DNA from: Candidatus Nanoarchaeia archaeon | GTDB taxonomy: Archaea > Nanobdellota > Nanobdellia > CSSed11-243R1 | Reading direction: 5' to 3' | Assembly: GCA_028713895.1 (NCBI GenBank) | Contig: JAQTNH010000001.1 | Span: 758,610-822,609 of the forward strand | DNA: 64,000 bases | Part shown: positions 1 through 64,000 of the stretch, piece by piece | How the letters are laid out: the number at the start of each line of letters is the position of its first letter | Position numbering within the stretch: the first letter of the stretch is position 1 | The notes under the pieces: model-generated | The model's input: only the letters and a program-made list of their open reading frames with translations | What the model was told of the DNA's origin: nothing | Database searches by the model: none | Program-made: the position numbers and the translations under genes

Positions 1-266
1 AACTTCTCGAAGTCGCTCATCTTTGCGGAGAAGCGCGGCTTTATTGCCCCGGCCATGTTTATTTGTCCGATAAGGCTGAGCTTAAGCAGCCCTCCGCGCC
101 CGTCATCAATGATTTCAAATTCCCCGATGTATCCTTCCTTGTTCATAACTGTGAGTATGTCCTTCAGGAGCTTTGACGCACCTTTCAGTATGCATTCCTG
201 TTCCCCTTTCTTTTCCGCATTTTTTATCTGTATGAGCTTTTCAGCGAGTATGTCTTTCATAGTCAT
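1..266 (-). CDS. rps8: 30S ribosomal protein S8 (uS8), N-terminal ~88 codons; gene continues beyond the left window edge
   Basis: Not in ORF track (no stop inside window). Own reverse-strand translation from ATG 266..264: [59 protein letters not shown]...; S8-like N-terminus; ATGA overlap with S14 stop; expected order L5-S14-S8. Confidence 0.8.
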
Positions 267-502
267 ACCTCATGTCCGTATTTGTGGAATCCCAGTTCTG
301 CCGCCATTTCCCTGAAGCACTGCCTGCACAAGTGAAGCCCGTACTTGTTGATGTGGGCCTTGAACTTTCCGCATCGCAAACATTTCCTTGTTGCTATGCC
401 GCAGCTTCTCTTCTTTGGCTTGCTGTGCTTAATGAACTTCTTCCGCTTTGACGGCTTGTTTGCAATTTGCTTCAGCAATTTTTTGTAACTTTTTATGCTC
501 AC
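263..502 (-). CDS. rps14: 30S ribosomal protein S14 (uS14, zinc-ribbon type)
   Basis: 79-aa ORF; C-terminal CLRCG...CRQCFRE...GFHKYG tail typical of archaeal S14; sits between L5 and S8. Confidence 0.9.
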
Positions 503-511
503 TTTTTCACC

Positions 512-1060
512 TTAATAGTATGTTTTTACTGCCTTCTCGGACACATCGATTCCGAACTTGTTCTTGAAAAATTCCTGTGATTCCGGGATTGTTATCCTGT
601 GCGCCTTTCCTATTTTTGCGCTTCTGTACGCCTTCCGCTTTGTGCGGTATCCGCCCTTTCGCTTCAGTGTTATGCAGATATCGAGCCCCATTATCCCGAT
701 TGAAGGGTCGTAACGCACGCCTGGGATGTGTATGTATTCTGCCATTCCAAATGCAAGATTCCCTTCAGCATCAAAGTTCCTTGGCTTCACGCGGTTTTCA
801 ACTGCTGCGAACAGTTTTTTCAAAATCTCAACAGCTTCGCTGCCGCGAAGTATTGTCTTTACCCCGATTGTAAGGCCCGGGCGCACGCCCCATGAAGGTA
901 TCCTTTTCTTGGTGACTGTCTTTACCACTTTCTTTCCGGAGATTCTTTCAAGAAGCTTCTGCGCTTTCTCAAGCCTGTCTCCTGCTTCTCCAGTGCCAAT
1001 GTTAAGCGTAACTTTCTCGATTACAATTTCCTTCATTGGGTTGTTCATGTTGTCTACCAT
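512..1060 (-). CDS. rpl5: 50S ribosomal protein L5 (uL5)
   Basis: 182-aa ORF with ...VTLNIGTGEAG...GMAEYIHIPGVRYDPSIGIMGLDI...; cluster position. Confidence 0.9.
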   Translation of the reverse strand: MVDNMNNPMKEIVIEKVTLNIGTGEAGDRLEKAQKLLERISGKKVVKTVTKKRIPSWGVRPGLTIGVKTILRGSEAVEILKKLFAAVENRVKPRNFDAEGNLAFGMAEYIHIPGVRYDPSIGIMGLDICITLKRKGGYRTKRKAYRSAKIGKAHRITIPESQEFFKNKFGIDVSEKAVKTYY

Positions 1061-1061
1061 T

Positions 1062-1787
1062 TTATTCCTCTTTCAGCCTTATCTCAGAGTTTTCTTTTCC
1101 TATTACAAAAATATAATTCTTAAGTGTCTCAAATTTGTCCCCGTTCTCAGCAGTCAGGATTACCCTGTCCTGCTTTGAGCCTGGCTGCGGTTTGAACTCG
1201 TCAAGCACAGCTATTTCCCCGATGTGCTTTCCGTCTGTAATCATTACCTTTACGCCTTTTTCAAGCGCAATATGCTTCAGCACTTTCTGGTCTGGAAGCG
1301 ATATCTTCAATGTGTCCCCCGTTTTCATTGAACTGTCCTCTGTGATTATATTTCGTCCGTCGTGAAGGTTAAGCTGCAGCCTGCCGTTTGATATTTTTGT
1401 CTTGTCAAGTATCTTGCACAGCTTGAATTTTGCATTTTCATGCGGTATCCGTATAAGTTTTATTCTTCCGTCCATTCCGAAAAGTATCCTGAAGTTTTCG
1501 TTAAGCGGAGTTATTGAAATAACATCCATGAGCCCGACCGGCAGTCGCAGTTCCTTGCGAACTTTCTGGTCAACCAGCACTTTGTTGTCATTAAGTATCC
1601 TCTTTGCTTCGCGGCTTGAGTCAACCAGCTTCATCATGTCCCGCAACAGCACTGCGATAGGCAAACTGTTTTCTGCCTTGTGCGCGCCGGGCATTGTCTT
1701 AAGGAGATACACAGACTTCTTCCTGAGTATATGGTACTTCTTCGGCGCTGCAATCCTCTTCATGTGTGCTGTGTGCCTTGTTGTCAT
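1062..1787 (-). CDS. rps4e: 30S ribosomal protein S4e (eS4)
   Basis: 241-aa ORF, N-terminus ...HMKRIAAPKKYHILRKK...; position between L24 and L5. Confidence 0.9.
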   Translation of the reverse strand: MTTRHTAHMKRIAAPKKYHILRKKSVYLLKTMPGAHKAENSLPIAVLLRDMMKLVDSSREAKRILNDNKVLVDQKVRKELRLPVGLMDVISITPLNENFRILFGMDGRIKLIRIPHENAKFKLCKILDKTKISNGRLQLNLHDGRNIITEDSSMKTGDTLKISLPDQKVLKHIALEKGVKVMITDGKHIGEIAVLDEFKPQPGSKQDRVILTAENGDKFETLKNYIFVIGKENSEIRLKEE

Positions 1788-2197
1788 CAGTTTTCACCTT
1801 TTTTCGGTTTCTCTTTTGCTGTTTCCTTTGCTTTTGTTTTTCCCTCAAGCATTTCTTTTCGCAGCTTGTCCTTAAGGTCTAATTCGATGATTATGACATT
1901 TGAAGGATGAATCCCCAGCTTTGAAAATGTGCCGTCTGCTTTTGCCTTCTGGATTCCCTCAACATAAACTTTCTGCTTTTCAAGGTTTACCCGCTCTATC
2001 TTTCCGTCCTTTCCCCTGAACTTTCCGCGCACAATCTTTACAGTATCATCCTTCTTTACCCCGAAGCTCCTCTTCTGGTACTTTTCCCTTAGCGCTTTTG
2101 AAAGGTGCGCATGCATCGCTCTTTTGAGCACAGAGATATTTCTGCTGTAAATCTGTTTTCTCTGTTTTCGCGGTTTTGAACTTTTCATTTGTATCAC
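1787..2197 (-). CDS. rpl24: 50S ribosomal protein L24 (uL24)
   Basis: 136-aa ORF with KOW motif (VKKDDTVKIVRGKFRGKDGKI) and K/E-rich C-terminal tail; cluster position. Confidence 0.85.
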   Translation of the reverse strand: MIQMKSSKPRKQRKQIYSRNISVLKRAMHAHLSKALREKYQKRSFGVKKDDTVKIVRGKFRGKDGKIERVNLEKQKVYVEGIQKAKADGTFSKLGIHPSNVIIIELDLKDKLRKEMLEGKTKAKETAKEKPKKGEN

Positions 2198-2598
2198 GCC
2201 ACTATACTTGCTATTTTTGTCAGCATGTTGAATCTTTCAATTGCCTCGCGTGCAATCGGGCCCTTGATTACAGTGCCTTTTGCCTCGCCTTTCTTGATGT
2301 CTTTCATGACAATGACTGCGTTATCCTCGAACTTAACACGGACACCGCTTTTCCTGCGGTATTCCTTACGCTGCCTTATGACAACACACTGCACTTTCTG
2401 GTGCTTCATCTCGGTGTTTCCTGTCTTGACTGTGCAGGTTACCACATCGCCGACTCCGCAGCTTGGCTGTCTCTTTCGCAGCCCCTTGAACCCGCGCACC
2501 GAGATAATCATTGCATCCTTTGCGCCGGAGTTGTCAGCTACCTTGACGAATGTTCCTGTTGTCAGTCCCCTGGAAACCTTTGCCTTGAGCCCCTTCAT
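2194..2598 (-). CDS. rpl14: 50S ribosomal protein L14 (uL14)
   Basis: 134-aa ORF ...VADNSGAK...VVIRQRK...; cluster position. Confidence 0.9.
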   Translation of the reverse strand: MKGLKAKVSRGLTTGTFVKVADNSGAKDAMIISVRGFKGLRKRQPSCGVGDVVTCTVKTGNTEMKHQKVQCVVIRQRKEYRRKSGVRVKFEDNAVIVMKDIKKGEAKGTVIKGPIAREAIERFNMLTKIASIVA

Positions 2599-2945
2599 TC
2601 TTTTGCCTCAATCCTTTTTATTATCACGAATTTTTTTGCTTTTGAAATTGGCCTGCATTCCCCAATCATCACCATATCATCTTTCTTTATGTGAAGACAT
2701 TCAGGCGCATGAGCGAAAACCTTGCTTTTTCTCTTTTCAAAACGTTCATACTTTGGAACAAAGAACCTCCTGTCCCACTGTACGATTGCGGTTTTTCCCG
2801 CCTTGTTGCTCATTACTTTTCCTGCATAAGTTCTTCCGCGGATTCCAAGTGTTCCGTGGAACGGGCAGTTGACATCAGAACATTTCTCACTAGGAATCTC
2901 TATCCCCGGAATTCCGATGTTTCGTGCGTTTTCTTTTACTGCCAT
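2595..2945 (-). CDS. rps17: 30S ribosomal protein S17 (uS17)
   Basis: 116-aa ORF ...CPFHGTLGIRGRTYAGKV...; cluster position. Confidence 0.9.
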   Translation of the reverse strand: MAVKENARNIGIPGIEIPSEKCSDVNCPFHGTLGIRGRTYAGKVMSNKAGKTAIVQWDRRFFVPKYERFEKRKSKVFAHAPECLHIKKDDMVMIGECRPISKAKKFVIIKRIEAKE

Positions 2946-2949
2946 TTTT

Positions 2950-3243
2950 TCATACCCTCTTTTTTATCATCCTTTTTTGTATGCGTGATTCAGGCTTTCC
3001 AACCAGCAGATTCCCGTCCACAATGACTGTCCTGCTGTCCGGAAGTTTTAGCATGATTTTTGTGTTTTCCTTTGCTACTCTTTTTTCTCCAGCTTCGGTT
3101 TTTATTGTCAGCATGTTTCGCGTTTCATCAATAACAGTTCCCTTGATGCCGGCTTCACTTTTGTTTCGGGACTCAACAACTTCCGCTTCAAGCCCGATAA
3201 GCTCGTGCTTTGTTATGTTTGAAGGTTTTTGCATTGGCATCAT
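2950..3243 (-). CDS. rnp1: RNase P protein component 1 (Rpp29/Pop4 family)
   Basis: 97-aa ORF ...[36 protein letters not shown]...; family-like motif and conserved archaeal position between S17 and SUI1/L29. Confidence 0.8.
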
Positions 3244-3545
3244 CTTACTTCAATCTGGCTTTCTGAAAATCCGTTGCGAATCAGGATGTCTTTTATTTTT
3301 CGCTTGTGGTCACCCTGCAGCTCAATTATGCTGTCCTTGATTGTTCCGCCGCATGCAAGTTCGGATTTGAGTTTTTTTGCCAGCTCTTTGATGTCGATGT
3401 CCTTTGCGTCAATCCCCTGGACTATTGTCGTAAGTTTGCCGTAACGCTTCTTTTCAGTGCCGATGCGGATTTTCTGCGCTTCTTTTGCTATTGTCTCGCA
3501 AACGCAAAGTTCAGGAGGCAATCCGCATTTTGGACAAACACTCAT
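3240..3545 (-). CDS. sui1: translation factor SUI1 / aIF1
   Basis: 101-aa ORF with N-terminal CPKCG..C.C knuckle and ...[11 protein letters not shown]...[18 protein letters not shown]... Confidence 0.85.
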
Positions 3546-3754
3546 TTAGCCTGTTTCACCTCTTGTTCTTTTTTAATTGTGAGTATCTTCGCGATTGTTT
3601 TTCTGATCTGTCTCGCGCGCCCCGGCTTTTCAGGCGCTGTGCCCTGTGATATCTGCGTTTTGATTCTCATGAACTCTTTTTTGAGCTCGGCAATCTTTTT
3701 ATCCAATTCCTCTGATTTCATTTTACGCAATTCCTGGATGTGTAATATTGCCAT
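3542..3754 (-). CDS. rpl29: 50S ribosomal protein L29 (uL29)
   Basis: 70-aa ORF ...[25 protein letters not shown]...; cluster position. Confidence 0.85.
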
Positions 3755-3756
3755 GA

Positions 3757-4650
3757 TTATGATTCCTTCTCTTCCCCAGCTTCGTCTTCAGTGAGCTCTT
3801 TTGCAGCTTCTTCTGTTTTGGCTTCAGCCAGCTCTTCCTTTTCCTCTTCGAGCTCCTCTTCAGCTTCGGCTATTTCCTCTGCGATTATCTCCTTTTGCTC
3901 TTCCTTCTCAGCTTTTGGAAGCTCTTTCTCCGCTTCTTCTATTTTCTTTTCTTCCGCGTCCTCTTTTGGTTTTATTGCTTTCTTCAGTTTCTCGTGCTCT
4001 TTTTTTGCCTCTTCCTTGCTGAGCTCCTCTGCAGTTATTGTCTTTTTTGGAAGCTCTTTAATATGAATCTGGTCAGGCATTTCAATTCCTGGCGGAAGTA
4101 TCTTTACTGTCACACCGATTATGCCCCTCTTCAGCTGGACAACTTTGTATCCCTTGTCAACGCATCTTATTGCCACATCCCCGCATTTTGGAAGGTAGCC
4201 TGCATAAAATCTCCATGCTTTTGCACGTGAACTTGGGACCAATCCCGCAATTCTTATTTCGCATCCAACCGCTCCGCATTGCATCATCTTTTCAATTGCC
4301 TTGTGTCCGATTGCCTTGAATCTTGCTGCCCCGAATTTCCTGAGCTGGTTGCCAATCTGCTCCGCAACTATCTTTGAATCCAGGTTCGGGTTTGAAACTT
4401 CCTGCACTTCTACGACAGGCGATTCGAGCTTGAATTCTTTCTGGAGCGTGTCCTGGATTTCCTTTATGTTGATTCCTTTTCTTCCGACAATCAAGCCGGG
4501 TTTTGATGAATATATCAAAATGCTGAATCCGACAGGTGTTTTTTGTATGTCAATGTGCGAAAATCCCACCCTGTCAAGGAAACCTGCAAGGTATTCTTTG
4601 ACGCTGTATTCCCTTAGCTTGTCCTTGATGAATTTTCGCTCAATTACCAT
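3757..4650 (-). CDS. rps3: 30S ribosomal protein S3 (uS3) with ~90-aa K/E/A-rich C-terminal extension
   Basis: 297-aa ORF; KH-domain region (...IQKTPVGFSILIYSSKPGLIVGRKG...) followed by low-complexity EEAKKEHEKLKK...EEELEEEKEE tail. Confidence 0.9.
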   Translation of the reverse strand: MVIERKFIKDKLREYSVKEYLAGFLDRVGFSHIDIQKTPVGFSILIYSSKPGLIVGRKGINIKEIQDTLQKEFKLESPVVEVQEVSNPNLDSKIVAEQIGNQLRKFGAARFKAIGHKAIEKMMQCGAVGCEIRIAGLVPSSRAKAWRFYAGYLPKCGDVAIRCVDKGYKVVQLKRGIIGVTVKILPPGIEMPDQIHIKELPKKTITAEELSKEEAKKEHEKLKKAIKPKEDAEEKKIEEAEKELPKAEKEEQKEIIAEEIAEAEEELEEEKEELAEAKTEEAAKELTEDEAGEEKES

Positions 4651-5195
4651 TATTTCTTCTTCTCCTCTTTTATTTCAGCAACTGTGATTGTGAGGTTTGT
4701 ATACCGTCCCTGGCGTCTGCGTGATATTGCACGGTTTGGGACTGCCGCCTTAATGTAAAGCTTGTCAGGGTCAAGGTTGAGGTACTGTGCGTTTGCAACA
4801 GCATTTCTTATTACTTCCTTGAAAACTTTCGCAACTTTTATCGGGTATTGTCCTGCGCCGAACCCTTCACCGCGCCTGTGCGGAATTTCCTTGTTGAACC
4901 TGTAATACCTTACCGGCTTTTTCATTGCAATGACTTCGTCCAGATAAGTGTATACCTTCTTTATAGGCTTTCCACGGACTGAACGTGCAACTTCAACCGA
5001 TGTTTTTGTTGAAATCGGCGCGTACTCAACATAACCTTTTGCTTCGGTAACAACCGGCTTCTTTATCTCGACCTTTTTCTTTTTTGGCGCTTCTTTTTTC
5101 TCTTCCGCGACTCCGGCTGCCTCTTCCTTTTTCTCTTTAGCTTTCTCTTCAAACATTTCCTTTGCTTTTTCCTGCCGTGCTTCGAGTTTATCCAT
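4650..5195 (-). CDS. rpl22: 50S ribosomal protein L22 (uL22) with K/E-rich N-terminal extension
   Basis: 181-aa ORF; ...AKGYVEYAPISTKTSVEVARSVRGKPIKK...; cluster position. Confidence 0.85.
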   Translation of the reverse strand: MDKLEARQEKAKEMFEEKAKEKKEEAAGVAEEKKEAPKKKKVEIKKPVVTEAKGYVEYAPISTKTSVEVARSVRGKPIKKVYTYLDEVIAMKKPVRYYRFNKEIPHRRGEGFGAGQYPIKVAKVFKEVIRNAVANAQYLNLDPDKLYIKAAVPNRAISRRRQGRYTNLTITVAEIKEEKKK

Positions 5196-5205
5196 TTTGT
5201 TACCT

Positions 5206-5619
5206 TTACTTGACTGCTACGAAGGCTGAACCTCTTGTAGCTCCGATACCTGGTGAGTGGTGCTGCACTCTCTTGCGGTTGTATGTGAACTCGCCGAGAT
5301 AGTGCCCGAGCATATCTGGCTTCATTTCAACTTTTACGAATTCTCTTCCATCATAAATTCCAAGCTGGAGCCCAATCATAAGCGGGATGACAACCATGTC
5401 TCTGCAGTGCGTCTTGACAATTTTTGGCTCCCTGCCCGCTTCAAGCTCTGCTTTTGCCCTCTTTAGGTTTCTGACGAATATCTTTTGCTGTTCAGTGAAA
5501 CCTTTTGTCAAGCTTCGTCTTGGCCTGGCTGGGATTATCTTCATGAAATCCTTTATTTCCATCCTCTTCAGGTCTTCAAATGCAAAACCTTTGTATTGGA
5601 ACTTTCTTAATTCAGCCAT
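5206..5619 (-). CDS. rps19: 30S ribosomal protein S19 (uS19)
   Basis: 137-aa ORF ...GIYDGREFVKVEMKPDMLGHYLGEFTYNRK... Confidence 0.9.
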   Translation of the reverse strand: MAELRKFQYKGFAFEDLKRMEIKDFMKIIPARPRRSLTKGFTEQQKIFVRNLKRAKAELEAGREPKIVKTHCRDMVVIPLMIGLQLGIYDGREFVKVEMKPDMLGHYLGEFTYNRKRVQHHSPGIGATRGSAFVAVK

Positions 5620-5629
5620 TTGGTTTCAC

Positions 5630-6364
5630 CTATTCTTTCTTTACTCTTCCTGTGCGTCGCGGCGCTATTGAACCAACCTTTCTTCCAGGCGGTGCATTTC
5701 TTGAGACGCTCTTGTTCTTTGAGTGCTGTGTTGAACGCCTCTTTCCGCCGTGCGGGTGGTTGATTGCGTTCATTGCCACTCCTGAAACATGCGGCCAGTA
5801 TTTTCCTGTCGCGCGTGTCATGAAATAATGCTTTCCTGCCTTGACAATCGGCATCTCTTTTCTTCCGAATCCCGCAACAACACCTATTGTTGCCCTGCAG
5901 TCCTCGTTAAATTTCTTGAACTCCTTGCTTGGCAGTTTGACTATGACTTTTCCGGATTCCTTGGTTACGATTCTTGCGCTTACTCCGCCTGCGCGGACAA
6001 GTTTTCCTCCGTCTCCAGGGGCGTTTTCTATGTTGTAAACAGAAGTTCCCGGCGCTATGCTTTTAAGCGGAAGGATGTTTCCGTCTTTTACAGGCGCTGT
6101 GAGCCCTGCGTATACAACATCACCTACTCTCATGCCATACGGCGCGGGGATTGTTGCTTTTGTGCCGTCTGCATACTTCACAATCATTGTAGGGGCAGAG
6201 CGTGCTGTTTCGTCTACGAAATCTACAATCTTCCCCTCAATTTTGTCTGTGCGTTCTTTATCATCAATAAATCTATACTGGGAAGGGTATGTGAAATGGA
6301 ACCCGTTGGAACTAAATACAAGCTTTGCCTTTCCTCTTCGCTGCGATCGCAATCTCTTTGGCAT
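5630..6364 (-). CDS. rpl2: 50S ribosomal protein L2 (uL2)
   Basis: 244-aa ORF ...GVAMNAINHPHGGKRR... Confidence 0.95.
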   Translation of the reverse strand: MPKRLRSQRRGKAKLVFSSNGFHFTYPSQYRFIDDKERTDKIEGKIVDFVDETARSAPTMIVKYADGTKATIPAPYGMRVGDVVYAGLTAPVKDGNILPLKSIAPGTSVYNIENAPGDGGKLVRAGGVSARIVTKESGKVIVKLPSKEFKKFNEDCRATIGVVAGFGRKEMPIVKAGKHYFMTRATGKYWPHVSGVAMNAINHPHGGKRRSTQHSKNKSVSRNAPPGRKVGSIAPRRTGRVKKE

Positions 6365-6377
6365 TTTTTCCCTCGTA

Positions 6378-6638
6378 TTACATTAATCCTAACTGTGTTG
6401 CAACATCAATTGCAGGCTGCTCTTTTGAAAGCTTTATGTACGCTTTTTTTGTTCCTTTTGTTGTGCGCACCATCCTTATTGCCTGAACTTTTGATTTGAA
6501 TTTTTCCTCAAATTCTTTCTGCACGCCTGTTTTTGTCGATTTTTCATTGACTATGAATGTGATTACGTTGTCTGACTCGATAAGGCGGATTGCCTTTTCA
6601 GTTGCAAGCGGGTAAAGCAGTTTTTCCATTTTAATCAC
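6378..6638 (-). CDS. rpl23: 50S ribosomal protein L23 (uL23)
   Basis: 86-aa ORF ...YPLATEKAIRLIESDNVITFIV...; cluster position. Confidence 0.85.
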   Translation of the reverse strand: MIKMEKLLYPLATEKAIRLIESDNVITFIVNEKSTKTGVQKEFEEKFKSKVQAIRMVRTTKGTKKAYIKLSKEQPAIDVATQLGLM

Positions 6639-7441
6639 ATGAACAATTTCTTTTCTTCCATTTCCTTAAGTGCTGCGTGTGTCCAGACCGTCAATCTGCC
6701 TGCCTGGGTTCCTGGCGCAAGGAGCTCTACATTAAGCTTCTTCACTTCAACAACATCAACGCCAGGTATGTTCTTTGCCGAGTCCAGCAGTTCGCTCCTT
6801 TTTGAAACAACAATCAGCGGGCCTGTTTTTTTCTTGTAGATGCGCCCTCTGGTTTTTCCTCTGCCTGCACGCACTTTCTTCTCTTTTGTACGCTCAAGCT
6901 CAGCTGAAAGCCCGAGAGCTTCAAGCACTTTTACAACTTCAGATGTTTTTGAAATTTTTTCGAAACTGTCTTGTATTATGATTGGAAGTTCTTTTATGTC
7001 TGCAATCTGGTGGTTGCGTGCCTCGACAATCTGCTTTATTGTTGTTGCTGCGAGCGCGCTCCTGATTGCCTTCTTTCTTTCCTTGTCATTTATTTTTTCA
7101 ACAATCACCTTGTTAATGCATGGAGGATGCGCTTCGCGTCCGCCTCTTGTCTGCGGTACGTTCGCCCCTACCCTGTTGAAGTGTGCTCCTGCATGTGACA
7201 TTGTCTTTGCAGGGCATCTTGCTGCTCCGCGCCCGTAGGTTGTGCGGTATTCGTGTCTTCGTTTTGATATGTATGCTGAGTGCCGGCTTCCTGCGCCAAT
7301 CTTTACACTGTGCGGCTGGAGCCTGTGTGTCTGCAAGGCAAGCACTGCCCTCTTGATAATGTCCGGGCGGTATTCTTCAGTGAACTGTCTTGGCAAGTTC
7401 GCCTTTCCTGTTGCAGTCCCGTTCAAGTCAAGTATGTTCAT
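6635..7441 (-). CDS. rpl4: 50S ribosomal protein L4 (uL4)
   Basis: 268-aa ORF; position between L3 and L23, 4-nt overlaps with both neighbours. Confidence 0.9.
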   Translation of the reverse strand: MNILDLNGTATGKANLPRQFTEEYRPDIIKRAVLALQTHRLQPHSVKIGAGSRHSAYISKRRHEYRTTYGRGAARCPAKTMSHAGAHFNRVGANVPQTRGGREAHPPCINKVIVEKINDKERKKAIRSALAATTIKQIVEARNHQIADIKELPIIIQDSFEKISKTSEVVKVLEALGLSAELERTKEKKVRAGRGKTRGRIYKKKTGPLIVVSKRSELLDSAKNIPGVDVVEVKKLNVELLAPGTQAGRLTVWTHAALKEMEEKKLFM

Positions 7442-8448
7442 TTGTTCACCTTGCTGACTGTTAATATTTCAGGAGCCTGAGTCGGCATGTGCCTGTGCGG
7501 CTTTACTGTCAATCGCATACGGATAAGCCTCTTTGCCGGGCCTGGAACTGAACCATGAATCATTATGTATTCGCCGGCAACGTTTCCATAGCTGAGGAAC
7601 CCTGCTTTTGGGTTCACATCTGCGCCATTATCACCAATTTTCAGAATCCATTTTTTGTAATCAACGCGATTGTGGAATCCCATCTGTCCGGGCATTGCAA
7701 CCTTGAAGCTTACTTTTCTTGGCACATCCGGGCCTATTGAAGCGACTCCTCTTCGTGTAGTGTCGCTTTTATATCTTGGCTGGCACTTTACACCGAATCT
7801 CTTTACCGGGCCCTGGAATCCTTTTCCTTTTGTTACTGCAATTATATCTACAAGCTCGCCTGCTTTGAGAACTTCTTTTGCAGAAACATCCTTTCCAAGG
7901 ACTGATTTTGCGAAATCAAATTTTTCTTTTGAGGTTTTTCCGCCGACTTTTATTTCAAAAATATCAGGTTTCTTTTTTCCGAAAATTCCTTCGGGCATTG
8001 TATAAACCGTAACTGTGACATCCTCTGTTTTTCCAAGGAGCGCTTCTGCCTTATTCAGCAGTTCTTCAACATTTTTCTTTTTCTTGGGCATTGTCAACCT
8101 GTTGCCAAGGTCTTTTGTTATTTTGTCAGTGTGAACTTCAAAGAGACAGACTTTTTGCCTGCGGTCATTTTTGCCGTAGAGCCTTATTGAATATATTTTT
8201 GTTTTAGGAACTTCAAGAATCGTGACAGGAACGCAAATGACTTCGCCTTTTGTTGGAGAATGAGGATGATTGTCAACATATGTGACGTGGGCCATGCCTG
8301 CTTTGTAGCCTGCAAACCCGAGCAAGCGTGCGGTGTCAGTGTTCATCCAGTTCTTAATGCGGGAAAACATCCTGCTAGCACGCACTCTAGGCGAAAATCC
8401 CTGACTTCCCTGACTCGGCGAATGCGCCTTACCAATCTGATGACCCAT
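7438..8448 (-). CDS. rpl3: 50S ribosomal protein L3 (uL3)
   Basis: 336-aa ORF ...GFAGYKAGMAHV...KGKGFQGPVKRFG...; first gene of the cluster, TTTAAAAAG TATA-like box ~45 nt upstream. Confidence 0.95.
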   Translation of the reverse strand: MGHQIGKAHSPSQGSQGFSPRVRASRMFSRIKNWMNTDTARLLGFAGYKAGMAHVTYVDNHPHSPTKGEVICVPVTILEVPKTKIYSIRLYGKNDRRQKVCLFEVHTDKITKDLGNRLTMPKKKKNVEELLNKAEALLGKTEDVTVTVYTMPEGIFGKKKPDIFEIKVGGKTSKEKFDFAKSVLGKDVSAKEVLKAGELVDIIAVTKGKGFQGPVKRFGVKCQPRYKSDTTRRGVASIGPDVPRKVSFKVAMPGQMGFHNRVDYKKWILKIGDNGADVNPKAGFLSYGNVAGEYIMIHGSVPGPAKRLIRMRLTVKPHRHMPTQAPEILTVSKVNK

Positions 8449-8653
8449 TTTTCACGCCTTTGAATATACTTTCCACAAATTTTCGGCTTTTTAAAGCTTA
8501 TCCCCTTCATTTTGGGTTCTAAGCTAAAGAGAATCCGGCATTACGCTGTTCATTTGACATTTAACTATCGGTTGTAACGGCAACCAGTTATCTGTCGTTA
8601 TCAGGCTAAGAAAAATTAAAGTTTAACCCTATTTAAAGGTTGCGGGCTCAGCA

Positions 8654-9070
8654 ATGTTTATATACACTTTAACATTTGTAGCGCTTGGCGGGGTTCTGGG
8701 ATATAAAATGATAAATCCAACTGATGTTTTGGAAGCGGGATACAGCATGGCAAAGCCAGCAGATTTGTGCTATTTAGCAGACAGGACTGTTGATTACGTG
8801 CGCAACATTGATTTGGGCAGCATCCTTGATAATATGAGGAATGATACTGTGCAAGAAGAAGCAGATAAACTGCTTGATGATGTATGTTCATTAACCTGCT
8901 GTTGTGTATCCAGCGTGGTTGTTGGAGTGGGTGTGTTAATACTTGCATACCAGTTCCTTAGGTATATGACGGATGATCATGAACTAGACGTTAAGGTTAC
9001 TTATAAACCCCAAGACAATAACGGGGAGAAAAAGAAATACAAATCTAATAAGCCCAAATGTAAAAAATGA
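8654..9070 (+). CDS. hypothetical membrane protein
   Basis: 138-aa ORF with two hydrophobic segments (FIYTLTFVALGGVLGY; VVVGVGVLILAYQFL) and a lysine-rich tail; no family recognised. Confidence 0.4.
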   Translation: MFIYTLTFVALGGVLGYKMINPTDVLEAGYSMAKPADLCYLADRTVDYVRNIDLGSILDNMRNDTVQEEADKLLDDVCSLTCCCVSSVVVGVGVLILAYQFLRYMTDDHELDVKVTYKPQDNNGEKKKYKSNKPKCKK

Positions 9071-9075
9071 ATTCT

Positions 9076-10585
9076 TTATCCTTTGACAACGCCAATGGGC
9101 TTCAGCCTTGCGACAAGGTTTCCGATTCCTGCTTCGTGCGAGACTCTTGCAACCTCGTCAATGTCCTTGTAAGCACCAGGAGCCTCCTCTACGATTCCCA
9201 TCTTTGATGCCGCCTTTATTATAATTCCGCGGTCTCCGAGCTCCTTGACTATTGTGTCTGCGCGATAGCTTCGGATTGCTTCTCCGCGGCTCATCATTCT
9301 TCCTGCGCCATGAGCAGTGCTTCCGAATGTTTTTTCCATTGCAGTTTCGCTGCCAACAAGAACATATGATGCTGTTCCCATGCTGCCCGGAATAAGAACC
9401 GGCTGCCCGACTGAACGATAGTCGCTTGGAATCTCTGGCCTGCCTGGACCAAATGAACGGGTTGCGCCCTTTCGGTGCACGTAAACCTTTCGGAGTTTGC
9501 CATCAATCTTGTGCTCCTCAACTTTTGCAAGATTGTGCGCAACATCATAGACAACCTGCATATCCAGGTCTTCCCAGCTTTTTCCAAGGGCTTCTTCAAA
9601 TGCCTGTCGTGACCAGTGAAGAATCATCTGGCGGTTGCACCATGCAAAGTTTGCTGCTGCGCTCATTGCCTTGAGATACCTTTCGGCTATGTCGCTGCCT
9701 GCTGGCGCATAAATTAATTCGCGGTCAGGAAGTTTTGCAATTATATCTGGATAAGCTTTTTCCATCTCGCGTATGTAATCGCTGCAGACCTGATGCCCGA
9801 TTCCCCTACTGCCTGTGTGAATCATCAGTGTGACCTGGCCTTCCTCAAGCCCGAATGCTTTTGCAACTTTTTTGTCAAAGATTTTTTCAACATACTGGAT
9901 TTCAAGAAAATGATTGCCTGAGCCAAGGCTTCCAAGTTGCGGCATTCCGCGCTTCTTTGCCTCTGGGCTCACATATTTTGGGTCAGCGACTTTTATGCAG
10001 CCCTCTTCCTCAAGGTGCTTCAAATCCTGTTCAGTGCCAAATCCGTGTTCAACTGCCCATCGCGCTCCAAGCTTCAGGACATTGTCGAACTCTTCCTGAG
10101 TCTGCACCTTTGTTTTTCCCTTGCTTCCTAATCCGCTTGGAACATTGCGGAAAAGAGCTTCAAGAAGCGGATGTATATTTTCTTCTGCCTGCTTTTTGAC
10201 AAGGTTAGTTCTAACTAGTCTCACACCGCAGTTTATATCATCTTAGGGGACATAGTTTTCCTATAATCCAATCCTATGCCGCCGGGTGAGATACCCCCTT
10301 CCTTGAAATCCAAAGCTGCAACGCCGCCAATTGGGAACCCGTCTAAGGTCCGATTTTCATTGGAAATCCTTCGTGCCCATCTGGCAGGGTTATTGCGTAC
10401 TTATAGATTCCAGGCAAAGTGGCTACTCCAGCGCATTGAGTTAAGGTCCGGTCCTGTTTCATCTTTTCCAGAAGATTCTGGGAAGCAAAGACGCGTCCGG
10501 GAACGTTCATGTTCGGAATTGTTCCGACAGGAATTTCCCACTCAGTGTCGTTGATTTTATTCAGTGTTACATTGCTGGCATTCAT
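9076..10585 (-). CDS. rtcB: RNA-splicing ligase RtcB; coding sequence interrupted by two BHB-type mini-introns (exons 10585..10366, 10342..10271, 10241..9076; spliced product 485 aa)
   Basis: ORF track gives two fragments in different frames (10343..10585 ending ...LPDGHEGFPMKIGP*; 9076..10224 starting inside ...GVRLVRTNL). Removing 23 nt and 29 nt joins them in frame and recreates [14 protein letters not shown] and [15 protein letters not shown]. The C-terminal part has RtcB-like GSRGIGHQ, VAHN, HRKGATR, GSMGTASY and HGAGR blocks. Confidence 0.85.
10242..10270 (-). other. BHB mini-intron 2 of rtcB (29 nt, phase 1, inside a Tyr codon U|AU)
   Basis: mRNA sense: GGCA-UAGG-AU|U-GGAU(U)AUAG-GAAAA-CUAU-GUCC-CCUA-AG|A-UGAU. 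4-bp central helix UAGG/CCUA, identical bulges AUU and AGA, inner stem-loop closed by GAAAA. Confidence 0.8.
10343..10365 (-). other. BHB mini-intron 1 of rtcB (23 nt, phase 1, inside a Tyr codon U|AC)
   Basis: mRNA sense: CACG-AAGG-AU|U-UCC-AAUGAAAAUC-GGA-CCUU-AG|A-CGGG. 4-bp central helix AAGG/CCUU flanked by 3-nt bulges AUU and AGA, inner helix UCC/GGA, outer helix CG/CG; contains the in-frame TAG that ends the 80-aa ORF. Confidence 0.8.
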
Positions 10586-11717
10586 TTAAGCTCCAAATAA
10601 TTTCATTGCCTTTTCTTTGTCGTCTAACATAATCTAATTTTTCTAATCCTTTTATTCTTTTCCCTCTTTTGGTATAACCTGATAAATGGTAAGTTATGAG
10701 CTTTGGAGTTATATCCAACTTTTTTGCCAATTCCTTTGTCGAATGTTGTCCGTTGCCCAATTCTTTCAATATTTGATTTTTAGTTACCCCTTTAGGTCTG
10801 TGATTCCAATTACGTTCTTTTATACTTAAATAAAACTCCAAATCTGCGCTCTTTTTGTTATTGGTAAAACCTATATTTTCTTTGAAATATTTAAACGCGA
10901 AAGGTGATATCCCAAAAGAGTGTTCAATTCTTTGGTCCCTGCTTCTTGTATAAGTCGAACTCAATTTTATTTTTGGATGGTGAAGCTCAATAAGTTTCTT
11001 TAAATCGTTTAACAGTTTAAAGTTAGCAGAATAAGTACGAATTCCAGAATGTCCGATACTTCCTTCATCATCTATAAATGCCCTAATTGCGAGAGTTGAA
11101 AATTTTTTAGGCAACTCAAACAGTCTTTTTGGCAACCTTCCATTAAATGTTCCAAATTTTAGTTTGTATAACTTGGATATTGTATAACAGATACATTTAG
11201 GGAAAATTATTGAAGTTGGCGTTTTTGTAATTTCAACATCTCCAAAACATCGTTTGATATAATAAGCAAATTCATCTAATTGTTTTTCATTGTAGCTTCT
11301 GTAATAATTTGTATTATTCGGGAGTCCTGAGCCATCACATAATATATGTGTTATTAAACCAAAAAGTTCAGGAGTTTCTTTGAGAGGAAGAACTGGACTA
11401 TTAAATTTGTTGCCTGCACCGATTGTTTTGTATGAAACAATATTCTTTTCCAGTCCATTAATTTTAATCTTGTAATACCTTGTTAATGTTAAGACGTTTA
11501 ACAAAGGGATATACTGTTTTCCTTTTCTCCATGGGCCCATTGATTTGCCCCTATCGCAAGTTCCGGTTAGCCATCTGGATACTGTACTGGGGCTTTTGTT
11601 TGTCAGAGAACATACCAATCTTTTGTTACACAGAATTTTATTTCTGAGCTTCTTGTTTAATAGAACACAAATCTTTGATTGCGGGAATTCAGAAATATGA
11701 AATGATTTTATGCTCAT
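10557..11717 (-). CDS. free-standing LAGLIDADG-family homing-endonuclease-like protein with N-terminal HTH and C-terminal winged-helix regions
   Basis: 386-aa ORF with two dodecapeptide motifs (LFGLITHILCDGSG and LAIRAFIDDEGSIG), HTH-like SPSTVSRWLTG and wHTH-like STKELAKKLDITPKLITYHL; its 3' end overlaps the rtcB start by 29 nt. Confidence 0.75.
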   Translation of the reverse strand: MSIKSFHISEFPQSKICVLLNKKLRNKILCNKRLVCSLTNKSPSTVSRWLTGTCDRGKSMGPWRKGKQYIPLLNVLTLTRYYKIKINGLEKNIVSYKTIGAGNKFNSPVLPLKETPELFGLITHILCDGSGLPNNTNYYRSYNEKQLDEFAYYIKRCFGDVEITKTPTSIIFPKCICYTISKLYKLKFGTFNGRLPKRLFELPKKFSTLAIRAFIDDEGSIGHSGIRTYSANFKLLNDLKKLIELHHPKIKLSSTYTRSRDQRIEHSFGISPFAFKYFKENIGFTNNKKSADLEFYLSIKERNWNHRPKGVTKNQILKELGNGQHSTKELAKKLDITPKLITYHLSGYTKRGKRIKGLEKLDYVRRQRKGNEIIWSLNECQQCNTE

Positions 11718-11753
11718 ATATTAGTATTACACATTTTGCTTTATTTAATTTGA

Positions 11754-11779
11754 GGTGTTGTCCAGTATGTCCAGTAATC
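11754..11779. promoter_or_regulatory. conserved 26-nt element, copy 1 (GGTGTTGTCCAGTATGTCCAGTAATC; tandem TGTCCAGTA half-sites)
   Basis: Identical 26-mer at 52097..52122 and a 22/26 match at 28578..28603. Lies 37 nt upstream of the LAGLIDADG gene ATG, directly upstream of a TTAAATAAA TATA-like box (minus-strand sense). Confidence 0.5.
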
Positions 11780-11786
11780 ACCCTTG

Positions 11787-12014
11787 TTACTTCATTTTTT
11801 TCAGAGTTTCAGACACAAAATCCACAAGCTCAAGCGGAACAGTGACTGCCTTGTTGTAGCGAGGCTCGCCGTCCGGGGTTGTGAAGCCTTTTGCGATTGT
11901 TATGAACTCGTTTCCGGTTTCAGCATCCTTTGTGCGCTTTACCTCGATAAAGTTCCTGCTACCTGTCTGGTTCTTTCGCTCTGCTTTGAGTGTCTGCCAT
12001 CTTTCGTCTGCCAT
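11787..12014 (-). CDS. small hypothetical protein, possibly PC4/YdbC-like ssDNA-binding fold
   Basis: 75-aa ORF; pattern ...ITIAKGFTTPDGEPRYNKAVTVPLEL... resembles the PC4 C-terminal domain as I recall it; weak. Confidence 0.35.
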   Translation of the reverse strand: MADERWQTLKAERKNQTGSRNFIEVKRTKDAETGNEFITIAKGFTTPDGEPRYNKAVTVPLELVDFVSETLKKMK

Positions 12015-12027
12015 AATGATTACCCCT

Positions 12028-12468
12028 TTAAATGTCTATCAGAACTTTTACCCTATATTTGCCTTTCTTTTCCTCGATTTCCATGAAATGGTAAGTGACT
12101 GCTTTTACAGCTTTTCCTTCAGTATGTTTGTCAGGATTGAACTCCTCACCTGAGGCTGTTGCTGTAAGGGTCCATTTGTTGTTTTTATGCTCGATTTTGT
12201 CAACTTTTATGTTATGAAAAATCATTGATTCAGCGTCCTGGAAATAAATGAACTTGTTAAGAAACTCGAAAAGCAATGACTGTTTGTCTTCTGCCTCGAT
12301 TTTGATTGCCTTTTTTATTGAAGATTTGACATTGTCAGAAGTTACTATGAATTTGCCCAAGCCGATTGCAGCGTTCTGGAAAGCCTCTTCAAGAGTTTTC
12401 CCGTATGACTCTATGTAAAAGTCAGCTGTGTGTTCGCGGAACTTGAATCGCTTTTCTTTGTCAGGCAT
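12028..12468 (-). CDS. archease (RtcB activator family)
   Basis: 146-aa ORF ...FKFREHTADFYIESYGKTLEEAFQNAAIGL...AVTYHFMEI...; archease-like N-terminal HTAD motif and size. Confidence 0.8.
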   Translation of the reverse strand: MPDKEKRFKFREHTADFYIESYGKTLEEAFQNAAIGLGKFIVTSDNVKSSIKKAIKIEAEDKQSLLFEFLNKFIYFQDAESMIFHNIKVDKIEHKNNKWTLTATASGEEFNPDKHTEGKAVKAVTYHFMEIEEKKGKYRVKVLIDI

Positions 12469-12502
12469 AATTCTTTTAAATTCACGTCTATATAAAAAGG
12501 TA

Positions 12503-12997
12503 ATGAAATACTATGATGAAATTGCGAAAGGATATGATGAGCTTTACGGAGAAGAGCAGAAGAAAAAGTGGGCAATTGCAAAGAAACTGATTTCCTTCTC
12601 AAAAAGCGATGTTGTGCTGGATTTGGGATGTGGCACTGGTTTGATAATCCCAGAGATTGCAAAGCAGACAAAAATGGTTGTGGGTATGGATTATTCCTCA
12701 GGAATGCTGGAAAAAGCTCCGAAACTTGAAAATGCGATTTATGTGCTTGGGGATGCAGCGGATATTCCTTTTGAAGACAAGTATTTTGACGCGGTTATTT
12801 CACTTACAATGATTCAGGACATAAAGGAATGGAGGTCTGTGCTCGCAGAAATCAAAAGAGTTTGTAAGGGAGATGTTGTTTTGACGCTTTTGAAGCGCGG
12901 AAAAGACATTGAAGATGTTAAAACGAGGATAGGGAAGTTTTTTAAGGTAAAAAATTTTATTGAAGAAGAAAAGGATTACATATTTTTATTGGGGTGA
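12503..12997 (+). CDS. class I SAM-dependent methyltransferase
   Basis: ORF 12428..12997 trimmed to ATG at 12503 (MKYYDEIAKGYDELYG...); motif I VLDLGCGTG. Confidence 0.75.
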   Translation: MKYYDEIAKGYDELYGEEQKKKWAIAKKLISFSKSDVVLDLGCGTGLIIPEIAKQTKMVVGMDYSSGMLEKAPKLENAIYVLGDAADIPFEDKYFDAVISLTMIQDIKEWRSVLAEIKRVCKGDVVLTLLKRGKDIEDVKTRIGKFFKVKNFIEEEKDYIFLLG

Positions 12998-12998
12998 A

Positions 12999-13952
12999 AT
13001 GAAAATGGCAAAGAAAATTCTTGTTACAGGAGCAGTGGGGCAGATTGGCTCGGAACTTGTGCCTGCATTGCGCAAAAAATACGGCGCAGAAAATGTTATT
13101 GCAACTGGGCACAGCACAATGCCTTCGGACGAGTTTCTGAAGTCAGGCCCTTTTGAGATTGCTGACATAACAAATGTAGATACACTTCGAAAAATAGTTG
13201 AAAAGTACGACATTAAAATCATTTATCACCTTGTTTCGCTCCTTTCAGCAGTCGGGGAGCAGAAGCCTGACATTGCGTGGCACATTAACATGCAGAGCCT
13301 GAAAAATGTGCTTGATATTGCACGGGACTTTAAGATTGAACAGGTGTTCTGGCCAAGCTCAATAGCCGCGTTCGGACCAGACACGCCAAAAAACAACACT
13401 CCCAACGAGACTATTCTCAGGCCATCGACAATGTATGGAGTCACAAAGGTTGCCGGAGAATTATTATGCGAATATTACAACAAGAAATACGGAGTTGACG
13501 TCAGAAGCATCCGTTATCCCGGCATCATAAGCTACAAAACCCTTCCTGGCGGAGGGACAACCGATTATGCGGTTGCAATATACTTTGAGGCAATCAAGAA
13601 CAAGAAGTACAAATGCTTTGTGCGAAAGGACACTGTGCTTCCGATGATGTATATGCCTGACTGCGTAAAAGCAACGCTTGATTTGATGGCAGCAGACAAT
13701 TCAAAGCTGAAGCACCGCGTGTTCAACCTGACTGCAATGAGCTTTTCAGCAGAAGAGCTTGCGAAAGAAATCAAGAAGCATATTCCTGAATTTGAATGCA
13801 CTTATGAGCCTGATTTCAGGCAGAAAATCGCGGATTCATGGCCCAAGTCAATTGATGACAGCGCTGCGCGCAATGAGTGGGGCTGGAAGCCGGATTATGA
13901 CATCGCAAAAATGACCAAGGATATGCTGACAGAAATCAAAAAGAAAGTATAA
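12999..13952 (+). CDS. NAD-dependent epimerase/dehydratase family protein (L-threonine 3-dehydrogenase-like)
   Basis: ORF 12960..13952; likely start MKMAKKILVTGAVGQIGSEL (Rossmann GxxGxxG), YxxxK (YGVTKVAGE). Confidence 0.7.
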   Translation: MKMAKKILVTGAVGQIGSELVPALRKKYGAENVIATGHSTMPSDEFLKSGPFEIADITNVDTLRKIVEKYDIKIIYHLVSLLSAVGEQKPDIAWHINMQSLKNVLDIARDFKIEQVFWPSSIAAFGPDTPKNNTPNETILRPSTMYGVTKVAGELLCEYYNKKYGVDVRSIRYPGIISYKTLPGGGTTDYAVAIYFEAIKNKKYKCFVRKDTVLPMMYMPDCVKATLDLMAADNSKLKHRVFNLTAMSFSAEELAKEIKKHIPEFECTYEPDFRQKIADSWPKSIDDSAARNEWGWKPDYDIAKMTKDMLTEIKKKV

Positions 13953-13959
13953 AACCAAA

Positions 13960-14109
13960 CTATTTGCCGCAGACAGCGCCAAGGTCAACCATTCTTCGAT
14001 AGTCTGACCATCTTCGTTCAAGATCTTTCATTTCTTTAATCTCTTCCCTAGTAATTCCTGAACTAAGCATTAGATTTTTGTACGCTTCATTGCGAACTTC
14101 GTAAGCCAT
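13960..14109 (-). CDS. small hypothetical protein (49 aa)
   Basis: Own translation: MAYEVRNEAYKNLMLSSGITREEIKEMKDLERRWSDYRRMVDLGAVCGK*; preceded by GGTGAT SD 5 nt upstream; below the ORF-track size cut-off. Confidence 0.4.
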   Translation of the reverse strand: MAYEVRNEAYKNLMLSSGITREEIKEMKDLERRWSDYRRMVDLGAVCGK

Positions 14110-14125
14110 TTTATCACCCTTTTGC

Positions 14126-14380
14126 TTAACAACTAATCTTGTCTGCTGAAGTTATAAAACATTCGTTTGCGCAGCTGTTTCCGCAAAAGTCTGATTTTGC
14201 ATTGTCTTTTGAGTCGCCTGCAGCCACTCTTGCCTGCGCTGTCAAGCACATCTGTGTGCACTGCACCTTGTCAAAAGAATGGTTGCTTGCGCTTGCCTCA
14301 GAAAAGAAGAATATCCCGACTGCTATCAGTACGAACATAGCCAGCATTGTTATTACGATTGTATTCATAGGTAATTCCAT
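14126..14380 (-). CDS. small membrane-anchored Cys-rich protein
   Basis: 84-aa ORF with N-terminal hydrophobic helix (IVITMLAMFVLIAVGIFFF) and 6 Cys in the exposed part. Confidence 0.45.
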   Translation of the reverse strand: MELPMNTIVITMLAMFVLIAVGIFFFSEASASNHSFDKVQCTQMCLTAQARVAAGDSKDNAKSDFCGNSCANECFITSADKISC

Positions 14381-14385
14381 TTATA

Positions 14386-15162
14386 TCACCCTTTAGTTCC
14401 ATAAATCTCTTTGATTTGTTTTTCAAGATAAGCCAAATGCATTTTTTCATCAATTTTCATCAATTTTTGAAGAAATTTGTATTGAGCTTCTAGAGTAGGA
14501 CTGTTTCCTTGTTTATTGGCTGACTCTATTTTACCCAGCTTTTCAAAGTAGTCATTTATTTGTTTTCTTGCGTATATTTGAGATGTTCTGTACGCATCAG
14601 CTGTAGGATACATCTTTCTTATAACCTCATATTGTGTGTTTAGTTCGAGAACCTTGTCTAATTTTTCATCTTTTTCAATCATGTTTGTTAGTTCTTTTAT
14701 AAACAGGTCCTTTTGTTTATTGTTTTTAAGAATAGATTTAGCTGCAGCTTTGTATTGTTGAATGACACTTTTTTCAGTTTCGCATTCTTGAAGTACAGCG
14801 TATACACCATCCAATTTTTCCTTGGTTTCGTTTAGCGAAGAATAATCCTTTTTTGCTATGTCATACATTGATTGTTTTAAATTTCTAGGCGATAATCGTT
14901 TTTCCAGTTCTTTTAAATGTTCTTTTCTGAACTCATTTCTGTGCTTATTAAGCTCTTGTTTCATTTCTTTTTTTTCGTCTTTATCAAGATCTTCGAGTCC
15001 GACTTCAACTAGATTATCAAATATTATGTCTACATATTCTTTTACAGCTTCTGTAACTTTTTGCTTGTATGTATCATCTTTGGAAACAAATTTAACTAAT
15101 ATCTCGGTTCGCTGTTCTATAAGCTTTGATCTTACAATTTCTTCTAATTCCGAACGTTCCAT
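14386..15162 (-). CDS. hypothetical coiled-coil protein
   Basis: 258-aa K/E-rich ORF, no recognisable family. Confidence 0.45.
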   Translation of the reverse strand: MERSELEEIVRSKLIEQRTEILVKFVSKDDTYKQKVTEAVKEYVDIIFDNLVEVGLEDLDKDEKKEMKQELNKHRNEFRKEHLKELEKRLSPRNLKQSMYDIAKKDYSSLNETKEKLDGVYAVLQECETEKSVIQQYKAAAKSILKNNKQKDLFIKELTNMIEKDEKLDKVLELNTQYEVIRKMYPTADAYRTSQIYARKQINDYFEKLGKIESANKQGNSPTLEAQYKFLQKLMKIDEKMHLAYLEKQIKEIYGTKG

Positions 15163-15246
15163 TTATAGCACCCCTATTTATTGTTACTACTAATAAGTAA
15201 CTATTTATAAACCTTTTGGTGTAAGCATGGCTAGATTGTGTAAAAT

Positions 15247-15446
15247 CGCCGGGACTGGGAATTTCAGCGTCTTTCCGTGCACGCTTTTAGCGCAGCGCGA
15301 AAGGGTGCATTTGAACCCAGATATCCTTGCGGAAACCAGCTAACAGGTAGTTCTGTACGCCTTTTTTCAAAGGCATTTCCAGGCATGCGCGTTTTTCTTC
15401 TTGAAAAAGAAAAGCTTGGCGCCATACCGAGTTAGGCGATCCCGGC
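15247..15446 (-). tRNA. tRNA-Ser(GGA), class II, with three BHB introns (positions 29/30, 37/38, 59/60)
   Basis: Hand-folded. Exons 15446..15417, 15384..15377, 15341..15310, 15260..15247 (84 nt mature); introns 15416..15385 (32 nt), 15376..15342 (35 nt), 15309..15261 (49 nt). Acceptor GCCGGGA/TCCCGGC, 3-bp D stem, anticodon arm CCAGC-CTGGAAA-GCTGG, 15-nt variable arm with GCAA loop, T arm CTGGG-TTCAAAT-CCCAG, G73. Central helices GCGC/GCGC, CUGG/CCUG (one U.U), UUCA/UGAA. 84+116=200 nt matches the span. Confidence 0.8.
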
Positions 15447-15583
15447 AAAGCCTTTCGCTTACCCTGTTCGCAAAGCCTTTAGGGAAAACGAAAAGCTCTG
15501 ACATAAGAAAACTTTTGTTGACTTAAAAAACTATTGTCTATACAACAATAAAGCTTTTATTGGGATATTGGGTTCTTCACATT

Positions 15584-16009
15584 ATGGGAACAATGGTTAA
15601 AGAGCTGATGGATGACTGCCCTGTTACAATAACACAGGACATATCAATAAAATCCGCTGTGCAGCTTTTGGTAAAGCACAAGCACAGGCTTCTTCCGGTT
15701 GTAAACGAAATGAATTATGTTGTTGGAGCATTTTCAGAGACTGATTTGATGAAACTTGTAAAGCTGCAGCCGCTCCCAACCGCATCTTCGGTGTGGACAA
15801 ATATACCAAAAGACATTGCTGAGCGAAAAGTTTCAGAACTTATGAACTCGCACCCAGTCACGATAAGCGAAAGGGCAGAAATAAAAGATGCCTTGAACCT
15901 GATGAATGTCACAAATGTAAAAGCGATTATGGTTCTTGACATGGATGATAAACTTGTTGGAATAATACGGTTCAGGAGAATCATTGACAAGATGCTGGAG
16001 AACCTTTAA
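15584..16009 (+). CDS. CBS-domain pair protein
   Basis: ORF 15560..16009 trimmed to ATG 15584; two CBS-like repeats (...HRLLPVVNEMNYVVGAFSETDL...; ...VKAIMVLDMDDKLVGIIRFRRII...). Confidence 0.7.
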   Translation: MGTMVKELMDDCPVTITQDISIKSAVQLLVKHKHRLLPVVNEMNYVVGAFSETDLMKLVKLQPLPTASSVWTNIPKDIAERKVSELMNSHPVTISERAEIKDALNLMNVTNVKAIMVLDMDDKLVGIIRFRRIIDKMLENL

Positions 16010-17166
16010 TGGCGCTGGAAACTGTTTTGATTGATATTGCACTGCTGCTTGTTGCGGCAAAAGTCCTCGGGGAGCTGTGCGAAAGGATAGGATACTCTTC
16101 GATAATTGGAGAGGTGCTGGCAGGAATACTGCTCGGGCCCTCGCTTCTTAATGTTATAACGCCGAATGAAACAATGAGCGCGCTTGCTGGAATAGGGATA
16201 CTCCTGCTGATGTTTATCATCGGGCTTTCTGCAAAGTTCGAGGAAGCGATGGAGAACAACATGTACAGAGGGGCGCTGATTGCAATACTTGGAGGCTCGC
16301 TTTCATTTGCGCTCGCTTTTGTAGCAGGGATTGGCTTGGGGTACAGCATTCTTGTCGCTGTGACTGTCGGAGCAGCAATAACTTCCACTGCAATGGGGAT
16401 ATCCCTGCGGACAATCACTGAAATCGGAAAATTCTATGATAAGACTACAAAGACGCTGATTGCTGCAAATGTTGCGGATGACATCTTTTCAATAATTGTC
16501 ATGTCGCTTTTTGTGGGGTTTGTAACATACAGCACAATCAATTTCCTTGAGTCGTGGAAAATATTCCTGATTGTAATAGGCTTTTTCATTGTCCTGCTGA
16601 AGTTCGGCGGAAAAATAGCTGAGAAAATAATGGATTTCACAGTCAGCATGAAGGACCAGGAATCCATGATTGCAATTCCAGTTGTAATAATGTTTCTTAT
16701 CGCGCTGCTGAGCCAGCAGATTAACATCGCCGGAATCACCGGAGCATTCCTTGCAGGTATAATACTTGCAAAGACAAAATATGCTGAAAACACGATAATG
16801 CCAAAAGCAAAAACATTGGGCTATGGTTTCCTTATCCCGCTGTTCTTTGCGTATACTGGCGTGAATGTAAACATATTCTCAATAGGGCCTGACCTGCTGT
16901 TCCTTGTCGTGATATTTGTTGTTGCAATAGTTGGGAAACTTGTCGGAACTTACGTAGGCTCACGAATGGGCGGTTATGAACACAACGATTCGCTGAAGCT
17001 TGGGTTCGGGATGATTCCGCGCGCAGAATACACCCTTGCAATCGGGCAGCTCGCATTGGGCTTAGGGGCAATAGGCGCGAACATCTTCACGCTGCTGGTA
17101 GTGTTTGTTCTTGGAACAACAATTGCAACGCCTGTAATACTCAGATTTGTTTATGAACACTTCTGA
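16009..17166 (+). CDS. cation/H+ antiporter (CPA2/Kef-type Na+/H+ exchanger family)
   Basis: 385-aa polytopic ORF, N-terminus ...LLLVAAKVLGELCERIGYSSIIGEVLAGILLGPS... typical of the family. Confidence 0.75.
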   Translation: MALETVLIDIALLLVAAKVLGELCERIGYSSIIGEVLAGILLGPSLLNVITPNETMSALAGIGILLLMFIIGLSAKFEEAMENNMYRGALIAILGGSLSFALAFVAGIGLGYSILVAVTVGAAITSTAMGISLRTITEIGKFYDKTTKTLIAANVADDIFSIIVMSLFVGFVTYSTINFLESWKIFLIVIGFFIVLLKFGGKIAEKIMDFTVSMKDQESMIAIPVVIMFLIALLSQQINIAGITGAFLAGIILAKTKYAENTIMPKAKTLGYGFLIPLFFAYTGVNVNIFSIGPDLLFLVVIFVVAIVGKLVGTYVGSRMGGYEHNDSLKLGFGMIPRAEYTLAIGQLALGLGAIGANIFTLLVVFVLGTTIATPVILRFVYEHF

Positions 17167-17182
17167 TTAGTGGACATACGTG

Positions 17183-17500
17183 ATGAAAATGAAATTCAAC
17201 TATGACACTGAATCTGGATGTGCTTACATCGGAGACTCAGACAAAAAAGTGAAGTCCAGTATTGGGCTGATGAATACTTTTGTAGTAGACTTGGATTTCA
17301 ACGGGAAAGTTAGCGGTGTTGAAATAATTGATGCTAATGCGGTTCTTAAAGACTTTAGAATAGACATCAACAAAATAGAACAGGTAGGCATGAATGTCAA
17401 GCGTACAGACAATTATTTTGCAGTTATACTCATTTTTAAGCAGGCTGGTATTAAAAAAGAAATTGTCCTTCCTGTCGCGCCTATTGCAACTTCTAGCTAA
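17183..17500 (+). CDS. DUF2283-like small protein
   Basis: ...KFNYDTESGCAYIG... pattern (YDxExDxxYI) of DUF2283 as I recall it. Confidence 0.45.
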   Translation: MKMKFNYDTESGCAYIGDSDKKVKSSIGLMNTFVVDLDFNGKVSGVEIIDANAVLKDFRIDINKIEQVGMNVKRTDNYFAVILIFKQAGIKKEIVLPVAPIATSS

Positions 17501-17524
17501 TTTGTAAATCCGAGCCTGAAGGGG

Positions 17525-18004
17525 TTATAATTTGTAGCCTTTTTCTTTGGCATACTCCCTGAGCATTTCATCTTTGCTTACTGCTTTTGCTCTGCCTGTA
17601 TACACACCTTTTTGCATTTCAGAATAAGAGCTTCCAACATTTATTTCTATCAAGCTGAACTCATTGCCATCAGGGTCGACAAATACAGCCTTGTATTCGC
17701 CCCATGAACGCATTGATATCTCTTCTGTGAATTTCACGCCTTTTTGTTTCAGCTCTTTCACAGTATTTTTTATGTTGTCTGTTTCAAAGAATATAGGAGT
17801 CCTACCACCAATTTTTAATTTATCCCAGTCTTTGCCCCAGTTGGGAATTGGAGTCCCAATATCAAATTCAACAGGACTGAGCTTCATGAGAACACATTTG
17901 AATTTCGGGTATCGCTTAACCAGTTTCATGCCAAGGACTGTTGAGTACCATTTCTCTGCCTTTTTAAAGTCAGATACAAAAATTTGAATTGGGCCTACTT
18001 TCAT
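17525..18004 (-). CDS. glyoxalase/VOC-family protein
   Basis: 159-aa ORF ...IQIFVSDFKKAEKWYSTVLGMK...AVFVDPDGNEFSLIE... Confidence 0.65.
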   Translation of the reverse strand: MKVGPIQIFVSDFKKAEKWYSTVLGMKLVKRYPKFKCVLMKLSPVEFDIGTPIPNWGKDWDKLKIGGRTPIFFETDNIKNTVKELKQKGVKFTEEISMRSWGEYKAVFVDPDGNEFSLIEINVGSSYSEMQKGVYTGRAKAVSKDEMLREYAKEKGYKL

Positions 18005-18007
18005 AAT

Positions 18008-19771
18008 TCAACTCTCTGAGCTTGCAGAACCTACATTTTTCTGCTGCTTGAACATCTTTTCAATTTCCTTGACTGTTGTGGCGTCCTCTGGCTTCTTGTC
18101 CTCGCGGATGAATCCCTTGACGCGCGGGAAACGAAGCGCATATCCAGAGTCGTCCTTGTTTGTTTTTCCTGCTGTGTGCATTGGTGACAGCGTGATTTCG
18201 TCTGCAGTTATCTCAAGCACATATTTCGGCTCGACCCAGACATCTGGCTTAAGTTCGCTGTCAACGCGCGCTGGCTGATGCGAGACTTTTATTTCATCCA
18301 GAAGCTTGCGTATCTTTACCCAGTTTTCCTCGCTGAATCCTGTGCCTATCTTGCAGATTGATTCGAAGACATCTTTTTTGTCATTGTAAACAGCTCCAAG
18401 CACTGCGCCGATTCCAAACTTTGTGCGCATTCCGCGTCCTTTGATGTAGCCAATAATCACGACATCAACTGTATCACTGAGTTCAGCACGATAGGAACGT
18501 TTTAGCTTGATCCAGTTAAAGTTTCGTGCGCCTGCTGAATACGGAGCATCCAAACGCTTTGCCATGACACCTTCCAAGCCTGCAGTTACTGATTCATCAA
18601 AGAATTTCTGCATGACTTTGGGGTCATCAGTTATAATGCGGTTTGCATATTCAAGAGCCTCGCCTGTTTTCACGTATTTTTCAATTGCCCTGATTCGCTC
18701 GCTGTATGGTTCAGAAGTATAATCCTTTCCGTCTGCGTAAAGCAAATCAAACACAAACATCTTGAGAGGAAGTTCAACTTTCTTTGATGCAATGTCATAT
18801 TTGCGCTTGCGTGTGATTGTAATCTGGAAAGGCATGAGTTCGCCAGTGTCCTCGTTGTAAACAAGAGCCTCGCCTTCAAGAATTGCATCCTTTGCCCTGA
18901 CATACTTTTTTATTGATTCGGCAACATCAGGAAGCATTGAAGTCATGTTTTCCAAATTTCTGGAGAAGAGCGAAACTTTGTCGCCAATCTTGTGTGCCTG
19001 GATTCGAAAACCGTCATATTTTGCTTCAACAGAGCATTTCCCGATTTTTTCAATGATTTCTTTTGCAGTGGGAAGGCGCTCTGCAAGTGCCATGCGGATT
19101 GGCTTGCCAGGAGTGACGCTGAATTTTTTTATTGCAGCAAGGCCTTTTGTGAAATATGTTTTTGCAACCAATCCCAAATCAGAACATAAGTTGTATGCGC
19201 GCTCAAGTTCAGGGCGAAGCTCGCGGTTCCCTTCCTTTGCCTGCGCAAGAGAATCCATTATTGTCGGGTCGCCTATTCCAAGGCGCAATCTGCCGATGAC
19301 AAAGCGCGCAATGTATTTTGCTTCAATAGGCGAAGCGCGGCTGAGCAATCCTGCAATTATGCCAACTTTCTGGTCAACTGCACCGCTGCCAGAGATTTTT
19401 GCAGTTTTGTAGAATCCCTCATAAGTTTCAGCAAGAGTGAGTTCCTTTGGTTTCACAAGCTTTGCAGTAACTTTTTTTGCAAGCTCCTCTGCAGCGAGCC
19501 CCTGGTCGCCTTTCTTTTTATACAAGGCAGTGACTTTGCTGAGTTCGGTTCCTGTGGCTTTTGCAATTGCTTTTTCAAGCATTTTTTCTGCCATCCCTAT
19601 TTCAACACCCTCAAAAGCTGGGCGGATGCGCTCCTCAATTAGGTAAACGAGCTTGTCTATGTCATCTTCAGGGGTATTTTGGAAAAGTTCGGAAAGAATC
19701 TTGAACATTTCAAGGCGCTTGCTGGTTGCCTCGAGCTTCTCAAAATACTCTGCAACTGCCCTGAATTTCAT
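18008..19771 (-). CDS. lig: ATP-dependent DNA ligase
   Basis: 587-aa ORF with adenylation motif VEAKYDGFRIQ, EGVMAK, and OB-fold C-terminus. Confidence 0.9.
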   Translation of the reverse strand: MKFRAVAEYFEKLEATSKRLEMFKILSELFQNTPEDDIDKLVYLIEERIRPAFEGVEIGMAEKMLEKAIAKATGTELSKVTALYKKKGDQGLAAEELAKKVTAKLVKPKELTLAETYEGFYKTAKISGSGAVDQKVGIIAGLLSRASPIEAKYIARFVIGRLRLGIGDPTIMDSLAQAKEGNRELRPELERAYNLCSDLGLVAKTYFTKGLAAIKKFSVTPGKPIRMALAERLPTAKEIIEKIGKCSVEAKYDGFRIQAHKIGDKVSLFSRNLENMTSMLPDVAESIKKYVRAKDAILEGEALVYNEDTGELMPFQITITRKRKYDIASKKVELPLKMFVFDLLYADGKDYTSEPYSERIRAIEKYVKTGEALEYANRIITDDPKVMQKFFDESVTAGLEGVMAKRLDAPYSAGARNFNWIKLKRSYRAELSDTVDVVIIGYIKGRGMRTKFGIGAVLGAVYNDKKDVFESICKIGTGFSEENWVKIRKLLDEIKVSHQPARVDSELKPDVWVEPKYVLEITADEITLSPMHTAGKTNKDDSGYALRFPRVKGFIREDKKPEDATTVKEIEKMFKQQKNVGSASSES

Positions 19772-19800
19772 AATAAATAAAAGAAAAAGGGAGTTTATAT

Positions 19801-20631
19801 TTACTTTCCCAAAAGCTTTTTTACAAAATATGCTGCATTTTTGACGTTCGCATAGCCCACGCTTACGGATGCCTTGTTTTCCAATGATGCGCTGTTGAAC
19901 AGTTCTTTGACCAAATCCTTTGCATCATGATCCTCTTTCATGTAGCCATTCTTAGATGCTTCTTGAATTATCCTTTTTGAATTTTCAGAAAGCAGGGGAA
20001 TCACCACTGACGGCTTGTCGTGCTTTGTAAGATGCCACACCAAATCCGCCCGCGTTTTCCAGTTATCAAACGCCACCATGTAAATGTTTGAATCCTCAGC
20101 TATCATGTCTATTGGCCCTGCTTCTTTGTAGCTGATTTTTAGTTCTTTGAGTACGGCTTCCAATTTTTCAACATAAACTTTATTTGTTTCATCTGCAATA
20201 ACGCACACAGGAACCTCTTTTTGCCCCTGCTTTGAAACCAAATTTATGAATTTTGCCGGGCTTTGCACCTGGTTTATCCCAACTGTTGCAAGCGCAACAT
20301 TTTTTCCTTCTTTTGGAGGGGGCATCTGCACTGCTGCAAAAAGTGCATCAAGGCCGCCTGGGCTCATGTCAGGGCTGCTGAACACAGGAAGTGCAATCAC
20401 TGGTTTGTCTGTATCAACTGCAATTGAGCCTGGCAAAGCTGCTGCAAGTCCTGCAATTGCAACAAAGTAATCAGCATTTGATTCTTTAACATATTTACTT
20501 AATTCTTCTCTGTCACGGTGCGCAGAAAGATAAGCGATACTCACTGTAATCTCTGGGTTAAACGCTTCTTTTGCTGCATTAACAAAGTTTTCATCACTCT
20601 TGCTTCCTGCGATTATACTTACAGATACCAT
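19801..20631 (-). CDS. purE: PurE-like (AIR carboxylase/N5-CAIR mutase) domain protein with extra C-terminal domain
   Basis: 276-aa ORF; N-terminal VSIIAGSKSDENF... and AIAGLAAALPG motifs of PurE; ~120 additional C-terminal residues. Confidence 0.6.
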   Translation of the reverse strand: MVSVSIIAGSKSDENFVNAAKEAFNPEITVSIAYLSAHRDREELSKYVKESNADYFVAIAGLAAALPGSIAVDTDKPVIALPVFSSPDMSPGGLDALFAAVQMPPPKEGKNVALATVGINQVQSPAKFINLVSKQGQKEVPVCVIADETNKVYVEKLEAVLKELKISYKEAGPIDMIAEDSNIYMVAFDNWKTRADLVWHLTKHDKPSVVIPLLSENSKRIIQEASKNGYMKEDHDAKDLVKELFNSASLENKASVSVGYANVKNAAYFVKKLLGK

Positions 20632-22118
20632 TATTTTGCCCCCTGTTTAAGAAGTTCAACAGTTTCAAGCGCGTATTCCATGTTTTTAACGGCTTTCTCA
20701 TAAGCATTGCCGATGTAAAGCTCTATACGCCCTGAAATCATTTCCTTCTTTTTGCTGTCAAGCATTTCATATGTCTTTTTGAATTCTTCATCCTGAAGAC
20801 TTATTTCCAACAACCCTGATTTGCTCTTTTTTGCCTTTTTTGTCATCTCTTTTACAAAATCATGCGGCATGCCATATTTGCTGTGGATAAAATTTTCCCC
20901 CTTGAGTATTGTGACCATTGCTTCAGTCGGATAAAGGTTTATCTCCGCAAGATTCTCATTCATCCTGTCTGTGTTTATTGAAAGCTGTTCAAGAGATTTG
21001 TTAATGCGCTTGAAAGACTCGTATACTTCAGCCATCATTTGCTGTGGCTGGTATCTTGCCTGCACTGAACTCCTTAAGTCCCTTTGCAGGTCAGTCTTTA
21101 TCATTTCGTACAGAACACGCATACCGCTTTCTACAACTGCACCTTTCCCTTCAATATTCTCATAATTTATAGGGTTGTTCTTGCCGGCATCTGTGCTTGA
21201 GCCGCCAAGCCTTTCTGCATTGTCCCTTGAAGTGACTTCCTGTATGTCTGAAGAGTAAAGCAATCGTATGTCATGGCAAAAATCTCCAAGCACATGCATC
21301 AAAGTTGTTAGATAGTGCCCGACATCAGCAAACCTTTCTTTTTGAGTGATTTGTGTTCCAGTTGAATCAGGTTCAAGCCCGAGCTTTTTGAGGACATCCT
21401 CTTCAAAGTCTTCTGCCTTTCCCTTGCCTATGACAGTTTCAATTCCAGCGCCTGTGCCTACGATGCCGCTAATTTTTCCGCGCAGATTATTGAATGCATA
21501 ATCTGCTTTTTCTGTTCTTTCAGCTACTCTTGCAGTATATCCTGCCAGTGTGGTTGCAAAAGGTACAGGCGTAGTGTGCTGCAGGTGAGTCCTGCCAACC
21601 TGGATTATGTCTTCCTTGATGCATTTTTTAGATAGTTCGCAAAGAAGTTCTATTGTTTTGAATATTTGAGGCTTTAGCTTTTTGTTCCAGCAATTTTTTT
21701 GAAGATATGCCCGTGCTGTATCAACTATGTCGTATGATGTTGTTCCTGGATGAAGCATTGATTTTGCCTCAAGTGAAATGTGTCTCCCAAATTCTTCAAT
21801 GACAGCAAGCTGGTCATGCTTTGTTACTTCATCTTCAAGGAGCTGCATGTTTTCAGGGCTCAATTTTGGCAACGCTGCGATTACTTCATCAAGATGCTTC
21901 TGTTCTGCCTTACCGTATTCTACCCTTGTTTCAAGCAGAGCTTTCTGGACTTCGGCGAAAGCGAGCCACTCTGCACGTGGAGAAAGATAAGCTTCAAGGT
22001 CGTTTGATGCTTTGCCATATTTGCCATCATCAGGACTCACACATTTCATCCTGAACTCAAGATTTGTCTGTTCTGTTTCAGGAAGTTTTCCGAACAAATC
22101 AAGATTAGTTTCTGTCAT
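20631..22118 (-). CDS. adenylosuccinate-lyase-like (fumarate-lyase superfamily) protein, divergent signature loop
   Basis: 495-aa ORF; HLQHTTPVPFA and GGSSTDAGKNNP in place of the usual SSxMPxKxN signature. Confidence 0.55.
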   Translation of the reverse strand: MTETNLDLFGKLPETEQTNLEFRMKCVSPDDGKYGKASNDLEAYLSPRAEWLAFAEVQKALLETRVEYGKAEQKHLDEVIAALPKLSPENMQLLEDEVTKHDQLAVIEEFGRHISLEAKSMLHPGTTSYDIVDTARAYLQKNCWNKKLKPQIFKTIELLCELSKKCIKEDIIQVGRTHLQHTTPVPFATTLAGYTARVAERTEKADYAFNNLRGKISGIVGTGAGIETVIGKGKAEDFEEDVLKKLGLEPDSTGTQITQKERFADVGHYLTTLMHVLGDFCHDIRLLYSSDIQEVTSRDNAERLGGSSTDAGKNNPINYENIEGKGAVVESGMRVLYEMIKTDLQRDLRSSVQARYQPQQMMAEVYESFKRINKSLEQLSINTDRMNENLAEINLYPTEAMVTILKGENFIHSKYGMPHDFVKEMTKKAKKSKSGLLEISLQDEEFKKTYEMLDSKKKEMISGRIELYIGNAYEKAVKNMEYALETVELLKQGAK

Positions 22119-22144
22119 TTTTTAATCACCATTTCAATTTCGGT

Positions 22145-23194
22145 TTATAGCAGTCCCTCTGATTTAAGTTTCCTGAATTTTGTTTCAAGCGTTTCAAACA
22201 AACTTCGTTCATGCGATTCATTCGAGGACCACATACTTGCAAATGTCAGATAAGCAGAACTGGCATATGCAATGAGTTCCTTTGGCGCAGCTGGGGGTTT
22301 TGGTGCATTTGGAAGTTTTTTAACGCTGAGTTCCCCCCTTTCCACCTTTCCCCTTATTTCTTTCCATGCTTCAAACTTGTTGTACCATTCAGTTTTTTTG
22401 TACCAGTCACGCAGAATTTGTTTTGAAAGCTTCATCTCAACCCCGTCGTCAAGAACAATCTTGAACCTGTCCTCGTCAAGAGTCCCGAAAACATCGCCAA
22501 CAATAATTCCTTCGTTTGGGACATACACCAACTCGCATTTCCCGTCTGGGTGCGTGAGGTTGATATTGTAAGCACCTGCTATCTGTCTGGTTCTTTCATT
22601 AAGCAAATCATTCAGTTTTAATGCAACTTGCTCAGCTTTGTCAAAATTCTCTTTTGAGAGTCCGGACAATCGCATTGCTTCCTCCCTTTTGAGGAATCTG
22701 TCACCAGGTTCAAATTTTGTAGTATACGTTATTATTGGGTGCGGCAAAACCCCATTCTCTGCAATTGCTTCCAATCCTACGTCCTGGGGAGTTATTTCTT
22801 TACGATCGTACATCTTAATTATTGAACTTTCTTTACCAAGCTCGTTTCGGTAAATTATTTCCAAGGGTATAACAAAAGTGGAATTGTTTGGGATGTCATA
22901 AACAAAACCAGGGCTTAGCTCAGAGTCCTTGTGCTCAGTGAACACATTTGCAGCCCTGAATGCTATTTTATTAGGAAAATCCTTTGTTATGTAATGTGTT
23001 TTAGCGTCTACACATCCAGCGTGTTCAAAATTATAGGTGGACATCAGCCAAAGCGCATGCCCCTTCCCAGGTATACCTTTTCCCATCTTCCCATAATCAA
23101 ACACCGAGAAATCATCAGTCAGCGTAAAAATACCAATTCCAGTTTCATTTCCTTCTGGTTTTTTAATAAGCCACAAATCTTTTGATGAACCCAT
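22145..23194 (-). CDS. SAICAR-synthase-like protein (PurC family), long form
   Basis: 349-aa ORF; ...LTDDFSVFDYGKMGKGIPGKGHAL... resembles the PurC xDRISAFD/IPxKG region. Confidence 0.55.
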   Translation of the reverse strand: MGSSKDLWLIKKPEGNETGIGIFTLTDDFSVFDYGKMGKGIPGKGHALWLMSTYNFEHAGCVDAKTHYITKDFPNKIAFRAANVFTEHKDSELSPGFVYDIPNNSTFVIPLEIIYRNELGKESSIIKMYDRKEITPQDVGLEAIAENGVLPHPIITYTTKFEPGDRFLKREEAMRLSGLSKENFDKAEQVALKLNDLLNERTRQIAGAYNINLTHPDGKCELVYVPNEGIIVGDVFGTLDEDRFKIVLDDGVEMKLSKQILRDWYKKTEWYNKFEAWKEIRGKVERGELSVKKLPNAPKPPAAPKELIAYASSAYLTFASMWSSNESHERSLFETLETKFRKLKSEGLL

Positions 23195-23329
23195 TTAAAA
23201 AGCACCTCTTTTTTTGTTTAAAATCCCTAATTTTTACCCTCTTATAAAAGTTATTTAACTTTTAGGCAGTTACAGGGGCACAATTTCCTGTGGGAAAAGC
23301 TTTTAAGAATAAAACGCCATAAAAGTAAT

Positions 23330-23566
23330 ATGAAATTCAAAGTAAGACTGGCTGATAAATCAGAAATTGAATTTAATGACAAAGACTCTGCAATGAGAGC
23401 AGCGCGCGAAAATGCTGTGCGCTCAAATAAGCTAATTTCAGTGCACGCTACAAAGGACGGTTTTGACTGGGACCAGATAGCTTTGGTTTATCCAAGCGGA
23501 CAGGTCCAGGAAGGAACCGGAGGATTCGGATTCTTTAAGAATTTGCCTGTTGGTAGACGAAGGTAG
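23330..23566 (+). CDS. hypothetical small protein
   Basis: 78-aa ORF; no family recognised. Confidence 0.35.
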   Translation: MKFKVRLADKSEIEFNDKDSAMRAARENAVRSNKLISVHATKDGFDWDQIALVYPSGQVQEGTGGFGFFKNLPVGRRR

Positions 23567-23569
23567 AGC

Positions 23570-23800
23570 ATGGATGCGTGGGCAGAGAAATATAAGGGAG
23601 AAGCTTTAAAACTGATTAGGCAGAACTGCGAGCAGTACAGTGACATGGTAAGGATGAGCAATGTGGCTGCTGCAAAACACTGCGAGCACGGCAATCACAC
23701 TGCAGACTCAAGACTGGCATTCTGCAAAGGATGCGGCAAATCATTCTGTGTAATTCACGGCGATATGAAGAGATTTCTGTGCGACAAATGCTGTGATTAA
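23570..23800 (+). CDS. hypothetical Cys/His-rich (zinc-binding-like) small protein
   Basis: 76-aa ORF ending ...CKGCGKSFCVIHGDMKRFLCDKCCD. Confidence 0.4.
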   Translation: MDAWAEKYKGEALKLIRQNCEQYSDMVRMSNVAAAKHCEHGNHTADSRLAFCKGCGKSFCVIHGDMKRFLCDKCCD

Positions 23801-25359
23801 GACATCTTGCCTGTTACAGCATCCATTTCAACTTTTGATTTTTTGTCTTTCTTTATGACTATTGCTTCGTAGAACGGGTAATAGATTTCTTTTTTTGAGA
23901 TTATTTCGGAGTTTTCGTTGATTCCGTTTATTATTATTTTTACATTCCTGATATCAACCTTCGGCTTTATGAGCTCTGCAGATATCTTCTCATCTATAAG
24001 CTCAACTTTGTTCTGTTTTAATTCCTTGATGTCCGGCATTGAAAATGCAGTAAAGCTTGAGTAAAGCAGCGCATTGCCGATTTTCTTTGACCTGACAAGA
24101 TTCCTTTCAAGAAGCACCTTGATTATGCTGCGCACTGTTGTTTCGGACATTCCTGTCTTGAATGAGATTTCTGTTATTGAAAGCTCCTTCGCATTCATCA
24201 CCGCTTTGAAGACTTTTATTTCCTGCTCGGATAAATCTGCAATCTGGGAGGTTTCAGACTGGATTCGTATGCCTTTGTCGAGCGAAACCATATCTCCTGT
24301 GAGGGCGTTAATATAAGTGTAGAACTCCTTCAGCTCCTTGCCTATCATCTTCTTTTTCAGGAAGCGCAGCTGGCATTCATATACTGGATAAAGCTTCAAA
24401 TGCAGGTTTGTTATGTTTGATTCGCTGCCAAAGAACAGGAATCCGCTGGTTGCTTTTTTAATTTTTTCAAATGCCTGCTCCTGCGAAATTTTGGGCTTTA
24501 CATACTGTTTTTTGACTTCTTCGAATGTTTCTTCAATAATTTCCTTGCTTTCGATTTCAACTTCAAGAGTTTTCAAATCCTCGGACTGTATTGCACTGCG
24601 CTGGACAAGCTTTGGAGTGGTTCCTTTGTGAGTTGTCTCGCGCTTGCGGATTTTTACCATCTCTCCTGTGGGATTTATTCCGCCCTGTATAAAGAAATAT
24701 CCCGGCTCAATTGTCGGAAGCTTTTCAAGCTGTTCCTTGTCTGGGAAAAATATCTTGACAGACTCCAAATCATTCATTATTGTGAGCTTGCCGATAATCT
24801 GGTTTGCGCACTGGGAAAGGATGTTCTTGTTTACCAGGGCAGGGCGCTGGGTTGCAACAAGCAAGCCGAGCCCGCGCTTTCGTCCGCGGCGGCTGATTTC
24901 CTCGACCTCGTAAAGCACCTTTCCCTTTTGCGGAGCGAACTTGTCAATTTCCTCAATAATCACCAAAAATGGTTTTTTATCCTTGGTTTCAACTGTATAA
25001 AGCTCACGAAGCAGCGATTTGACTGCTTCTTCAGGATTGTTAACCTCAGAAATATCAAAAATAGTTGGGAACCCCTTTTCGATTATCTTGTGCGCGAAGG
25101 TTTTGTAATCTATGTTTGCAATGTCAACATCTGCATCAGGGTCAGAGCCGACCCAGAGAACAGGGTATTTCTCCTTTAGGCTGAAATATTCCCCTTCAGT
25201 GTCAATAATGCAGAACCCTATGTTCTTTTTTGCAAGCTCCTCGCAGAGCACAGCGACAGCGTATGACTTGCCTGAGCCGGACTGCCCGATTATACAGGTG
25301 CGCCCGGTAACTATCTTGTCAGCATCAATACTTTTCCCGTCACCAATCACTAATTGCAT
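23797..25359 (-). CDS. HerA/DUF87-like P-loop ATPase fused to a C-terminal winged-helix domain
   Basis: 520-aa ORF; Walker A GQSGSGKS, Walker B LVIIEEIDKF, ...LLVATQRP...; C-terminal ...ELSITEISFKTGMSETTVRSIIKVLLERNLV... wHTH-like. Confidence 0.6.
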   Translation of the reverse strand: MQLVIGDGKSIDADKIVTGRTCIIGQSGSGKSYAVAVLCEELAKKNIGFCIIDTEGEYFSLKEKYPVLWVGSDPDADVDIANIDYKTFAHKIIEKGFPTIFDISEVNNPEEAVKSLLRELYTVETKDKKPFLVIIEEIDKFAPQKGKVLYEVEEISRRGRKRGLGLLVATQRPALVNKNILSQCANQIIGKLTIMNDLESVKIFFPDKEQLEKLPTIEPGYFFIQGGINPTGEMVKIRKRETTHKGTTPKLVQRSAIQSEDLKTLEVEIESKEIIEETFEEVKKQYVKPKISQEQAFEKIKKATSGFLFFGSESNITNLHLKLYPVYECQLRFLKKKMIGKELKEFYTYINALTGDMVSLDKGIRIQSETSQIADLSEQEIKVFKAVMNAKELSITEISFKTGMSETTVRSIIKVLLERNLVRSKKIGNALLYSSFTAFSMPDIKELKQNKVELIDEKISAELIKPKVDIRNVKIIINGINENSEIISKKEIYYPFYEAIVIKKDKKSKVEMDAVTGKMS

Positions 25360-25387
25360 AGTTCACCAAAAATAAAATAAAAACGAA

Positions 25388-25609
25388 TTAATCTCCCTTA
25401 GCTTCTATGTCTTCCTGTTCTATTTCCTGCACTTCGTGGGCTACTTCCTTGTCTTCTTCTGTTTTTTCTTCATCGTCTTTTTCATATTCCTTGCAGTCGT
25501 CACAATAGCCCTTGTTATAGTTTCCACAATCACGGCAGAACTTCTGCCCGCATTCCTTACATGTTGCTATTTCGTCCTTAACTTGTCTGCATATAGAGCA
25601 TCGTGGCAT
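25388..25609 (-). CDS. zinc-ribbon protein with acidic tail
   Basis: 73-aa ORF with CSIC...CKECG..FCRDCG...CDDC followed by D/E-rich tail. Confidence 0.5.
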   Translation of the reverse strand: MPRCSICRQVKDEIATCKECGQKFCRDCGNYNKGYCDDCKEYEKDDEEKTEEDKEVAHEVQEIEQEDIEAKGD

Positions 25610-25662
25610 AAAATACCCCCTTATAATAACTATTTTAAAGAGTCAGGGTTTTATAAATCATT

Positions 25663-26574
25663 ATGATAGAGGTTATATTTTTGGGAACCAGCAGCATGTT
25701 TCCCACTGAAAAGAGGGCGCATTCAAGCATTTTTATAAGGGACGGGCCAGAGAACATACTTTTTGACTGCGGGGAAAGCTGCCAGAGGCAGATGCGGATT
25801 GCAGGCATTTCTCCAATGAAAGTGAACAGGATATTCATATCCCACTGGCACGGAGACCATGCGCTGGGATTAAGCGGATTAATACAGTCAATGGCTGCAA
25901 ACAAGCGCAGTGAAAAGCTGCAGGTTTACGGGCCAAAAGGCACAGAGAAGTTTATGTATCACCTGTTGCGTTCGTTTTCGTTTGACATGCGCTTTAAGAT
26001 TGAAGTAAACGAGATAACGCCAAAAGGGAAATCCCACAGGATTGTTGATGAAGACGCATTTGCAGTGGAAGCATTTCCGCTGCGACACATAATACCCTGC
26101 TGCGGATATTCTTTCATTGAAAAGGGAAAGCGCAAGATTGACATAGAATACGTCAAGAAACAGATTGGGATAACACAGCATCCCATACTGGGCGATTTGC
26201 AGAGAGGAAAGAACATAACACTGAACGGAAAGAAAGTTCTGGCTTCTAAAGCAACATTTACAACACCGGACAAGAAGCTGGTTTACATAGCAGACACATC
26301 ATATTTCAAGGGGATTGAGAAGTTTGCAAAAGATGCGGACATCCTGATTTCCGAGGCAACCTATGCGAGCGATGTTGGAGGAAGGGCAGAGGAATACTCA
26401 CACCTGACTGCAGCGGATTCTGCGAAGATTGCGAAGGATGCAGGAGTAAAGAACCTTATACTCACCCATTTCTCGCAGCGCTACACATCGCTGAAGCCAA
26501 TTGAAGACGATGCAAAGAAGATTTTCCCGCATGTTGCTCTTGCAAATGATTTTGACAAGTTCGTTATTGCTTGA
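25663..26574 (+). CDS. rnz: ribonuclease Z (metallo-beta-lactamase family, tRNA 3' processing)
   Basis: 303-aa ORF; MIEVIFLGTSS..., HxHxDH motif (SHWHGDHALG), size and C-terminal LTHFS motif. Confidence 0.75.
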   Translation: MIEVIFLGTSSMFPTEKRAHSSIFIRDGPENILFDCGESCQRQMRIAGISPMKVNRIFISHWHGDHALGLSGLIQSMAANKRSEKLQVYGPKGTEKFMYHLLRSFSFDMRFKIEVNEITPKGKSHRIVDEDAFAVEAFPLRHIIPCCGYSFIEKGKRKIDIEYVKKQIGITQHPILGDLQRGKNITLNGKKVLASKATFTTPDKKLVYIADTSYFKGIEKFAKDADILISEATYASDVGGRAEEYSHLTAADSAKIAKDAGVKNLILTHFSQRYTSLKPIEDDAKKIFPHVALANDFDKFVIA

Positions 26575-26578
26575 ATCT

Positions 26579-26665
26579 GCCTTTTCTTTGTTACCATGAG
26601 ACAAAGTCTCTGGCATCGCGAACGTGTTCGCAATGAAGAAAATGTAAGCTGCCAAAAGAAAGGGG
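26579..26665. repeat. hairpin element family, copy a (arms GCCTTTTCTTT... / ...AAGAAAATGTAAGCTGCCAAAAGAAAGGGG with a ~44-nt insertion in the loop)
   Basis: Arms match the 46-47-nt elements at 29962..30007 and 33166..33212; the insert contains the palindrome GCGAACGTGTTCGC; lies between convergent gene ends. Confidence 0.5.
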
Positions 26666-26666
26666 T

Positions 26667-28541
26667 CTAGGCATTCTTGAAGAAATCAACAATCCGCTTT
26701 ACAGGTTCTTTCGTAACAACGACTTTCCAGTCCAATGGAAGGCACTTGAAATAATTCTTCCATGTGAAGCGCTCGTCAATCAGGACGATTACTCCGCGGT
26801 CGCTTTCTGAGCGGATTGTCCTGCCGCAGGCCTGCACGACCTTGTTCATTGCAGGAAAGATGTAGCCATAATCCCAGCCAGCTCCGAAAAGCTTTTCATA
26901 ATATTCGATAAGGGACTGGGTTTCCAAGTCAGGCGATTCCAGCGGCACTCCAACGACAACAACTGCGTTGAGGAACTTGCCTGGGAGGTCGATGCCCTCT
27001 GAAAAGCTTCCTGCTGCTGCGCCAAGAAAGACTGCGCCTGTGTTTGAGAAGCTCTTGAACTCGTTCAGCATGTCAAGCCGCTCTTTTTTGCTGAGCCCCT
27101 GGCGCTCAAGGAAAATACTTTTTGAGCTCAGGCGCTCGAACTTTTTCAGCACCTGGTCGCGAAGCCAATACGAAGGGAAAAATACAGCAACATTTCCTGG
27201 AACTGCGTTGACAACATCACCGCACCACTTTGCAATCTTCTCGAACTCAGCCTCGTTCCTGCGGGTGTATTTTGTTGTTGTATCCGGCACAATGATTGAG
27301 AGTTTGTTTGCTTTCGGAAAAGGATTCTCGTATTCATGACAGACTGTCCGCTTTTCCTCCATGCCGAGCAAGTCACGGTACATGCGCGTTGGAGTGAGGG
27401 TGCCGCTCATCAAGATTGCAGAGTGGCAGCTGTCAAAAACCTCTTTTGACGCTTTTGCAGGGTCAAGGCAGCGAAAGTTGAGCTGGATTATCCGTTTGTC
27501 TTTCCAGTATTTCTCGCGCAGAATGCGGACATATCCGTCCCCTTCCTCAACCCAGAACTGCATGAAATTGCCAATGCTTCCGACAAAGCTCTTCTTGTTT
27601 TCAGTGCGAATCTTTTCTCCCGCGACCAGGAACTCTCCTGCAAGGGTTTCAAAATCAATGCCTGTTGCATCCACAACGCGCTTCTGGAAATCCTCGCGTG
27701 TGATGGTTGTCTCTTTTTTTTCATCAAAGCGCTGTTCAGACAAATCAATCAGGATGTTGTGTATTTCAGTGAGCTGGTTTGCTATTTCAAGGTATTCGAA
27801 CTTGCGGGCTTCAGCTACTGCACGGTCAACTGAGAATGTGGAAACTGTTGAGGAAAGAACCTCGCGGATTCGTTCGGGAAGGTTCTGCGCCTCGTCAACA
27901 ATAATTATGCAGTCATCAAGCTCCTTGTTTGTCTTGTTAAGAAAGGACTTGCGAACGCTCGGATGGAATATGTGGTAATAATCCGCAATGATTACCTTTG
28001 CGCCTTTTCCAAGCTCGCAGGCTATTTCGTACGGGCACATTTCACATTTCCCGCAGACTGAACAGACATCCTCAACATTGAGCGGACTTTCAGCTGTCAA
28101 TGCCTTAACAAGTTTTTCAGCGTCCTTTGTAAGATTTGTTGTCTTGCGCACCTTGTTGTAGAAAACACAGCGCTCCTCTTTTTTCATTTCCCTGCAGAAC
28201 TCTGCGAAATCTCCGCTGGTCAGGGACTGGACTCCTGGCACAAGGCACATCCAGACCTTTCCAATGAAATCAACAACATTGACGTTGATTTTGTATTTTT
28301 CCTTTATTTTCCTGAGAGTCTCAACAACATTGTGATGCTGGGTGTGCTTTGGAGTGAGAAATAATATGTTCTTGCCATTTTCTATTGCATACGCGAGAGC
28401 AGGAGAAAGTGCTGCTGCTGTTTTTCCAAGTCCGGTCGGAGCATGCGCTATAATATGCTTTCCGTCATTTATTGCCTGCGTTATGTCACTAATCATCTGT
28501 TTCTGCACAGGGCGCATATTGTCAAAAGGAAAAAGCTCCAT
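26667..28541 (-). CDS. xpd: XPD/Rad3-family DNA helicase
   Basis: 624-aa ORF; Walker A APTGLGKT, DEAQN (DEAH-box variant), four Cys of the FeS domain (CLVP...C...C..C). Confidence 0.85.
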   Translation of the reverse strand: MELFPFDNMRPVQKQMISDITQAINDGKHIIAHAPTGLGKTAAALSPALAYAIENGKNILFLTPKHTQHHNVVETLRKIKEKYKINVNVVDFIGKVWMCLVPGVQSLTSGDFAEFCREMKKEERCVFYNKVRKTTNLTKDAEKLVKALTAESPLNVEDVCSVCGKCEMCPYEIACELGKGAKVIIADYYHIFHPSVRKSFLNKTNKELDDCIIIVDEAQNLPERIREVLSSTVSTFSVDRAVAEARKFEYLEIANQLTEIHNILIDLSEQRFDEKKETTITREDFQKRVVDATGIDFETLAGEFLVAGEKIRTENKKSFVGSIGNFMQFWVEEGDGYVRILREKYWKDKRIIQLNFRCLDPAKASKEVFDSCHSAILMSGTLTPTRMYRDLLGMEEKRTVCHEYENPFPKANKLSIIVPDTTTKYTRRNEAEFEKIAKWCGDVVNAVPGNVAVFFPSYWLRDQVLKKFERLSSKSIFLERQGLSKKERLDMLNEFKSFSNTGAVFLGAAAGSFSEGIDLPGKFLNAVVVVGVPLESPDLETQSLIEYYEKLFGAGWDYGYIFPAMNKVVQACGRTIRSESDRGVIVLIDERFTWKNYFKCLPLDWKVVVTKEPVKRIVDFFKNA

Positions 28542-28577
28542 AACTGAGAAGTGTGTTTGAGGGTATTTAATGTTTAG

Positions 28578-28603
28578 GGTGCTGTCCAGTATGTCGACTA
28601 ATA
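28578..28603. promoter_or_regulatory. conserved 26-nt element, copy 3 (GGTGCTGTCCAGTATGTCGACTAATA)
   Basis: 22/26 match to copies 1 and 2; 37 nt upstream of the XPD ATG with a TTAAATA box between, and 42 nt upstream of the divergent + gene. Confidence 0.45.
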
Positions 28604-28644
28604 TGGTGGTAAATGTTATATAATCCTCGCGATTACTATAACTT

Positions 28645-29247
28645 ATGGCAAATGGTGAGGCACTGGCAGAAAATGTGCGCTATGACCTGATTGAGGTTCT
28701 GGAGCAGGTAAAGGATGCGCTGGAACGCATGGACATTGATGCGCTGTCCGAGTGGAGCAACCACACAATTCATTCTATTGCGATATACAGGGAAAAGCGG
28801 GCGGTTTACATTGCAATAATTGCATATTCCCTTTCAAAGCTCGTTGAGAAGAAGCGGGAGCATCTTGTTGAGAAAGACAAATGGAGCAATTTCATAGCAA
28901 ACCTGCTGAAAGAGATGGTTCAGGCTGTTGAAGCACTGGAAAGCAAGAACATTGGAAAGTTTGATGCGCTGATAACACAGATGATGAAGCAGATATCAGA
29001 TTTTGATGTTTCTTTCTCGCGATATGCGCAGGAAGTGCTTGAGTTCTCAAAGGTGCAGAAGGGAGCGCGCATCTATGAGCACGGGATATCCCTTTCAGGC
29101 ATCGCAGAGATGCTCGGGGTAAGCAAGTGGGATTTGATGCGAAAGGTCGGGGAGCTCAAAGAAAAGCCAGAGGAAGAACATGTTTTTGGCGTAACAAAAA
29201 GCTCAAAACAAAGACTGGAGGAGCTGAAAAAGCTTTCAAAAAAGTGA
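28645..29247 (+). CDS. hypothetical protein with C-terminal HTH-like segment
   Basis: 200-aa ORF; ...ISLSGIAEMLGVSKWDLMRKVG...; TTATATAA box ~25 nt upstream of ATG (leaderless-type). Confidence 0.45.
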   Translation: MANGEALAENVRYDLIEVLEQVKDALERMDIDALSEWSNHTIHSIAIYREKRAVYIAIIAYSLSKLVEKKREHLVEKDKWSNFIANLLKEMVQAVEALESKNIGKFDALITQMMKQISDFDVSFSRYAQEVLEFSKVQKGARIYEHGISLSGIAEMLGVSKWDLMRKVGELKEKPEEEHVFGVTKSSKQRLEELKKLSKK

Positions 29248-29252
29248 TTAAC

Positions 29253-29957
29253 ATGCCAACTGTTGTCGTAGATTCCTCCACAATAATCTCATGCGCAGCG
29301 AACTGCATATTATGGATGTTTGACGAGCTGAAGAAAAAAGGATTCAAGTTCATAGTCCCGAAAGGCGTTGAGCAGGAAATCATCTCAAGCGGTTTGAAGA
29401 CGCTGAAGTACAAGTACGAGGCAATCCGTGTCATGCACCATTTTATCAACGGCTCGCTGGTTTCGCACCCCAAGAACATGCAGCAGAAGGCAAGCGAACT
29501 TTTGAAGTATGCGAACTCAAGCTTCCGCGTAAAGAACCAGTACCTTAAGGTCCTGCAGGAAGCTGATGCAGAGGTTGCTGCGCTTGCAAAAGAAATCAAC
29601 GCAGACTTCATACTGACTGATGAGCGAACGCTCAGATTATTTTTCGAGAACCCTGGCTCGCTGGAAAAATTATATGAGCACAGGTTTCACACAAATGTGC
29701 AGACCGACAGGGATAACCTTGCAAAACTAAAGCAGATGATTGGCGACATTCCTGTGTTCCGCTCGGTTGATTTGGCTGCATATGCGATAGACGCGGGAAT
29801 CTTTAACCTGTCAATAAGCAATGCAAGCAAGTATGACAGGGAATCGCGCAAGCACGTTATTGAGGGTGTGCTGTATGCGCTGAGGTTCGGCGGATGCGGA
29901 GTTTCATTTGAGGAAATACAGGAATATGTTAACCTCCTTTTGAGGCCAAATAAATGA
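29253..29957 (+). CDS. PIN-domain-like nuclease protein
   Basis: ORF 29127..29957 trimmed to ATG 29253 (MPTVVVDSSTIISCA...); acidic positions VVDSS...EQE...LTDERT fit a PIN-like pattern; weak. Confidence 0.4.
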   Translation: MPTVVVDSSTIISCAANCILWMFDELKKKGFKFIVPKGVEQEIISSGLKTLKYKYEAIRVMHHFINGSLVSHPKNMQQKASELLKYANSSFRVKNQYLKVLQEADAEVAALAKEINADFILTDERTLRLFFENPGSLEKLYEHRFHTNVQTDRDNLAKLKQMIGDIPVFRSVDLAAYAIDAGIFNLSISNASKYDRESRKHVIEGVLYALRFGGCGVSFEEIQEYVNLLLRPNK

Positions 29958-29961
29958 AACT

Positions 29962-30007
29962 GCCTTTTCTTTCGCAGAAAGAAAATGCAAGCTGCCAAAA
30001 GAAAGGC
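29962..30007. repeat. hairpin element family, copy b (GCCTTTTCTTTCGCAGAAAGAAAATGCAAGCTGCCAAAAGAAAGGC)
   Basis: 9-bp stem TTTTCTTTC/GAAAGAAAA plus conserved tail ATG[CT]A[AG]G[CT]TGCCAAAAGAAAG; between convergent gene ends. Confidence 0.5.
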
Positions 30008-30144
30008 AATTACTGTGACAAAATATGAAAAAAGCAACAACAGACGATTTCAAAAAAGAAATGCGGCTGAATTCATGGATACTTGTAGTTGTTGCAATAA
30101 TAATGCTGATTCTTTTCCTGTCGGCTGCAGGGTATCTGTTTAAC

Positions 30145-32526
30145 CTATAGCCCTTCTTTTTCCTGGGCAATGTCTAAAAACGCCTGCTTAGCTTCTATTT
30201 CAGCGATATGCCTCTTTACTGATTCAACCACATCTGGATTGACGCTCACTGAAGTTATGCCACAAGCAACCAAGAACTCAGCTATTTCTGGGTAAACGCT
30301 TACGCTTTGTCCGCACAATGATATTGTTTTGTTGTGCTTCTTGAAGCCGCGGATAATCCTGCTGATTGCATGAAGCACCGCAGGGTTGCGCTCGTCAAAG
30401 TATCCCATGTTTCCGAGAAGCTGGGAATCCCTGTCCACACCAAGAGTCAGCTGGGTCAAATCATTGCTTCCGATTGATGCGCCGTCAATGTCAAGCTTTG
30501 CAAACTCCTCCGGAATGATTGCCATCGAGGGAACCTCTGCCATGAGCCAGATTTTGAAATCTTCGCTGCGCTCCAATCCCTCGCTGTTCAGGATTTCAAT
30601 TCCCTTCATGACTTCTGCTGTGTTTCGCACGAACGGGAACATCACATGAACATTTGTCAAGCCGTCATCACGGAGCTTCTTTATTGCCTTGCATTCAAGC
30701 CTGAACGCAGGCTCAAATATCCCGGAGACATAACGCGATACACCTCGCCAGCCAATCATGGGGTTCTCTTCGCTTGGCTCGAATTCTTTTCCGCCAGCCA
30801 AGCCAGAGTATTCATTTGTCTTGAAGTCGCTGAATCTAATCACAACCGGACGCGGGAAAATCGCTTTCGCAACCTTCTGGATTCCATTCGCGAGCTTTTC
30901 AACATACTCGTCCTGGCGTCCCTCTTTGAGCATCTTTAGGGGATGCTCCTTGATTTCGTCCGCAATAATGAACTCGAGACGCATTAAGCCTATCCCATCG
31001 AACGGAAGGTTGACATATTTGTCAATCATGTCGGGGATTCCAAGGTTCATGTAAATCTTTGTGTGCGTCTGGATTTCCTCGATTGGCTTCAGGTTTGCAG
31101 TCTCAGCTTCTTTAGGCTGTTCTATCTTAATCTCTCCCATGTAAACTTTGCCATGGGTTGCATCGACTGTAATCTTGTCGCCGTCATGCAGTGTTGTTGA
31201 TGCCTTGCCTGTGCCGACAATGCAGGGCACACCCATCTCGCGGGATACGATTGCTGCATGGCTTGTCATTCCACCTTCGTCTGTGACAATTGCGCTTGCA
31301 CGCTTCATTGCAGGGACAAAATCAGGGTCAGTCATTTTTGTAACCATGATGTCTCCAACCTGAACCTTGTCAAGCTCATCCATATCATGGACTATCTTTA
31401 CTGTGCCGCTGATTACTCCATGGCTTGCAGGAAGCCCGGTAAGTATTGCGTCGCCTGCTGGTTCAATTGCTTTTTCTTCAGGCCCGCCAACACCTTTTTC
31501 GCGCAGTGTTGTGATCGGGCGCGTCTGCACAATATAGAGCTTTTTTCCCTCAACAGCCCATTCGCTGTCCTGCGGCTTGCCGCCATAATGGTCCTCAATC
31601 ATCTTGATTGCCTTTGCAAGCTGGACAATTTCTTCGTCATCAAGAACTTTTGAGGTGCTCTTTGGCTCTTCAAGGTCAATGTGTATATTCTTGCCTTCGG
31701 GGCTCCTGCGTATCATGAAATCTTTTTTCATGATTTTTGTTTCAAGAATCTTGAATTCATCCTTTGAGACAACGTAATTGTCAGGGTTTATTGAGCCTGA
31801 AACAACCGCCTCTCCGAGCCCGAATCCCGCTTCAATGACTATTTTGTTTGGGTCCTGCGAAACAGGGTCAACTGAGAATGCAACCCCGCTTTTTGTGGAA
31901 TCAACCATCCGCTGGATTACAACTGCTATAAAGACCTTGAAATGGTCAAAATTGTTTTTTTCGCGGTAGAATATTGCACGGGCTGTGAACAGCGATGCCC
32001 AGCAGTCGCGCACTGCCTCAAGAACATTTTTTGAGCCTTTGACATTGAGGAATGTCTGCTGCTGCCCTGCAAAAGACGCCTGCGGCAAATCCTCTGCTGT
32101 TGCGCTTGAACGCACTGCGACAAAAGGTGGCTCGCGCGAGGCGTTTATGAATGACGCTGCTGTGCGCGGCAAATCATATGCGCTCTTGTACATCGCATCA
32201 TATGCGCGTGTTATCTCTGCTGCAATATATTCTGGAATCAGTTCAGAACGGATGATTGTCTGGATTTGCTTTGAGGCAGACTGCAGTGAGTCGTTGTCAT
32301 CAACATTCAACTCAGCGAGAACTTCCTGCATTTCCTGCTTTATTCCAGTGTCTTCCAAGAATTTTTTATAGGTGAGCGCTGTTATGACAAATCCCGGGGG
32401 AACTGGGAAGCCTGCATTGTACATCTCCCCGAGGTTTGCGCCTTTTCCGCCGACATAAGGAATATCATCTTTGCTTATCTCCTTAAAATTGAGGATTAAT
32501 CTTTCTGCTTTTGAGCCTGAATCCAT
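30145..32526 (-). CDS. ppsA: phosphoenolpyruvate synthase
   Basis: 793-aa ORF; ATP-grasp N-terminus (GGKGANLGEM), phosphohistidine motif GGMTSHAAIVSRE, PEP-utilising C-terminal domain. Confidence 0.9.
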   Translation of the reverse strand: MDSGSKAERLILNFKEISKDDIPYVGGKGANLGEMYNAGFPVPPGFVITALTYKKFLEDTGIKQEMQEVLAELNVDDNDSLQSASKQIQTIIRSELIPEYIAAEITRAYDAMYKSAYDLPRTAASFINASREPPFVAVRSSATAEDLPQASFAGQQQTFLNVKGSKNVLEAVRDCWASLFTARAIFYREKNNFDHFKVFIAVVIQRMVDSTKSGVAFSVDPVSQDPNKIVIEAGFGLGEAVVSGSINPDNYVVSKDEFKILETKIMKKDFMIRRSPEGKNIHIDLEEPKSTSKVLDDEEIVQLAKAIKMIEDHYGGKPQDSEWAVEGKKLYIVQTRPITTLREKGVGGPEEKAIEPAGDAILTGLPASHGVISGTVKIVHDMDELDKVQVGDIMVTKMTDPDFVPAMKRASAIVTDEGGMTSHAAIVSREMGVPCIVGTGKASTTLHDGDKITVDATHGKVYMGEIKIEQPKEAETANLKPIEEIQTHTKIYMNLGIPDMIDKYVNLPFDGIGLMRLEFIIADEIKEHPLKMLKEGRQDEYVEKLANGIQKVAKAIFPRPVVIRFSDFKTNEYSGLAGGKEFEPSEENPMIGWRGVSRYVSGIFEPAFRLECKAIKKLRDDGLTNVHVMFPFVRNTAEVMKGIEILNSEGLERSEDFKIWLMAEVPSMAIIPEEFAKLDIDGASIGSNDLTQLTLGVDRDSQLLGNMGYFDERNPAVLHAISRIIRGFKKHNKTISLCGQSVSVYPEIAEFLVACGITSVSVNPDVVESVKRHIAEIEAKQAFLDIAQEKEGL

Positions 32527-32579
32527 TTAGCAATCACCTACCCTATACTATAAAATTTTAGAGAAGTATATAAGTTTTG

Positions 32580-33125
32580 TTAAAGCTTGGCTTTTGGTTC
32601 GCGGTTTTCAACGAAAATGTTTGCACGCAGTGAAAGCTTGTATCTCGCCTGGTGCATTGCTTTTTTTGCAATCTCAGCATATTTTGGAGTTGTTGTTATG
32701 TACATGACTTCCTGTCCTGCTTTTATCTGGGCTGCAATCCCTGTTGGCTTGCCAAAGCTGTGCGCCATGCCTGTTGAGAACCTGTCTGCGCCTGCGCCTG
32801 CTGCAAGCGCGTTTTCCCTGAGAACGTGATGCGGGTATGTTTTTATCTTGAAATAATAACCGTTTAGCCCGATGTCTGTTGTAAGAACCTTGTTCACTGC
32901 AACACGGGCTGCTTCAAGCGCATTGTGGCGGACCTGCGCTGTGTCTTTTGAGATAAAATGAATAATGCAGGGATATTCCTGGGCTTTTGCCTTGTCGCCC
33001 ATGTCAAAGGATACTATTTTTGAGAAAGGCACTCCTCTTACGAATGATTTTTCCCTTCGCTTGGACTTTCGAGTGTATGGCCTCTCCGGTCTCTTGTAGC
33101 AGCATCCTTTTCGTAACTTTGCCAT
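32580..33125 (-). CDS. rpl10e: 50S ribosomal protein L10e (uL16)
   Basis: 181-aa ORF MAKLRKGCCYKRPERPYTRKSKRREKSFVRGVP... Confidence 0.9.
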   Translation of the reverse strand: MAKLRKGCCYKRPERPYTRKSKRREKSFVRGVPFSKIVSFDMGDKAKAQEYPCIIHFISKDTAQVRHNALEAARVAVNKVLTTDIGLNGYYFKIKTYPHHVLRENALAAGAGADRFSTGMAHSFGKPTGIAAQIKAGQEVMYITTTPKYAEIAKKAMHQARYKLSLRANIFVENREPKAKL

Positions 33126-33165
33126 GTGTTAGGCTAAAGAATTTCTATTTAAAAGCTTTCCGCCC

Positions 33166-33212
33166 GCCTTTTCTTTCTAAAGAAAGAAAATGTAGGTTGC
33201 CAAAAGAAAGAC
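33166..33212. repeat. hairpin element family, copy c (GCCTTTTCTTTCTAAAGAAAGAAAATGTAGGTTGCCAAAAGAAAGAC)
   Basis: Same architecture as copy b; here it lies in a divergent intergenic region upstream of L10e. Confidence 0.5.
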
Positions 33213-33278
33213 TTTTTGGCGGCTATATTATATTGTATTACAAAGGTTTTTCTATGCGGACTGCCTTATGGAGAGTGT

Positions 33279-33740
33279 ATGGAGTACAACCAGATGTTCA
33301 GGGAGGCAAAGCGGGAGCTTAGCTTAGCCGAGCACATAATGACTGTGACGCTGCCGTTCTTAAATGACAAGAAAATTTATTTCAACATCCTAGAGCACAT
33401 CAACAATGCTATTTTCAATGGCATGCGCTCGTTTTTGCTCATGAAAAAGGAGCACAAGGAGCTCAGAATAGTGCCGGAAAGCAACGAGCTTGCAAAACAA
33501 TTGTTCTTTGAAATGTACACGGACAGCCTGGGGCTCTCTTCACTGGATGAAAGGTTCATCAATGAACTTGAACACATCCTGAAGTCATACAAAAAAAGCC
33601 AGGTTGAGATTGAACGCGGGCAAAACCAGCTGATTGTGCTGCCAAGCTACGAAACGGTTTCGGTAAATGACGACAAGATAAAGAAATATTTAAAAGATGC
33701 AAAAGATTTTATTACCAAGACGGAAAAGGGACTGGTATAG
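33279..33740 (+). CDS. hypothetical protein
   Basis: ORF 33216..33740 trimmed to first ATG (MEYNQMFREAKREL...); helical, no family recognised. Confidence 0.4.
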   Translation: MEYNQMFREAKRELSLAEHIMTVTLPFLNDKKIYFNILEHINNAIFNGMRSFLLMKKEHKELRIVPESNELAKQLFFEMYTDSLGLSSLDERFINELEHILKSYKKSQVEIERGQNQLIVLPSYETVSVNDDKIKKYLKDAKDFITKTEKGLV

Positions 33741-34043
33741 TTGAAAAACATTGAACTGGCGCGCACAAAACTTGAGAGAGCGCAGCTTCTTTTCGAAACT
33801 TTTGAGGAAATTTCTGAGAACGAGCTGAAGCAGATTTTTAATTATGTCATGAATGCGATTGAACTCATGCCTGCAGATAACATTGACAAGTACGAACTGT
33901 ACGGACAGGTGCGCAATCTTGCGGGCTGCGACATTAAAAAGTTCGGCGGAATATTCAAGGCAGTGAACTGGAAGAATTCCACGATTTTAAGGAAACAGGA
34001 CATAAAAGAAATGATTGACAGGATAGATATGCTTCTGAACTAA
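33741..34043 (+). CDS. hypothetical protein
   Basis: 100-aa ORF starting at TTG immediately after the upstream stop; helical. Confidence 0.35.
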   Translation: MKNIELARTKLERAQLLFETFEEISENELKQIFNYVMNAIELMPADNIDKYELYGQVRNLAGCDIKKFGGIFKAVNWKNSTILRKQDIKEMIDRIDMLLN

Positions 34044-34486
34044 TCTGCTGGCTCGCCAGCAGCTTTGTCAGCAATGTCTTCCAGGCTGTTTTTTGCTAGC
34101 ACTTTAAGCTTTCTGCGTTTTTTTAACTGGTCTCTATAATAGCTTCTTATTTCTTTATTAAATTGATACCTTGACCATTCATATACGGCATCAAGGGCAT
34201 TTGTTCCGGCAGCAATATAAAGAGACAGCTCCGAATCTAAGAAAATCAATGGCAAAAACAAAGATTCAACGCCTGCTACAACCCCTGTAGCATAGCCTGC
34301 AATTTCAGTAGTTTTTAGGTTATGAAAAACCTTTTTGCAATCTTCAGAATCATTTAAAATCATTATTGCGGTTGGAGCAAAATAAGGTGTTATAAAACCG
34401 TATCCAAAACCCTTCATGAATCTGCCGATATCTGCGCCCATTTCTTTTGCAGCTTCAAGATTTGTTGGTTCGCATTTCTTTGTCAC
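34040..34486 (-). CDS. hypothetical membrane protein
   Basis: 148-aa ORF with several hydrophobic segments. Confidence 0.4.
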   Translation of the reverse strand: MTKKCEPTNLEAAKEMGADIGRFMKGFGYGFITPYFAPTAIMILNDSEDCKKVFHNLKTTEIAGYATGVVAGVESLFLPLIFLDSELSLYIAAGTNALDAVYEWSRYQFNKEIRSYYRDQLKKRRKLKVLAKNSLEDIADKAAGEPAD

Positions 34487-34537
34487 TTATAAGCCCCTTA
34501 TTTGTCATTATTATGCAATAATCAATTATAAACTTTT

Positions 34538-35656
34538 TTAGTCTCTTGATATCCAGTTCGCGATTTCGTCTGCGCCTTTTCCGCGCAAGCCGCAGGTGCT
34601 GAGATTCTTCTGGTACTCCTTTTCATGCGCAAAGAAGTGCTCGAGGCCCTTTTTTATCTCTTCGGGATTGATTTTGCCCTTAAGGAAGCATGCAGAGCCG
34701 TAGCCCTCTTTTTCCACGAGAGCTGCATTAACGAGCTGCTCAACATGATTGCGGAGAGGGATTGCGAGAATCGGCTTCTGATAGCAGATTGCCTCTGAGA
34801 TTGTAGAATGCCCTGCCGGCGCAATCACGCCTTTTGATATTTTCAGGTACTCAAGAATGTTAGGGATAAACGGAACAATTATCATATTTTTTGTTTTTTC
34901 AATCTTTGTTGTTACATTGTTGCTTGAAACAATGAATCTCTTGTTCTTGAACTGTGGAAGCACATTGCGCAGCACTCCGAACAATGGTTTCTCTATTTCA
35001 GAGCCTCCGACTGTCACGAGATAGAACTCGTCGGGGATGCCCATCTTAATGCGCAGTTTGTCTTCCGGAGGGAGTTCGCCCGACCGCTTGCGTATAACCA
35101 AATCAGTATAACGCACATTCTCCTCGTATCTCACCTTTGATTCAAATGAAGGAACAAAAATCTTGTGAGTCCGCTTTGCGATGAAATCCATAAGGCGCTT
35201 TACCATGAAGTGCTGCATCATAAGGTCATTTGTGCGCAGGCTTTTTGGTATCCGCTCATAATTATTTATTGTGGTTGGCAGATTTGACAGCATGTAATTC
35301 TTCAGGTTCCTGCGGTGTGAATAGTAGAATGCGTTTGGGTCTGTGTCGCTTACCACCTTGTCCGGCTTGAACTCGTCAGCCAGCTTCACAAACTGGTAGT
35401 AGTCCCGCTTGAGCTTTGTGGGGTCGCGGAAAGAGTCAAGCACATTAAGCATCACGCTGAAAGTGTATTCCTGCCCCTTGTAATCGTAACCGCCTGTGTC
35501 TGATACATTGTAGCCCTTCTTTTTGAAGAATTCATAAGCATCGCCCCAGGTTATTATCTTTACACTGTCACCCTGTTTCTCAAGTGATTTGACAATGGCC
35601 TCGCTACGCGTTGCGTGCCCGAGTCCTATGCCGACTACCGAAACCAAAATTTTCAT
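34538..35656 (-). CDS. glycosyltransferase (GT-B, MGT/GT28-like)
   Basis: 372-aa ORF; N-terminal GIGLGHATRS, C-terminal ...APAGHSTISEAICYQKPILAIP... nucleotide-sugar binding pattern. Confidence 0.65.
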   Translation of the reverse strand: MKILVSVVGIGLGHATRSEAIVKSLEKQGDSVKIITWGDAYEFFKKKGYNVSDTGGYDYKGQEYTFSVMLNVLDSFRDPTKLKRDYYQFVKLADEFKPDKVVSDTDPNAFYYSHRRNLKNYMLSNLPTTINNYERIPKSLRTNDLMMQHFMVKRLMDFIAKRTHKIFVPSFESKVRYEENVRYTDLVIRKRSGELPPEDKLRIKMGIPDEFYLVTVGGSEIEKPLFGVLRNVLPQFKNKRFIVSSNNVTTKIEKTKNMIIVPFIPNILEYLKISKGVIAPAGHSTISEAICYQKPILAIPLRNHVEQLVNAALVEKEGYGSACFLKGKINPEEIKKGLEHFFAHEKEYQKNLSTCGLRGKGADEIANWISRD

Positions 35657-35658
35657 TT

Positions 35659-36294
35659 TTACTCCGAATAAAAGTATTCTGCGAATTTGCAGTTGCTGCG
35701 CTTTCCAAAGACGACTCCCTTCAGGAGAATCAGCGGCTTAAGCGGAGCGGTCCATAATTTCTGCGACTTGAACTGGCGCAGAGCCTTGAGCTTAAGTTTG
35801 TATTTGTCAGAAATATCATAAATCCAGCTTGGGTCCTTGCTTGAAACGTCAAATAAATTGATCTGATACTTCAGGACTTCCGGCTTTTTTGCCAGTTTTG
35901 AAACAATTTCGTTCATTGCCCTGGTTACTGCGCGGTGGTCAGGATGCCCGTCCTTTATTGAATGATAAAAAATGCGCTTTGGATTGTATTTTTTGATTAT
36001 GTCCGTGATTTTCTTTTTTTGCTCGTCGTTTATCCCCCTGCTGGGGTCTATCCCAAGGAAAATTGTTTCGCTGACACCAAGCATGTCCCCTGCTTTCTGC
36101 GATTCAGCCACCCTTGCCTTGATTAGCTCCTGCGGATTCATCATTGGAGGCCAGGAAGTCAGCTGGCCCCAGAAATCCGCGCCATATGAAAAGATGACTA
36201 CAATTACCTTTTCAGTTTCTGCGAGCTTTGCTATGGTTCCGCCTGCGCCAATTACCTCATCATCAGCATGCGCTGCAAAAACAAGTGTTGTCAT
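35659..36294 (-). CDS. PIG-L/LmbE-family deacetylase
   Basis: 211-aa ORF with AHADDEVIGAGGT motif and HPDH. Confidence 0.75.
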   Translation of the reverse strand: MTTLVFAAHADDEVIGAGGTIAKLAETEKVIVVIFSYGADFWGQLTSWPPMMNPQELIKARVAESQKAGDMLGVSETIFLGIDPSRGINDEQKKKITDIIKKYNPKRIFYHSIKDGHPDHRAVTRAMNEIVSKLAKKPEVLKYQINLFDVSSKDPSWIYDISDKYKLKLKALRQFKSQKLWTAPLKPLILLKGVVFGKRSNCKFAEYFYSE

Positions 36295-36295
36295 A

Positions 36296-36832
36296 TTAAA
36301 AGACAGAACTGGCGTATTTATTTACTTTTTTTTCAATCATTTCCACAGGCTTTCTGAGGCTCAGCACCGTTATTGCAGATATTATCCCTACAATTGCGCC
36401 TGCGATAACGTCAGTCGGGTAGTGGACTCCAAGGTAAATCCTGCTCAAGCCAACAAGGATTGCGAGCGGATAAAACAGTTTAGCATACTTTGGCCAGCAA
36501 TAGGACAGAATAACTGCTGCTGCAAAGGCTGTTGCAGTGTGCCCGGAAGGGTATGAGTAGCCTGCAGCAAAAGCCAGCTGTGTCTGGACTAAATCAAGCA
36601 TGGGGCGTGAACGGTGCACAAGCTCCTTTATGATGAAAACGAGCAGGTTTGAGCCGAGAACCGCAACAAGGGCTGAAAATATCTTTTTGTTCCGCGATGC
36701 AATGTATCCCACTGCAAAAGCTGCAGAGGCTGCCCAGAATGTAAAAAACAAGGCAAAGGAAAGGGAAATAAAATTAAATACAGGATTTGCAAAATTCTGA
36801 AAAAATAAAATAGTGCTTAAGTCAAGGCTCAT
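36296..36832 (-). CDS. PAP2-family phosphatase (membrane)
   Basis: 178-aa ORF; KxxxxxxRP (KELVHRSRP), PSGH (YPSGHTA), SRxxxxxHxxxD (SRIYLGVHYPTD). Confidence 0.8.
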   Translation of the reverse strand: MSLDLSTILFFQNFANPVFNFISLSFALFFTFWAASAAFAVGYIASRNKKIFSALVAVLGSNLLVFIIKELVHRSRPMLDLVQTQLAFAAGYSYPSGHTATAFAAAVILSYCWPKYAKLFYPLAILVGLSRIYLGVHYPTDVIAGAIVGIISAITVLSLRKPVEMIEKKVNKYASSVF

Positions 36833-37059
36833 TTCAGTGAAATCATTGTTGAGGTTCGCTCGATTTCATCCATACCGCGTATTTCCTTTATAAGAAAATT
36901 CTGCAGCCCTTCCATGTTCGGCATCTCAACTTTTGCGATTATGTCGTATTCGCCATAAACAACGCTGACATCCTTTACTTCCTTCTTTTTCTTCAGTTTC
37001 TCTGCTACGTTAGATTCGTCCCCTGGTTTTACGATCAGTAAAACGTATGCTACTACCAT
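36829..37059 (-). CDS. Lrp/AsnC ligand-binding-domain-only small protein
   Basis: 76-aa ORF ...VVAYVLLIVKPGDESNVAEKLKK..EVKDVSVVYGEYDIIAKVE... Confidence 0.55.
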   Translation of the reverse strand: MVVAYVLLIVKPGDESNVAEKLKKKKEVKDVSVVYGEYDIIAKVEMPNMEGLQNFLIKEIRGMDEIERTSTMISLK

Positions 37060-37063
37060 TGTT

Positions 37064-37618
37064 TTACCTCCTTTGTCCTGATTTTTTAAGTGCTTTTTCC
37101 TTTATAATCTCTTTGCGAGTAAGATTGGCATTTGGGATAACAATTGTCCTTCCGGTCGAGTCCTTGAGCATTGTTGTCATCAGTGTTATTTCCTGCACTT
37201 TCCCGCTGTAGACGCCTACAGTTATGTTATCTCCTTCCTTTATTGACTTGGTTATGTGAATGAAAACACCGGCAACAGCATTTGAGATTACGTCCTTAAG
37301 GCTGTATACCACAAAAAATGCAACAAGCACTATGAGCGCTATTATCAGTATGTTGAAAACTATTGTTGCGAACCCGAACTGCGAGAGGGCTATGATTATT
37401 GTAATAAAATAAAGCAGATATCTGATTGTTACAAGAATCAGGTCAACCAAGGGCGCCTCGTACCCCATGTCAGAGATTGTTTTCTGCACTTCCCTGCGCT
37501 TGAAGAAGTACTTGAGAGCGTCAGTTATGAATTTTGTAAGGGTAAGGCCTATTACAACTATAATCACAAACTGGACTATGTTTATTATCTGCGCCTGCAG
37601 TATCTCGCTTAAAACCAT
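37064..37618 (-). CDS. small-conductance mechanosensitive channel (MscS-like, short form)
   Basis: 184-aa ORF: three TM helices then ...IKEGDNITVGVYSGKVQEITLMTTMLKDSTGRTIVIPNANL... beta domain. Confidence 0.65.
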   Translation of the reverse strand: MVLSEILQAQIINIVQFVIIVVIGLTLTKFITDALKYFFKRREVQKTISDMGYEAPLVDLILVTIRYLLYFITIIIALSQFGFATIVFNILIIALIVLVAFFVVYSLKDVISNAVAGVFIHITKSIKEGDNITVGVYSGKVQEITLMTTMLKDSTGRTIVIPNANLTRKEIIKEKALKKSGQRR

Positions 37619-37644
37619 AATTGAGAATAAGACTGCGATATTTA

Positions 37645-38061
37645 TTAAAGCTTTGTGACGATGTCATTGGCTTTTTTAAGCAAATCTCGGGAATTGGCAA
37701 AAGTCACTCTCTGCATTGCTTCTTCGTATGTGAGCCATTCATAGCCGGTGTGCTCGAATGATATCTTAACTGTGCTGGTCTTTGTTTCAGCAAGATACAT
37801 ATACACCTCTTTTGAGACTGTTTCCTTCCAATTCCTGTAGAAATACTGGATTTTATGGCGAAATTCCGGCACTATCTCCAAATCTGTTATGCCGGTTTCC
37901 TCCCTGCATTCGCGTTTTAATGTTTCAAGCTCTGCCTCGCCCTTTTCTATGTGCCCCTTAACATAGTCCCAGTGTCCGGCTTTGTAGTGCAGAAAAAGAT
38001 ATTTCACAATGCCGTCTTCTCTTCTGAAAATTACAGCCCCGGCAGAAACTTCGTTTGACAT
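37645..38061 (-). CDS. NUDIX hydrolase
   Basis: ORF 37645..38163 trimmed to ATG 38061 (MSNEVSAGAVIF...); Nudix box GHIEKGEAELETLKRECREETG. Confidence 0.75.
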   Translation of the reverse strand: MSNEVSAGAVIFRREDGIVKYLFLHYKAGHWDYVKGHIEKGEAELETLKRECREETGITDLEIVPEFRHKIQYFYRNWKETVSKEVYMYLAETKTSTVKISFEHTGYEWLTYEEAMQRVTFANSRDLLKKANDIVTKL

Positions 38062-38162
38062 ATTTAGGATAATAAACAATAGATTTAAATAACCCTCTTT
38101 TCTTGACTTTTTTGCCAAGATGATAGGATTGAAATAATCTTGATTTGGCAAGGTGATTAACA

Positions 38163-38741
38163 ATGGGTTTGTATAAGTATCTTAACAAGTTCTGGCAGGA
38201 CCAGAAAACAGAATCTAAAGATTTAATCCGTGAAAGACTGATTCAATGGCGAAGAGAGCCTTCTATAGTAGTTATGGAACATCCAACCAGGTTGGACAAG
38301 GCAAGAATGCTCGGCTACAAAGCAAAGCAGGGATTCATTGTCGCAAGGATAAGACTCGGGGCTGGAGGCAGATTCAGGCCGTCAGTCAACAAGGGAAGGA
38401 AGCCAAAAAGGTTTGGACAGAACTTTTCCACAACAAAAAACCTGCAGGCAATCGCCGAGCTCAGGGTAAACAGAAAATATCCCAATATGGAAGTCCTTAA
38501 TTCATATTATGTTGCCGGAGACAGCAAAAGCCAATGGTATGAAGTCATACTTATTGACAGGGCGCATCCCGCAATCATAAATGACAGAGATATAAACTGG
38601 ATAATCAACCAGAGAGGAAGAGCAGCGCGGGGACTGACAGCAGCGGGAAAACGCTCAAAAGAAGCAAGAAGGAAAGAATCCAAGTTCCCTGCAAAGAGAA
38701 GTTCCAAGGACAGGTCACGCGCAATAAAGAGACGAGGCTAG
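38163..38741 (+). CDS. rpl15e: 50S ribosomal protein L15e (eL15)
   Basis: 192-aa ORF MGLYKYLNKFWQDQ...LIQWRREPSIVVMEHPTRLDKARMLGYKAKQG... Confidence 0.9.
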   Translation: MGLYKYLNKFWQDQKTESKDLIRERLIQWRREPSIVVMEHPTRLDKARMLGYKAKQGFIVARIRLGAGGRFRPSVNKGRKPKRFGQNFSTTKNLQAIAELRVNRKYPNMEVLNSYYVAGDSKSQWYEVILIDRAHPAIINDRDINWIINQRGRAARGLTAAGKRSKEARRKESKFPAKRSSKDRSRAIKRRG

Positions 38742-38745
38742 AACC

Positions 38746-39087
38746 ATGTTTCCTGGAATCAATCCGAAGCAGATGGAAAAGGCAATGCGCCAGATGGGGA
38801 TACAATCAGAAAAAATCGATGCAGAAGAGGTAATCATAAAGACAGCGACTAAAAAGATTGTTATCTCAAACCCTGATGTCACGAAAGTGAAGATGGCTGG
38901 GCAGGAGACTTTCCAGATTGCCGGGGAAATAAGCGAAGAGGAAGCTGAGGAAAAGACATCGTTTACGCAGGACGACGTTGAGATGGTCATGGAACAGACT
39001 GGCAGCGATGAAAAAACAGTCATGGACAAATTAAAAGAAAACAACGGGGACATTGCAAAAACGATTCTTGAGCTCAAGGAAGACTGA
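38746..39087 (+). CDS. nac: nascent polypeptide-associated complex protein (NAC alpha homologue)
   Basis: 113-aa ORF MFPGINPKQMEKAMRQMGI... NAC domain plus C-terminal UBA-like segment. Confidence 0.85.
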   Translation: MFPGINPKQMEKAMRQMGIQSEKIDAEEVIIKTATKKIVISNPDVTKVKMAGQETFQIAGEISEEEAEEKTSFTQDDVEMVMEQTGSDEKTVMDKLKENNGDIAKTILELKED

Positions 39088-39194
39088 CTTCTTTTATTAT
39101 TTTTTTTCATTATATTTATAAATGGCATATTCGTAATAATATTAACAATAGGGTGGGGTTCTGGTATATTAATAAAAACGGATAGGTGATACAA

Positions 39195-39845
39195 ATGGCA
39201 TTGGTTAAACAAAATACAGAAAATCTTTATGAGAGAAACATTCTATGGCTCAAATCCAGGAGTTTTATATTGCAACCCCAGGAAAAAAGCGAAGAAAAGG
39301 GTGCTAAGAAAAAGGACAACAAAAATATAGAAACCTATTGTTTGCAGACTGATTATGGCGAGCTTTCCATTGTTTTGTACAAAGATGAACCTGGCAGCGT
39401 TTCAGGATATTTAAACGTCACAAAGCATTACCCAAACTGGATGGATTATGAAACACAAGGGAATAAGCATTCCAAAGGACTGGAAGCTCTTGTAAGTAAG
39501 ATAAACAGCAGTTTAAACACGTTCAAATCTAATGTAACGGCTGATGTCAAAAAAATAGGCCGCAAGTTCCAAGAGGATTATAAAAGGCTTGCAAAAGAGA
39601 ACCCCTCAGTTGACGGTTTTCACATGACTGATGAACATTGGGTCGGCATTGGCAGCCAATGCGACGGAGATTTCATAGTCTTAGCACTCTCCACCAGCGT
39701 CCCACGCGTCCATACGCGTTCAGATTACCAAATAGGCAGCTCAGTAGAATACATGACTGCTGAAGAACTCTATCTTAAGTTCGAAAATCTGATGGATGCA
39801 TTTACAGATTTTTATAAATCCGATAAACCAGCCAAGAAAAAGTAA
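39195..39845 (+). CDS. hypothetical protein
   Basis: ORF 39186..39845 trimmed to ATG 39195 preceded by GGTGAT SD; no family recognised. Confidence 0.45.
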   Translation: MALVKQNTENLYERNILWLKSRSFILQPQEKSEEKGAKKKDNKNIETYCLQTDYGELSIVLYKDEPGSVSGYLNVTKHYPNWMDYETQGNKHSKGLEALVSKINSSLNTFKSNVTADVKKIGRKFQEDYKRLAKENPSVDGFHMTDEHWVGIGSQCDGDFIVLALSTSVPRVHTRSDYQIGSSVEYMTAEELYLKFENLMDAFTDFYKSDKPAKKK

Positions 39846-39862
39846 TTTTTCTCTTTTTTATT

Positions 39863-41329
39863 TTATTCTTTTGCTTTTATTGTCCTGAATAACAGCCCTT
39901 TTGTTATGATTACCTCAAGCATCAGATAAATCAGGATAGGCGTTCCCAAATCAGCCCAGAGCAGGGTTACAACAGTTGTTATCCCTATTGCCATCCAGAA
40001 AATCTTGTTGAGCCTTGAGTTGAGCTCTGCAATCTTGCGCATTATAATTCCCTCTTTCTTTATCCAGAACACAGAATAATTCTGATAAACAAGATTCATG
40101 ACTGAGACCAGCACAATCGCTGCCATTGTCAGGAGAGTTATTGTCATCTTTAATCCTGAAATCGTCCCGATTATTACGATTATTTCAGACGCCCCAAGCA
40201 GCAATGCAACTGCAGCTGTTTTGATGTCCCTGAATATTATGAGGTTAAGCAATGCGTTTATGAACAGGATTCCTGCGATTACTGCAAAGAACACAAACAC
40301 TGTCTTTTCACCGGTTAACGGGGCTGCCAAATCCACGCTTTGTATCTCCGCATCTGTCCTGCCCTGAAGCACAGCCTGTACGAAGTGAAGGGTATTGAAC
40401 GCATCGTCCTTTGTCTTTTCCTCTCCGCCGATGAAAACACTTGACAGGTTCTTTCCCTTGTCAATTGCATAGATTGTTTCGAACCCGACAGTTTCTCCGT
40501 CAAGGTAGAACTTTATTGAATCATTGAGCTCACAGCGCTCGTACTCGCATTTGAGAATGCTCAGGCTTTTTGCAAGCTCAGGGAATCGTGCTGCAGCCTC
40601 ATCTGTAATCTGGGTTTCAAATCCGAACTTCCAGAGAACCTCTTTTGATTCCTGGGACTGGTTAAGAACAGCGTATGTGTGGACCATGCAGTCAACGCCG
40701 CTTATGCAGTATTTTGCAATCTCCCTGTCTGTGAAAAGTACGTTTTCACCTATTTTGGCTTCAAAAACCCCGTTTGATTCTATCAGTTTTGATATGTCCC
40801 TGCCAGCGGAAGTGTACAATACAACATCACTGCCCTGTTTCTGGAATATATAATCCGAGACTCTTGCTGTTTTGAACCGTTTTGAAAGAACATCAATCGT
40901 GTTGTCAGGGTCAGAAGTTTTGATTGTGAACCTATTTGACTCCTGGAGCTGGGCATTGAACTTGAGATTTGAAAATGAATTCTCTTTTGCATAAAATGCA
41001 ATCGGATTATCATCTGTATTTGTTATGTAATTGTGCGCAAACTGCCTGTAGCTGTAAGGGAAAGTTTCCCGTTCAATAACAACTTTCAGGCTTTCGTTTG
41101 CCCCTATGCTGCCTACAATGCCTGAAAAGGATTCAATAGACGCTATCTTTTCTCCGTTTATGCTGTAAACCAAGTCATAAGGCCGGAATGACAATGAGGC
41201 AGGGAATTCTGTTGCTGTAATCTCGACTGCCTGTTTTGTGAAGGGGTGTATCATTAAAGCCCCCCATATAACAAGAAACACAATGACTATTATCCGCCAG
41301 TTCTGCAAAATTTTCATACATTCACCCAT
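39863..41329 (-). CDS. membrane protein, possibly SecD/SecF-family
   Basis: 488-aa ORF: N-terminal TM, ~330-aa external domain, C-terminal 5-6 TM bundle (...LKMTITLLTMAAIVLVSVMNLV...) loosely resembling SecD/F; tentative. Confidence 0.35.
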   Translation of the reverse strand: MGECMKILQNWRIIVIVFLVIWGALMIHPFTKQAVEITATEFPASLSFRPYDLVYSINGEKIASIESFSGIVGSIGANESLKVVIERETFPYSYRQFAHNYITNTDDNPIAFYAKENSFSNLKFNAQLQESNRFTIKTSDPDNTIDVLSKRFKTARVSDYIFQKQGSDVVLYTSAGRDISKLIESNGVFEAKIGENVLFTDREIAKYCISGVDCMVHTYAVLNQSQESKEVLWKFGFETQITDEAAARFPELAKSLSILKCEYERCELNDSIKFYLDGETVGFETIYAIDKGKNLSSVFIGGEEKTKDDAFNTLHFVQAVLQGRTDAEIQSVDLAAPLTGEKTVFVFFAVIAGILFINALLNLIIFRDIKTAAVALLLGASEIIVIIGTISGLKMTITLLTMAAIVLVSVMNLVYQNYSVFWIKKEGIIMRKIAELNSRLNKIFWMAIGITTVVTLLWADLGTPILIYLMLEVIITKGLLFRTIKAKE

Positions 41330-41372
41330 TAGATATCTATTTAAATTTCTTTTCTTTCAGCCCTTTAGAAAA

Positions 41373-41523
41373 GCGCTGGCGGAAAGATGCTTCGCAATCA
41401 GCCCTTAAACCTTTCTTGCAAAGAAAGCCTTGGGAAAGAAGCGCTGGCGGAAAGATGCTTCGCAATCAGCCCTTAAGCCTTTCTTGCAAAGAAAGCCTTG
41501 GGAAAGAAGCGCTGGCGGAAAGA
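41373..41523 (+). repeat. 68-nt direct tandem repeat, 2.2 copies, upstream of tRNA-Pro
   Basis: Units 41373..41440 and 41441..41508 differ at 1 of 68 nt (GCGCTGGCGGAAAGATGCTTCGCAATCAGCCCTTAA[A/G]CCTTTCTTGCAAAGAAAGCCTTGGGAAAGAA); partial third unit to 41523; a degenerate relative continues to 41597. Confidence 0.85.
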
Positions 41524-41597
41524 TTATTAAAAGGTAATATCTTTCGTTCCCTCAAGCCCTTCTTGCGAAGAAGCGCTTGCGGAAGAACTAAGCTGTT

Positions 41598-41671
41598 GGG
41601 GCTGTGGTCTAACTTGGTATGATGCGAGGTTCGGGACCTTGTGACTCCCGGTTCAAATCCGGGCAGCCCCA
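41598..41671 (+). tRNA. tRNA-Pro(CGG), intron-less
   Basis: GGGGCTG-TG-GTCT-AACTTGGTA-TGAT-G-CGAGG-TTCGGGA-CCTTG-TGACT-CCCGG-TTCAAAT-CCGGG-CAGCCCC-A; clean cloverleaf. Confidence 0.95.
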
Positions 41672-41673
41672 TT

Positions 41674-42243
41674 TTAATTTTCTATTGACTGAAAACCAGT
41701 TTCCTTGAGAAGCAAGTCAGCTGCTGCGAATAGCTCCACTACAAGCCCGTTGTTTGAGACTATCTTGTCAGCATAATCCCTGAAATGATTATAAAGATTG
41801 AATATCTCCCGCTCTTTCTGCTCCTGCGCTTCGATTTCAGCTATTGTTTTGGGGTCCTTGACTCCTGCGCGCTTTATCAGGCGCTGATACCTGATTTCCT
41901 GCTCTGCTGTGATATAAACCAGAATGAAATCCCTGCCAAGCTCTCTCTTGAACAATTTTACTTCGTCTATGTCGCGAAGCCCGGAGATTACAGCCCTTCG
42001 CATGCCCTGTTTGCGCGCATATTCCAGGCATGCTTTTGCCCAGACGCCATTGCCATATTTTGATTTGTATTCCCTGGAAAGCTTCTGCATCTCCTCGCGG
42101 TTTATAGGAAGCTTGAGTTTTTTGAGCTCTTCAGTTACCACCTCGCTCATTACTATCTTCTGGTAGCCTCGCTTGCGTACCAGATAGTCAGCAAAAGCGT
42201 CCTTGCCTCCGCCTATTTCACCGCAAAGCCCGATTACTTTCAT
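41674..42243 (-). CDS. P-loop nucleotide/nucleoside kinase-like protein (dephospho-CoA kinase / dNMP kinase-like)
   Basis: ORF 41674..42324 trimmed to ATG 42243 (MKVIGLCGEIGGGKD... Walker A). Confidence 0.55.
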   Translation of the reverse strand: MKVIGLCGEIGGGKDAFADYLVRKRGYQKIVMSEVVTEELKKLKLPINREEMQKLSREYKSKYGNGVWAKACLEYARKQGMRRAVISGLRDIDEVKLFKRELGRDFILVYITAEQEIRYQRLIKRAGVKDPKTIAEIEAQEQKEREIFNLYNHFRDYADKIVSNNGLVVELFAAADLLLKETGFQSIEN

Positions 42244-42294
42244 GTTTAAACACATTTTATAAAAATTCTTAAAGGCAGAGACATTAAAAACTTT

Positions 42295-42819
42295 ATGGAA
42301 AACAGTCTGGCAGCCGGAAAACAAGCAGGCACCTGTAACCCAGTTATGGGCTCTGGAAAAGACAGCAAGGCAGATGAGCTGGCTAAATATTTCATGCCCA
42401 ATTTTGCGGATATTCTTAGTTCCATCTCGATTGTGTGCAGCAGGATGTATTCAACCAAAACGGATGAATCAACTCTCACCGACTGCAGGTTCAAGCTTTT
42501 TTCGCTGATTAAGCGCATTGATTCTTTTTATGAACTTGATATCAAAAAAAGTTCGAAATTTAACCAATATCCTGCTGTGAAGAACCTTGAGAGCCTTGTC
42601 TGGATAAGGGAGACAATTCCCCAGCTTAGTCATAAATTGGCCCATTACATGAAGATAAAGAACAATGAATTTGTTGAGAAAGAAGAATATTTTGAAAACG
42701 AGATTTTTCCAGCGATTAAGAAATTAAAAGATTATGACATGGATTTTAAAAATACGCTCAGGGCATACTGCAAGCGCGAAGGAAAGAATTTTGATGATTA
42801 TATCTTCAAAAAGAAATGA
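42295..42819 (+). CDS. hypothetical protein
   Basis: 174-aa ORF, no family recognised. Confidence 0.4.
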   Translation: MENSLAAGKQAGTCNPVMGSGKDSKADELAKYFMPNFADILSSISIVCSRMYSTKTDESTLTDCRFKLFSLIKRIDSFYELDIKKSSKFNQYPAVKNLESLVWIRETIPQLSHKLAHYMKIKNNEFVEKEEYFENEIFPAIKKLKDYDMDFKNTLRAYCKREGKNFDDYIFKKK

Positions 42820-43311
42820 TTATCTCGGCTTTTCGTTCTGCCAATGCCCCTGATAGACTTGGTCGACTTCTTCAGCCATGCCCAAAAACATCATCTGGAA
42901 CCAGCACTCGTCCCTGTGGATGCGCATTTCCTGTATTGTGACGCGGACAGTCTGGGTGCCAAAGCCTGAATAGCCAGAGTCCCATATAGCTGACTCAGAT
43001 TTAATCATGCCCAGCCTGTTGAGTGTGCTTCGCGGGAACAAAAGTCCGACAGCTGTTTTTGGGATATTTACTTTGTTTGCAACGCGAATTTCGTAAGTGC
43101 CCTGCGGCAGGACATAGAACCCGTCAGAGTCAGGCTCGATTTTGAATTTGTCAGGCTCAATCTTCCGGATGCTTCCATGGATTGTCGCGATTCCTTCCTC
43201 TGGAAGTTTCCAGACTTCAGAAATGCGCAAGTCAACGCCATTGGGATTTATCTTTATCTCTGGCGGCTGCTCAATGTGTTTTGCAACTTCCTTTCCAGTC
43301 CAGACTGACAT
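42820..43311 (-). CDS. dcd: dCTP deaminase / dUTPase-family protein
   Basis: 163-aa ORF; ...NPNGVDLRISEV...GLLFPRSTLNRLG...SGYSG... trimeric dUTPase-fold motifs. Confidence 0.7.
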   Translation of the reverse strand: MSVWTGKEVAKHIEQPPEIKINPNGVDLRISEVWKLPEEGIATIHGSIRKIEPDKFKIEPDSDGFYVLPQGTYEIRVANKVNIPKTAVGLLFPRSTLNRLGMIKSESAIWDSGYSGFGTQTVRVTIQEMRIHRDECWFQMMFLGMAEEVDQVYQGHWQNEKPR

Positions 43312-43763
43312 TATTCCACAACCCCTACAAAGTCCATAAATTTTTTAACTAATCTTTTGGATTCCAATTCTTTAATGCCTTTTATAATCTTAATATCGGT
43401 TCCAATCCCATTTTCTTTTAAAATATCAAACGATTTTTTGTTTCCATATTCTTTATGTTCAGTTCCATAAACAACTTTCTTTATCCTGGCACGTATTATT
43501 GCATTAGCACACATCAAGCAAGGTTCTACTGTGATGTATACCATACAACCATCAAGAAAACTGGAATTTAAGATTTTACACGCTTTTCGTATCGCATTAA
43601 TCTCTGCATGAGCTGTTGCATCTTTGGTGGTAAGTTTAGAGCTTGAGGACTTAACAATTAGTTTTCCATTTCTGGCAATAACGCAACCCGCAGGATAATC
43701 TCCTCTTTTTAGAGCTTTTTCTGCTTCTTTTAATGCGATATTCATAAATTCTTTATCTGTCAT
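43311..43763 (-). CDS. cytidine/deoxycytidylate deaminase-family zinc enzyme (TadA/dCMP-deaminase-like)
   Basis: 150-aa ORF with HAEINAI and PCLMCANAI zinc motifs. Confidence 0.8.
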   Translation of the reverse strand: MTDKEFMNIALKEAEKALKRGDYPAGCVIARNGKLIVKSSSSKLTTKDATAHAEINAIRKACKILNSSFLDGCMVYITVEPCLMCANAIIRARIKKVVYGTEHKEYGNKKSFDILKENGIGTDIKIIKGIKELESKRLVKKFMDFVGVVE

Positions 43764-43768
43764 TATAT

Positions 43769-44122
43769 TTATTCCACCAATATCTCATCTTCTTCTTGCC
43801 ATGGAGGACAGCAGGCTACAAGTATTTCAGCGTCTTCCTTGCTTGTTTTCCAAGCTTTGTGATTTGTGTGAGGATATATCATTATCATTTCGCCTTTTTC
43901 AAGATGCTCAACCTTGCCATCAACTTCTACATTTATTGCCCCTTTCAGAACAAAGTAAACTTCTGTAAGCTTTTTGTGATAATGCCTTTTGGTTTTGTCT
44001 GTTATTGTAACATGCACAAAATCAAAATCCTTGGAGTCTTTTGAATTTGTCAAATCCCGCATTATTCCACAGGTTATTTCACGTGGAGTTGCATCTTTTA
44101 CTCGCCTTACTATGTGCGCCAT
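43769..44122 (-). CDS. cupin-domain protein
   Basis: 117-aa ORF ...HYHKKLTEVYFVLKGAINVEVDGK...GEMIMIYPHTNH... Confidence 0.65.
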   Translation of the reverse strand: MAHIVRRVKDATPREITCGIMRDLTNSKDSKDFDFVHVTITDKTKRHYHKKLTEVYFVLKGAINVEVDGKVEHLEKGEMIMIYPHTNHKAWKTSKEDAEILVACCPPWQEEDEILVE

Positions 44123-44577
44123 TATTTCATAGCCTCCTTGAACTTCTTTGGGAGGCGGGTTTTGTCTGTTATCATGTCAATCTTCATGTTGTCCTTGTTC
44201 ACGTGGATGAATACTGCCTTGCCTGCTTTTTTGAACTCGAAAAGATTTTCCTTTGCATCGGGAATCCCTATTGTCCTGCTCAGCTTTGCGCCCTTGATTT
44301 CCCCAAGGTGGGTCATGTCATAGATGCTTTCTGCAAGGAGCTTCTGGTAGCGCTCGCTCTCTTTTTTGTAAACATCTGGTAGCACAATCTTCTTTGCACC
44401 AAGCAGTTTCTCGAACTCTTCTTCAGTAATGTATTTGTCCTTGCCTTTCAGGTGCTTTTCAAGCGCAATCTTTTTGCCCTTTTCGTTTATCGCATTTATC
44501 CCTGAATAAAGCCACTTGATTTTGTCAACGTCCTCTTTTGTAATTGGCGTTTCAACAAGTTTTTTGAGATGTGTCAT
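44122..44577 (-). CDS. hypothetical protein
   Basis: 151-aa ORF; no family recognised. Confidence 0.4.
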   Translation of the reverse strand: MTHLKKLVETPITKEDVDKIKWLYSGINAINEKGKKIALEKHLKGKDKYITEEEFEKLLGAKKIVLPDVYKKESERYQKLLAESIYDMTHLGEIKGAKLSRTIGIPDAKENLFEFKKAGKAVFIHVNKDNMKIDMITDKTRLPKKFKEAMK

Positions 44578-44583
44578 CAGAAT

Positions 44584-45009
44584 TTACTCGGCACTGCCGC
44601 CGCCTCCGAGCACTAGCATTGCTTTTTCAGCCATTTCTAGAATCTGCGGAGTTGTTACCTTCATCTTTTTTATTTCAACAGGCTTTACCCATCTGGATTC
44701 TGCGTAGTCCTCGTGCAGCTTTATCTTTGCCTTCATGTCTTTCAGCCTGCAAAGGTATGCAACATTGAACAGTTCAGCGTCCCCTTCCTTTATGATGCTT
44801 GAAAAGAACTGGTAAATTATGTCTATGTCAAGCCCGGTGAGGTTTTTGACTTCACCCATCAAATCTTTTTCAGGGCTGGTTTCGGACTCAAGAAAGCCGT
44901 TTGGGAACTCCCATTTGTTTTCAAGCTCCTTTCCAAACGCCTTGCCGCATTTAAGCAAGAGCACCTGCTCTTTGGAGTTTACAATAATAGCCTGCTGGAT
45001 AGTTTCCAT
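44584..45009 (-). CDS. NUDIX-family hydrolase
   Basis: 141-aa ORF; Nudix-box-like NGFLESETSPEKDLMGEVKNLTG. Confidence 0.55.
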   Translation of the reverse strand: METIQQAIIVNSKEQVLLLKCGKAFGKELENKWEFPNGFLESETSPEKDLMGEVKNLTGLDIDIIYQFFSSIIKEGDAELFNVAYLCRLKDMKAKIKLHEDYAESRWVKPVEIKKMKVTTPQILEMAEKAMLVLGGGGSAE

Positions 45010-45010
45010 A

Positions 45011-45100
45011 TTATCCGTGCTTGTGTCTTCGCTTCCAAGCCATAATTCTTGCTTTTCCCTTGTTCGAAGTTCGCCTTCTTAATATTTTGTGTCTTCCCAT
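45011..45100 (-). CDS. candidate 29-aa highly basic peptide (ribosomal-protein-like composition)
   Basis: Own translation MGRHKILRRRTSNKGKARIMAWKRRHKHG*; TTTTAAAG box ~25 nt upstream (leaderless spacing); the stop lies 1 nt upstream of the NUDIX ATG. Confidence 0.3.
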   Translation of the reverse strand: MGRHKILRRRTSNKGKARIMAWKRRHKHG

Positions 45101-45295
45101 GTTTATTATTAGTCACATAAGGCTTTAAAATGTTTTCCTGAGAAAAAATTACAGAAAAGGAACTTACGTTTTAAGGTTCCTCTTCTTCAAATTCATCGTC
45201 GTAGTCCCCTTCGTCTTCCCAAATCGGAACGTCTTTGTCTGCTATAGCAAACACCTCCACCTGAGCAATCTAAAGAAGGCGGATGTATATAAAAG

Positions 45296-45769
45296 TTAAG
45301 ATTTAGAATATCTGTCTTTAAGAAGCAGGTATTCCGCAGCATTTTCCCTTATTGACTGGACTTCTGCAGGAGTGAGCTCCCGTTCAATAACACCAGGAAT
45401 GCCTTTTACCAGTGAATTGTTGGGTATTTTCTTGTTTGGAGAAACCAGGGCGCCCGCAGCAATTATGCAGTTTTCGCCAATCTCAGCATTGTCCATTATT
45501 ATTGCGCCCATGCCAATGATACAGCTGTCCTTTATTTTGCAGCCGTGGATTATTGCGGCGTGCCCAACACTTACATTGCTGCCTATTGTAACCTTGTTTT
45601 GTTTGTCCGAATGTATTGTGACATTGTCCTGTATGTTCGTGCTGTCGCCGATGGTTATAGAATTATAGTCTGCGCGCAGGACTGCATTCGGCCAGATGCT
45701 TATGTTCCTGCCTAAACTAATCGTTCCGAGAAGAACTGCACTTGGATGGATATAATTTTCTGCTGGCAT
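45296..45769 (-). CDS. gamma-class carbonic anhydrase-like / hexapeptide-repeat protein
   Basis: 157-aa ORF with left-handed beta-helix hexapeptide repeats and His ligand pattern (...VTIHSD...VGHAAIIHGC...). Confidence 0.75.
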   Translation of the reverse strand: MPAENYIHPSAVLLGTISLGRNISIWPNAVLRADYNSITIGDSTNIQDNVTIHSDKQNKVTIGSNVSVGHAAIIHGCKIKDSCIIGMGAIIMDNAEIGENCIIAAGALVSPNKKIPNNSLVKGIPGVIERELTPAEVQSIRENAAEYLLLKDRYSKS

Positions 45770-45782
45770 GATTACCTCTGAA

Positions 45783-45855
45783 AGCCCCCGGAGGGATTTG
45801 CACCCTCGACCCCCTGCTTACAAGGCAGGTGCTCTTCTGACTGAGCTACAGGAGC
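45783..45855 (-). tRNA. tRNA-Thr(UGU), intron-less, with unusual A18/G55
   Basis: GCTCCTG-TA-GCTC-AGTCAGAA-GAGC-A-CCTGC-CTTGTAA-GCAGG-GGGTC-GAGGG-TGCAAAT-CCCTC-CGGGGGC-T; two G.U pairs in the acceptor stem. Confidence 0.9.
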
Positions 45856-46006
45856 AGCCTTTTTCTTTTGGAAAGAAAAACGCTGGCGAAAAAGAAAAGT
45901 CTTTTGGGCTTTAAAAGTTTTCTGTGTCGTTGTTCTTTTTCCATTAATGCTTTTTATTGCCAAGAAAAAGGATTAATTTAAAAGTTATCATTTACTTGGA
46001 TATTAC

Positions 46007-46222
46007 ATGTGGCGAGGGCTGATAGGCTTAGTAGATATAGTAAGAATGTCATCCATTCTTGTATTGACTGTATTAGTGGGTCTGTTTGTTGCCCCAAAGG
46101 CGCCATGGGTCCTTGGAGTCTCAGTGTTCGGATGCTTCTATGTTTTCGGGCTTGAGTTCCTGAAATTTTATATAGGGCTCAAGCAGTTAAGGAAGAAAGG
46201 ACAGGTAATCCCTGATTACTGA
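46007..46222 (+). CDS. small membrane protein
   Basis: 71-aa ORF with two hydrophobic helices. Confidence 0.4.
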   Translation: MWRGLIGLVDIVRMSSILVLTVLVGLFVAPKAPWVLGVSVFGCFYVFGLEFLKFYIGLKQLRKKGQVIPDY

Positions 46223-46224
46223 AC

Positions 46225-46440
46225 TTATTTTAAGACAATTGTGTCCCAATCGCTGTTATTATGATATTTTAAAATCTCCAAAGGGCCGCATAATGCGCAG
46301 AAATATTTTGCCTCTCCGCTTTTCTTGTTCTTTACGATGTATACTGTGTGGCGCGAACACGTTTGACAGCGGGGTATCACTGAAATAACTTTCATGCCCT
46401 CTGTGTCATATACCAATGTTGTTCGCCTATGATGTGGCAA
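46225..46440 (-). CDS. zinc-ribbon small protein
   Basis: 71-aa ORF with CQTC...CALC pairs. Confidence 0.45.
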   Translation of the reverse strand: MPHHRRTTLVYDTEGMKVISVIPRCQTCSRHTVYIVKNKKSGEAKYFCALCGPLEILKYHNNSDWDTIVLK

Positions 46441-46472
46441 ACTTAAAATACTTTAAAAGCTTTGTGCTGGAC

Positions 46473-47657
46473 ATGCAGAAAAAGGATACATGGAAGCTCA
46501 ACCGCAATATAATACTGCTGGGTATTGTGAGCTTTCTTACAGATGTAAGCTCAGAGATGATATTCTCTGTATTCTCAATATTCTTTACGGTAATACTTGG
46601 CGCTTCGGTGTTCCTGCTCGGAGTTGTCGAGGGGCTTGCGGATTTTTCAGCATCTGCGCTTGACTATGTTTCAGGATTCCTATCTGACAGGACTGGCAAG
46701 CGCAAGAAGTATGCAATTCTGGGATACGGGTTCTCGACAATCGCAAAATCAATACTGCTGGTTGCAAACTCTGTGCTGTCTGTGTTTGTTTTCAGGATTG
46801 TTGAGCGCCTTGGCAAATCATTCAGGGGCCCGCCGAGAGATGCGTGGATAGGCTCGCTTGCCCCCAAAAAAATCAGGGGATACGCATTTGGCGTGCACAA
46901 AGCGCTTGACAAGTCAGGCGCAATACTCGGGCCGCTGATTGCGTATGCAATCCTGTATTATTTTGGGCAGAACCTCCCTGCGTTCAAAATGCTGTTCATT
47001 GCGGCGCTTGTGCCTGCGGCAGCCGCAGTAATACTCCTGTTTTTCATAAAAGAAAAGTATTCCAAGCCAAAGAAGAGCAAGAACCCCTTTTTGTCATTCA
47101 AATTCATGAAAGCGGATTTCAGGCATTATCTTGCGACAGCAGGAATATTTTCGCTCGCATATTTCAGCTTTGGCTTCCTCCTGCTCAAGGCGTATCTGGT
47201 AGGATTTGAAATAAAAGATGTTGTACTGCTGTATGCGCTGTTCAATGTAGCATTTGTCATTGCAGCTCCGCTGATTGGGAAGCTGGGAGATTTCATAGGC
47301 AGAAAAAAGATTGTTTTGTTCGGATATTTTACATATTTTATAATGAGCATGGGGTTCCTGCTTGCAACGACAAAGTTTGAAACCGTGCTGCTTTTTGTTT
47401 TGTTCGGAATATTTTATGCAATAGACGAGAGCCAAAGCAAGGCGTACATATCTGACATGGAAAAATCACGGCGCGCAACCGCAATCGGGATATACAATTT
47501 TGTTACGGGGCTCATCTATCTGCCGGCTTCAATAATTGCAGGGCTGCTCTGGAGAATTAATCCTAACCTTACATTCGCATTTGCTGCAGTGATATCCATT
47601 GCAACAATATTATTCTTTATGATCAAGAAAAAGAGGAAACAAAATGGCAAACCTTAA
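46473..47657 (+). CDS. MFS transporter
   Basis: ORF 46416..47657 trimmed to ATG 46473; 12 predicted TM segments, DRTGKRKK loop motif between TM2 and TM3. Confidence 0.75.
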   Translation: MQKKDTWKLNRNIILLGIVSFLTDVSSEMIFSVFSIFFTVILGASVFLLGVVEGLADFSASALDYVSGFLSDRTGKRKKYAILGYGFSTIAKSILLVANSVLSVFVFRIVERLGKSFRGPPRDAWIGSLAPKKIRGYAFGVHKALDKSGAILGPLIAYAILYYFGQNLPAFKMLFIAALVPAAAAVILLFFIKEKYSKPKKSKNPFLSFKFMKADFRHYLATAGIFSLAYFSFGFLLLKAYLVGFEIKDVVLLYALFNVAFVIAAPLIGKLGDFIGRKKIVLFGYFTYFIMSMGFLLATTKFETVLLFVLFGIFYAIDESQSKAYISDMEKSRRATAIGIYNFVTGLIYLPASIIAGLLWRINPNLTFAFAAVISIATILFFMIKKKRKQNGKP

Positions 47658-48126
47658 AGGACACCTCATTGCAGGAACAATTGCGGGCGTAAGCCTGGCT
47701 TTCTTGCTCAGCTTTTTCGGGGTCAATCCTGCAATGCTTTTCATAGGCGCGGTGCTGTGCATAGGAGCAGCAATGTTTCCTGACATTGACCAGGAAAACT
47801 CAACACCGCGTAACATAATGCGCGGCATTGTGCCTGGGCTGGTCGGGCTTATTGCGCTTTACCTCTATTTTTCATGGCGCTACTGGAACAATTCGCTGCT
47901 TGAACAGGCGCTGTTCATTGCATTTCCGTTTGTATTCCTGTTAGTTTACGAGAAATTTATGCCACGGCACAGGGGTGCAATACACAAATTTCCAGGGCTG
48001 CTGATGGTTTCCGGCGCTGTTATTGTACTGGGCTTGTTTTTAGGCTATAACCCATTAGGAATAGGAGTCCTTGTTTTGTTTTCAGTGCTTGGCTTTTCAA
48101 GCCATGTTATTATGGACCACATTTGA
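47644..48126 (+). CDS. membrane-bound metal-dependent hydrolase (DUF457/YdjM-like)
   Basis: 160-aa ORF; GHLIAG..., PDIDQ, HRGAIH motifs. Confidence 0.55.
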   Translation: MANLKGHLIAGTIAGVSLAFLLSFFGVNPAMLFIGAVLCIGAAMFPDIDQENSTPRNIMRGIVPGLVGLIALYLYFSWRYWNNSLLEQALFIAFPFVFLLVYEKFMPRHRGAIHKFPGLLMVSGAVIVLGLFLGYNPLGIGVLVLFSVLGFSSHVIMDHI

Positions 48127-48361
48127 CATCTTTTGATTCAGGGCAGTAGTCAAACGGGCAGCATACTTTTGAGTTGGCTCTGTCAAGAATGCAGCCCTGC
48201 ATCTTTAGCAAAAGTTCTGAATCTGAGCCAATCTGTTTTTCAGTATTCCAGCACTTTCCGTAAATCACAGAGCCAGTCATTGAGGTTATCCCAAAAATTG
48301 CTATTGCTGTAAGAATCATTACAACCAGAATTCCGATGATGAAAATCCATTTCTTTTCCAT
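48110..48361 (-). CDS. small membrane-anchored protein
   Basis: 83-aa ORF with N-terminal TM helix and 5 Cys. Confidence 0.4.
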   Translation of the reverse strand: MEKKWIFIIGILVVMILTAIAIFGITSMTGSVIYGKCWNTEKQIGSDSELLLKMQGCILDRANSKVCCPFDYCPESKDVKCGP

Positions 48362-48388
48362 CTTGAATACTCCAAAAGCAGTCCGGGC

Positions 48389-48721
48389 TTATATATCTAC
48401 TGCCTCTTTTTTGAATTTTTTAAGGAATTTTTCATCTGTTAACAGCCTTAGGAATACTGCAAGTATGTGCCCGCAGAACTTTTCCTTAAGGCTGGACCAT
48501 TTGCAGTCGCAGTTCCATGCCTTTTCAAGAGGGCGTTCAGAATAATAAATGACTGAGTGATTTGTTTTGTATTTGTAATCCCTGCAGGAGAACCCTATGT
48601 GCTTCGCTGTTATGTAATCAACATTCACCTCGTTAATCATGCGCTTTCCAGAGTCAATGCTTCCGTGTGTGTTATGTTTGAGCGCTTCAATACTTTTTTC
48701 AGAGGCAATTTTAATTATCAT
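48389..48721 (-). CDS. SWIM zinc-finger protein
   Basis: 110-aa ORF with CxCx(n)CxH (CDCKWSSLKEKFCGH). Confidence 0.65.
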   Translation of the reverse strand: MIIKIASEKSIEALKHNTHGSIDSGKRMINEVNVDYITAKHIGFSCRDYKYKTNHSVIYYSERPLEKAWNCDCKWSSLKEKFCGHILAVFLRLLTDEKFLKKFKKEAVDI

Positions 48722-48752
48722 GAAAGAACCAAATCAGAGAGCCAATAAAAAA

Positions 48753-49619
48753 CTATCCTTTCAAGCGCTCAATGATTGACTTGAGCCTCTTTGTATACGC
48801 TTCAGAAATCCTGGTTTCATTTTCCATCGCAGCTTCATTCATGCGCTGTATTGACTCCTCTTTTGCAATTTCATTAAAGTAAGTTGTGTCTATCCTTCCG
48901 CCTTTTAGGGCGTCAACCATGTCCCTTAATGTGTATCCTCTCCTTAATCCGAGCTTTATGAATGTGCGCAGGTCCTCAATCGGCACCCTGGTTCCCCCTG
49001 AACTTATTTCAGCGATTTTCTTTCCTGCTGCAATTGACATTACAAGCGCAAAAAGTATTGCGCCCGCCACAATAAGCACTGTTACTATAACTGTAAAGTC
49101 TATTGTGAATCCCTGGATAACCAGTTCCTTTTCCCCTTCAGGAAGCAGATTTACCGCCGCTTCCGGGAATTTAGTCAGGGATGGAAGAACATTGATGTAG
49201 GATACTATGCTGTCGAATCCGCCCAGATATGTCCATGTGGTGAGAGTTTCATATGTACCTGTGTCAGTTGGTGTTGTCTGGTAGCTGACTGTTATTGTCC
49301 CGTAAAATCTTTTGTCGAATTTCCAGTGGCTTAATGTCCTGTAATTGTCCTGATAAAACATATCACGGGTTTCATAAAACACATATGCCTTGTCAAAGCC
49401 GTCAATATGCCAGCCTGTAACTATCCAGCCGCTTGGTGTAAATTCGTGCAAATCAAGAGTATCTGTCCATGAATCTGCGGTGATTGTGATTGTTGTGTTG
49501 AACTCCTCATTTGCTTTTACGTTTGGAGAAATTGTTTTGGTTACATCCACGCTTGCAAAAGCAACAGGTAAGGCTAATAATAACACAAGCAAAAGTACCA
49601 CACTCACCTTTCTATACAT
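48753..49619 (-). CDS. secreted/membrane-anchored hypothetical protein
   Basis: 288-aa ORF; signal-like N-terminus (VVLLLVLLLALPVAFA), external domain, one TM (VIVTVLIVAGAILFALVMSIAAG), cytoplasmic tail. Confidence 0.5.
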   Translation of the reverse strand: MYRKVSVVLLLVLLLALPVAFASVDVTKTISPNVKANEEFNTTITITADSWTDTLDLHEFTPSGWIVTGWHIDGFDKAYVFYETRDMFYQDNYRTLSHWKFDKRFYGTITVSYQTTPTDTGTYETLTTWTYLGGFDSIVSYINVLPSLTKFPEAAVNLLPEGEKELVIQGFTIDFTVIVTVLIVAGAILFALVMSIAAGKKIAEISSGGTRVPIEDLRTFIKLGLRRGYTLRDMVDALKGGRIDTTYFNEIAKEESIQRMNEAAMENETRISEAYTKRLKSIIERLKG

Positions 49620-49672
49620 GCTATACAGAAAGAAACGGATATTTATAAAGGCTTTTTAAAGGAAAAAATAAG

Positions 49673-49789
49673 TGTGGAGGAGGGGATTCGCACCCCCGAT
49701 CTCCGCGTTACCCAGTAATCTCATGAGCTTTGCCAGTTTGACATCTCTGTCAAAACTTGCGGCATTCTACTAGGCTAAACTACCTCCAC
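49673..49789 (-). tRNA. tRNA-Met(CAU) (or CAU-type tRNA-Ile2) with two BHB introns (30/31 and 37/38), unusual A18/G55
   Basis: Hand-folded. Exons 49789..49759, 49728..49722, 49708..49673 (74 nt); introns 49758..49729 (30 nt; central UGCC/GGCA, bulges GC|A and AA|G) and 49721..49709 (13 nt; central CUCA/UGGG, bulges UG|A and UA|A). Mature GTGGAGG-TA-GTTT-AGCCTAGTA-GAAT-G-CCGCG-CTCATGA-CGCGG-AGATC-GGGGG-TGCGAAT-CCCCT-CCTCCAC-A. 74+43=117 nt matches the span. Confidence 0.8.
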
Positions 49790-49824
49790 ATTAAGATAAG
49801 AAAAATAACCCTCATTTATAAGTC

Positions 49825-50022
49825 TTATTTTTTGATACTGTCTTCCATCAGGTCAAGGCGTTCGGTAGTCTCTTCAATCATTTTCATAAGGTCCTCAAGA
49901 ACAATTGCCTGCTTTTCAAGAAGGCTGAATGTTATCTGAGTGTCCATCTTTTTGCTGTCTATCGCCTTCTTAAGGACTTTTTTCATCTCATTTAACCTGT
50001 CTTTTGCTACAACTATATCCAT
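49825..50022 (-). CDS. small coiled-coil protein
   Basis: 65-aa helical ORF. Confidence 0.35.
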   Translation of the reverse strand: MDIVVAKDRLNEMKKVLKKAIDSKKMDTQITFSLLEKQAIVLEDLMKMIEETTERLDLMEDSIKK

Positions 50023-50026
50023 ACTT

Positions 50027-50485
<459 letters not shown>

Positions 50486-50489
50486 TTAT

Positions 50490-50523
50490 TGGACTAGGAG
50501 GGATTCGAACCCTCAGCCTCCCA
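50490..50523 (-). other. orphan tRNA 3'-half-like sequence (positions ~40-73 of a second Ala-type tRNA)
   Basis: TGGG-AGGCT-GAGGG-TTCGAAT-CCCTC-CTAGTCC-A, 9 nt downstream of tRNA-Ala. Shares GGGAGGCT with tRNA-Ala, but the T stem and acceptor strand differ by compensatory changes; retains U70; no matching 5' half (GG[G/A]CTAG) seen in this window. Confidence 0.5.
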
Positions 50524-50532
50524 ATATATAAA

Positions 50533-50654
50533 TGGACCCGCCGGGATTCGAACCCGGAGCCTCCCGCATTTTGGTATCTAACGCCCTCCGCAAAATTTTC
50601 TTTTTTGCAAAAGAAATGTTTTAAGCGGACGCGATGCCGTTTCGCCACGGGCCC
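50533..50654 (-). tRNA. tRNA-Ala(GGC) with two BHB introns (33/34 and 37/38) separated by a 4-nt micro-exon
   Basis: Hand-folded. Exons 50654..50623, 50585..50582 (GGCG), 50568..50533 (72 nt); introns 50622..50586 (37 nt; central CCGC/GCGG, bulges UU|A and AG|G) and 50581..50569 (13 nt; central UUGG/CCAA, bulges CG|U and AA|U). Mature GGGCCCG-TG-GCGA-AACGGCA-TCGC-G-TCCGC-TTGGCGT-GCGGG-AGGCT-CCGGG-TTCGAAT-CCCGG-CGGGTCC-A with the Ala identity pair G3.U70. 72+50=122 nt matches the span. Confidence 0.85.
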
Positions 50655-51967
50655 TCCTTGAATTCATCCAAACACCAATACATCTTGTCGACGTATCTAT
50701 TTGCAAGTTCTATATCTGTTTGGGTTGCGTGTTTGTCCTTTTCTAATAGGACACCAACTACTTTTAAATCTTTATTTATCATTTCTTTAACCATAAAACC
50801 ATATCCTATTAACTCCTTGAATCCCTTTTTTGAAAAAAAGTATACTGTATCCTCAGAACTTTCATCTGAAACAAAATAAGTCTCATATTTAGTTTTAAGT
50901 AATTTCTTTCCGAGTAATTTCACTTTTTCTTTCAAAATGTCTCTTATAATATTCTCGCTTTCAATGAAATCTTTATTTGATTCGCATTGAGCATTTGCTT
51001 TTGAACGGATACTATTCGACTTTAGTTCTGTGTTCAAACAATTATCAATTTGAATAAAATCTGTTTTATTGTTACAGATTAATTCATGTTTTATATCCAT
51101 AAACTTGGTATTATTCAAAATTATTGGCACGATTCCTGTATCAAGTAAATATTTTGCAATTTCAAGCTGCATTCTCTTTGGAGTTTTCCAATTTTGGTTT
51201 TGGATTTCAAAGCTTATCAAAAGAGGAACATTTAGCTTAATTCTGCTTAGTTTACGCTTTATCCTTGCGATGTCATAATACATTGCGCTCTTTTTCTTTT
51301 TTAGACCAACAACTTCTTCCAGTGCAACGATTTTATTATTTTTGTAATAAACAAAATCTATATTGCATCCATTAATTTGTTTATGAACCTCAAAAGTTAT
51401 GCCTTTTAACGTTTCATTTTGTTTTTTAACCTTTAATTCAAGGCGGTTTAGTTCTGCATGTTCTGCGCCTTTATTGCCTAACTTGCTATAATAATCTGCA
51501 CCATACCTTTTCAGTAAGGTTTGTTTTGATTTAGCATGTATTTCTTTGTTAGTTTTGAAGAATTTCAAGAGATTATACCATTTCTGTCTTTGTAATCTGC
51601 TATACTCTTTAGGACTTTTTGTTTTCATCTCATGATGCCATCTTTTAATTCCTGCAATCCTTTTTTGAAGCGCATCACTATTCCCTTCTTTAATCTTTTG
51701 ATTAGTAATCATGGCGCCTTTAGAAGCGCCCCAGTTATGGTTTAACAGAATTCCACTATTAATGTATAATTCTGCTTCATCTTTCGGGAAATTAGTTAAG
51801 AGATACTCTGGGAGTGTTTGTTCTCCTCTTGCCCATCCTTTAAGGGTATTGTAGTTAATATTCAACTTGACTGAAAGTTCTTTTAGTGATTTTGAATTAG
51901 TATACTGTTTTAAGTTGATAAAGAGTTTTTTGTTAATCTCTTTGTTAAGCATTAATCTTTTTTCCAT
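50621..51967 (-). CDS. HTH-containing hypothetical protein, possible endonuclease-like core
   Basis: 448-aa ORF; N-terminal HTH-like SLKELSVKLNINYNTLKGWARGE (similar in style to the LAGLIDADG protein N-terminus); mid-region NIDFVYYKNNKIVALEEVVGLKKK resembles a PD-(D/E)xK/Vsr-like core (weak). The last 11 codons (GPWRNGIASA*) are read from the 5' part of tRNA-Ala. Confidence 0.5.
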   Translation of the reverse strand: MEKRLMLNKEINKKLFINLKQYTNSKSLKELSVKLNINYNTLKGWARGEQTLPEYLLTNFPKDEAELYINSGILLNHNWGASKGAMITNQKIKEGNSDALQKRIAGIKRWHHEMKTKSPKEYSRLQRQKWYNLLKFFKTNKEIHAKSKQTLLKRYGADYYSKLGNKGAEHAELNRLELKVKKQNETLKGITFEVHKQINGCNIDFVYYKNNKIVALEEVVGLKKKKSAMYYDIARIKRKLSRIKLNVPLLISFEIQNQNWKTPKRMQLEIAKYLLDTGIVPIILNNTKFMDIKHELICNNKTDFIQIDNCLNTELKSNSIRSKANAQCESNKDFIESENIIRDILKEKVKLLGKKLLKTKYETYFVSDESSEDTVYFFSKKGFKELIGYGFMVKEMINKDLKVVGVLLEKDKHATQTDIELANRYVDKMYWCLDEFKEGPWRNGIASA

Positions 51968-52070
51968 TTTAAATCACCGAGCCGACTGGGGCGAAAGCGC
52001 TTTACGAAGTTTTCGGTTTCACCGAAAGCTCGATAAAGCAAGCTGAGCCAGGCTCACAGGTGATTTAAAA
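51967..52070 (+). other. long-stem structured element with canonical BHB geometry on the + strand (putative 73-nt excisable segment 51985..52057)
   Basis: 12-bp helix TTTTAAATCACC/GGTGATTTAAAA, 4-bp helix GAGC/GCTC, 3-nt bulges CG|A and AC|A on opposite strands, inner helix CTGG/CCAG, three internal hairpins. On the minus-strand mRNA the same helix pairs the GGTGAT SD and abuts the ATG of the 448-aa ORF. Confidence 0.45.
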
Positions 52071-52096
52071 GAAATAATACTATATGGGTTTGTCGG

Positions 52097-52122
52097 GGTG
52101 TTGTCCAGTATGTCCAGTAATC
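52097..52122. promoter_or_regulatory. conserved 26-nt element, copy 2 (GGTGTTGTCCAGTATGTCCAGTAATC)
   Basis: 26/26 identical to copy 1; 130 nt upstream of the 448-aa ORF ATG (minus), followed in minus sense by CATATAGTATTATTT; 37 nt upstream of the + gene ATG at 52159. Confidence 0.5.
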
Positions 52123-52158
52123 CTAATATTTTTATGCTTACGCTGCATGTATCTTAGC

Positions 52159-52401
52159 ATGGCAAAAAAGGTGAATGTGACTCCAAAACAGATTGTGCAC
52201 ATTGTGCTCATATTTGTGCTGTTTGCAGGAAGCCTTTTCGCGTGGTACAACTCGTTCAAAGAAACCGGGCTGTTCTGCGGAGCTCAGACATGCGCAACTT
52301 GTGCAACAGCAACAATGTTGGGCGTGCCTATTTGCGTAATCGGGGCAATATTTTTCACAATCGCGCTTGTTTTGGCAGCTGCGCTGTGGTTTGTGGAATA
52401 A
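52159..52401 (+). CDS. small membrane protein with CxxC motif
   Basis: ORF 52084..52401 trimmed to ATG 52159 (MAKKVNVTPKQIVHIVLIFVLFAG...CGAQTCATCATA...). Confidence 0.45.
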   Translation: MAKKVNVTPKQIVHIVLIFVLFAGSLFAWYNSFKETGLFCGAQTCATCATATMLGVPICVIGAIFFTIALVLAAALWFVE

Positions 52402-52419
52402 AACACTAAGAACCATATT

Positions 52420-53121
52420 TTATTTCTTTAGGTAGAACTTGCGCTTGGTTTCAGGGAATCTTTCAATTGCATAGCGAAGCATTGTGCGTGGCATTGATTT
52501 GTAATAGCGCTTCAGGAACTGCTCTTCCAACTCCAAATTCCTTTTTCCTGCTTCGCGGAGCATCCAGCCGACTGCCTTGTGGATTAAGTTATGCTTGTCC
52601 TTGAGAAGGATTTCAGCTATTTTGAATGTATCATCAAATTGATTGTTGCGGATGAATGCGTACGTAGCAATCATTGCAATTCGTTTTTTCCAGAGATTAT
52701 CTGAATGCGCGAGCTGGTAAAGGATGTCCCTTGGTTTGTCAAGAAGATAACTTCCTATTATGGGGTATGCAGATATGTCAACCAATCCCCAACTATTTAT
52801 TTTTTCTGCATTTTTTATATAGAACCCAAATATTTCCGTTTTCTCTTTTTCATCCACTTTTTTGAATTTGTTTGTTAATATTATGAGCGCAATTTGTTTG
52901 AAATCAAATATCTTTGTTGACAATAGTTTTTGTATTTCTCTTAAATCCAATTCAGGATATCTTTTAGCTGTCTCTCTTACATCAGGTGTTTTTATTCCAA
53001 GAAAGATTGTGCCCTCACTATATTCGCCTTTGCCTGTCTTGAAGAAGCGCTGAAGTATTTTTGCCTGAACTGGATTAGCTTCTTTCTGCAGTTCTTTTTT
53101 GAGTTGGTTGAGTCCTGACAT
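52420..53121 (-). CDS. DNA alkylation repair protein (AlkD/AlkC-like HEAT-repeat family)
   Basis: 233-aa ORF; ...HSDNLWKKRIAMIATYAFIRN...HKAVGWMLREAGK... pattern of the family as I recall it. Confidence 0.6.
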   Translation of the reverse strand: MSGLNQLKKELQKEANPVQAKILQRFFKTGKGEYSEGTIFLGIKTPDVRETAKRYPELDLREIQKLLSTKIFDFKQIALIILTNKFKKVDEKEKTEIFGFYIKNAEKINSWGLVDISAYPIIGSYLLDKPRDILYQLAHSDNLWKKRIAMIATYAFIRNNQFDDTFKIAEILLKDKHNLIHKAVGWMLREAGKRNLELEEQFLKRYYKSMPRTMLRYAIERFPETKRKFYLKK

Positions 53122-53122
53122 T

Positions 53123-53893
53123 TTACACCAACGTGTAGACTATTACAGCTAGTCCGATTAACCAGCAATAGACTGCAAACCAGTGGAACCTCTGCTTTTT
53201 TATTATGTCAAGCAGCCATTTGATTGCGAAGAAACTGACAAGCGCAGAAAGAACTATCCCTGCTATTGCGAACTGCAATCCGACAGAGGATATTGCTGCT
53301 GCGCTGAAATCAAAGATTGTTGCGCCGACTATTGCAGGTATTGCAAGAAGGAATGAGAACCTTGCTGCTTTTTCCTTGTCAATTCCAAGAAGCAAGCCCG
53401 TGCCTATTGTTGAGCCGCTGCGGGAGATTCCTGGGATAATCGCGATGCCCTGAACAGCGCCGATAATAAGCGCATCCTTGAGTTTGAGCTCTTTATTTTT
53501 GCTGAAGCGCTCGCAGATGAACAAGAATGTACCTGTAACAAGAAGCGCGATTCCGACTGCCAAAAGGTTTGTGAAAAAGGATTCAAACAGGCTCTTGAAT
53601 GCGAAGCCGATTATTGCTGTTGGAATGCTTGCTGCGATTATGAACAGCGCAAGCTTTCCTTCCTCGCTTTTGAAATCAAATCTTAGAACTGCGGTGATAA
53701 TTTTTATTATGTCCTCGCGGAAAATGAAAACAACTGCTGCGATTGAACCAAGATGCAAGAGGATATCAAAGAAAACAGGCACATTAAGATTGAAAATTGT
53801 CTGGATGATTGCGAGGTGCCCGGAGCTTGAGACTGGTAGCCACTCAGTAATACCCTGAACAATGCTAAGTATAACTACTGTCAGCCAATCCAT
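53123..53893 (-). CDS. uppP: undecaprenyl-diphosphate phosphatase (UppP/BacA)
   Basis: ORF 53123..53929 trimmed to MDWLTVVILSIVQGITEWLPVSSSGHL...; PGISRSG motif; the upstream part of the ORF overlaps tRNA-Lys. Confidence 0.85.
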   Translation of the reverse strand: MDWLTVVILSIVQGITEWLPVSSSGHLAIIQTIFNLNVPVFFDILLHLGSIAAVVFIFREDIIKIITAVLRFDFKSEEGKLALFIIAASIPTAIIGFAFKSLFESFFTNLLAVGIALLVTGTFLFICERFSKNKELKLKDALIIGAVQGIAIIPGISRSGSTIGTGLLLGIDKEKAARFSFLLAIPAIVGATIFDFSAAAISSVGLQFAIAGIVLSALVSFFAIKWLLDIIKKQRFHWFAVYCWLIGLAVIVYTLV

Positions 53894-53897
53894 AAAG

Positions 53898-54022
53898 TGG
53901 CCCCGGAGGGATTTGAACCCTCGACCCACTGATTAAGAGTATCAACCGCGCCTTTCTTCCGCAAACGCTTCTTTGGAAAGAAGGGCTTTGTCAGTTGCTC
54001 TGCCAGGCTGAGCTACGAGGCC
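53898..54022 (-). tRNA. tRNA-Lys(CUU) with one 51-nt BHB intron at non-canonical position 30/31
   Basis: Exons 54022..53992 and 53940..53898 (74 nt); intron 53991..53941. Central helix CAAC/GUUG, bulges UG|A and AU|A, outer helix GAG/CUC. Mature GGCCTCG-TA-GCTC-AGCCTGGCA-GAGC-A-ACTGA-CTCTTAA-TCAGT-GGGTC-GAGGG-TTCAAAT-CCCTC-CGGGGCC-A. 74+51=125 nt matches the span. Confidence 0.85.
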
Positions 54023-54097
54023 ATAACAATTTTGTGATTTTTTTACCTTTTAAGCATTTTGATAATTTATTTAAGGCTGTTTTGATTATGTTTTATT

Positions 54098-54487
54098 ATG
54101 AAATACATGGAGTATGTAAAACAATTCTTTGCGGGAGCGGTGTTTCCTGCAGTGGCTTATGCCGCATTAATCGGGCTTTCAAACATATATGGCCCGCTTT
54201 ACAGCATTGTGAACTTATGGTGGGTTCCGCTTTTCGCAGGGTTATGGAATGTGGTTTACTTTTTCCGCGTAAAGAACGGATTATGCCTGTTTAGCGACTG
54301 GAACCTAAAACTGCTTGCAAACGGAGCTGCATTTGGACAGGTTGTTGCAATCGCTTCAATATGGGTGAATCAGTTCAGCGGAATTGATTTAGCAATACGG
54401 ATTTTAGTGTTTCCGCTGATCGGGGCGTTTGTGTGGAGATATGTCACTGCCTATTTCAATAAAGAATTGGGATTAAAAGAAAAATAA
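54098..54487 (+). CDS. hypothetical membrane protein
   Basis: 129-aa ORF with four hydrophobic segments. Confidence 0.4.
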   Translation: MKYMEYVKQFFAGAVFPAVAYAALIGLSNIYGPLYSIVNLWWVPLFAGLWNVVYFFRVKNGLCLFSDWNLKLLANGAAFGQVVAIASIWVNQFSGIDLAIRILVFPLIGAFVWRYVTAYFNKELGLKEK

Positions 54488-54494
54488 AGAAATA

Positions 54495-54668
54495 TTACTT
54501 CTTTGATTTGTTTTTCCAGTTATACTTCCTGAGCTTTCTCGTTTTGCCGAAGCCGCAGCTGGCGCAGGTTTTGTGCGTGGCATGGTAGCTTCTCCTGCCG
54601 CAACGCCTGCACACTATGTGCCCTTTTCCGCGTGAGAATTTTCCTTTTGCTGGTGTTCCAGTTCCCAT
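54495..54668 (-). CDS. rpl37e: 50S ribosomal protein L37e (eL37)
   Basis: Not in ORF track (57 aa). Own translation MGTGTPAKGKFSRGKGHIVCRRCGRRSYHATHKTCASCGFGKTRKLRKYNWKNKSKK*; C4 zinc ribbon; GGTGA SD; immediately downstream of the Sm gene as in many archaea. Confidence 0.85.
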   Translation of the reverse strand: MGTGTPAKGKFSRGKGHIVCRRCGRRSYHATHKTCASCGFGKTRKLRKYNWKNKSKK

Positions 54669-54682
54669 CTTAATTCACCGGT

Positions 54683-54913
54683 TTATTCTTCAGCTGGTGA
54701 GATAAGGATTATTGTGTCGCCGCGGAGAAATGCCTTTCCGATTCTTCTCTTTGTAGCGCCCTCTGCAATTTCCTCAACATCATCCAATGCTACGTTTATG
54801 TGTATGTCAAAGGCAAGAAGCCTTCCCATAAATTGTCGGCCGTTCTTAAGTTCGACCATTATTCTTCTGTCTTTGGAGCTGTTAAGCAGATCCAAAGGTC
54901 TTGATACATCCAT
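54683..54913 (-). CDS. Sm-like archaeal protein (SmAP/LSm)
   Basis: 76-aa ORF ...LDLLNSSKDRRIMVELKNGRQFMGRLLAFDIHINVALDDVEE...RGDTIILI (Sm1/Sm2 motifs). Confidence 0.85.
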   Translation of the reverse strand: MDVSRPLDLLNSSKDRRIMVELKNGRQFMGRLLAFDIHINVALDDVEEIAEGATKRRIGKAFLRGDTIILISPAEE

Positions 54914-55025
54914 TTTACATCCCTCAAATAAATTTAAACAATAAGATAAGAACGGAATCCGCCACTTTTAAAGGTTTTCTTTTTTGGCAGTAAGGTTTTT
55001 AAAGAGTATAATTTTGGATTATGTT

Positions 55026-55409
55026 ATGGTATTGTGGCACGCGCAACGAAGAAGAAAAGTTTCAGGCAGTTTGTACCAGATGAAACGAGACAAGAAAAAG
55101 TTCGAGCTGGGCAAAACACCAGCCATGACAAAGCTTGACGAAAAAGATGATGTCAGGCCAATACGCGCAAGAGGAAACAACCAGAAGATGCGCGCACTGA
55201 AACTGAGCTACGCAAATGTTCTTAACCCGACTACAAAGAAAATCGAGAAAGCAAAGCTAAAAAAAGTAATTGAGAACCCTGCTTCAAGGCACTTTGCAAG
55301 AATGGGTGTCATAACAAAAGGGGCATTGATTGACACTGACAAGGGAAAAGCAAGAGTAACAAACAGGCCAGGACAGGACGGCGTAATCCACGCGGTTCTT
55401 GTTGAATAA
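55026..55409 (+). CDS. rps8e: 30S ribosomal protein S8e (eS8)
   Basis: ORF 54984..55409 trimmed to MVLWHAQRRRKVSGS...; ...KMRALKLSYANV...NPASRHFARMGVITKGA... Confidence 0.85.
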   Translation: MVLWHAQRRRKVSGSLYQMKRDKKKFELGKTPAMTKLDEKDDVRPIRARGNNQKMRALKLSYANVLNPTTKKIEKAKLKKVIENPASRHFARMGVITKGALIDTDKGKARVTNRPGQDGVIHAVLVE

Positions 55410-55412
55410 TTC

Positions 55413-56387
55413 TTAACCAAACATTATGTCAGGTTCTTTAGATTTAGGTTCAACTGTCTTTTCAAGTCCGGAATCAATTTTATTCTCAGGTTCTGTTTTT
55501 GCTGTTAGTTTTTGTCCATACTTGTTTAAGTAGACATTTACATTTTTATTCAAAGAATCAAGTTTAATTTCTAATGCTGATATCTTATATTTGGATTCCT
55601 GTTCGTATAACGCGAGATACTCCTTAACATTTTCATTTTTAATCAAGCCTATGCATTTTGAATAAGCCTCAATACTCTCTTTTAAAAGCTCAAATACTTC
55701 TTTTTTGGTTTCATATGCATTTTGTCCGAGTTTTTTATCCAAATGATCATTTATTTGTTTTATAATATCTTTGTCTATAACATCCCTGAGTATATCTGAC
55801 TGTGGAGAAACATATTCAAAGGAGTCTATCGCATTTTTGCCAATCTGCATATAGATATTATTAACTGTATCTTCTATGTAGTTTATGTAGTCATCAGCTT
55901 CATCAGTTATAACACTTAATTCGTCGTCATAGATCTTCAATGTTGAATTATGTATCAGATGCACGCCGTAAAATCTTAGACTTCCTTCAATGGACAAAAT
56001 CAATCTTGAAGTCAAATCATTCTCAAAACCAATAGAGTCCAGTTTAGTTCGCAAACTTTTTAGTGTTGACCCCATCCTGTTAACAAAACCTTTGGCTCTT
56101 TCTTCGATAACACCCAACTTTTTCCCAAGAATATCTGCTTTGTGTTCTATCTTTGATTTTTCAACCCTATCTGCGATTGAACTAACTTTTTCTTCCTTTT
56201 CCAAGTCCAACTCAATACTGTTCTCCTGTGAGATAGCCTTTTCGTATACCGGAATCTCCTGTTTTGCCAGCTCTTCAAGAGATACAGTTATATCAGAATC
56301 AAAATTTTCTTGCGAACAGATTCGTTTAAGCCTTTCCAGTCGTGATTCTGTTTTTTCTTCATTTAACTCAGGTTTTTCTTCATTCAT
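55413..56387 (-). CDS. hypothetical coiled-coil protein
   Basis: 324-aa E/K-rich ORF. Confidence 0.45.
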   Translation of the reverse strand: MNEEKPELNEEKTESRLERLKRICSQENFDSDITVSLEELAKQEIPVYEKAISQENSIELDLEKEEKVSSIADRVEKSKIEHKADILGKKLGVIEERAKGFVNRMGSTLKSLRTKLDSIGFENDLTSRLILSIEGSLRFYGVHLIHNSTLKIYDDELSVITDEADDYINYIEDTVNNIYMQIGKNAIDSFEYVSPQSDILRDVIDKDIIKQINDHLDKKLGQNAYETKKEVFELLKESIEAYSKCIGLIKNENVKEYLALYEQESKYKISALEIKLDSLNKNVNVYLNKYGQKLTAKTEPENKIDSGLEKTVEPKSKEPDIMFG

Positions 56388-56462
56388 GTTGTTTCATAAA
56401 AGCGTTAAATTTATATAGGTTTTGAGTGTTATCACTTCAGGGTGTTTAAAGGAGGTATCACA

Positions 56463-57665
56463 ATGGAAGCTAACATACCTGGACATGATCATTTAGGTGG
56501 TTTGCCCTCGAGAACTGAGGTTTTGAAATTAAAAGCCAATGAGGCAGCAATTAAACGCGCTAGCGAATCGCAGGCAAAAGAAGTTAAAAAACAAAAACAA
56601 AAAATAACACAATATAAACAAGCAATGTCTTTTATAAATGAGAGATTGGATGCATACAAAAGCTCTGGTAACACCCAAAACGATTACTTAAGAGACCTCC
56701 TTTTAAACATAAAATCGAATATTAACGTCATAACGGACATAGAAGGGAAAGAATCTGCAAAAAAGTATACTTTAGACATTGTTCCATACCTTAAGAATGC
56801 TTTAGAAACACAGCGTAACGGAGCCCTTAGCGATATAGTTTCTTCAGTTGACATTTCTATCGAACGAATGAGAAATATTCTTTATTTAGTAAATGAATCC
56901 AAACTGGAAGAGTTAAAGCTGAACGTTGAAGAAAAAGCTAAACATGCAAAAAAGAATATAAACCTAATTAACCAAAAACTGGATTTTGTTGATGAGTTAG
57001 TAGATACATATATTTACCTCACTGATGGCAAATGCCCAAGCATTAAAGAAGAGAAATATGCAATACACAAAACACTTTTGGAAGGAAGCTTGTCACTGCT
57101 ATCAAGCACAGATGTCCTTGCTAGAGAAGCAGGCAATCTTATATATGACATTACAGTGATGAACCCGACCCCTAAAAACCCTAAAATCAAGGCTACTTAT
57201 CTTGAGCGATTTGGACAGAGACTTGAGGAATATACTGCCAGCAGAATTCCAAAGCCAAAACAAACCCTCGAGCTTGCCCAGACAAAAGCATACTTTGACG
57301 GGGAAGATGATGAAACTATAACAGACAAAGATGAAACCAAAAGAAATACTAAAAACCGTAAACCCATCGATACACTTGAAACCGCGCTTTTGGACGAGTC
57401 TGATAATGACATTGACTACAATGAGGATGAAATACCAGCAGATATGCCATACGCAGAAGATGAAGACGCCGCAATGGAAGTCGCATTGCAGCATTTAGCA
57501 CCACCTGAGATGATTAATCTTTTGAGAACCTGTCCAGGATTCAAAGAGTTCTATTACAAGGTTGGTTGCGATGACACTTACGGTGTTGTAGCACTTGTTA
57601 ATACAAAGCTAACAGGGTGGTATACTTCCATTGAAAAAACAACTGATGTAAAAGACTTGGTGTAA
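56463..57665 (+). CDS. hypothetical coiled-coil/acidic protein
   Basis: ORF 56442..57665 trimmed to MEANIPGHDHLGG...; divergent from 55413..56387. Confidence 0.45.
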   Translation: MEANIPGHDHLGGLPSRTEVLKLKANEAAIKRASESQAKEVKKQKQKITQYKQAMSFINERLDAYKSSGNTQNDYLRDLLLNIKSNINVITDIEGKESAKKYTLDIVPYLKNALETQRNGALSDIVSSVDISIERMRNILYLVNESKLEELKLNVEEKAKHAKKNINLINQKLDFVDELVDTYIYLTDGKCPSIKEEKYAIHKTLLEGSLSLLSSTDVLAREAGNLIYDITVMNPTPKNPKIKATYLERFGQRLEEYTASRIPKPKQTLELAQTKAYFDGEDDETITDKDETKRNTKNRKPIDTLETALLDESDNDIDYNEDEIPADMPYAEDEDAAMEVALQHLAPPEMINLLRTCPGFKEFYYKVGCDDTYGVVALVNTKLTGWYTSIEKTTDVKDLV

Positions 57666-57781
57666 TGCTTAGATAGCTTCTTTCTTTTTTCGTAATATTT
57701 ATAAATAGTTCGAGCGAAAGCTTTATAAAGTGAATTTCGCTTTCTTCTTTTAAATGTTGTGGTTGTTAGGGAGGGTTTTTG

Positions 57782-58705
57782 ATGATGCAGAAACAAGTTA
57801 AAAAATGCCCTGAATGTGGTTCTACTGATGTTTTTTGGGACAGAAACAGGGGAGAAGTATCATGCCGCGGATGCGGATTCGTTCTTGAGGACAAGAGAAT
57901 TGACTTCACACAGGAGTGGAGAGACTTTGACTCGGAATCCGGCGAAAGCAAGCGGCGCGTAGGCTCGCCATTGACATTCACAAAACATGACAAGGGGCTT
58001 TCAACAAAGATAGGAAAAGCCGGCGACCTGACAAAAATGAAGCCGAGCGAGAGGCGAATGTATTACAGGATGAGGAAATGGCAGACAAGGATTTCCACAC
58101 CAATCGAAAGAAACCTGAAATACTCCCTTGCTGAATTGAAAAGGATTTCATCATTCCTGGATGTTCCTAAGATTGCAGAGGAAGACGCAGCAATGATTTA
58201 CAGGATGGCTGCTGAAAAAGGGCTTGTGCGGGGAAGAAGCATGGAGTCTGTTGTTGCAGGAGCGCTTTATGCTTCATGCAGAAGGCACGGAGTCCCGCGA
58301 ACACTTGATGAGATATCAAATGCATTCCCGCTTGACAAGAAAGAGATAGGGAAAACATACAGGTTCATCTGCAGGGAGCTGAGAATCAGGATACTTCCGA
58401 CTTCACCGCAGGATTACATCCACAGGTTTGCAAGCGAGCTGAAGCTTTCGCCAAAGACGGTTTCCACATCCATTGATATCATGAAAAAAGCAAATGAGAT
58501 GGAAATAACATCCGGGAAAGGGCCGATGGGAATCGCAGCAGCCTCATTGTATGTTGCAGCACTTTTGTCAGGCGAAAAAAAGACGCAGCGCGAAGTGGCT
58601 GATGTGGCTGGAGTCACAGAGGTTACAATCAGAAACCGCTACAAGGAACTTCTTGACAAGCTGAAGCTTGAGGACAAAATAAAGAAAATCCGGGACAAGG
58701 AATAG
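57782..58705 (+). CDS. tfb: transcription initiation factor IIB (TFB)
   Basis: N-terminal zinc ribbon CPECGS...CRGCG, two cyclin-fold repeats. Confidence 0.9.
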   Translation: MMQKQVKKCPECGSTDVFWDRNRGEVSCRGCGFVLEDKRIDFTQEWRDFDSESGESKRRVGSPLTFTKHDKGLSTKIGKAGDLTKMKPSERRMYYRMRKWQTRISTPIERNLKYSLAELKRISSFLDVPKIAEEDAAMIYRMAAEKGLVRGRSMESVVAGALYASCRRHGVPRTLDEISNAFPLDKKEIGKTYRFICRELRIRILPTSPQDYIHRFASELKLSPKTVSTSIDIMKKANEMEITSGKGPMGIAAASLYVAALLSGEKKTQREVADVAGVTEVTIRNRYKELLDKLKLEDKIKKIRDKE

Positions 58706-58722
58706 TCCGTCTTTATTTATTT

Positions 58723-61700
58723 TTAGTCTTTTTCTATTATTGCCCTAAGCCTGGGTATGCCTGCATTCGGGTCAATCTTGTCAACAATCAGCTTGAAATC
58801 CTGCGTCTCCTTTATCCTGATAGGCATCTCCCATTTGTATGTTTTTGTTGTTTTGCCTTTCCTGTAAGCCTTTACTGTGCTCATGGGCTTTCTTGAAAGA
58901 TTAGACACTTTTATCCTGTTTGAGTCAAATGTGTACTCCAAAAGGACTTTTTTAAGATTTACAAGCCCGACATTCTGCACCCTAAACTCAACTGAACTGC
59001 TTTCCCCAACCAGCCCGATTATACTTTCTTTTATCCTGATTGGGCACAATGACTTGTACAGCAGGAATAAGAGAGGCGTGATTGCGAGCATCAGCAGGAA
59101 CGTGAGCAGGTCAAAGCGCGCTCCAAGAACCTTTATGACAATCGGCTTTGCAAATACGCTGAGCTCAATTGAACCGCTGTCAAGCTGGGTTCCATTGTAT
59201 GATGCTGATGCTGCGAAGCTGTACTTGTCCTGCTTGAGGGTTGAGAGCGCTGACTTTGTAGTAAACTCTTTTTGTTCGCCAATGTATAACGTTGTATTGA
59301 AGGATTCAAGCAGATATTCTTTTGACTTGCCTGCAAGACTTACCGAGACTAATAATGAATCTGAGGTGAAATTAAAGTTTCCGTCATTCAGCACAACTGT
59401 CTTGAAGGTTGCGGTTTCATTTGTGTAATAGCTGCTTTTGTCAGAGCTTATGTTTGCTATCCCTGCTGATTTGCACCAGTCCATCAGTGAGGACAGCTTT
59501 GCAGATGCTATTGTGCTGTTCCATTTGTCCATCAGTGTTATTGAGTAATTGTAGACTCCATATCCATCGCTGCAGTCAACTGCGGGGTTAAGGTATTTAA
59601 TCCAGGACATCGAGGCTGTTCCATTCGCTATGAACAGATAATCGTCAGTGAGCTGCCTGTAAAGCGTTCCGTCAGGGCTGCTAAGGTTTACAAACAAATA
59701 CATCTCTTTTTCGCTTCCGCCTGTGTTGCTGTAATTGAATGCGACAAATGCGGGCTCGCCTGGCGTGAAAACTTCAGGCACGACAAATTGGACTGCTGGC
59801 GCTGGTGCGCCTCCAGCCCCTCCTGGTGCAGACGGACCTGACGGGCCTGGACTGGGTGTCGGCGTGACTCCCTCGCACATGTCCCCGACTCCGTCACTGT
59901 CGCTGTCAGACTGGTTGCTGTTCTTTACAGCAGGGCAGTTGTCGCACATGTCACCGACTCCGTCCCAGTCAGAATCGCTCTGGTTTGCATTTGAAATGCC
60001 TGGGCAGTTGTCGCAGGTGAAATTATACGGCGAATGGAATGCGGACAAATACCCCTCGGTTGCATTGTCGCTGTCAAAGTCTGCCCACTCGCAAGTCCAT
60101 CCTGTGCCTGATGAGCTAAGATTATCGCACATAAAGAAAACTTTCCTGTCCGAAACAACGCTGTATCCGCTTGCATCGGTTGCATTTATCGTGACATAGT
60201 ACATGCCGTCAAGAGCAGGAACATTTGTGGGTATGTCAATTTCAGACTGGCATGTTATCCTATTGCTTGAAACACTGCCTGTGAATCCTGTTGTGTAGAC
60301 TGTCCCGGTTGAATTTGAAATTATAAATGTGCATGTTGAACCCCAACTTCTTCCTGTTGCTGTAAGGAAAGAACTGTTTACATTTACTGCATCAAAGTCC
60401 TGCCTGCTGAACTTTGGAGCTATTTCGTTCATGTAATCCTGTTTTGGAAGTATGTTTATGCTGAACACAGGATTCACATAGAATGTGCTGTTGTAATTGT
60501 CTGCGCCGTCCTCTGCAGTTGCATTCACGCTGAATGATGCCACGTCTGCATAAATCGGGCCGACAGCAAGCACACAGTCAGACTCAAGGCTGCTTCCTCC
60601 TGTATACCTGAAATCGCATGAACACACTCCAGAAGAGTCATTGCCTGGTATTGCCCTGAACTGCATTGATTCGCCGTAAGTGAGATTCACTGCTGAACTG
60701 CTGGGCTCATACTCAATCTCAGTCACATTTGTTGTTATGTTCTCGTAGACTTTTGTGTTTATGTTTGCGTTTCCCTGCCCGTGCTGGGTTTGTGTCAGCA
60801 CAGGGAATGAAAAGTTCAGATATGTTGCTGGCAGGGTATCCAGTTGTGCAGGTATTGTGACTTTGAGATTCACGCTTGTAACTGTCGTGTTGTTCTCCAG
60901 AATCAGGACGCTGTTATTGAATGTCTTTTCGAAACTTCCTGCAGACGCGCCGCTGAGCGTTATTTCTGCTGCAGTAACATTGAACGGGATTGGCGAAGTC
61001 GGGTACTGCCCAATCACGAATATCAAATCGCTTCCTGTTATAGCCTGCAGATTTGTGAATGTGATTGTGAAATTGCCAGGGAACAGGTGCTCTGCTGAAG
61101 TATAGTTTATCTGAATGTCATTTGCTGAGCCGAGCGTGGCTGTTGTGTATGCTGGAAGAGACAGGCATGATGCCTCGGTCCAGTCCTTTGCATGACAGGA
61201 GCCGACACTGTAACAGCCTGAATCAATGCAATCCATTGAGCTGTCTGCGTCATTATCATAATTGTCATTGCAGCTTGTTTCTCCAGACGGCTGGCAGGTG
61301 CCAGAGTATCCTGAAACAACAGGCCCTGTGTTTCCATTGCAGTCTGAATCCGCGCAGTCGATTCCTCCCTGCGCGTCATTGTCAAAGCTGTCATTGCAAG
61401 TGGATTCAGTTGTAAGCTCGCATTTCTGGCTGCTTGTTGTCGAGCCAATCATTCCGTTGCAATCGCTGTCGCTGCAGTCAGTTCCGCCTGTGCCTCCGAT
61501 AAGGTATGCGCCGCTGCTGTCATAGTCATCATTTGCACTGTTTGCGCAGCTGTTCCATGTGTTGTTTTCCCAGGTCGGGCAGGGCCCGCACCACTCGAAC
61601 GCTGCAAAGCAGTCTGTGTTTGAAATGTACGCGTTTGAATAAGAATTGTTCCTGTCCATGCAGTCCTGTCCGCCGTTTGTGCTGGCAGAATCAACATCAT

Positions 61701-64000
61701 CATCCATTGAGTTTGAGCATAACATATACTCTGTTGAATTGAATTCTGTGCTTGCGCATATGCTCCCGGCATAAGCCACTCCAAGGCAGTCCGGGTCTTC
61801 GCAGTCAATGCCTGTGCTTGTGTTGAGCGTGTAATTTGTTCCGCTCCAGTAATATGCATCCAAGTCATTGTCTATGCTGTCAAAGCACGATGCGTTGTTT
61901 ATGTATTCGTTTGTCGGGCATGAGCCTGAACCTGCGCAATCATAATCATCGCAGTCAGCCCCGCTTGAATCATAATTCGGGTCAGGGATGAAAATGTTTT
62001 TCCAGTTTGCCTGGCTGCCCTGCAGCTCCTTGTCATAGTCATTGTCAAATCCATCTGCGCAGTTTGCTTCGAACTGGGCGCATATGCCTGAACTGGTTCC
62101 GCTTCTTGCCCAGCAGGAATATTCATCATAGCAGTCTATCTCCCTTGAGTCGCAGGTTGAGTTGTCTGTGCAGGCGTAATTTGTATAGCCGTCGCCTGTT
62201 GCATCATTGTCAAACAAATCATTGCAGCTGCTTGGCGCTGATGAATAATTTGCTGCGCCTTCAATTGATTCGCAGTACAATGCAGTGCCGCCTGAGTTAT
62301 ACTTCACAGGAGCTGAGCCAGAAAGATACGCCCCTATCCTGCCTGCGCAGTTGGGGTCTTTGCAGTCAACAAGCCCGTCCATGTCATTGTCAAACCCGTC
62401 CCAGCAGGTTGTTTCAGCCGCGTACTCGCAGCGTATCGCATCGCTGGTGACTGCTGTGACCCCTATTTGTATTCCGTTGCAATCAGAATCATTGCAGTCA
62501 TAGCTGTCATAGTTCAAGTCATTGTCTATGCCGTCATTGCATGACTGGCTTGTGGTTTTCTGCGTGCCTGTTATGAATGTTGTTGTGGTGTGCTGAAGCC
62601 GCGAGTCATTTTCATAAATGTTTTCAGGCGCTGTCGCGTCAACATAAATCGTGAAGTTGTGGTCAACAACTGCTGTGCTTCCCACGCCTATGTTCAGGTT
62701 CATGAGATATGAAACATTGTTTATGTTCTGCAGGCTCTCGTTCATTCCCATCTGAAGGTTTCCTGAGAAACCTGTCGTGTCGCTTCCGCTTGCGCGCGAG
62801 GAGCCTGATAAATAATAATAAGGGGCTGTGTCAGGGCCGAGCCACTTGTATGCAAGCGGATTCGGGCCGTAAAGCGAAGTTGTTGCGTTTGAGATATTGA
62901 ATGCTGTTGCCGTGATATTTTTTACAGTAACAAGAACAATATCATTTGTCGCAAAGCTGCGCTCGACTTTTACCTTGAGCTGCCCTGTCTTGTTTATTGT
63001 CTGGGTGTACCATACTGTTGCGCCGCTGTCAGTGAAGTTGCAGATGTTGCCTGTGCAATTTGTTCCGGGAAGCTCCATTGTCCCGATTTCAGAGAAAGTC
63101 CCGAATGTTGCGCCGCGGTTTATTGCGTGCCCGCAGCCCGGGAAAAATATTGTCTGGCAATCAGGGTCAGCGCAGTCAGTTAATCCGTCTGCATCATTGT
63201 CAGTCCCGTCATCGCAGATTCCCTCAAAGAAATGTATCCCGCTGTATTTGTAAACTGAAAATGAGATGTCCCTGTCATCCGCATCATTGTGGCTGAAATA
63301 CATCCGTATGCCTGTTGTCTTTGCAGCATAAGCATTTGCAGCGTCCTTTGCTTTCAGCACCCCGCTGTCATTGTAATACCAATTGTCGGTCTTGGCATAT
63401 ATGGGCGCTGATGTGTTGCTGGTTAAAATCCAGACTCCGCTGCTGTCATACAGGCTGCAGTTTGCAACATACCATGTTGTTTCATATGCCCCGCTGTTGT
63501 TTTCCAATGCGCTGTCCGGGATTGTGTATGAAAAGTTGTATGAATTTGGAGGGGATACTGCCGGTGTTATATTATTAACAGGGATTACAGTCCCGTTTCT
63601 TTGTACAATCGAGCAGTTGAGCGAATAGCCCGGGCCTGCTGAAAGATTCGGGAATATTATGTAAGTTGTGTTAAGAGTTAGTGGTTTTGAATATATCCCT
63701 GTTGTCTCGTAAACTCCCTCTGCAGTCGTGTAATTCATTGTCGGAGGCGCAACTGTTGCTGTGTTGCTTGAGTTATACCAGCCTGTTGCATTTTCTTCGC
63801 CGTCATTTGGCAGCTGCGAGCAGTTGTATTCCTCGCCCATGCCTGCGCCGATTTCAGTCAGGTTAAGAGTCTGGTTAGTGCCGACTATGGACGGAGTCCC
63901 GGTCACATTCCACCAGCGCCAGTAATTGTTGGCGTTGCTGTCGCTGTCTGCATCCGAATAGGTGCCGTTGTCGCAGTTTATTATGTCGGTTGACTGCGGA
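58723..64000 (-). CDS. giant Cys/Asp-repeat surface protein (>1758 aa; N-terminus lies beyond the right window edge), C-terminal TM anchor
   Basis: ORF track 58723..63906; the frame stays open to 64000 (…[29 protein letters not shown]…). At least 10 repeats of the type C.D..DND.DG..DC.D.DC, thrombospondin-type-3-like [15 protein letters not shown] x2, [18 protein letters not shown] linker, many N-x-S/T sequons, [20 protein letters not shown] near the C-terminus. Confidence 0.8.

Follow-up and report, generated by a model that had tools for sequence, protein, structure and literature searches.

A tRNA-Ala(GGC) gene with two anticodon-loop introns, a four-nucleotide exon and a predicted order of splicing in a Nanoarchaeia genome

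Introduction

How could a tRNA be produced from a gene whose anticodon lies on an exon of four nucleotides, placed between two introns of one anticodon loop? This question is raised by a locus in the DNA analysed here, a 64,000-nt stretch of a Nanoarchaeia genome that is called the window below. Contigs of GCA_028713185.1 match the window with 100% identity, and identical DNA of this genome is present in run SRR22315509. Kaneta et al. (2018) connected increased tRNA disruption in DPANN lineages with EndAs that carry the L3 loop, and the incomplete tRNA sets of such genomes were taken to point to undetected disrupted genes (PMC5829648).

A first-pass annotation had read the locus as a tRNA-Ala(GGC) gene in which an apparent anticodon stem is a decoy and the second splicing motif is completed only by removal of the first intron. 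Its statements about the sequence were all borne out, with the gene placed on the minus strand. The stretch 50533-50654 is confirmed as a real tRNA-Ala gene interrupted by two introns. A functional tRNA-Ala(GGC) would very probably be made from it by EndA and RtcB, with the two anticodon-loop introns removed in a fixed order.

Materials and methods

BHB motifs were enumerated with the criterion of a 4-bp central helix flanked by bulges of 3 nt, with the cut in each bulge placed behind the second base. These criteria are lenient and yield about 5.5 chance motifs per 300 nt. Therefore, three observations carry the weight of the analysis: the excision path is unique, the product matches that of uninterrupted relatives, and the motif boundaries coincide with indel boundaries. 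Relatives of the tRNA-Ala body were collected by a metagenome scan with its 5' 24-mer. Loci used for comparison carry the letter L.

Results and discussion

The tRNA-Ala(GGC) gene

The minus strand from 50654 to 50533 reads as a 122-nt pre-tRNA-Ala(GGC) gene. The Rfam tRNA model RF00005 matches exactly this stretch with 49.6 bits against a gathering score of 29, and the alignment covers model positions 1-71 with a 53-nt insert in the anticodon loop. The 5' part of the RNA is GGGCCCG-UG-GCGA-AACGGCA-UCGC-G-UCCGC-UU-[37 nt]-GGCG-[13 nt], and its 3' part is U-GCGGG-AGGCU-CCGGG-UUCGAAU-CCCGG-CGGGUCC-A. The parts of the gene are as follows.

50533-50654, minus strand: pre-tRNA-Ala(GGC), 122 nt (RF00005, 49.6 bits; G3.U70 and A73)
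50623-50654, minus strand: exon 1, tRNA positions 1-33, ending in ...UCCGC-UU (BHB enumeration; identical in L121)
50586-50622, minus strand: intron 1, 37 nt, at 33/34, AAAACAUUUCUUUUGCAAAAAAGAAAAUUUUGCGGAG (strict hBHBh' motif, present in the MFE fold)
50588-50591, minus strand: GCGG, the 3' strand of the BHB 1 central helix and decoy partner of the anticodon-stem CCGC (pair probability about 0.66)
50582-50585, minus strand: micro-exon GGCG, positions 34-37, that is, anticodon GGC and G37 (BHB enumeration; contiguous with U33 and U38 in L124 and L133)
50569-50581, minus strand: intron 2, 13 nt, at the canonical 37/38, UUAGAUACCAAAA (relaxed hBH/BHL motif, complete only once intron 1 is removed)
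50533-50568, minus strand: exon 3, positions 38-73, U-GCGGG-AGGCU-T arm-CGGGUCC-A (RF00005 and BHB enumeration)

The acceptor stem is GGGCCCG/CGGGUCC. The alanine identity pair G3.U70, which the first-pass annotation had cited as independent support, is seen directly in it, and A73 can be read likewise. The D stem is GCGA/UCGC and the T arm is CCGGG-UUCGAAU-CCCGG. Once both introns are excised, the alanine identity is completed by an NGC anticodon and U33 in the 7-nt loop UUGGCGU, and the predicted spliced tRNA has 72 nt. Intron 1 contains an internal 8-bp hairpin in addition to the GCGG decoy strand. The CCAA of intron 2 pairs with U32, U33, G34 and G35.

ARAGORN missed the tRNA-Ala(GGC) and called a chimeric Ser(cga) at 50490-50584. 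This Ser/Leu call is spurious, being a fusion of the 3' part of tRNA-Ala with an orphan 3' half that lies downstream.

Upstream of the gene lies a 1.47-kb segment of low GC content (50655-52124, about 35%). It carries a 448-aa ORF whose stop codon is at the exon 1/intron 1 junction of tRNA-Ala. The segment separates tRNA-Ala from DNA that in L121 is located 14 nt upstream of the tRNA, in a promoter-proximal position. From the comparison of the two sequences, it would be either an insertion here or a deletion in L121. No TATA-like box is obvious by eye in the 45 nt upstream of tRNA-Ala. The 448-aa ORF had no informative match in Pfam, NCBIfam or PHROGs, and it is absent among the genes listed for GCA_028713185.1. 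Another large reading frame of the window is the ORF at 58723-63906 (minus strand), with 1727 aa inside the window. L158 lists a 2798-aa product for it, with no Pfam match.

BHB motifs and the excision path

The best strict hBHBh' motif of the primary transcript, BHB 1, surrounds intron 1. Its central helix CCGC/GCGG consists of four G-C pairs and its bulges are UU|A and AG|G. The outer helix has 4 bp (U27.G35, G26-C36, C25-G37 and G24.U) and the inner helix has three A-U pairs. The apparent anticodon stem is thus the central helix of a BHB round a 37-nt intron at 33/34, just as the first-pass annotation had claimed. With intron 1 removed, BHB 2 is found with the central helix UUGG/CCAA, bulges CG|U and AA|U, the outer 5-bp stem UCCGC/GCGGG and one inner pair, and it belongs to the relaxed hBH/BHL class. 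In the unspliced RNA its central helix has two of four pairs and is physically split by the 37 nt of intron 1. Therefore, ordered removal is likely. In the minimum-energy fold of the 85-nt intermediate, the UUGG/CCAA helix is present with four of four pairs, together with the AAU bulge and the 5-bp stem. The earlier claim that the motif of the 13-nt intron at 37/38 is completed by the first excision is upheld by this gain from two to four pairs.

The BHB enumeration of the real insert gave exactly one excision path of at most two steps, 37 nt and then 13 nt, which leads to the loop UUGGCGU. Mononucleotide shuffling of the 57-nt insert was repeated 5000 times. A path of any kind was obtained in 165 shuffles, a path with U33 in 65, and a path with both U33 and an NGC anticodon in one. 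Single-intron models of tRNA-Ala were unsupported by any BHB. An alternative BHB register at 31/71 yielded no usable loop.

Positions 35-36 could in principle be taken by any of three GC dinucleotides in the insert, and other splice sites might then give another anticodon. For example, UGC could be taken from ...UUUUGCGG... with introns of 30 nt and 20 nt, or from the hairpin loop of UUUUGCAAAA. This possibility is extremely improbable, as the enumeration gives the 37 + 13 path only and no BHB exists for any alternative. A UGC anticodon would give the 37/38 intron the central helix UUUG/CCAA, in which a U faces a C, and separate tRNA-Ala(UGC) genes with the loop CUUGCAC are present in relatives. 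The GGC reading is retained below.

Comparison with relatives

The strongest support for the gene model comes from comparison with relatives. In the tRNA-Ala(GGC) genes of L124 and L133, the anticodon arm TCCGC-TTGGCGT-GCGGG is contiguous in the DNA. The true stem TCCGC/GCGGG and the mature loop UUGGCGU, both predicted by the first-pass annotation, are therefore found uninterrupted in these two genes, and the loop is also the product of the sole enumerated BHB path. Instead of the two anticodon-loop introns, the two genes have an HBh'-type intron of 24 or 26 nt at 45/46. Their spliced tRNAs differ from the predicted 72-nt tRNA-Ala at two positions in L124 (70/72 identical) and at one position in L133 (71/72). 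A scan of genome contigs with the 3' 23-mer listed mostly intronless tRNA-Ala matches from many archaea. Among these listed matches, the loop UUGGCGU was also seen in the intronless tRNA-Ala(GGC) of an unrelated archaeon (L049).

The same 122-nt two-intron layout is found in L121, with identical exon 1, micro-exon and intron 2. Of the 50 intron bases 49 are identical, and the single substitution in intron 1 lies outside the helices. A G43 to A change in L121 turns U27.G43 into the Watson-Crick pair U27-A43. L121 is not a near-clone: identity is 81% for its flanking 80-aa protein and about 80% for the DNA of that gene. Since the introns are nearly identical although the flanking gene is at about 80%, they are either constrained or recently shared with L121. 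Either way, the two-intron architecture is no assembly artefact. The exact architecture was found in one independent sequence (L121), and for this reason no covariation statistic is given.

A decaying pseudogene was considered as another explanation, namely an Ala tRNA disrupted by two insertions with fortuitous BHB-like pairings. Its promoter-proximal DNA would have been displaced by the 1.47-kb insertion, the gene is unrecognised by ARAGORN, and lenient BHB motifs are frequent by chance at the rate given above. Nevertheless, this explanation is very unlikely. The two-step path to a perfect 7-nt Ala loop is unique and was matched by one of the 5000 shuffles. The exons are intact and the product is nearly the same as that of L133. 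In addition, L121 keeps the architecture with introns that are 98% identical, against about 80% for the neighbouring gene, and further tRNAs of the window are built likewise. The preferred reading therefore stays that of a functional gene.

Four relatives (L122, L128, L147 and L148) carry intronless tRNA-Ala(UGC) genes. In three others (L144, L145 and L150), the anticodon loop of tRNA-Ala(UGC) is interrupted at the same place by an insert of about 45 nt. It was confirmed as a 37/38 intron by the BHB criteria in L144 and L150, and three of four central pairs were counted by eye in L145. The Ala(GGC) and Ala(UGC) genes of this clade thus show a rapid turnover of introns between close relatives.

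The order of splicing

For the understanding of the splicing order, the folds of the precursor were compared. Of the intron 1 motif, the inner helix and the decoy central helix are both present in the minimum-energy fold of the primary transcript. In the ensemble, the probability of the decoy helix is about 0.66 and that of the true anticodon stem is about 0.02. Compared with the decoy form, a cloverleaf that has the true stem loses only about 1.3 kcal/mol in stability, so the modelled preference for the decoy form is not absolute. Imposing BHB 2 on the unspliced RNA carries an energy cost of about 8 kcal/mol. In view of the dominance of the decoy helix, this cost and the fold of BHB 2 after the first splice, sequential removal of 37 nt and then 13 nt would be the most likely route. 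The fixed order through a decoy helix, as proposed in the first-pass annotation, thus gains support in silico from the two probabilities, the energy cost and the split helix.

The following mechanism is proposed. At first, the 5' strand of the anticodon stem, CCGC, would pair with the GCGG of the 37-nt intron and form a strict BHB that exposes UU|A and AG|G. Both bulges would be cut by EndA, and U33 and G34 would be joined by RtcB. Second, U32, U33, G34 and G35, now contiguous, would pair with the CCAA of the 13-nt intron. With the true stem UCCGC/GCGGG beneath, a relaxed bulge-helix-loop would form at 37/38, to be cut and ligated. The product would be the 72-nt tRNA with the loop UUGGCGU. The 4-nt exon would never be free in this scheme, because it would stay covalently bound to intron 2 and exon 3 until it is joined to exon 1, and such tethering would be a consequence of the splicing order. 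We infer that the gene is expressed, that its RNA is cleaved by EndA and that the order is strict. The relaxed motif of intron 2, with one inner pair, needs an enzyme of broad specificity. No EndA gene is present in the gene lists of the 64-kb window.

An enzyme of this kind raises a further possibility, in which the gene model is right and the order is not obligatory. A broad-specificity EndA would cut intron 2 at one or both of its sites whenever the unspliced RNA passes briefly into the true anticodon stem, and both intermediates would exist. The small energy gap between the true-stem cloverleaf and the decoy form agrees with this possibility, and in Cyanidioschyzon merolae the order follows the relative stability of the BHBs rather than a strict dependence (PMC3728597). 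On the other hand, the central helix of BHB 2 is half paired and interrupted by the whole of intron 1 in the primary transcript, and enforcing the motif there is costly. Moreover, simultaneous cutting would free the 4-nt exon, and its religation is unlikely. A non-obligatory order is accordingly regarded as unlikely, and a fixed order, first intron 1 and then intron 2, is the reading that we carry forward.

Other tRNA genes and the orphan 3' half

Six tRNA-like 3' parts were revealed by a T-arm scan of the window. Besides that of tRNA-Ala, they are the following.

Pro(CGG) and Thr(UGU): intronless tRNA genes (T-arm scan)
53898-54022, minus strand: tRNA-Lys(CUU) with a 51-nt relaxed hBH intron at 30/31, intron 53941-53991 (T-arm scan and BHB motif)
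49673-49789, minus strand: tRNA(CAU), Met or Ile2, with a 30-nt intron at 30/31 (49729-49758) and a 13-nt intron at 37/38 (49709-49721) (T-arm scan and BHB motif)
50490-50524, minus strand: orphan tRNA 3' half, UUGGG-AGGCU-GAGGG-UUCGAAU-CCCUC-CUAGUCC-A (T-arm scan)

Disruption thus affects three of the five tRNA genes, and two of these have two introns. The two introns of tRNA(CAU) are separated by an exon of 7 nt, and its 13-nt intron AGAUUACUGGGUA resembles intron 2 of tRNA-Ala, UUAGAUACCAAAA. The tRNA-Lys(CUU) was missed by ARAGORN and by the Rfam tRNA model, with a weak tmRNA match only. The present analysis corrects an annotation gap that covers tRNA-Ala and two neighbours, all of them missed by ARAGORN. 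As a result of these three misses, the genome would seem to be without Ala(GGC), Lys(CUU) and a CAU tRNA.

The orphan 3' half begins 8 nt downstream of tRNA-Ala and is followed by an intron-like trailer at about 50445-50489. The 205-nt block of tRNA-Ala, the 8-nt spacer, the orphan 3' half and the trailer is conserved at about 95% in L121. Beyond this block the downstream flank has no alignment with L121, and upstream homology resumes only at the region of the 80-aa gene. At position 57 of the T loop, tRNA-Ala and the orphan half both have G in the window and A in L121. For the orphan half, no 5' partner (GGRYURG followed by a D arm; GGACUAG...) was found in the window or in any of 162 loci. 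The orphan 3' half may represent one half of a split tRNA or the remnant of an integration event.

An intron-like repeat family

Intron 1 of tRNA-Ala can be aligned with the tRNA-Lys intron, the Ala(UGC) introns found in relatives, the 45 nt after the orphan half and copies upstream of tRNA-Pro. Most members of this repeat family have a hairpin of a pyrimidine arm, a loop and a purine arm, followed by GCGYUKGCGGAA, which reads UUUGCGGA in intron 1. The overall pattern is CCUUUCUU-N3-AAGAAAG...GCGYUKGCGGAA. The GCGG decoy of intron 1 is part of this family motif. The members are located as follows.

50586-50622, minus strand: intron of tRNA-Ala at 33/34
53941-53991, minus strand: intron of tRNA-Lys at 30/31
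L144, L145 and L150: introns of tRNA-Ala(UGC) at 37/38
41357-41597, plus strand: copies outside tRNAs
50445-50489, minus strand: trailer after the orphan half, outside tRNAs

The stretch 41357-41597 holds a tandem array of a 68-nt unit in 2.3 copies, and one more copy abuts the 5' end of tRNA-Pro. Each unit is preceded by ...CAGCCC, which is like a tRNA 3' end. The copy after the orphan half is degenerate in the motif and reads GUGUUUGUGG. The Rfam scan by e-value over 40-64 kb gave no match of the repeat elements to a known family. Two scans of viral contigs found nothing. Judged from these sequences, the repeat family suggests an origin by intron transposition or from a mobile element.

A BHB with its 3' cut exactly at G1 of tRNA-Pro (41363/41598, plus strand) was also considered. 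It was rejected as a chance-level motif with three G.U outer pairs. This pairing is probably a by-product of the ...CAGCCC repeats, which are complementary to the acceptor strand.

BHB-flanked inserts in rtcB

The window encodes RtcB (about 10585-9076, minus strand) and archease (12468-12028). The rtcB ORF is split over three reading frames by two inserts, one of 23 nt (10365-10343) and one of 29 nt (10270-10242). When both are removed, the motifs HEGYGFPIGG and GGIGYDINCG are restored in a 485-aa protein, which aligns without gaps with the RtcB of P. horikoshii (E 6e-195). In the closest relative (L162, protein 96% identical), rtcB is intact and is without exactly those 23 and 29 nt. The BHBs of the two inserts have the central helices AAGG/CCUU and UAGG/CCUA, and both have the bulges AU|U and AG|A. 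Both inserts can be regarded as candidate BHB introns, carried by the mRNA of the very ligase that would have to splice them. As of 2020, cbf5 of Crenarchaeota had the only reported ORF-internal BHB intron (PMC7714728).

A 386-aa ORF with a C-terminal HTH (10557-11717, minus strand) lies between a 75-aa gene and rtcB, and it is absent from the syntenic L162. It is the second ORF-sized indel that adjoins a splicing-related gene, and it shows no similarity to the 448-aa ORF.

Behind the two-intron tRNA-Ala there may be a wider process in this Nanoarchaeia lineage, an ongoing spread of intron-like elements bounded by BHBs, of which the gene would be one symptom. These elements would include the tRNA introns of the repeat family, the extragenic copies near fragments of tRNA 3' ends and the rtcB inserts. 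We hold this reading tentatively, as somewhat doubtful. If it is true, the nested layout goes back to the insertion of a family member into a tRNA in which the 13-nt canonical intron typical of the lineage was already in place. For the study of intron gain in archaea, this wider context of intron turnover, repeat family and BHB inserts inside rtcB weighs more than the single gene.

Comparison with known systems

Nested tRNA introns are already known from other archaea, and few such genes have been described in the lineage of this tRNA-Ala. Several reports describe nested multi-intron pre-tRNAs of Thermoproteales in which splicing of the other introns must precede the formation of the last BHB (PMC3728597, PMC4033280, PMC4390854, PMC8450103). 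For an obligatory order through nested BHBs, PMC3728597 cites Sugahara 2008 and Tocchini-Valentini 2009. The intron search of tRNAscan-SE 2.0 is iterated for the nested-intron case (PMC8450103). As in these pre-tRNAs, which have two or three close BHB introns, a strict hBHBh' motif is mixed with a relaxed BHL motif, and EndA and a ligase are involved; the splicing is predicted in our case. The Thermoproteales are hyperthermophilic crenarchaea, whereas the host here is a mesophilic-looking DPANN Nanoarchaeia MAG. Also unlike those genes, both introns lie in the 7-nt anticodon loop with a 4-nt exon between them, and the first BHB borrows a strand of the anticodon stem.

The first-pass annotation had placed a 4-nt exon at the extreme of what is reported. 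A literature search on micro-exons brought up nothing relevant, and the nearest short-exon case found is the tRNA-Pro(GGG) of ARMAN-2 (Micrarchaeota), with introns at 53/54 and 59/60 and an exon of 6 nt. The tRNA-Cys of ARMAN-2 has a 13-nt hBH intron, which is cleaved by its epsilon2 EndA. Like ARMAN-2, the genome here belongs to DPANN and has numerous non-canonical introns, a pair of introns separated by a few nucleotides and a 13-nt intron with a relaxed motif. In contrast, the ARMAN-2 intron pair is placed in the T loop, both motifs are drawn as strict BHBs, and no mutual dependence is described in the text available for this pair. These ARMAN-2 features are all taken from one report (PMC3239211).

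Variants I and II of the tRNA-Thr(GGU) of Caldiarchaeum subterraneum are a further parallel, where the same tRNA of related genomes has different intron complements and where a tRNA fragment and a mobile-element-like insert adjoin the gene (PMC3293823). However, the introns there, at 24/25 and 45/46, lie far from each other and do not depend on one another (PMC3293823). Ordered removal of BHB introns also occurs in the multi-intron tRNAs of C. merolae, where it was demonstrated by RT-PCR (PMC3728597). That organism is a eukaryote and its BHBs fold independently, which its authors contrast with the nested archaeal case (PMC3728597).

The gene offers a compact 122-nt substrate for the handling by EndA of a BHB that borrows a stem strand and of a 4-nt exon. 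With the precedents of Thermoproteales, tRNAscan-SE 2.0 and ARMAN-2, the architecture of tRNA-Ala belongs to a known kind. Nested, order-dependent tRNA splicing would thereby be extended, as a prediction, from Thermoproteales to a DPANN class.

Follow-up and report, generated by a model that had tools for sequence, protein, structure and literature searches.

A recurrent promoter-leader cassette before archaeal homing-endonuclease-type genes and its putative start-dependent Shine-Dalgarno clamp

A search for homologous structures upstream of ORFs, which the first-pass annotation of this DNA had advised, placed the 104-nt hairpin at positions 51967-52070 of the 64,000-nt stretch that we analysed (the window) in a set of at least ten copies with one architecture, three in this genome, six in metagenome contigs and one in a distantly related genome from another order of this class (G393), each standing before an endonuclease-type gene. 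We propose, with a probability of about one half, that the hairpin is the leader of a portable promoter-leader cassette of about 160 nt for free-standing homing-endonuclease-type genes, and that on the minus strand it works as a start-dependent clamp on the Shine-Dalgarno (SD) sequence. The hairpin most likely blocks translation of the endonuclease from stray read-through transcripts.

On the minus strand all ten copies share the same layout, in which a promoter made of TACTGGACA repeats, RCACCC and a TATA element is followed by a 12-nt distal arm (UUUUAAAUCACC), a hairpin of 70-80 nt, and a proximal arm (GGUGAUUUAAAAUG) that constitutes the SD and start codon of the endonuclease gene.

The hairpin, its copies and the genes behind it

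The letters at 51967-52070 match those quoted in the first-pass annotation, and the 12-bp outer helix drawn there is borne out, the arms at 51967-51978 and 52059-52070 (12 nt each, with 80 nt between them) being 100% complementary. The plus strand folds at -48.7 kcal/mol (z -7.17, 0 of 200 shuffles equally good) and the minus strand at -44.8 kcal/mol (z -5.62 against shuffled sequence). The ten copies, together with compensatory changes in the interior, clearly place the structure beyond chance; three compensatory double changes (35:75 GC/UA, 36:74 CG/GC and 41:68 CG/UA) distinguish interior type 1 from type 2.

In the minimum-free-energy (MFE) folds the structured leader body (51979..52055, minus strand) begins with P2, a 5-bp GAGCC/GGCUC helix followed by a 6x1 internal loop, and P2 closes a single long irregular hairpin (P3-P5). 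The change of pair C19:G96 from C:G to U:A in metagenome copy L046 supports the fifth base pair of P2, and an internal-loop core GGCGAA/UGAGC(C) is conserved, with GGCGAA and UGAGC both retained in G393. Three separate interior hairpins had been suggested; UUUCGG/CCGAAA is the only one to survive in the MFE fold, and GCG-AAAG-CGC is missing from type 2. The interior is slightly more stable on the plus strand, by 0.1-5 kcal/mol, the U.G pair of type 1 and the G.U pair of L044 become C.A/A.C on the mRNA strand, and a conserved tandem G.A/A.G loop exists in the plus sense only. Assignment of the strand by counting G.U and A.C was tried and proved ambiguous, a register shift being possible on each strand.

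Among the Rfam 15 covariance models none matched the window at the gathering threshold, and nothing meaningful was returned at E<=1 over 50400-52300. On inspection by eye we rejected a K-turn or L7Ae site, since Watson-Crick pairs follow the 3-nt bulge and the tandem G.A is without an adjacent 3-nt loop. We also discarded a C/D box sRNA (CUGA is there, RUGAUGA is absent) and a small ORF in the leader (a 12-codon GUG frame and nothing else).

The covariance model R1, run over 401 genomes of the class, found one additional copy, that of G393; over 201 genomes of G393's order it found no copy. Viral contigs gave six pattern matches, 0 of which fit the covariance model, the metagenome matches L049, L050 and L052 were dismissed as chance, and an exact-pattern scan of 185k species genomes for the bulge-helix-bulge (BHB) core CACCGAGCC...GGCTCACAGGTG returned chance matches in high-GC bacteria only. 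The cassette is the sole sequence common to the loci. At one chromosomal site beside tRNA-Cys, L044 and L045 carry two different homing-endonuclease genes (HEGs), with the cassette in both. Interior types and promoter variants assort independently across copies, which indicates recombination between them. A MITE or other small non-autonomous transposable element was considered and rejected, since every copy stands at zero spacing between the same promoter module and an ATG, target-site duplications are absent, and neither the rest of the genome nor viral contigs have a copy.

By their sequences, the genes behind the cassette are of homing-endonuclease type. Pfam LAGLIDADG is matched by 7/10 of the downstream ORFs; the other three are a truncated HTH N-terminus like that of copy B, an ORF with LAGLIDADG-like motifs recognized by eye, and the ORF in the window. 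The ORFs are unrelated to one another at their N-termini, and in 10/10 the proximal arm ends in their ATG.

The cassette-driven ORF of the window (448 aa, 50621..51967, minus strand) has an N-terminal helix-turn-helix-like region and two nuclease-like domains. No match to it was found in Pfam or PHROG, a PDB sequence search was empty, and a word-indexed search returned the protein itself alone. At E<=1e-10 its family has 17 relatives, among which H195, D204 and E218 are invariant. An AF2 model reached a pLDDT of 86 (single-sequence AF2, at pLDDT 35, was useless). Fold matches to this model were weak, none at E<=0.001 and with probabilities of 0.77-0.98, and the nuclease folds among them (BsmI, Can2, NucS, SfsA and Card1) are all PD-(D/E)XK. 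As modelled, the protein looks like a tandem PD-(D/E)XK nuclease and is probably a site-specific DNA endonuclease. Its last 11 codons overlap an intron-containing tRNA gene (50533..50654, minus strand; Rfam tRNA 49.6 bits, ARAGORN with introns), and the endonuclease unit thus abuts an essential gene.

Promoter module, predicted start and Shine-Dalgarno pairing

The upstream end of the cassette is a promoter module on the minus strand. Two tandem TACTGGACA repeats (52102..52119), present in 10/10 copies, form its operator-like part, and are followed at 52080..52101 by ACACCC with CGACAAACC (BRE-like) and CATATAG (TATA-like), which aligns with the RCACCY-TAAAnnnnATAWAG of leaderless members of the regulon; the metagenome copies have the promoter in its standard form, GCACCC-TAAAACCCATATAG. 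The TACTGGACA repeats with RCACCC also precede at least 15 other genes of the same genome. The distal arm is separated from the TATA element by a spacer of 8-9 nt (52071..52079) whose length is kept and whose sequence is not: the window copy reads TATTATTTC, five of the metagenome copies share GTACTCCG, and L046 has TATAACATC.

Eight other genes of the genome with the same module have their ATG 35-37 nt after RCACCY, the A of the ATG being the 22nd-24th nt after ATAWAG, and a further case in L044 has its ATG at 37 nt. This spacing implies leaderless mRNAs for those genes, and, carried over to the cassette, it puts the transcription start at the first or second base past the distal arm. The prediction falls on the U/G just past the arm with both spacer variants (8+12 and 9+12 nt). 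In the window copy the predicted start is U52058/G52057, the 22nd/23rd nt after ATATAG, with an uncertainty from the spacing rule of about +/-2-3 nt; it lies in the UGU 'bulge' at 52056..52058 (ACA on the plus strand). Were the start at least 8 nt farther upstream, the clamp would be constitutive.

The distal arm UUUUAAAUCACC (52059..52070, minus strand) would then occupy about -13 to -1 or -2. It is identical in 8/10 copies, matches at 11/12 nt in L046 and at 10/12 in G393, and contains AUCACC, as does the 3' end of 16S rRNA (...GGAUCACCUCCU). The corresponding region is not conserved in the hairpin-less promoters of the regulon, so that the promoter itself does not require the arm. The proximal arm (51965..51978, minus strand) consists of GGUGAU, the SD (51973-51978), a 5-nt spacer UUAAA, and the AUG (51965-51967) of the 448-aa ORF, and the 'CAT' abuts the arm without a gap in 10/10 copies despite the differing ORFs. 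The earlier observation that the helix pairs this GGUGAU with an upstream AUCACC agrees with both sequence and complementarity; the perfect 12-bp helix covers the SD, the spacer and the A of the AUG, and SD/anti-SD pairing is present in 10/10 copies.

Opening the SD costs 0.8-5.3 kcal/mol in transcripts from the predicted start versus 10.1-14.1 kcal/mol in read-through transcripts (9/10 copies). In the window copy the cost switches with the start: it is at least 12 kcal/mol when transcripts begin at 52070 or above, and at most 1.5 kcal/mol when they begin at 52061 or below. The gap between the two transcript forms is small in G393, 5.0 versus 6.3 kcal/mol, which counts against a start-dependent clamp.

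Taken together, these features suggest the following mechanism. The distal arm would act as an anti-Shine-Dalgarno, clamping the stretch from the SD through the spacer to the A of the AUG. Since the cassette promoter (TACTGGACA repeats, RCACCC and ATAWAG) is predicted to start transcription one or two bases past that arm, the gene's own transcripts would not include it: such an mRNA would begin with a stable 5' hairpin domain and have its SD free. Transcripts entering from upstream, whether by read-through from a neighbour or as the antisense of a divergent neighbour, would carry the arm and have the SD locked. The nuclease would thus be made only when its dedicated DNA-repair-regulon promoter fires.

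The surroundings of the copies bear on such transcripts. At least four copies have co-directional genes 50-370 nt upstream (in L051, for example, the end of the metS operon). Each of the three copies in this genome has a divergent nearest neighbour upstream, and read-through into them would need to come from antisense transcription. The stop codon of the HEG in copy B shares nucleotides with the GTG start codon of metS; constitutive activity may therefore be required of the cassette promoter, a poor fit with a tightly silenced HEG. L047 contains a decayed copy whose start codon has gone from ATG to ACG, whose hairpin is lost and whose arm is mutated, and this copy was counted for the clamp model. 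Counted against it were the conserved 70-nt interior, unneeded by a simple clamp, and the features favouring the plus sense (slightly greater stability, the G.U pairs and the tandem G.A loop).

Other readings of the hairpin

A leader that sequesters the SD had already been put forward in the first-pass annotation, and the pairing on which that idea turned is found in 10/10 copies, always before an endonuclease gene; with the anti-SD arm just upstream of the predicted start, however, it would act on read-through transcripts and not on the gene's own mRNA. Alternatively, with a start site farther upstream that leaves the distal arm inside the transcript, every HEG mRNA would bear a clamp of 12-14 bp, and translation would be either very low or released by a trans factor, a helicase, temperature or processing. 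The pairing is perfect and takes 10-14 kcal/mol to open, the helix reaches the U and G of the AUG in five metagenome copies, trace expression suffices for homing endonucleases, the conserved loop core GGCGAA/UGAGC could bind a factor, and the start-site prediction is indirect. On the other hand, in eight leaderless genes the module puts the start 22-24 nt downstream of ATAWAG, a distance that leads just past the arm with both spacer variants, and the conserved part of the cassette has no second canonical TATA/BRE (RAAAC-TTTTTAAA) at a suitable distance upstream of the arm. We regard a constitutive clamp as unlikely.

The structure might instead function as DNA, as a site for a dimeric regulator or TBP, a cruciform, or a homology or recombination arm by which endonuclease ORFs are swapped. 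The standard TATA box of this genome's tRNA promoters, TTTTAAAT, occurs in both arms, the fold is strand-neutral in being good on both strands, the cassette is fused precisely at the ATG to unrelated ORFs with two HEGs at one locus, and the independent assortment of its parts is a sign of recombination. That such a role seems improbable follows from the compensatory changes in the interior helices, which point to selection on a single-stranded fold, from a proximal arm wholly accounted for by SD, spacer and AUG, from the lack of target-site duplications and of copies outside the promoter-ATG context, and from the BRE-like RAAAC, which precedes neither arm. The arms were also considered as working TATA boxes and dismissed for the sense RNA, as they would start transcripts within the covarying hairpin.

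The first-pass annotation had seen on the plus strand a canonical BHB, from which EndA, cutting at CG|A and AC|A, would free 73 nt (51985-52057) for possible circularization by RtcB, and such an RNA could perhaps regulate the HEG leader in antisense. With the BHB defined as in PMC7714728 (h-H-B-h' / h'-H-B-h), the order and stagger of the elements on the plus strand (outer helix, GAGC, CGA, CUGG ... CCAG, GCUC, ACA, outer helix) are as described, and the opposite handedness claimed for the minus strand is correct too, that strand being the mirror image of the geometry derived from the standard 37/38 tRNA intron. A canonical 3-4-3 arrangement with the correct stagger can be drawn in 8/10 copies. 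It is not the preferred fold: constraining the BHB costs 2.4-2.6 kcal/mol relative to the MFE in the window copy and six others, a small penalty, and 5.9 kcal/mol in L051. The genome is rich in BHB introns (27/41 ARAGORN tRNA predictions have one), HVO_1309 offers a precedent for a 5'-UTR BHB intron (PMC7714728), and the plus strand is slightly the more stable, its G.U pairs and its conserved tandem G.A loop having no counterpart on the mRNA strand.

However, the eight copies with the motif hardly differ from one another at this point and are hence not independent. The two copies that diverge most have lost it: in L046 the 3' bulge is 2 nt long, the inner helix is broken, and the U:A pair at 19:96 favours a 5-bp helix that is incompatible with the 4-bp central helix; in G393 the central helix is absent. 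Copies B, C, L047 and L051 also show a U.C mismatch within the inner helix. There is no conserved plus-strand promoter, the upstream plus-strand sequence being ten unrelated coding regions read backwards, the flanks when joined yield neither an ORF nor an Rfam RNA and so offer no joinable exons, and the strand is antisense to the sole promoter-ORF arrangement there. We therefore consider excision of a 73-nt RNA very improbable. The BHB shape lies opposite the mRNA strand and is unconserved, and one false positive can be dropped from the candidate non-tRNA BHB substrates. Under the start-dependent clamp the geometry on the opposite strand would be a by-product; of its two 'bulges', UGU/ACA would be the initiator region and the second would belong to an asymmetric internal loop.

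Least credible of all is a 104-bp element working on both strands, in which an SD clamp in the mRNA sense is joined by occasional plus transcripts that the broad-specificity EndA of this lineage, rich in introns, would cut at the BHB into a 73-nt, possibly circular RNA that is complementary to the leader and further silences the endonuclease. In L044 and L045, for example, such transcripts could be read-through from a tRNA gene that converges on the cassette.

Comparison with known systems

Free-standing homing endonucleases must be expressed without harm to the host genes that adjoin them, and to our knowledge the regulatory solution has hitherto been worked out essentially only in T4-like phages. 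If the start-dependent clamp is correct, DPANN archaea have reached the solution of T4, an SD clamp bypassed by a promoter that fires just inside it, and have packaged it as a portable cassette for many LAGLIDADG and other nuclease genes, wired to a DNA-repair-type regulon. This might explain how nucleases persist beside tRNA and aminoacyl-tRNA-synthetase genes, and it gives a testable case of leader-based translational control in archaea, whose mRNAs are mostly leaderless.

In phage T4, RBS-sequestering hairpins with an internal late promoter precede I-TevI, I-TevII, I-TevIII and segB, as they do mobE of phage Aeh1 (Edgell, Gibb and Belfort 2010, PMC2988022), and the T4 genes e, soc and 49 are under the same device (PMC2988022). 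Both there and in the cassette, a stable hairpin pairs the SD of the HEG with an upstream complement and the endonuclease gene is embedded beside essential genes. In the phages, transcripts from the dedicated promoter start within or past the 5' arm and so avoid the clamp, and long transcripts from upstream go untranslated; here the corresponding start is a predicted one. The host here is archaeal and the promoter of the TATA/BRE kind, whereas theirs is a sigma-dependent late promoter; the enzymes are LAGLIDADG or PD-(D/E)XK-like rather than GIY-YIG or HNH; and the hairpin is about 100 nt long with a conserved, covarying interior rather than a short stem-loop. Unlike the phage hairpins, the cassette recurs nearly unchanged before at least ten unrelated endonuclease genes and has a regulon-type operator in its TACTGGACA repeats. 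The hairpins of T4 and Aeh1 are reportedly also the subject of work by Gibb and Edgell from 2007 and 2009.

A second comparison is with Haloferax volcanii, where a BHB intron lies in the 5' UTR of HVO_1309, and with archaeal pre-rRNA, whose processing stems form BHBs (Schwarz et al. 2020, PMC7714728). HVO_1309 likewise has a leader hairpin in which a 4-bp helix can be drawn between two 3-nt bulges, the enclosed piece being 46 nt there and 73 nt here. In HVO_1309, however, the BHB is on the mRNA strand, and it was shown to be an EndA substrate in vitro and to give a circular product, which was sequenced, while the stagger that can be drawn here is antisense and unconserved.

The closest relatives of the cassette promoter are the TACTGGACA/RCACCC modules of the genome's other genes, with which it shares the orientation of the module and the TATA element. 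Those genes are mostly leaderless, and to the common module the cassette adds an anti-SD arm, a structured leader of about 90 nt and an SD.

A repeated promoter-leader cassette before endonuclease genes

The two arms of the leader in the window, 51967-51978 (TTTTAAATCACC, proximal) and 52059-52070 (GGTGATTTAAAA, distal), are perfect complements with 80 nt in between. The fold energy of the 121-nt region is -48.7 kcal/mol for the + strand (z -7.17) and -44.8 kcal/mol for the minus strand (z -5.62), with 0 of 200 shuffles as good in either case. The cassette occurs in ten copies: that of the window; two more found by DNA search in the same 1.07-Mb DPANN MAG (copy B, C1:455621-455749, and copy C, C1:686782-686909, on the contig where the window occupies C1:758610-822609); six found by a pattern scan of metagenome contigs (L044-L048 and L051); and one divergent copy (G393, L041:487-593) that a covariance model recovered from a genome belonging to another order. 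No further copies emerged when 185k species genomes, 600 class genomes and viral contigs were scanned. The sequence common to the loci comprises only ~160 nt, namely the hairpin and the ~55 nt distal to it. We conclude that the structure exists, recurs and is under selection, and that it forms the leader of a portable cassette, promoter plus leader, serving homing-endonuclease-type genes.

In all ten copies CAT directly adjoins the proximal arm, the minus strand reading GGUGAU-UUAAA-AUG, a Shine-Dalgarno (SD) site, spacer and start codon. The N-termini of the ORFs that follow are unrelated, and seven of the ten ORFs are LAGLIDADG homing endonucleases by Pfam; that of L048 is a truncated HTH N-terminus resembling copy B's, and that of copy C has LAGLIDADG-like motifs discerned by eye only. 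The 448-aa ORF of the window (50621-51967, minus strand) gave no match in Pfam or PHROG. Its product belongs to an unannotated family with 17 relatives at E<=1e-10, in which H195, D204 and E218 are invariant. The AF2 model (pLDDT 86) gave weak fold matches, none at E<=0.001 and with probabilities of 0.77-0.98, and the nuclease folds among them are all PD-(D/E)XK (two-domain BsmI, Can2, NucS, SfsA and Card1). The model resembles two such nuclease domains (BsmI-like) after an N-terminal helical DNA-binding region, and the protein is a candidate for a new type of free-standing homing endonuclease.

Essential genes adjoin the endonuclease units (tRNA-Ala in the window, metS at copy B, tRNA-Cys in L044 and L045), and at least four copies have co-directional genes 50-370 nt upstream; upstream of the L051 copy a metS operon ends. 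The final 11 codons of the 448-aa ORF run into the intron-containing tRNA-Ala gene of the window (50533-50700), which lacks the strong RAAAC-TTTTTAAA promoter that stands ~25-35 nt upstream of most tRNA genes here; its expression may come from transcription across the nuclease gene or from a weak internal promoter (CAAATAGATAC, near -45). Nine nucleotides downstream of this tRNA gene, at 50490-50523, another tRNA is represented by an orphan 3' half alone (GGGAGGCU-GAGGGUUCGAAUCCCUC-CUAGUCCA), whose T-stem differs from that of the full gene through compensated changes, and which has the look of a relic left there by gene replacement or homing. At the copy B locus (G000:C1:454480-454660, G000 being the window's genome) the LAGLIDADG stop codon overlaps the GTG (GTGA) opening the methionyl-tRNA synthetase frame (VIVIKNILVCSAWPYAQAIPHLGN...), and the two genes appear to share an operon, with the endonuclease as first cistron and the essential gene behind it. 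L044:1658-2530 and L045:1021-1890 correspond to one chromosomal site (90% identity between the flanks) that holds two unrelated LAGLIDADG genes, each preceded by the cassette; both genes converge on tRNA-Cys and end in a common C-terminal tail, QRDPGVEPGCFALQANT, which is encoded by antisense of the tRNA 3' end.

Predicted transcription start and access to the Shine-Dalgarno site

On the distal side every copy carries, on the minus strand and directed toward the hairpin and ORF, a module of TACTGGACA-repeat, RCACCC and TATA elements. The standard form, RCACCY-TAAAnnnnATAWAG, precedes eight other genes of the genome, with the ATG 35-37 nt after RCACCY and thus 22-24 nt after ATAWAG; in one further module-bearing gene, on L044, the ATG follows RCACCY by 37 nt. 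Such a fixed distance is what one expects of leaderless archaeal mRNAs, whose first nucleotide is the A of ATG and whose TATA element centres near -26. Between ATATAG and the 12-nt arm the cassette has a spacer, not conserved, of 8 nt in the metagenome copies and 9 nt in the genome copies, so that nucleotide 22/23 after ATATAG is the U/G of the post-arm UGU, and transcription is predicted to start at U52058/G52057 in the window, give or take a few nucleotides. Relative to this predicted start the distal arm spans about -13 to -1 or -2; the matching promoter region is not conserved in hairpin-less family members, and thus the promoter itself does not account for conservation of the arm. The tRNA promoter across G000:C1 is very uniform, RAAAC(C/T)-TTTTTAAA ending ~25 nt short of the mature 5' end; TTTTAAAT from this tRNA promoter recurs in the hairpin arms, but without the RAAAC element.

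Given that the 16S rRNA 3' end reads ...GGAUCACCUCCU, the SD of the cassette is a true one, and the distal arm (AAAUCACC) is a mimic of the ribosomal anti-SD; the outer helix is an SD/anti-SD clamp. In partition-function calculations, opening GGUGAU costs 0.8-5.3 kcal/mol on transcripts from the predicted site and 10.1-14.1 kcal/mol on those begun 60 nt upstream in nine of the ten copies, the exception being G393 (5.0 versus 6.3 kcal/mol). For the window copy the cost is at least 12.4 kcal/mol with a start at 52070 or upstream, 8.4 at 52066, 4.0 at 52062, and at most 1.5 at or below 52061. This dependence on start position points to a switch set by the transcript 5' end: transcripts from the cassette's own promoter would start past the distal arm and leave the SD free, while those from farther upstream would include the arm and be clamped. 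The first-pass annotation had proposed an SD-sequestering leader, and the clamp itself is upheld; judging from the spacing rule and the opening costs, however, the promoter of the cassette itself most likely bypasses it, as happens in T4. Like the start site, transcripts reading through from upstream, any RNA from the + strand and a regulatory effect of the leader are inferred.

Other endonuclease genes of the genome, among them the LAGLIDADG gene at C1:74496, carry the module without a leader, an arrangement that likewise makes translation depend on transcripts begun at the promoter of the gene itself. On the reverse strand of L047, at ~2602-2760 (reverse-complement coordinates), a decayed cassette has an intact promoter module, a mutated distal arm (TTTAGATTTATT), most of the hairpin deleted but GCTCGGTGATTTAAAA kept, and an ACG start codon before a LAGLIDADG frame (KISNNLAYFVGAMQADGY). 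These leaderless genes, the co-directional upstream genes, the adjoining essential genes and the loss of the hairpin in the ACG-start copy all fit the switch. About 70 nt inside the window ORF, at 51886-51897, the mRNA sense reads ATTCAAAATCAC, a second stretch partly complementary to the SD region (83% to 51966-51977); present in this copy only, it is probably due to chance.

Were the true start at least 8 nt farther upstream than predicted, the device would be a constitutive clamp, which we consider a less likely alternative.

The interior of the hairpin

Read along the + strand, the elements are outer helix, GAGC, CGA, CUGG ... CCAG, GCUC, ACA, outer helix, exactly as quoted in the first-pass annotation. 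A canonical 37/38 tRNA intron has the 5' strand h(27-31), H(32-35), bulge(36, 37, i1), h' and the 3' strand h', H, bulge(i, i, 38), h(39-43); by this layout the stagger is canonical on the + strand and a mirror image on the minus strand, which bears out the handedness first assigned. A bulge-helix-bulge (BHB), the shape of an EndA substrate, is defined as a 4-bp helix with two flanking 3-nt bulges (PMC7714728). The preferred fold, however, replaces the proposed 4-bp central helix with a 5-bp one, GAGCC/GGCUC, and has a 6x1 internal loop after it. Eight copies were folded under a BHB constraint, at a cost of 5.9 kcal/mol in L051 and 2.4-2.6 kcal/mol in the other seven. Likewise, a single long irregular hairpin takes the place of the three interior hairpins originally drawn.

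The two interior sequence types differ in the long hairpin by three compensatory double changes (35:75 G-C/U-A, 36:74 C-G/G-C and 41:68 C-G/U-A) and in its apical part; in L046 the fifth pair of the 5-bp helix changes from C:G to U:A, and in G393 the architecture and the GGCGAA/UGAGC loop core persist although the rest of the sequence has diverged. Together these indicate that a single-stranded fold is under selection. The same L046 covariation speaks for the 5-bp helix, with which 3-4-3 geometry is incompatible, and the earlier idea of an intron-like EndA substrate or circular RNA on the + strand now seems very improbable: the eight copies that admit the motif are near-identical there and hence not independent evidence, a U.C mismatch interrupts the inner helix CUGG/CCAG in B, C, L047 and L051, the 3' bulge is 2 nt and the inner helix broken in L046, the central helix is absent from G393, the + strand upstream is antisense of ten unrelated coding regions and thus offers no conserved promoter, and the joined + strand flanks gave nothing recognisable. 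Under the switch model the ACA bulge would be the initiator region in reverse reading.

The fold leaves the choice of strand ambiguous. The + strand is more stable by 0.1-5 kcal/mol, its U.G and G.U pairs are C.A and A.C on the mRNA strand, and a conserved tandem G.A/A.G loop is possible on it only; one point favouring the mRNA strand is a U.G in the outer helix of G393 that is C.A on the + strand. The loop core, GGCGAA/UGAGC(C) (window 51990-51995 and 52042-52049, and equivalents), is conserved in all copies, even G393, as a tandem sheared G.A/A.G motif in + sense and tandem U.C/C.U mismatches in mRNA sense. The promoter, SD and ATG context identify the minus strand as the transcribed sense strand; even so, the features favouring the + strand may point to some + strand or DNA-level role.

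Comparison with phage endonuclease leaders

In the leaders of I-TevI, I-TevII, I-TevIII and segB of phage T4 and mobE of phage Aeh1, a hairpin over the ribosome-binding site forms only on long early/middle transcripts, the late promoter being positioned so that late transcripts cannot form it (PMC2988022). The cassette would resemble these leaders in that formation of its SD hairpin would depend on where the transcript starts, here a predicted site; on this reading it is an archaeal, cassette-borne and regulon-linked form of a known regulatory device.
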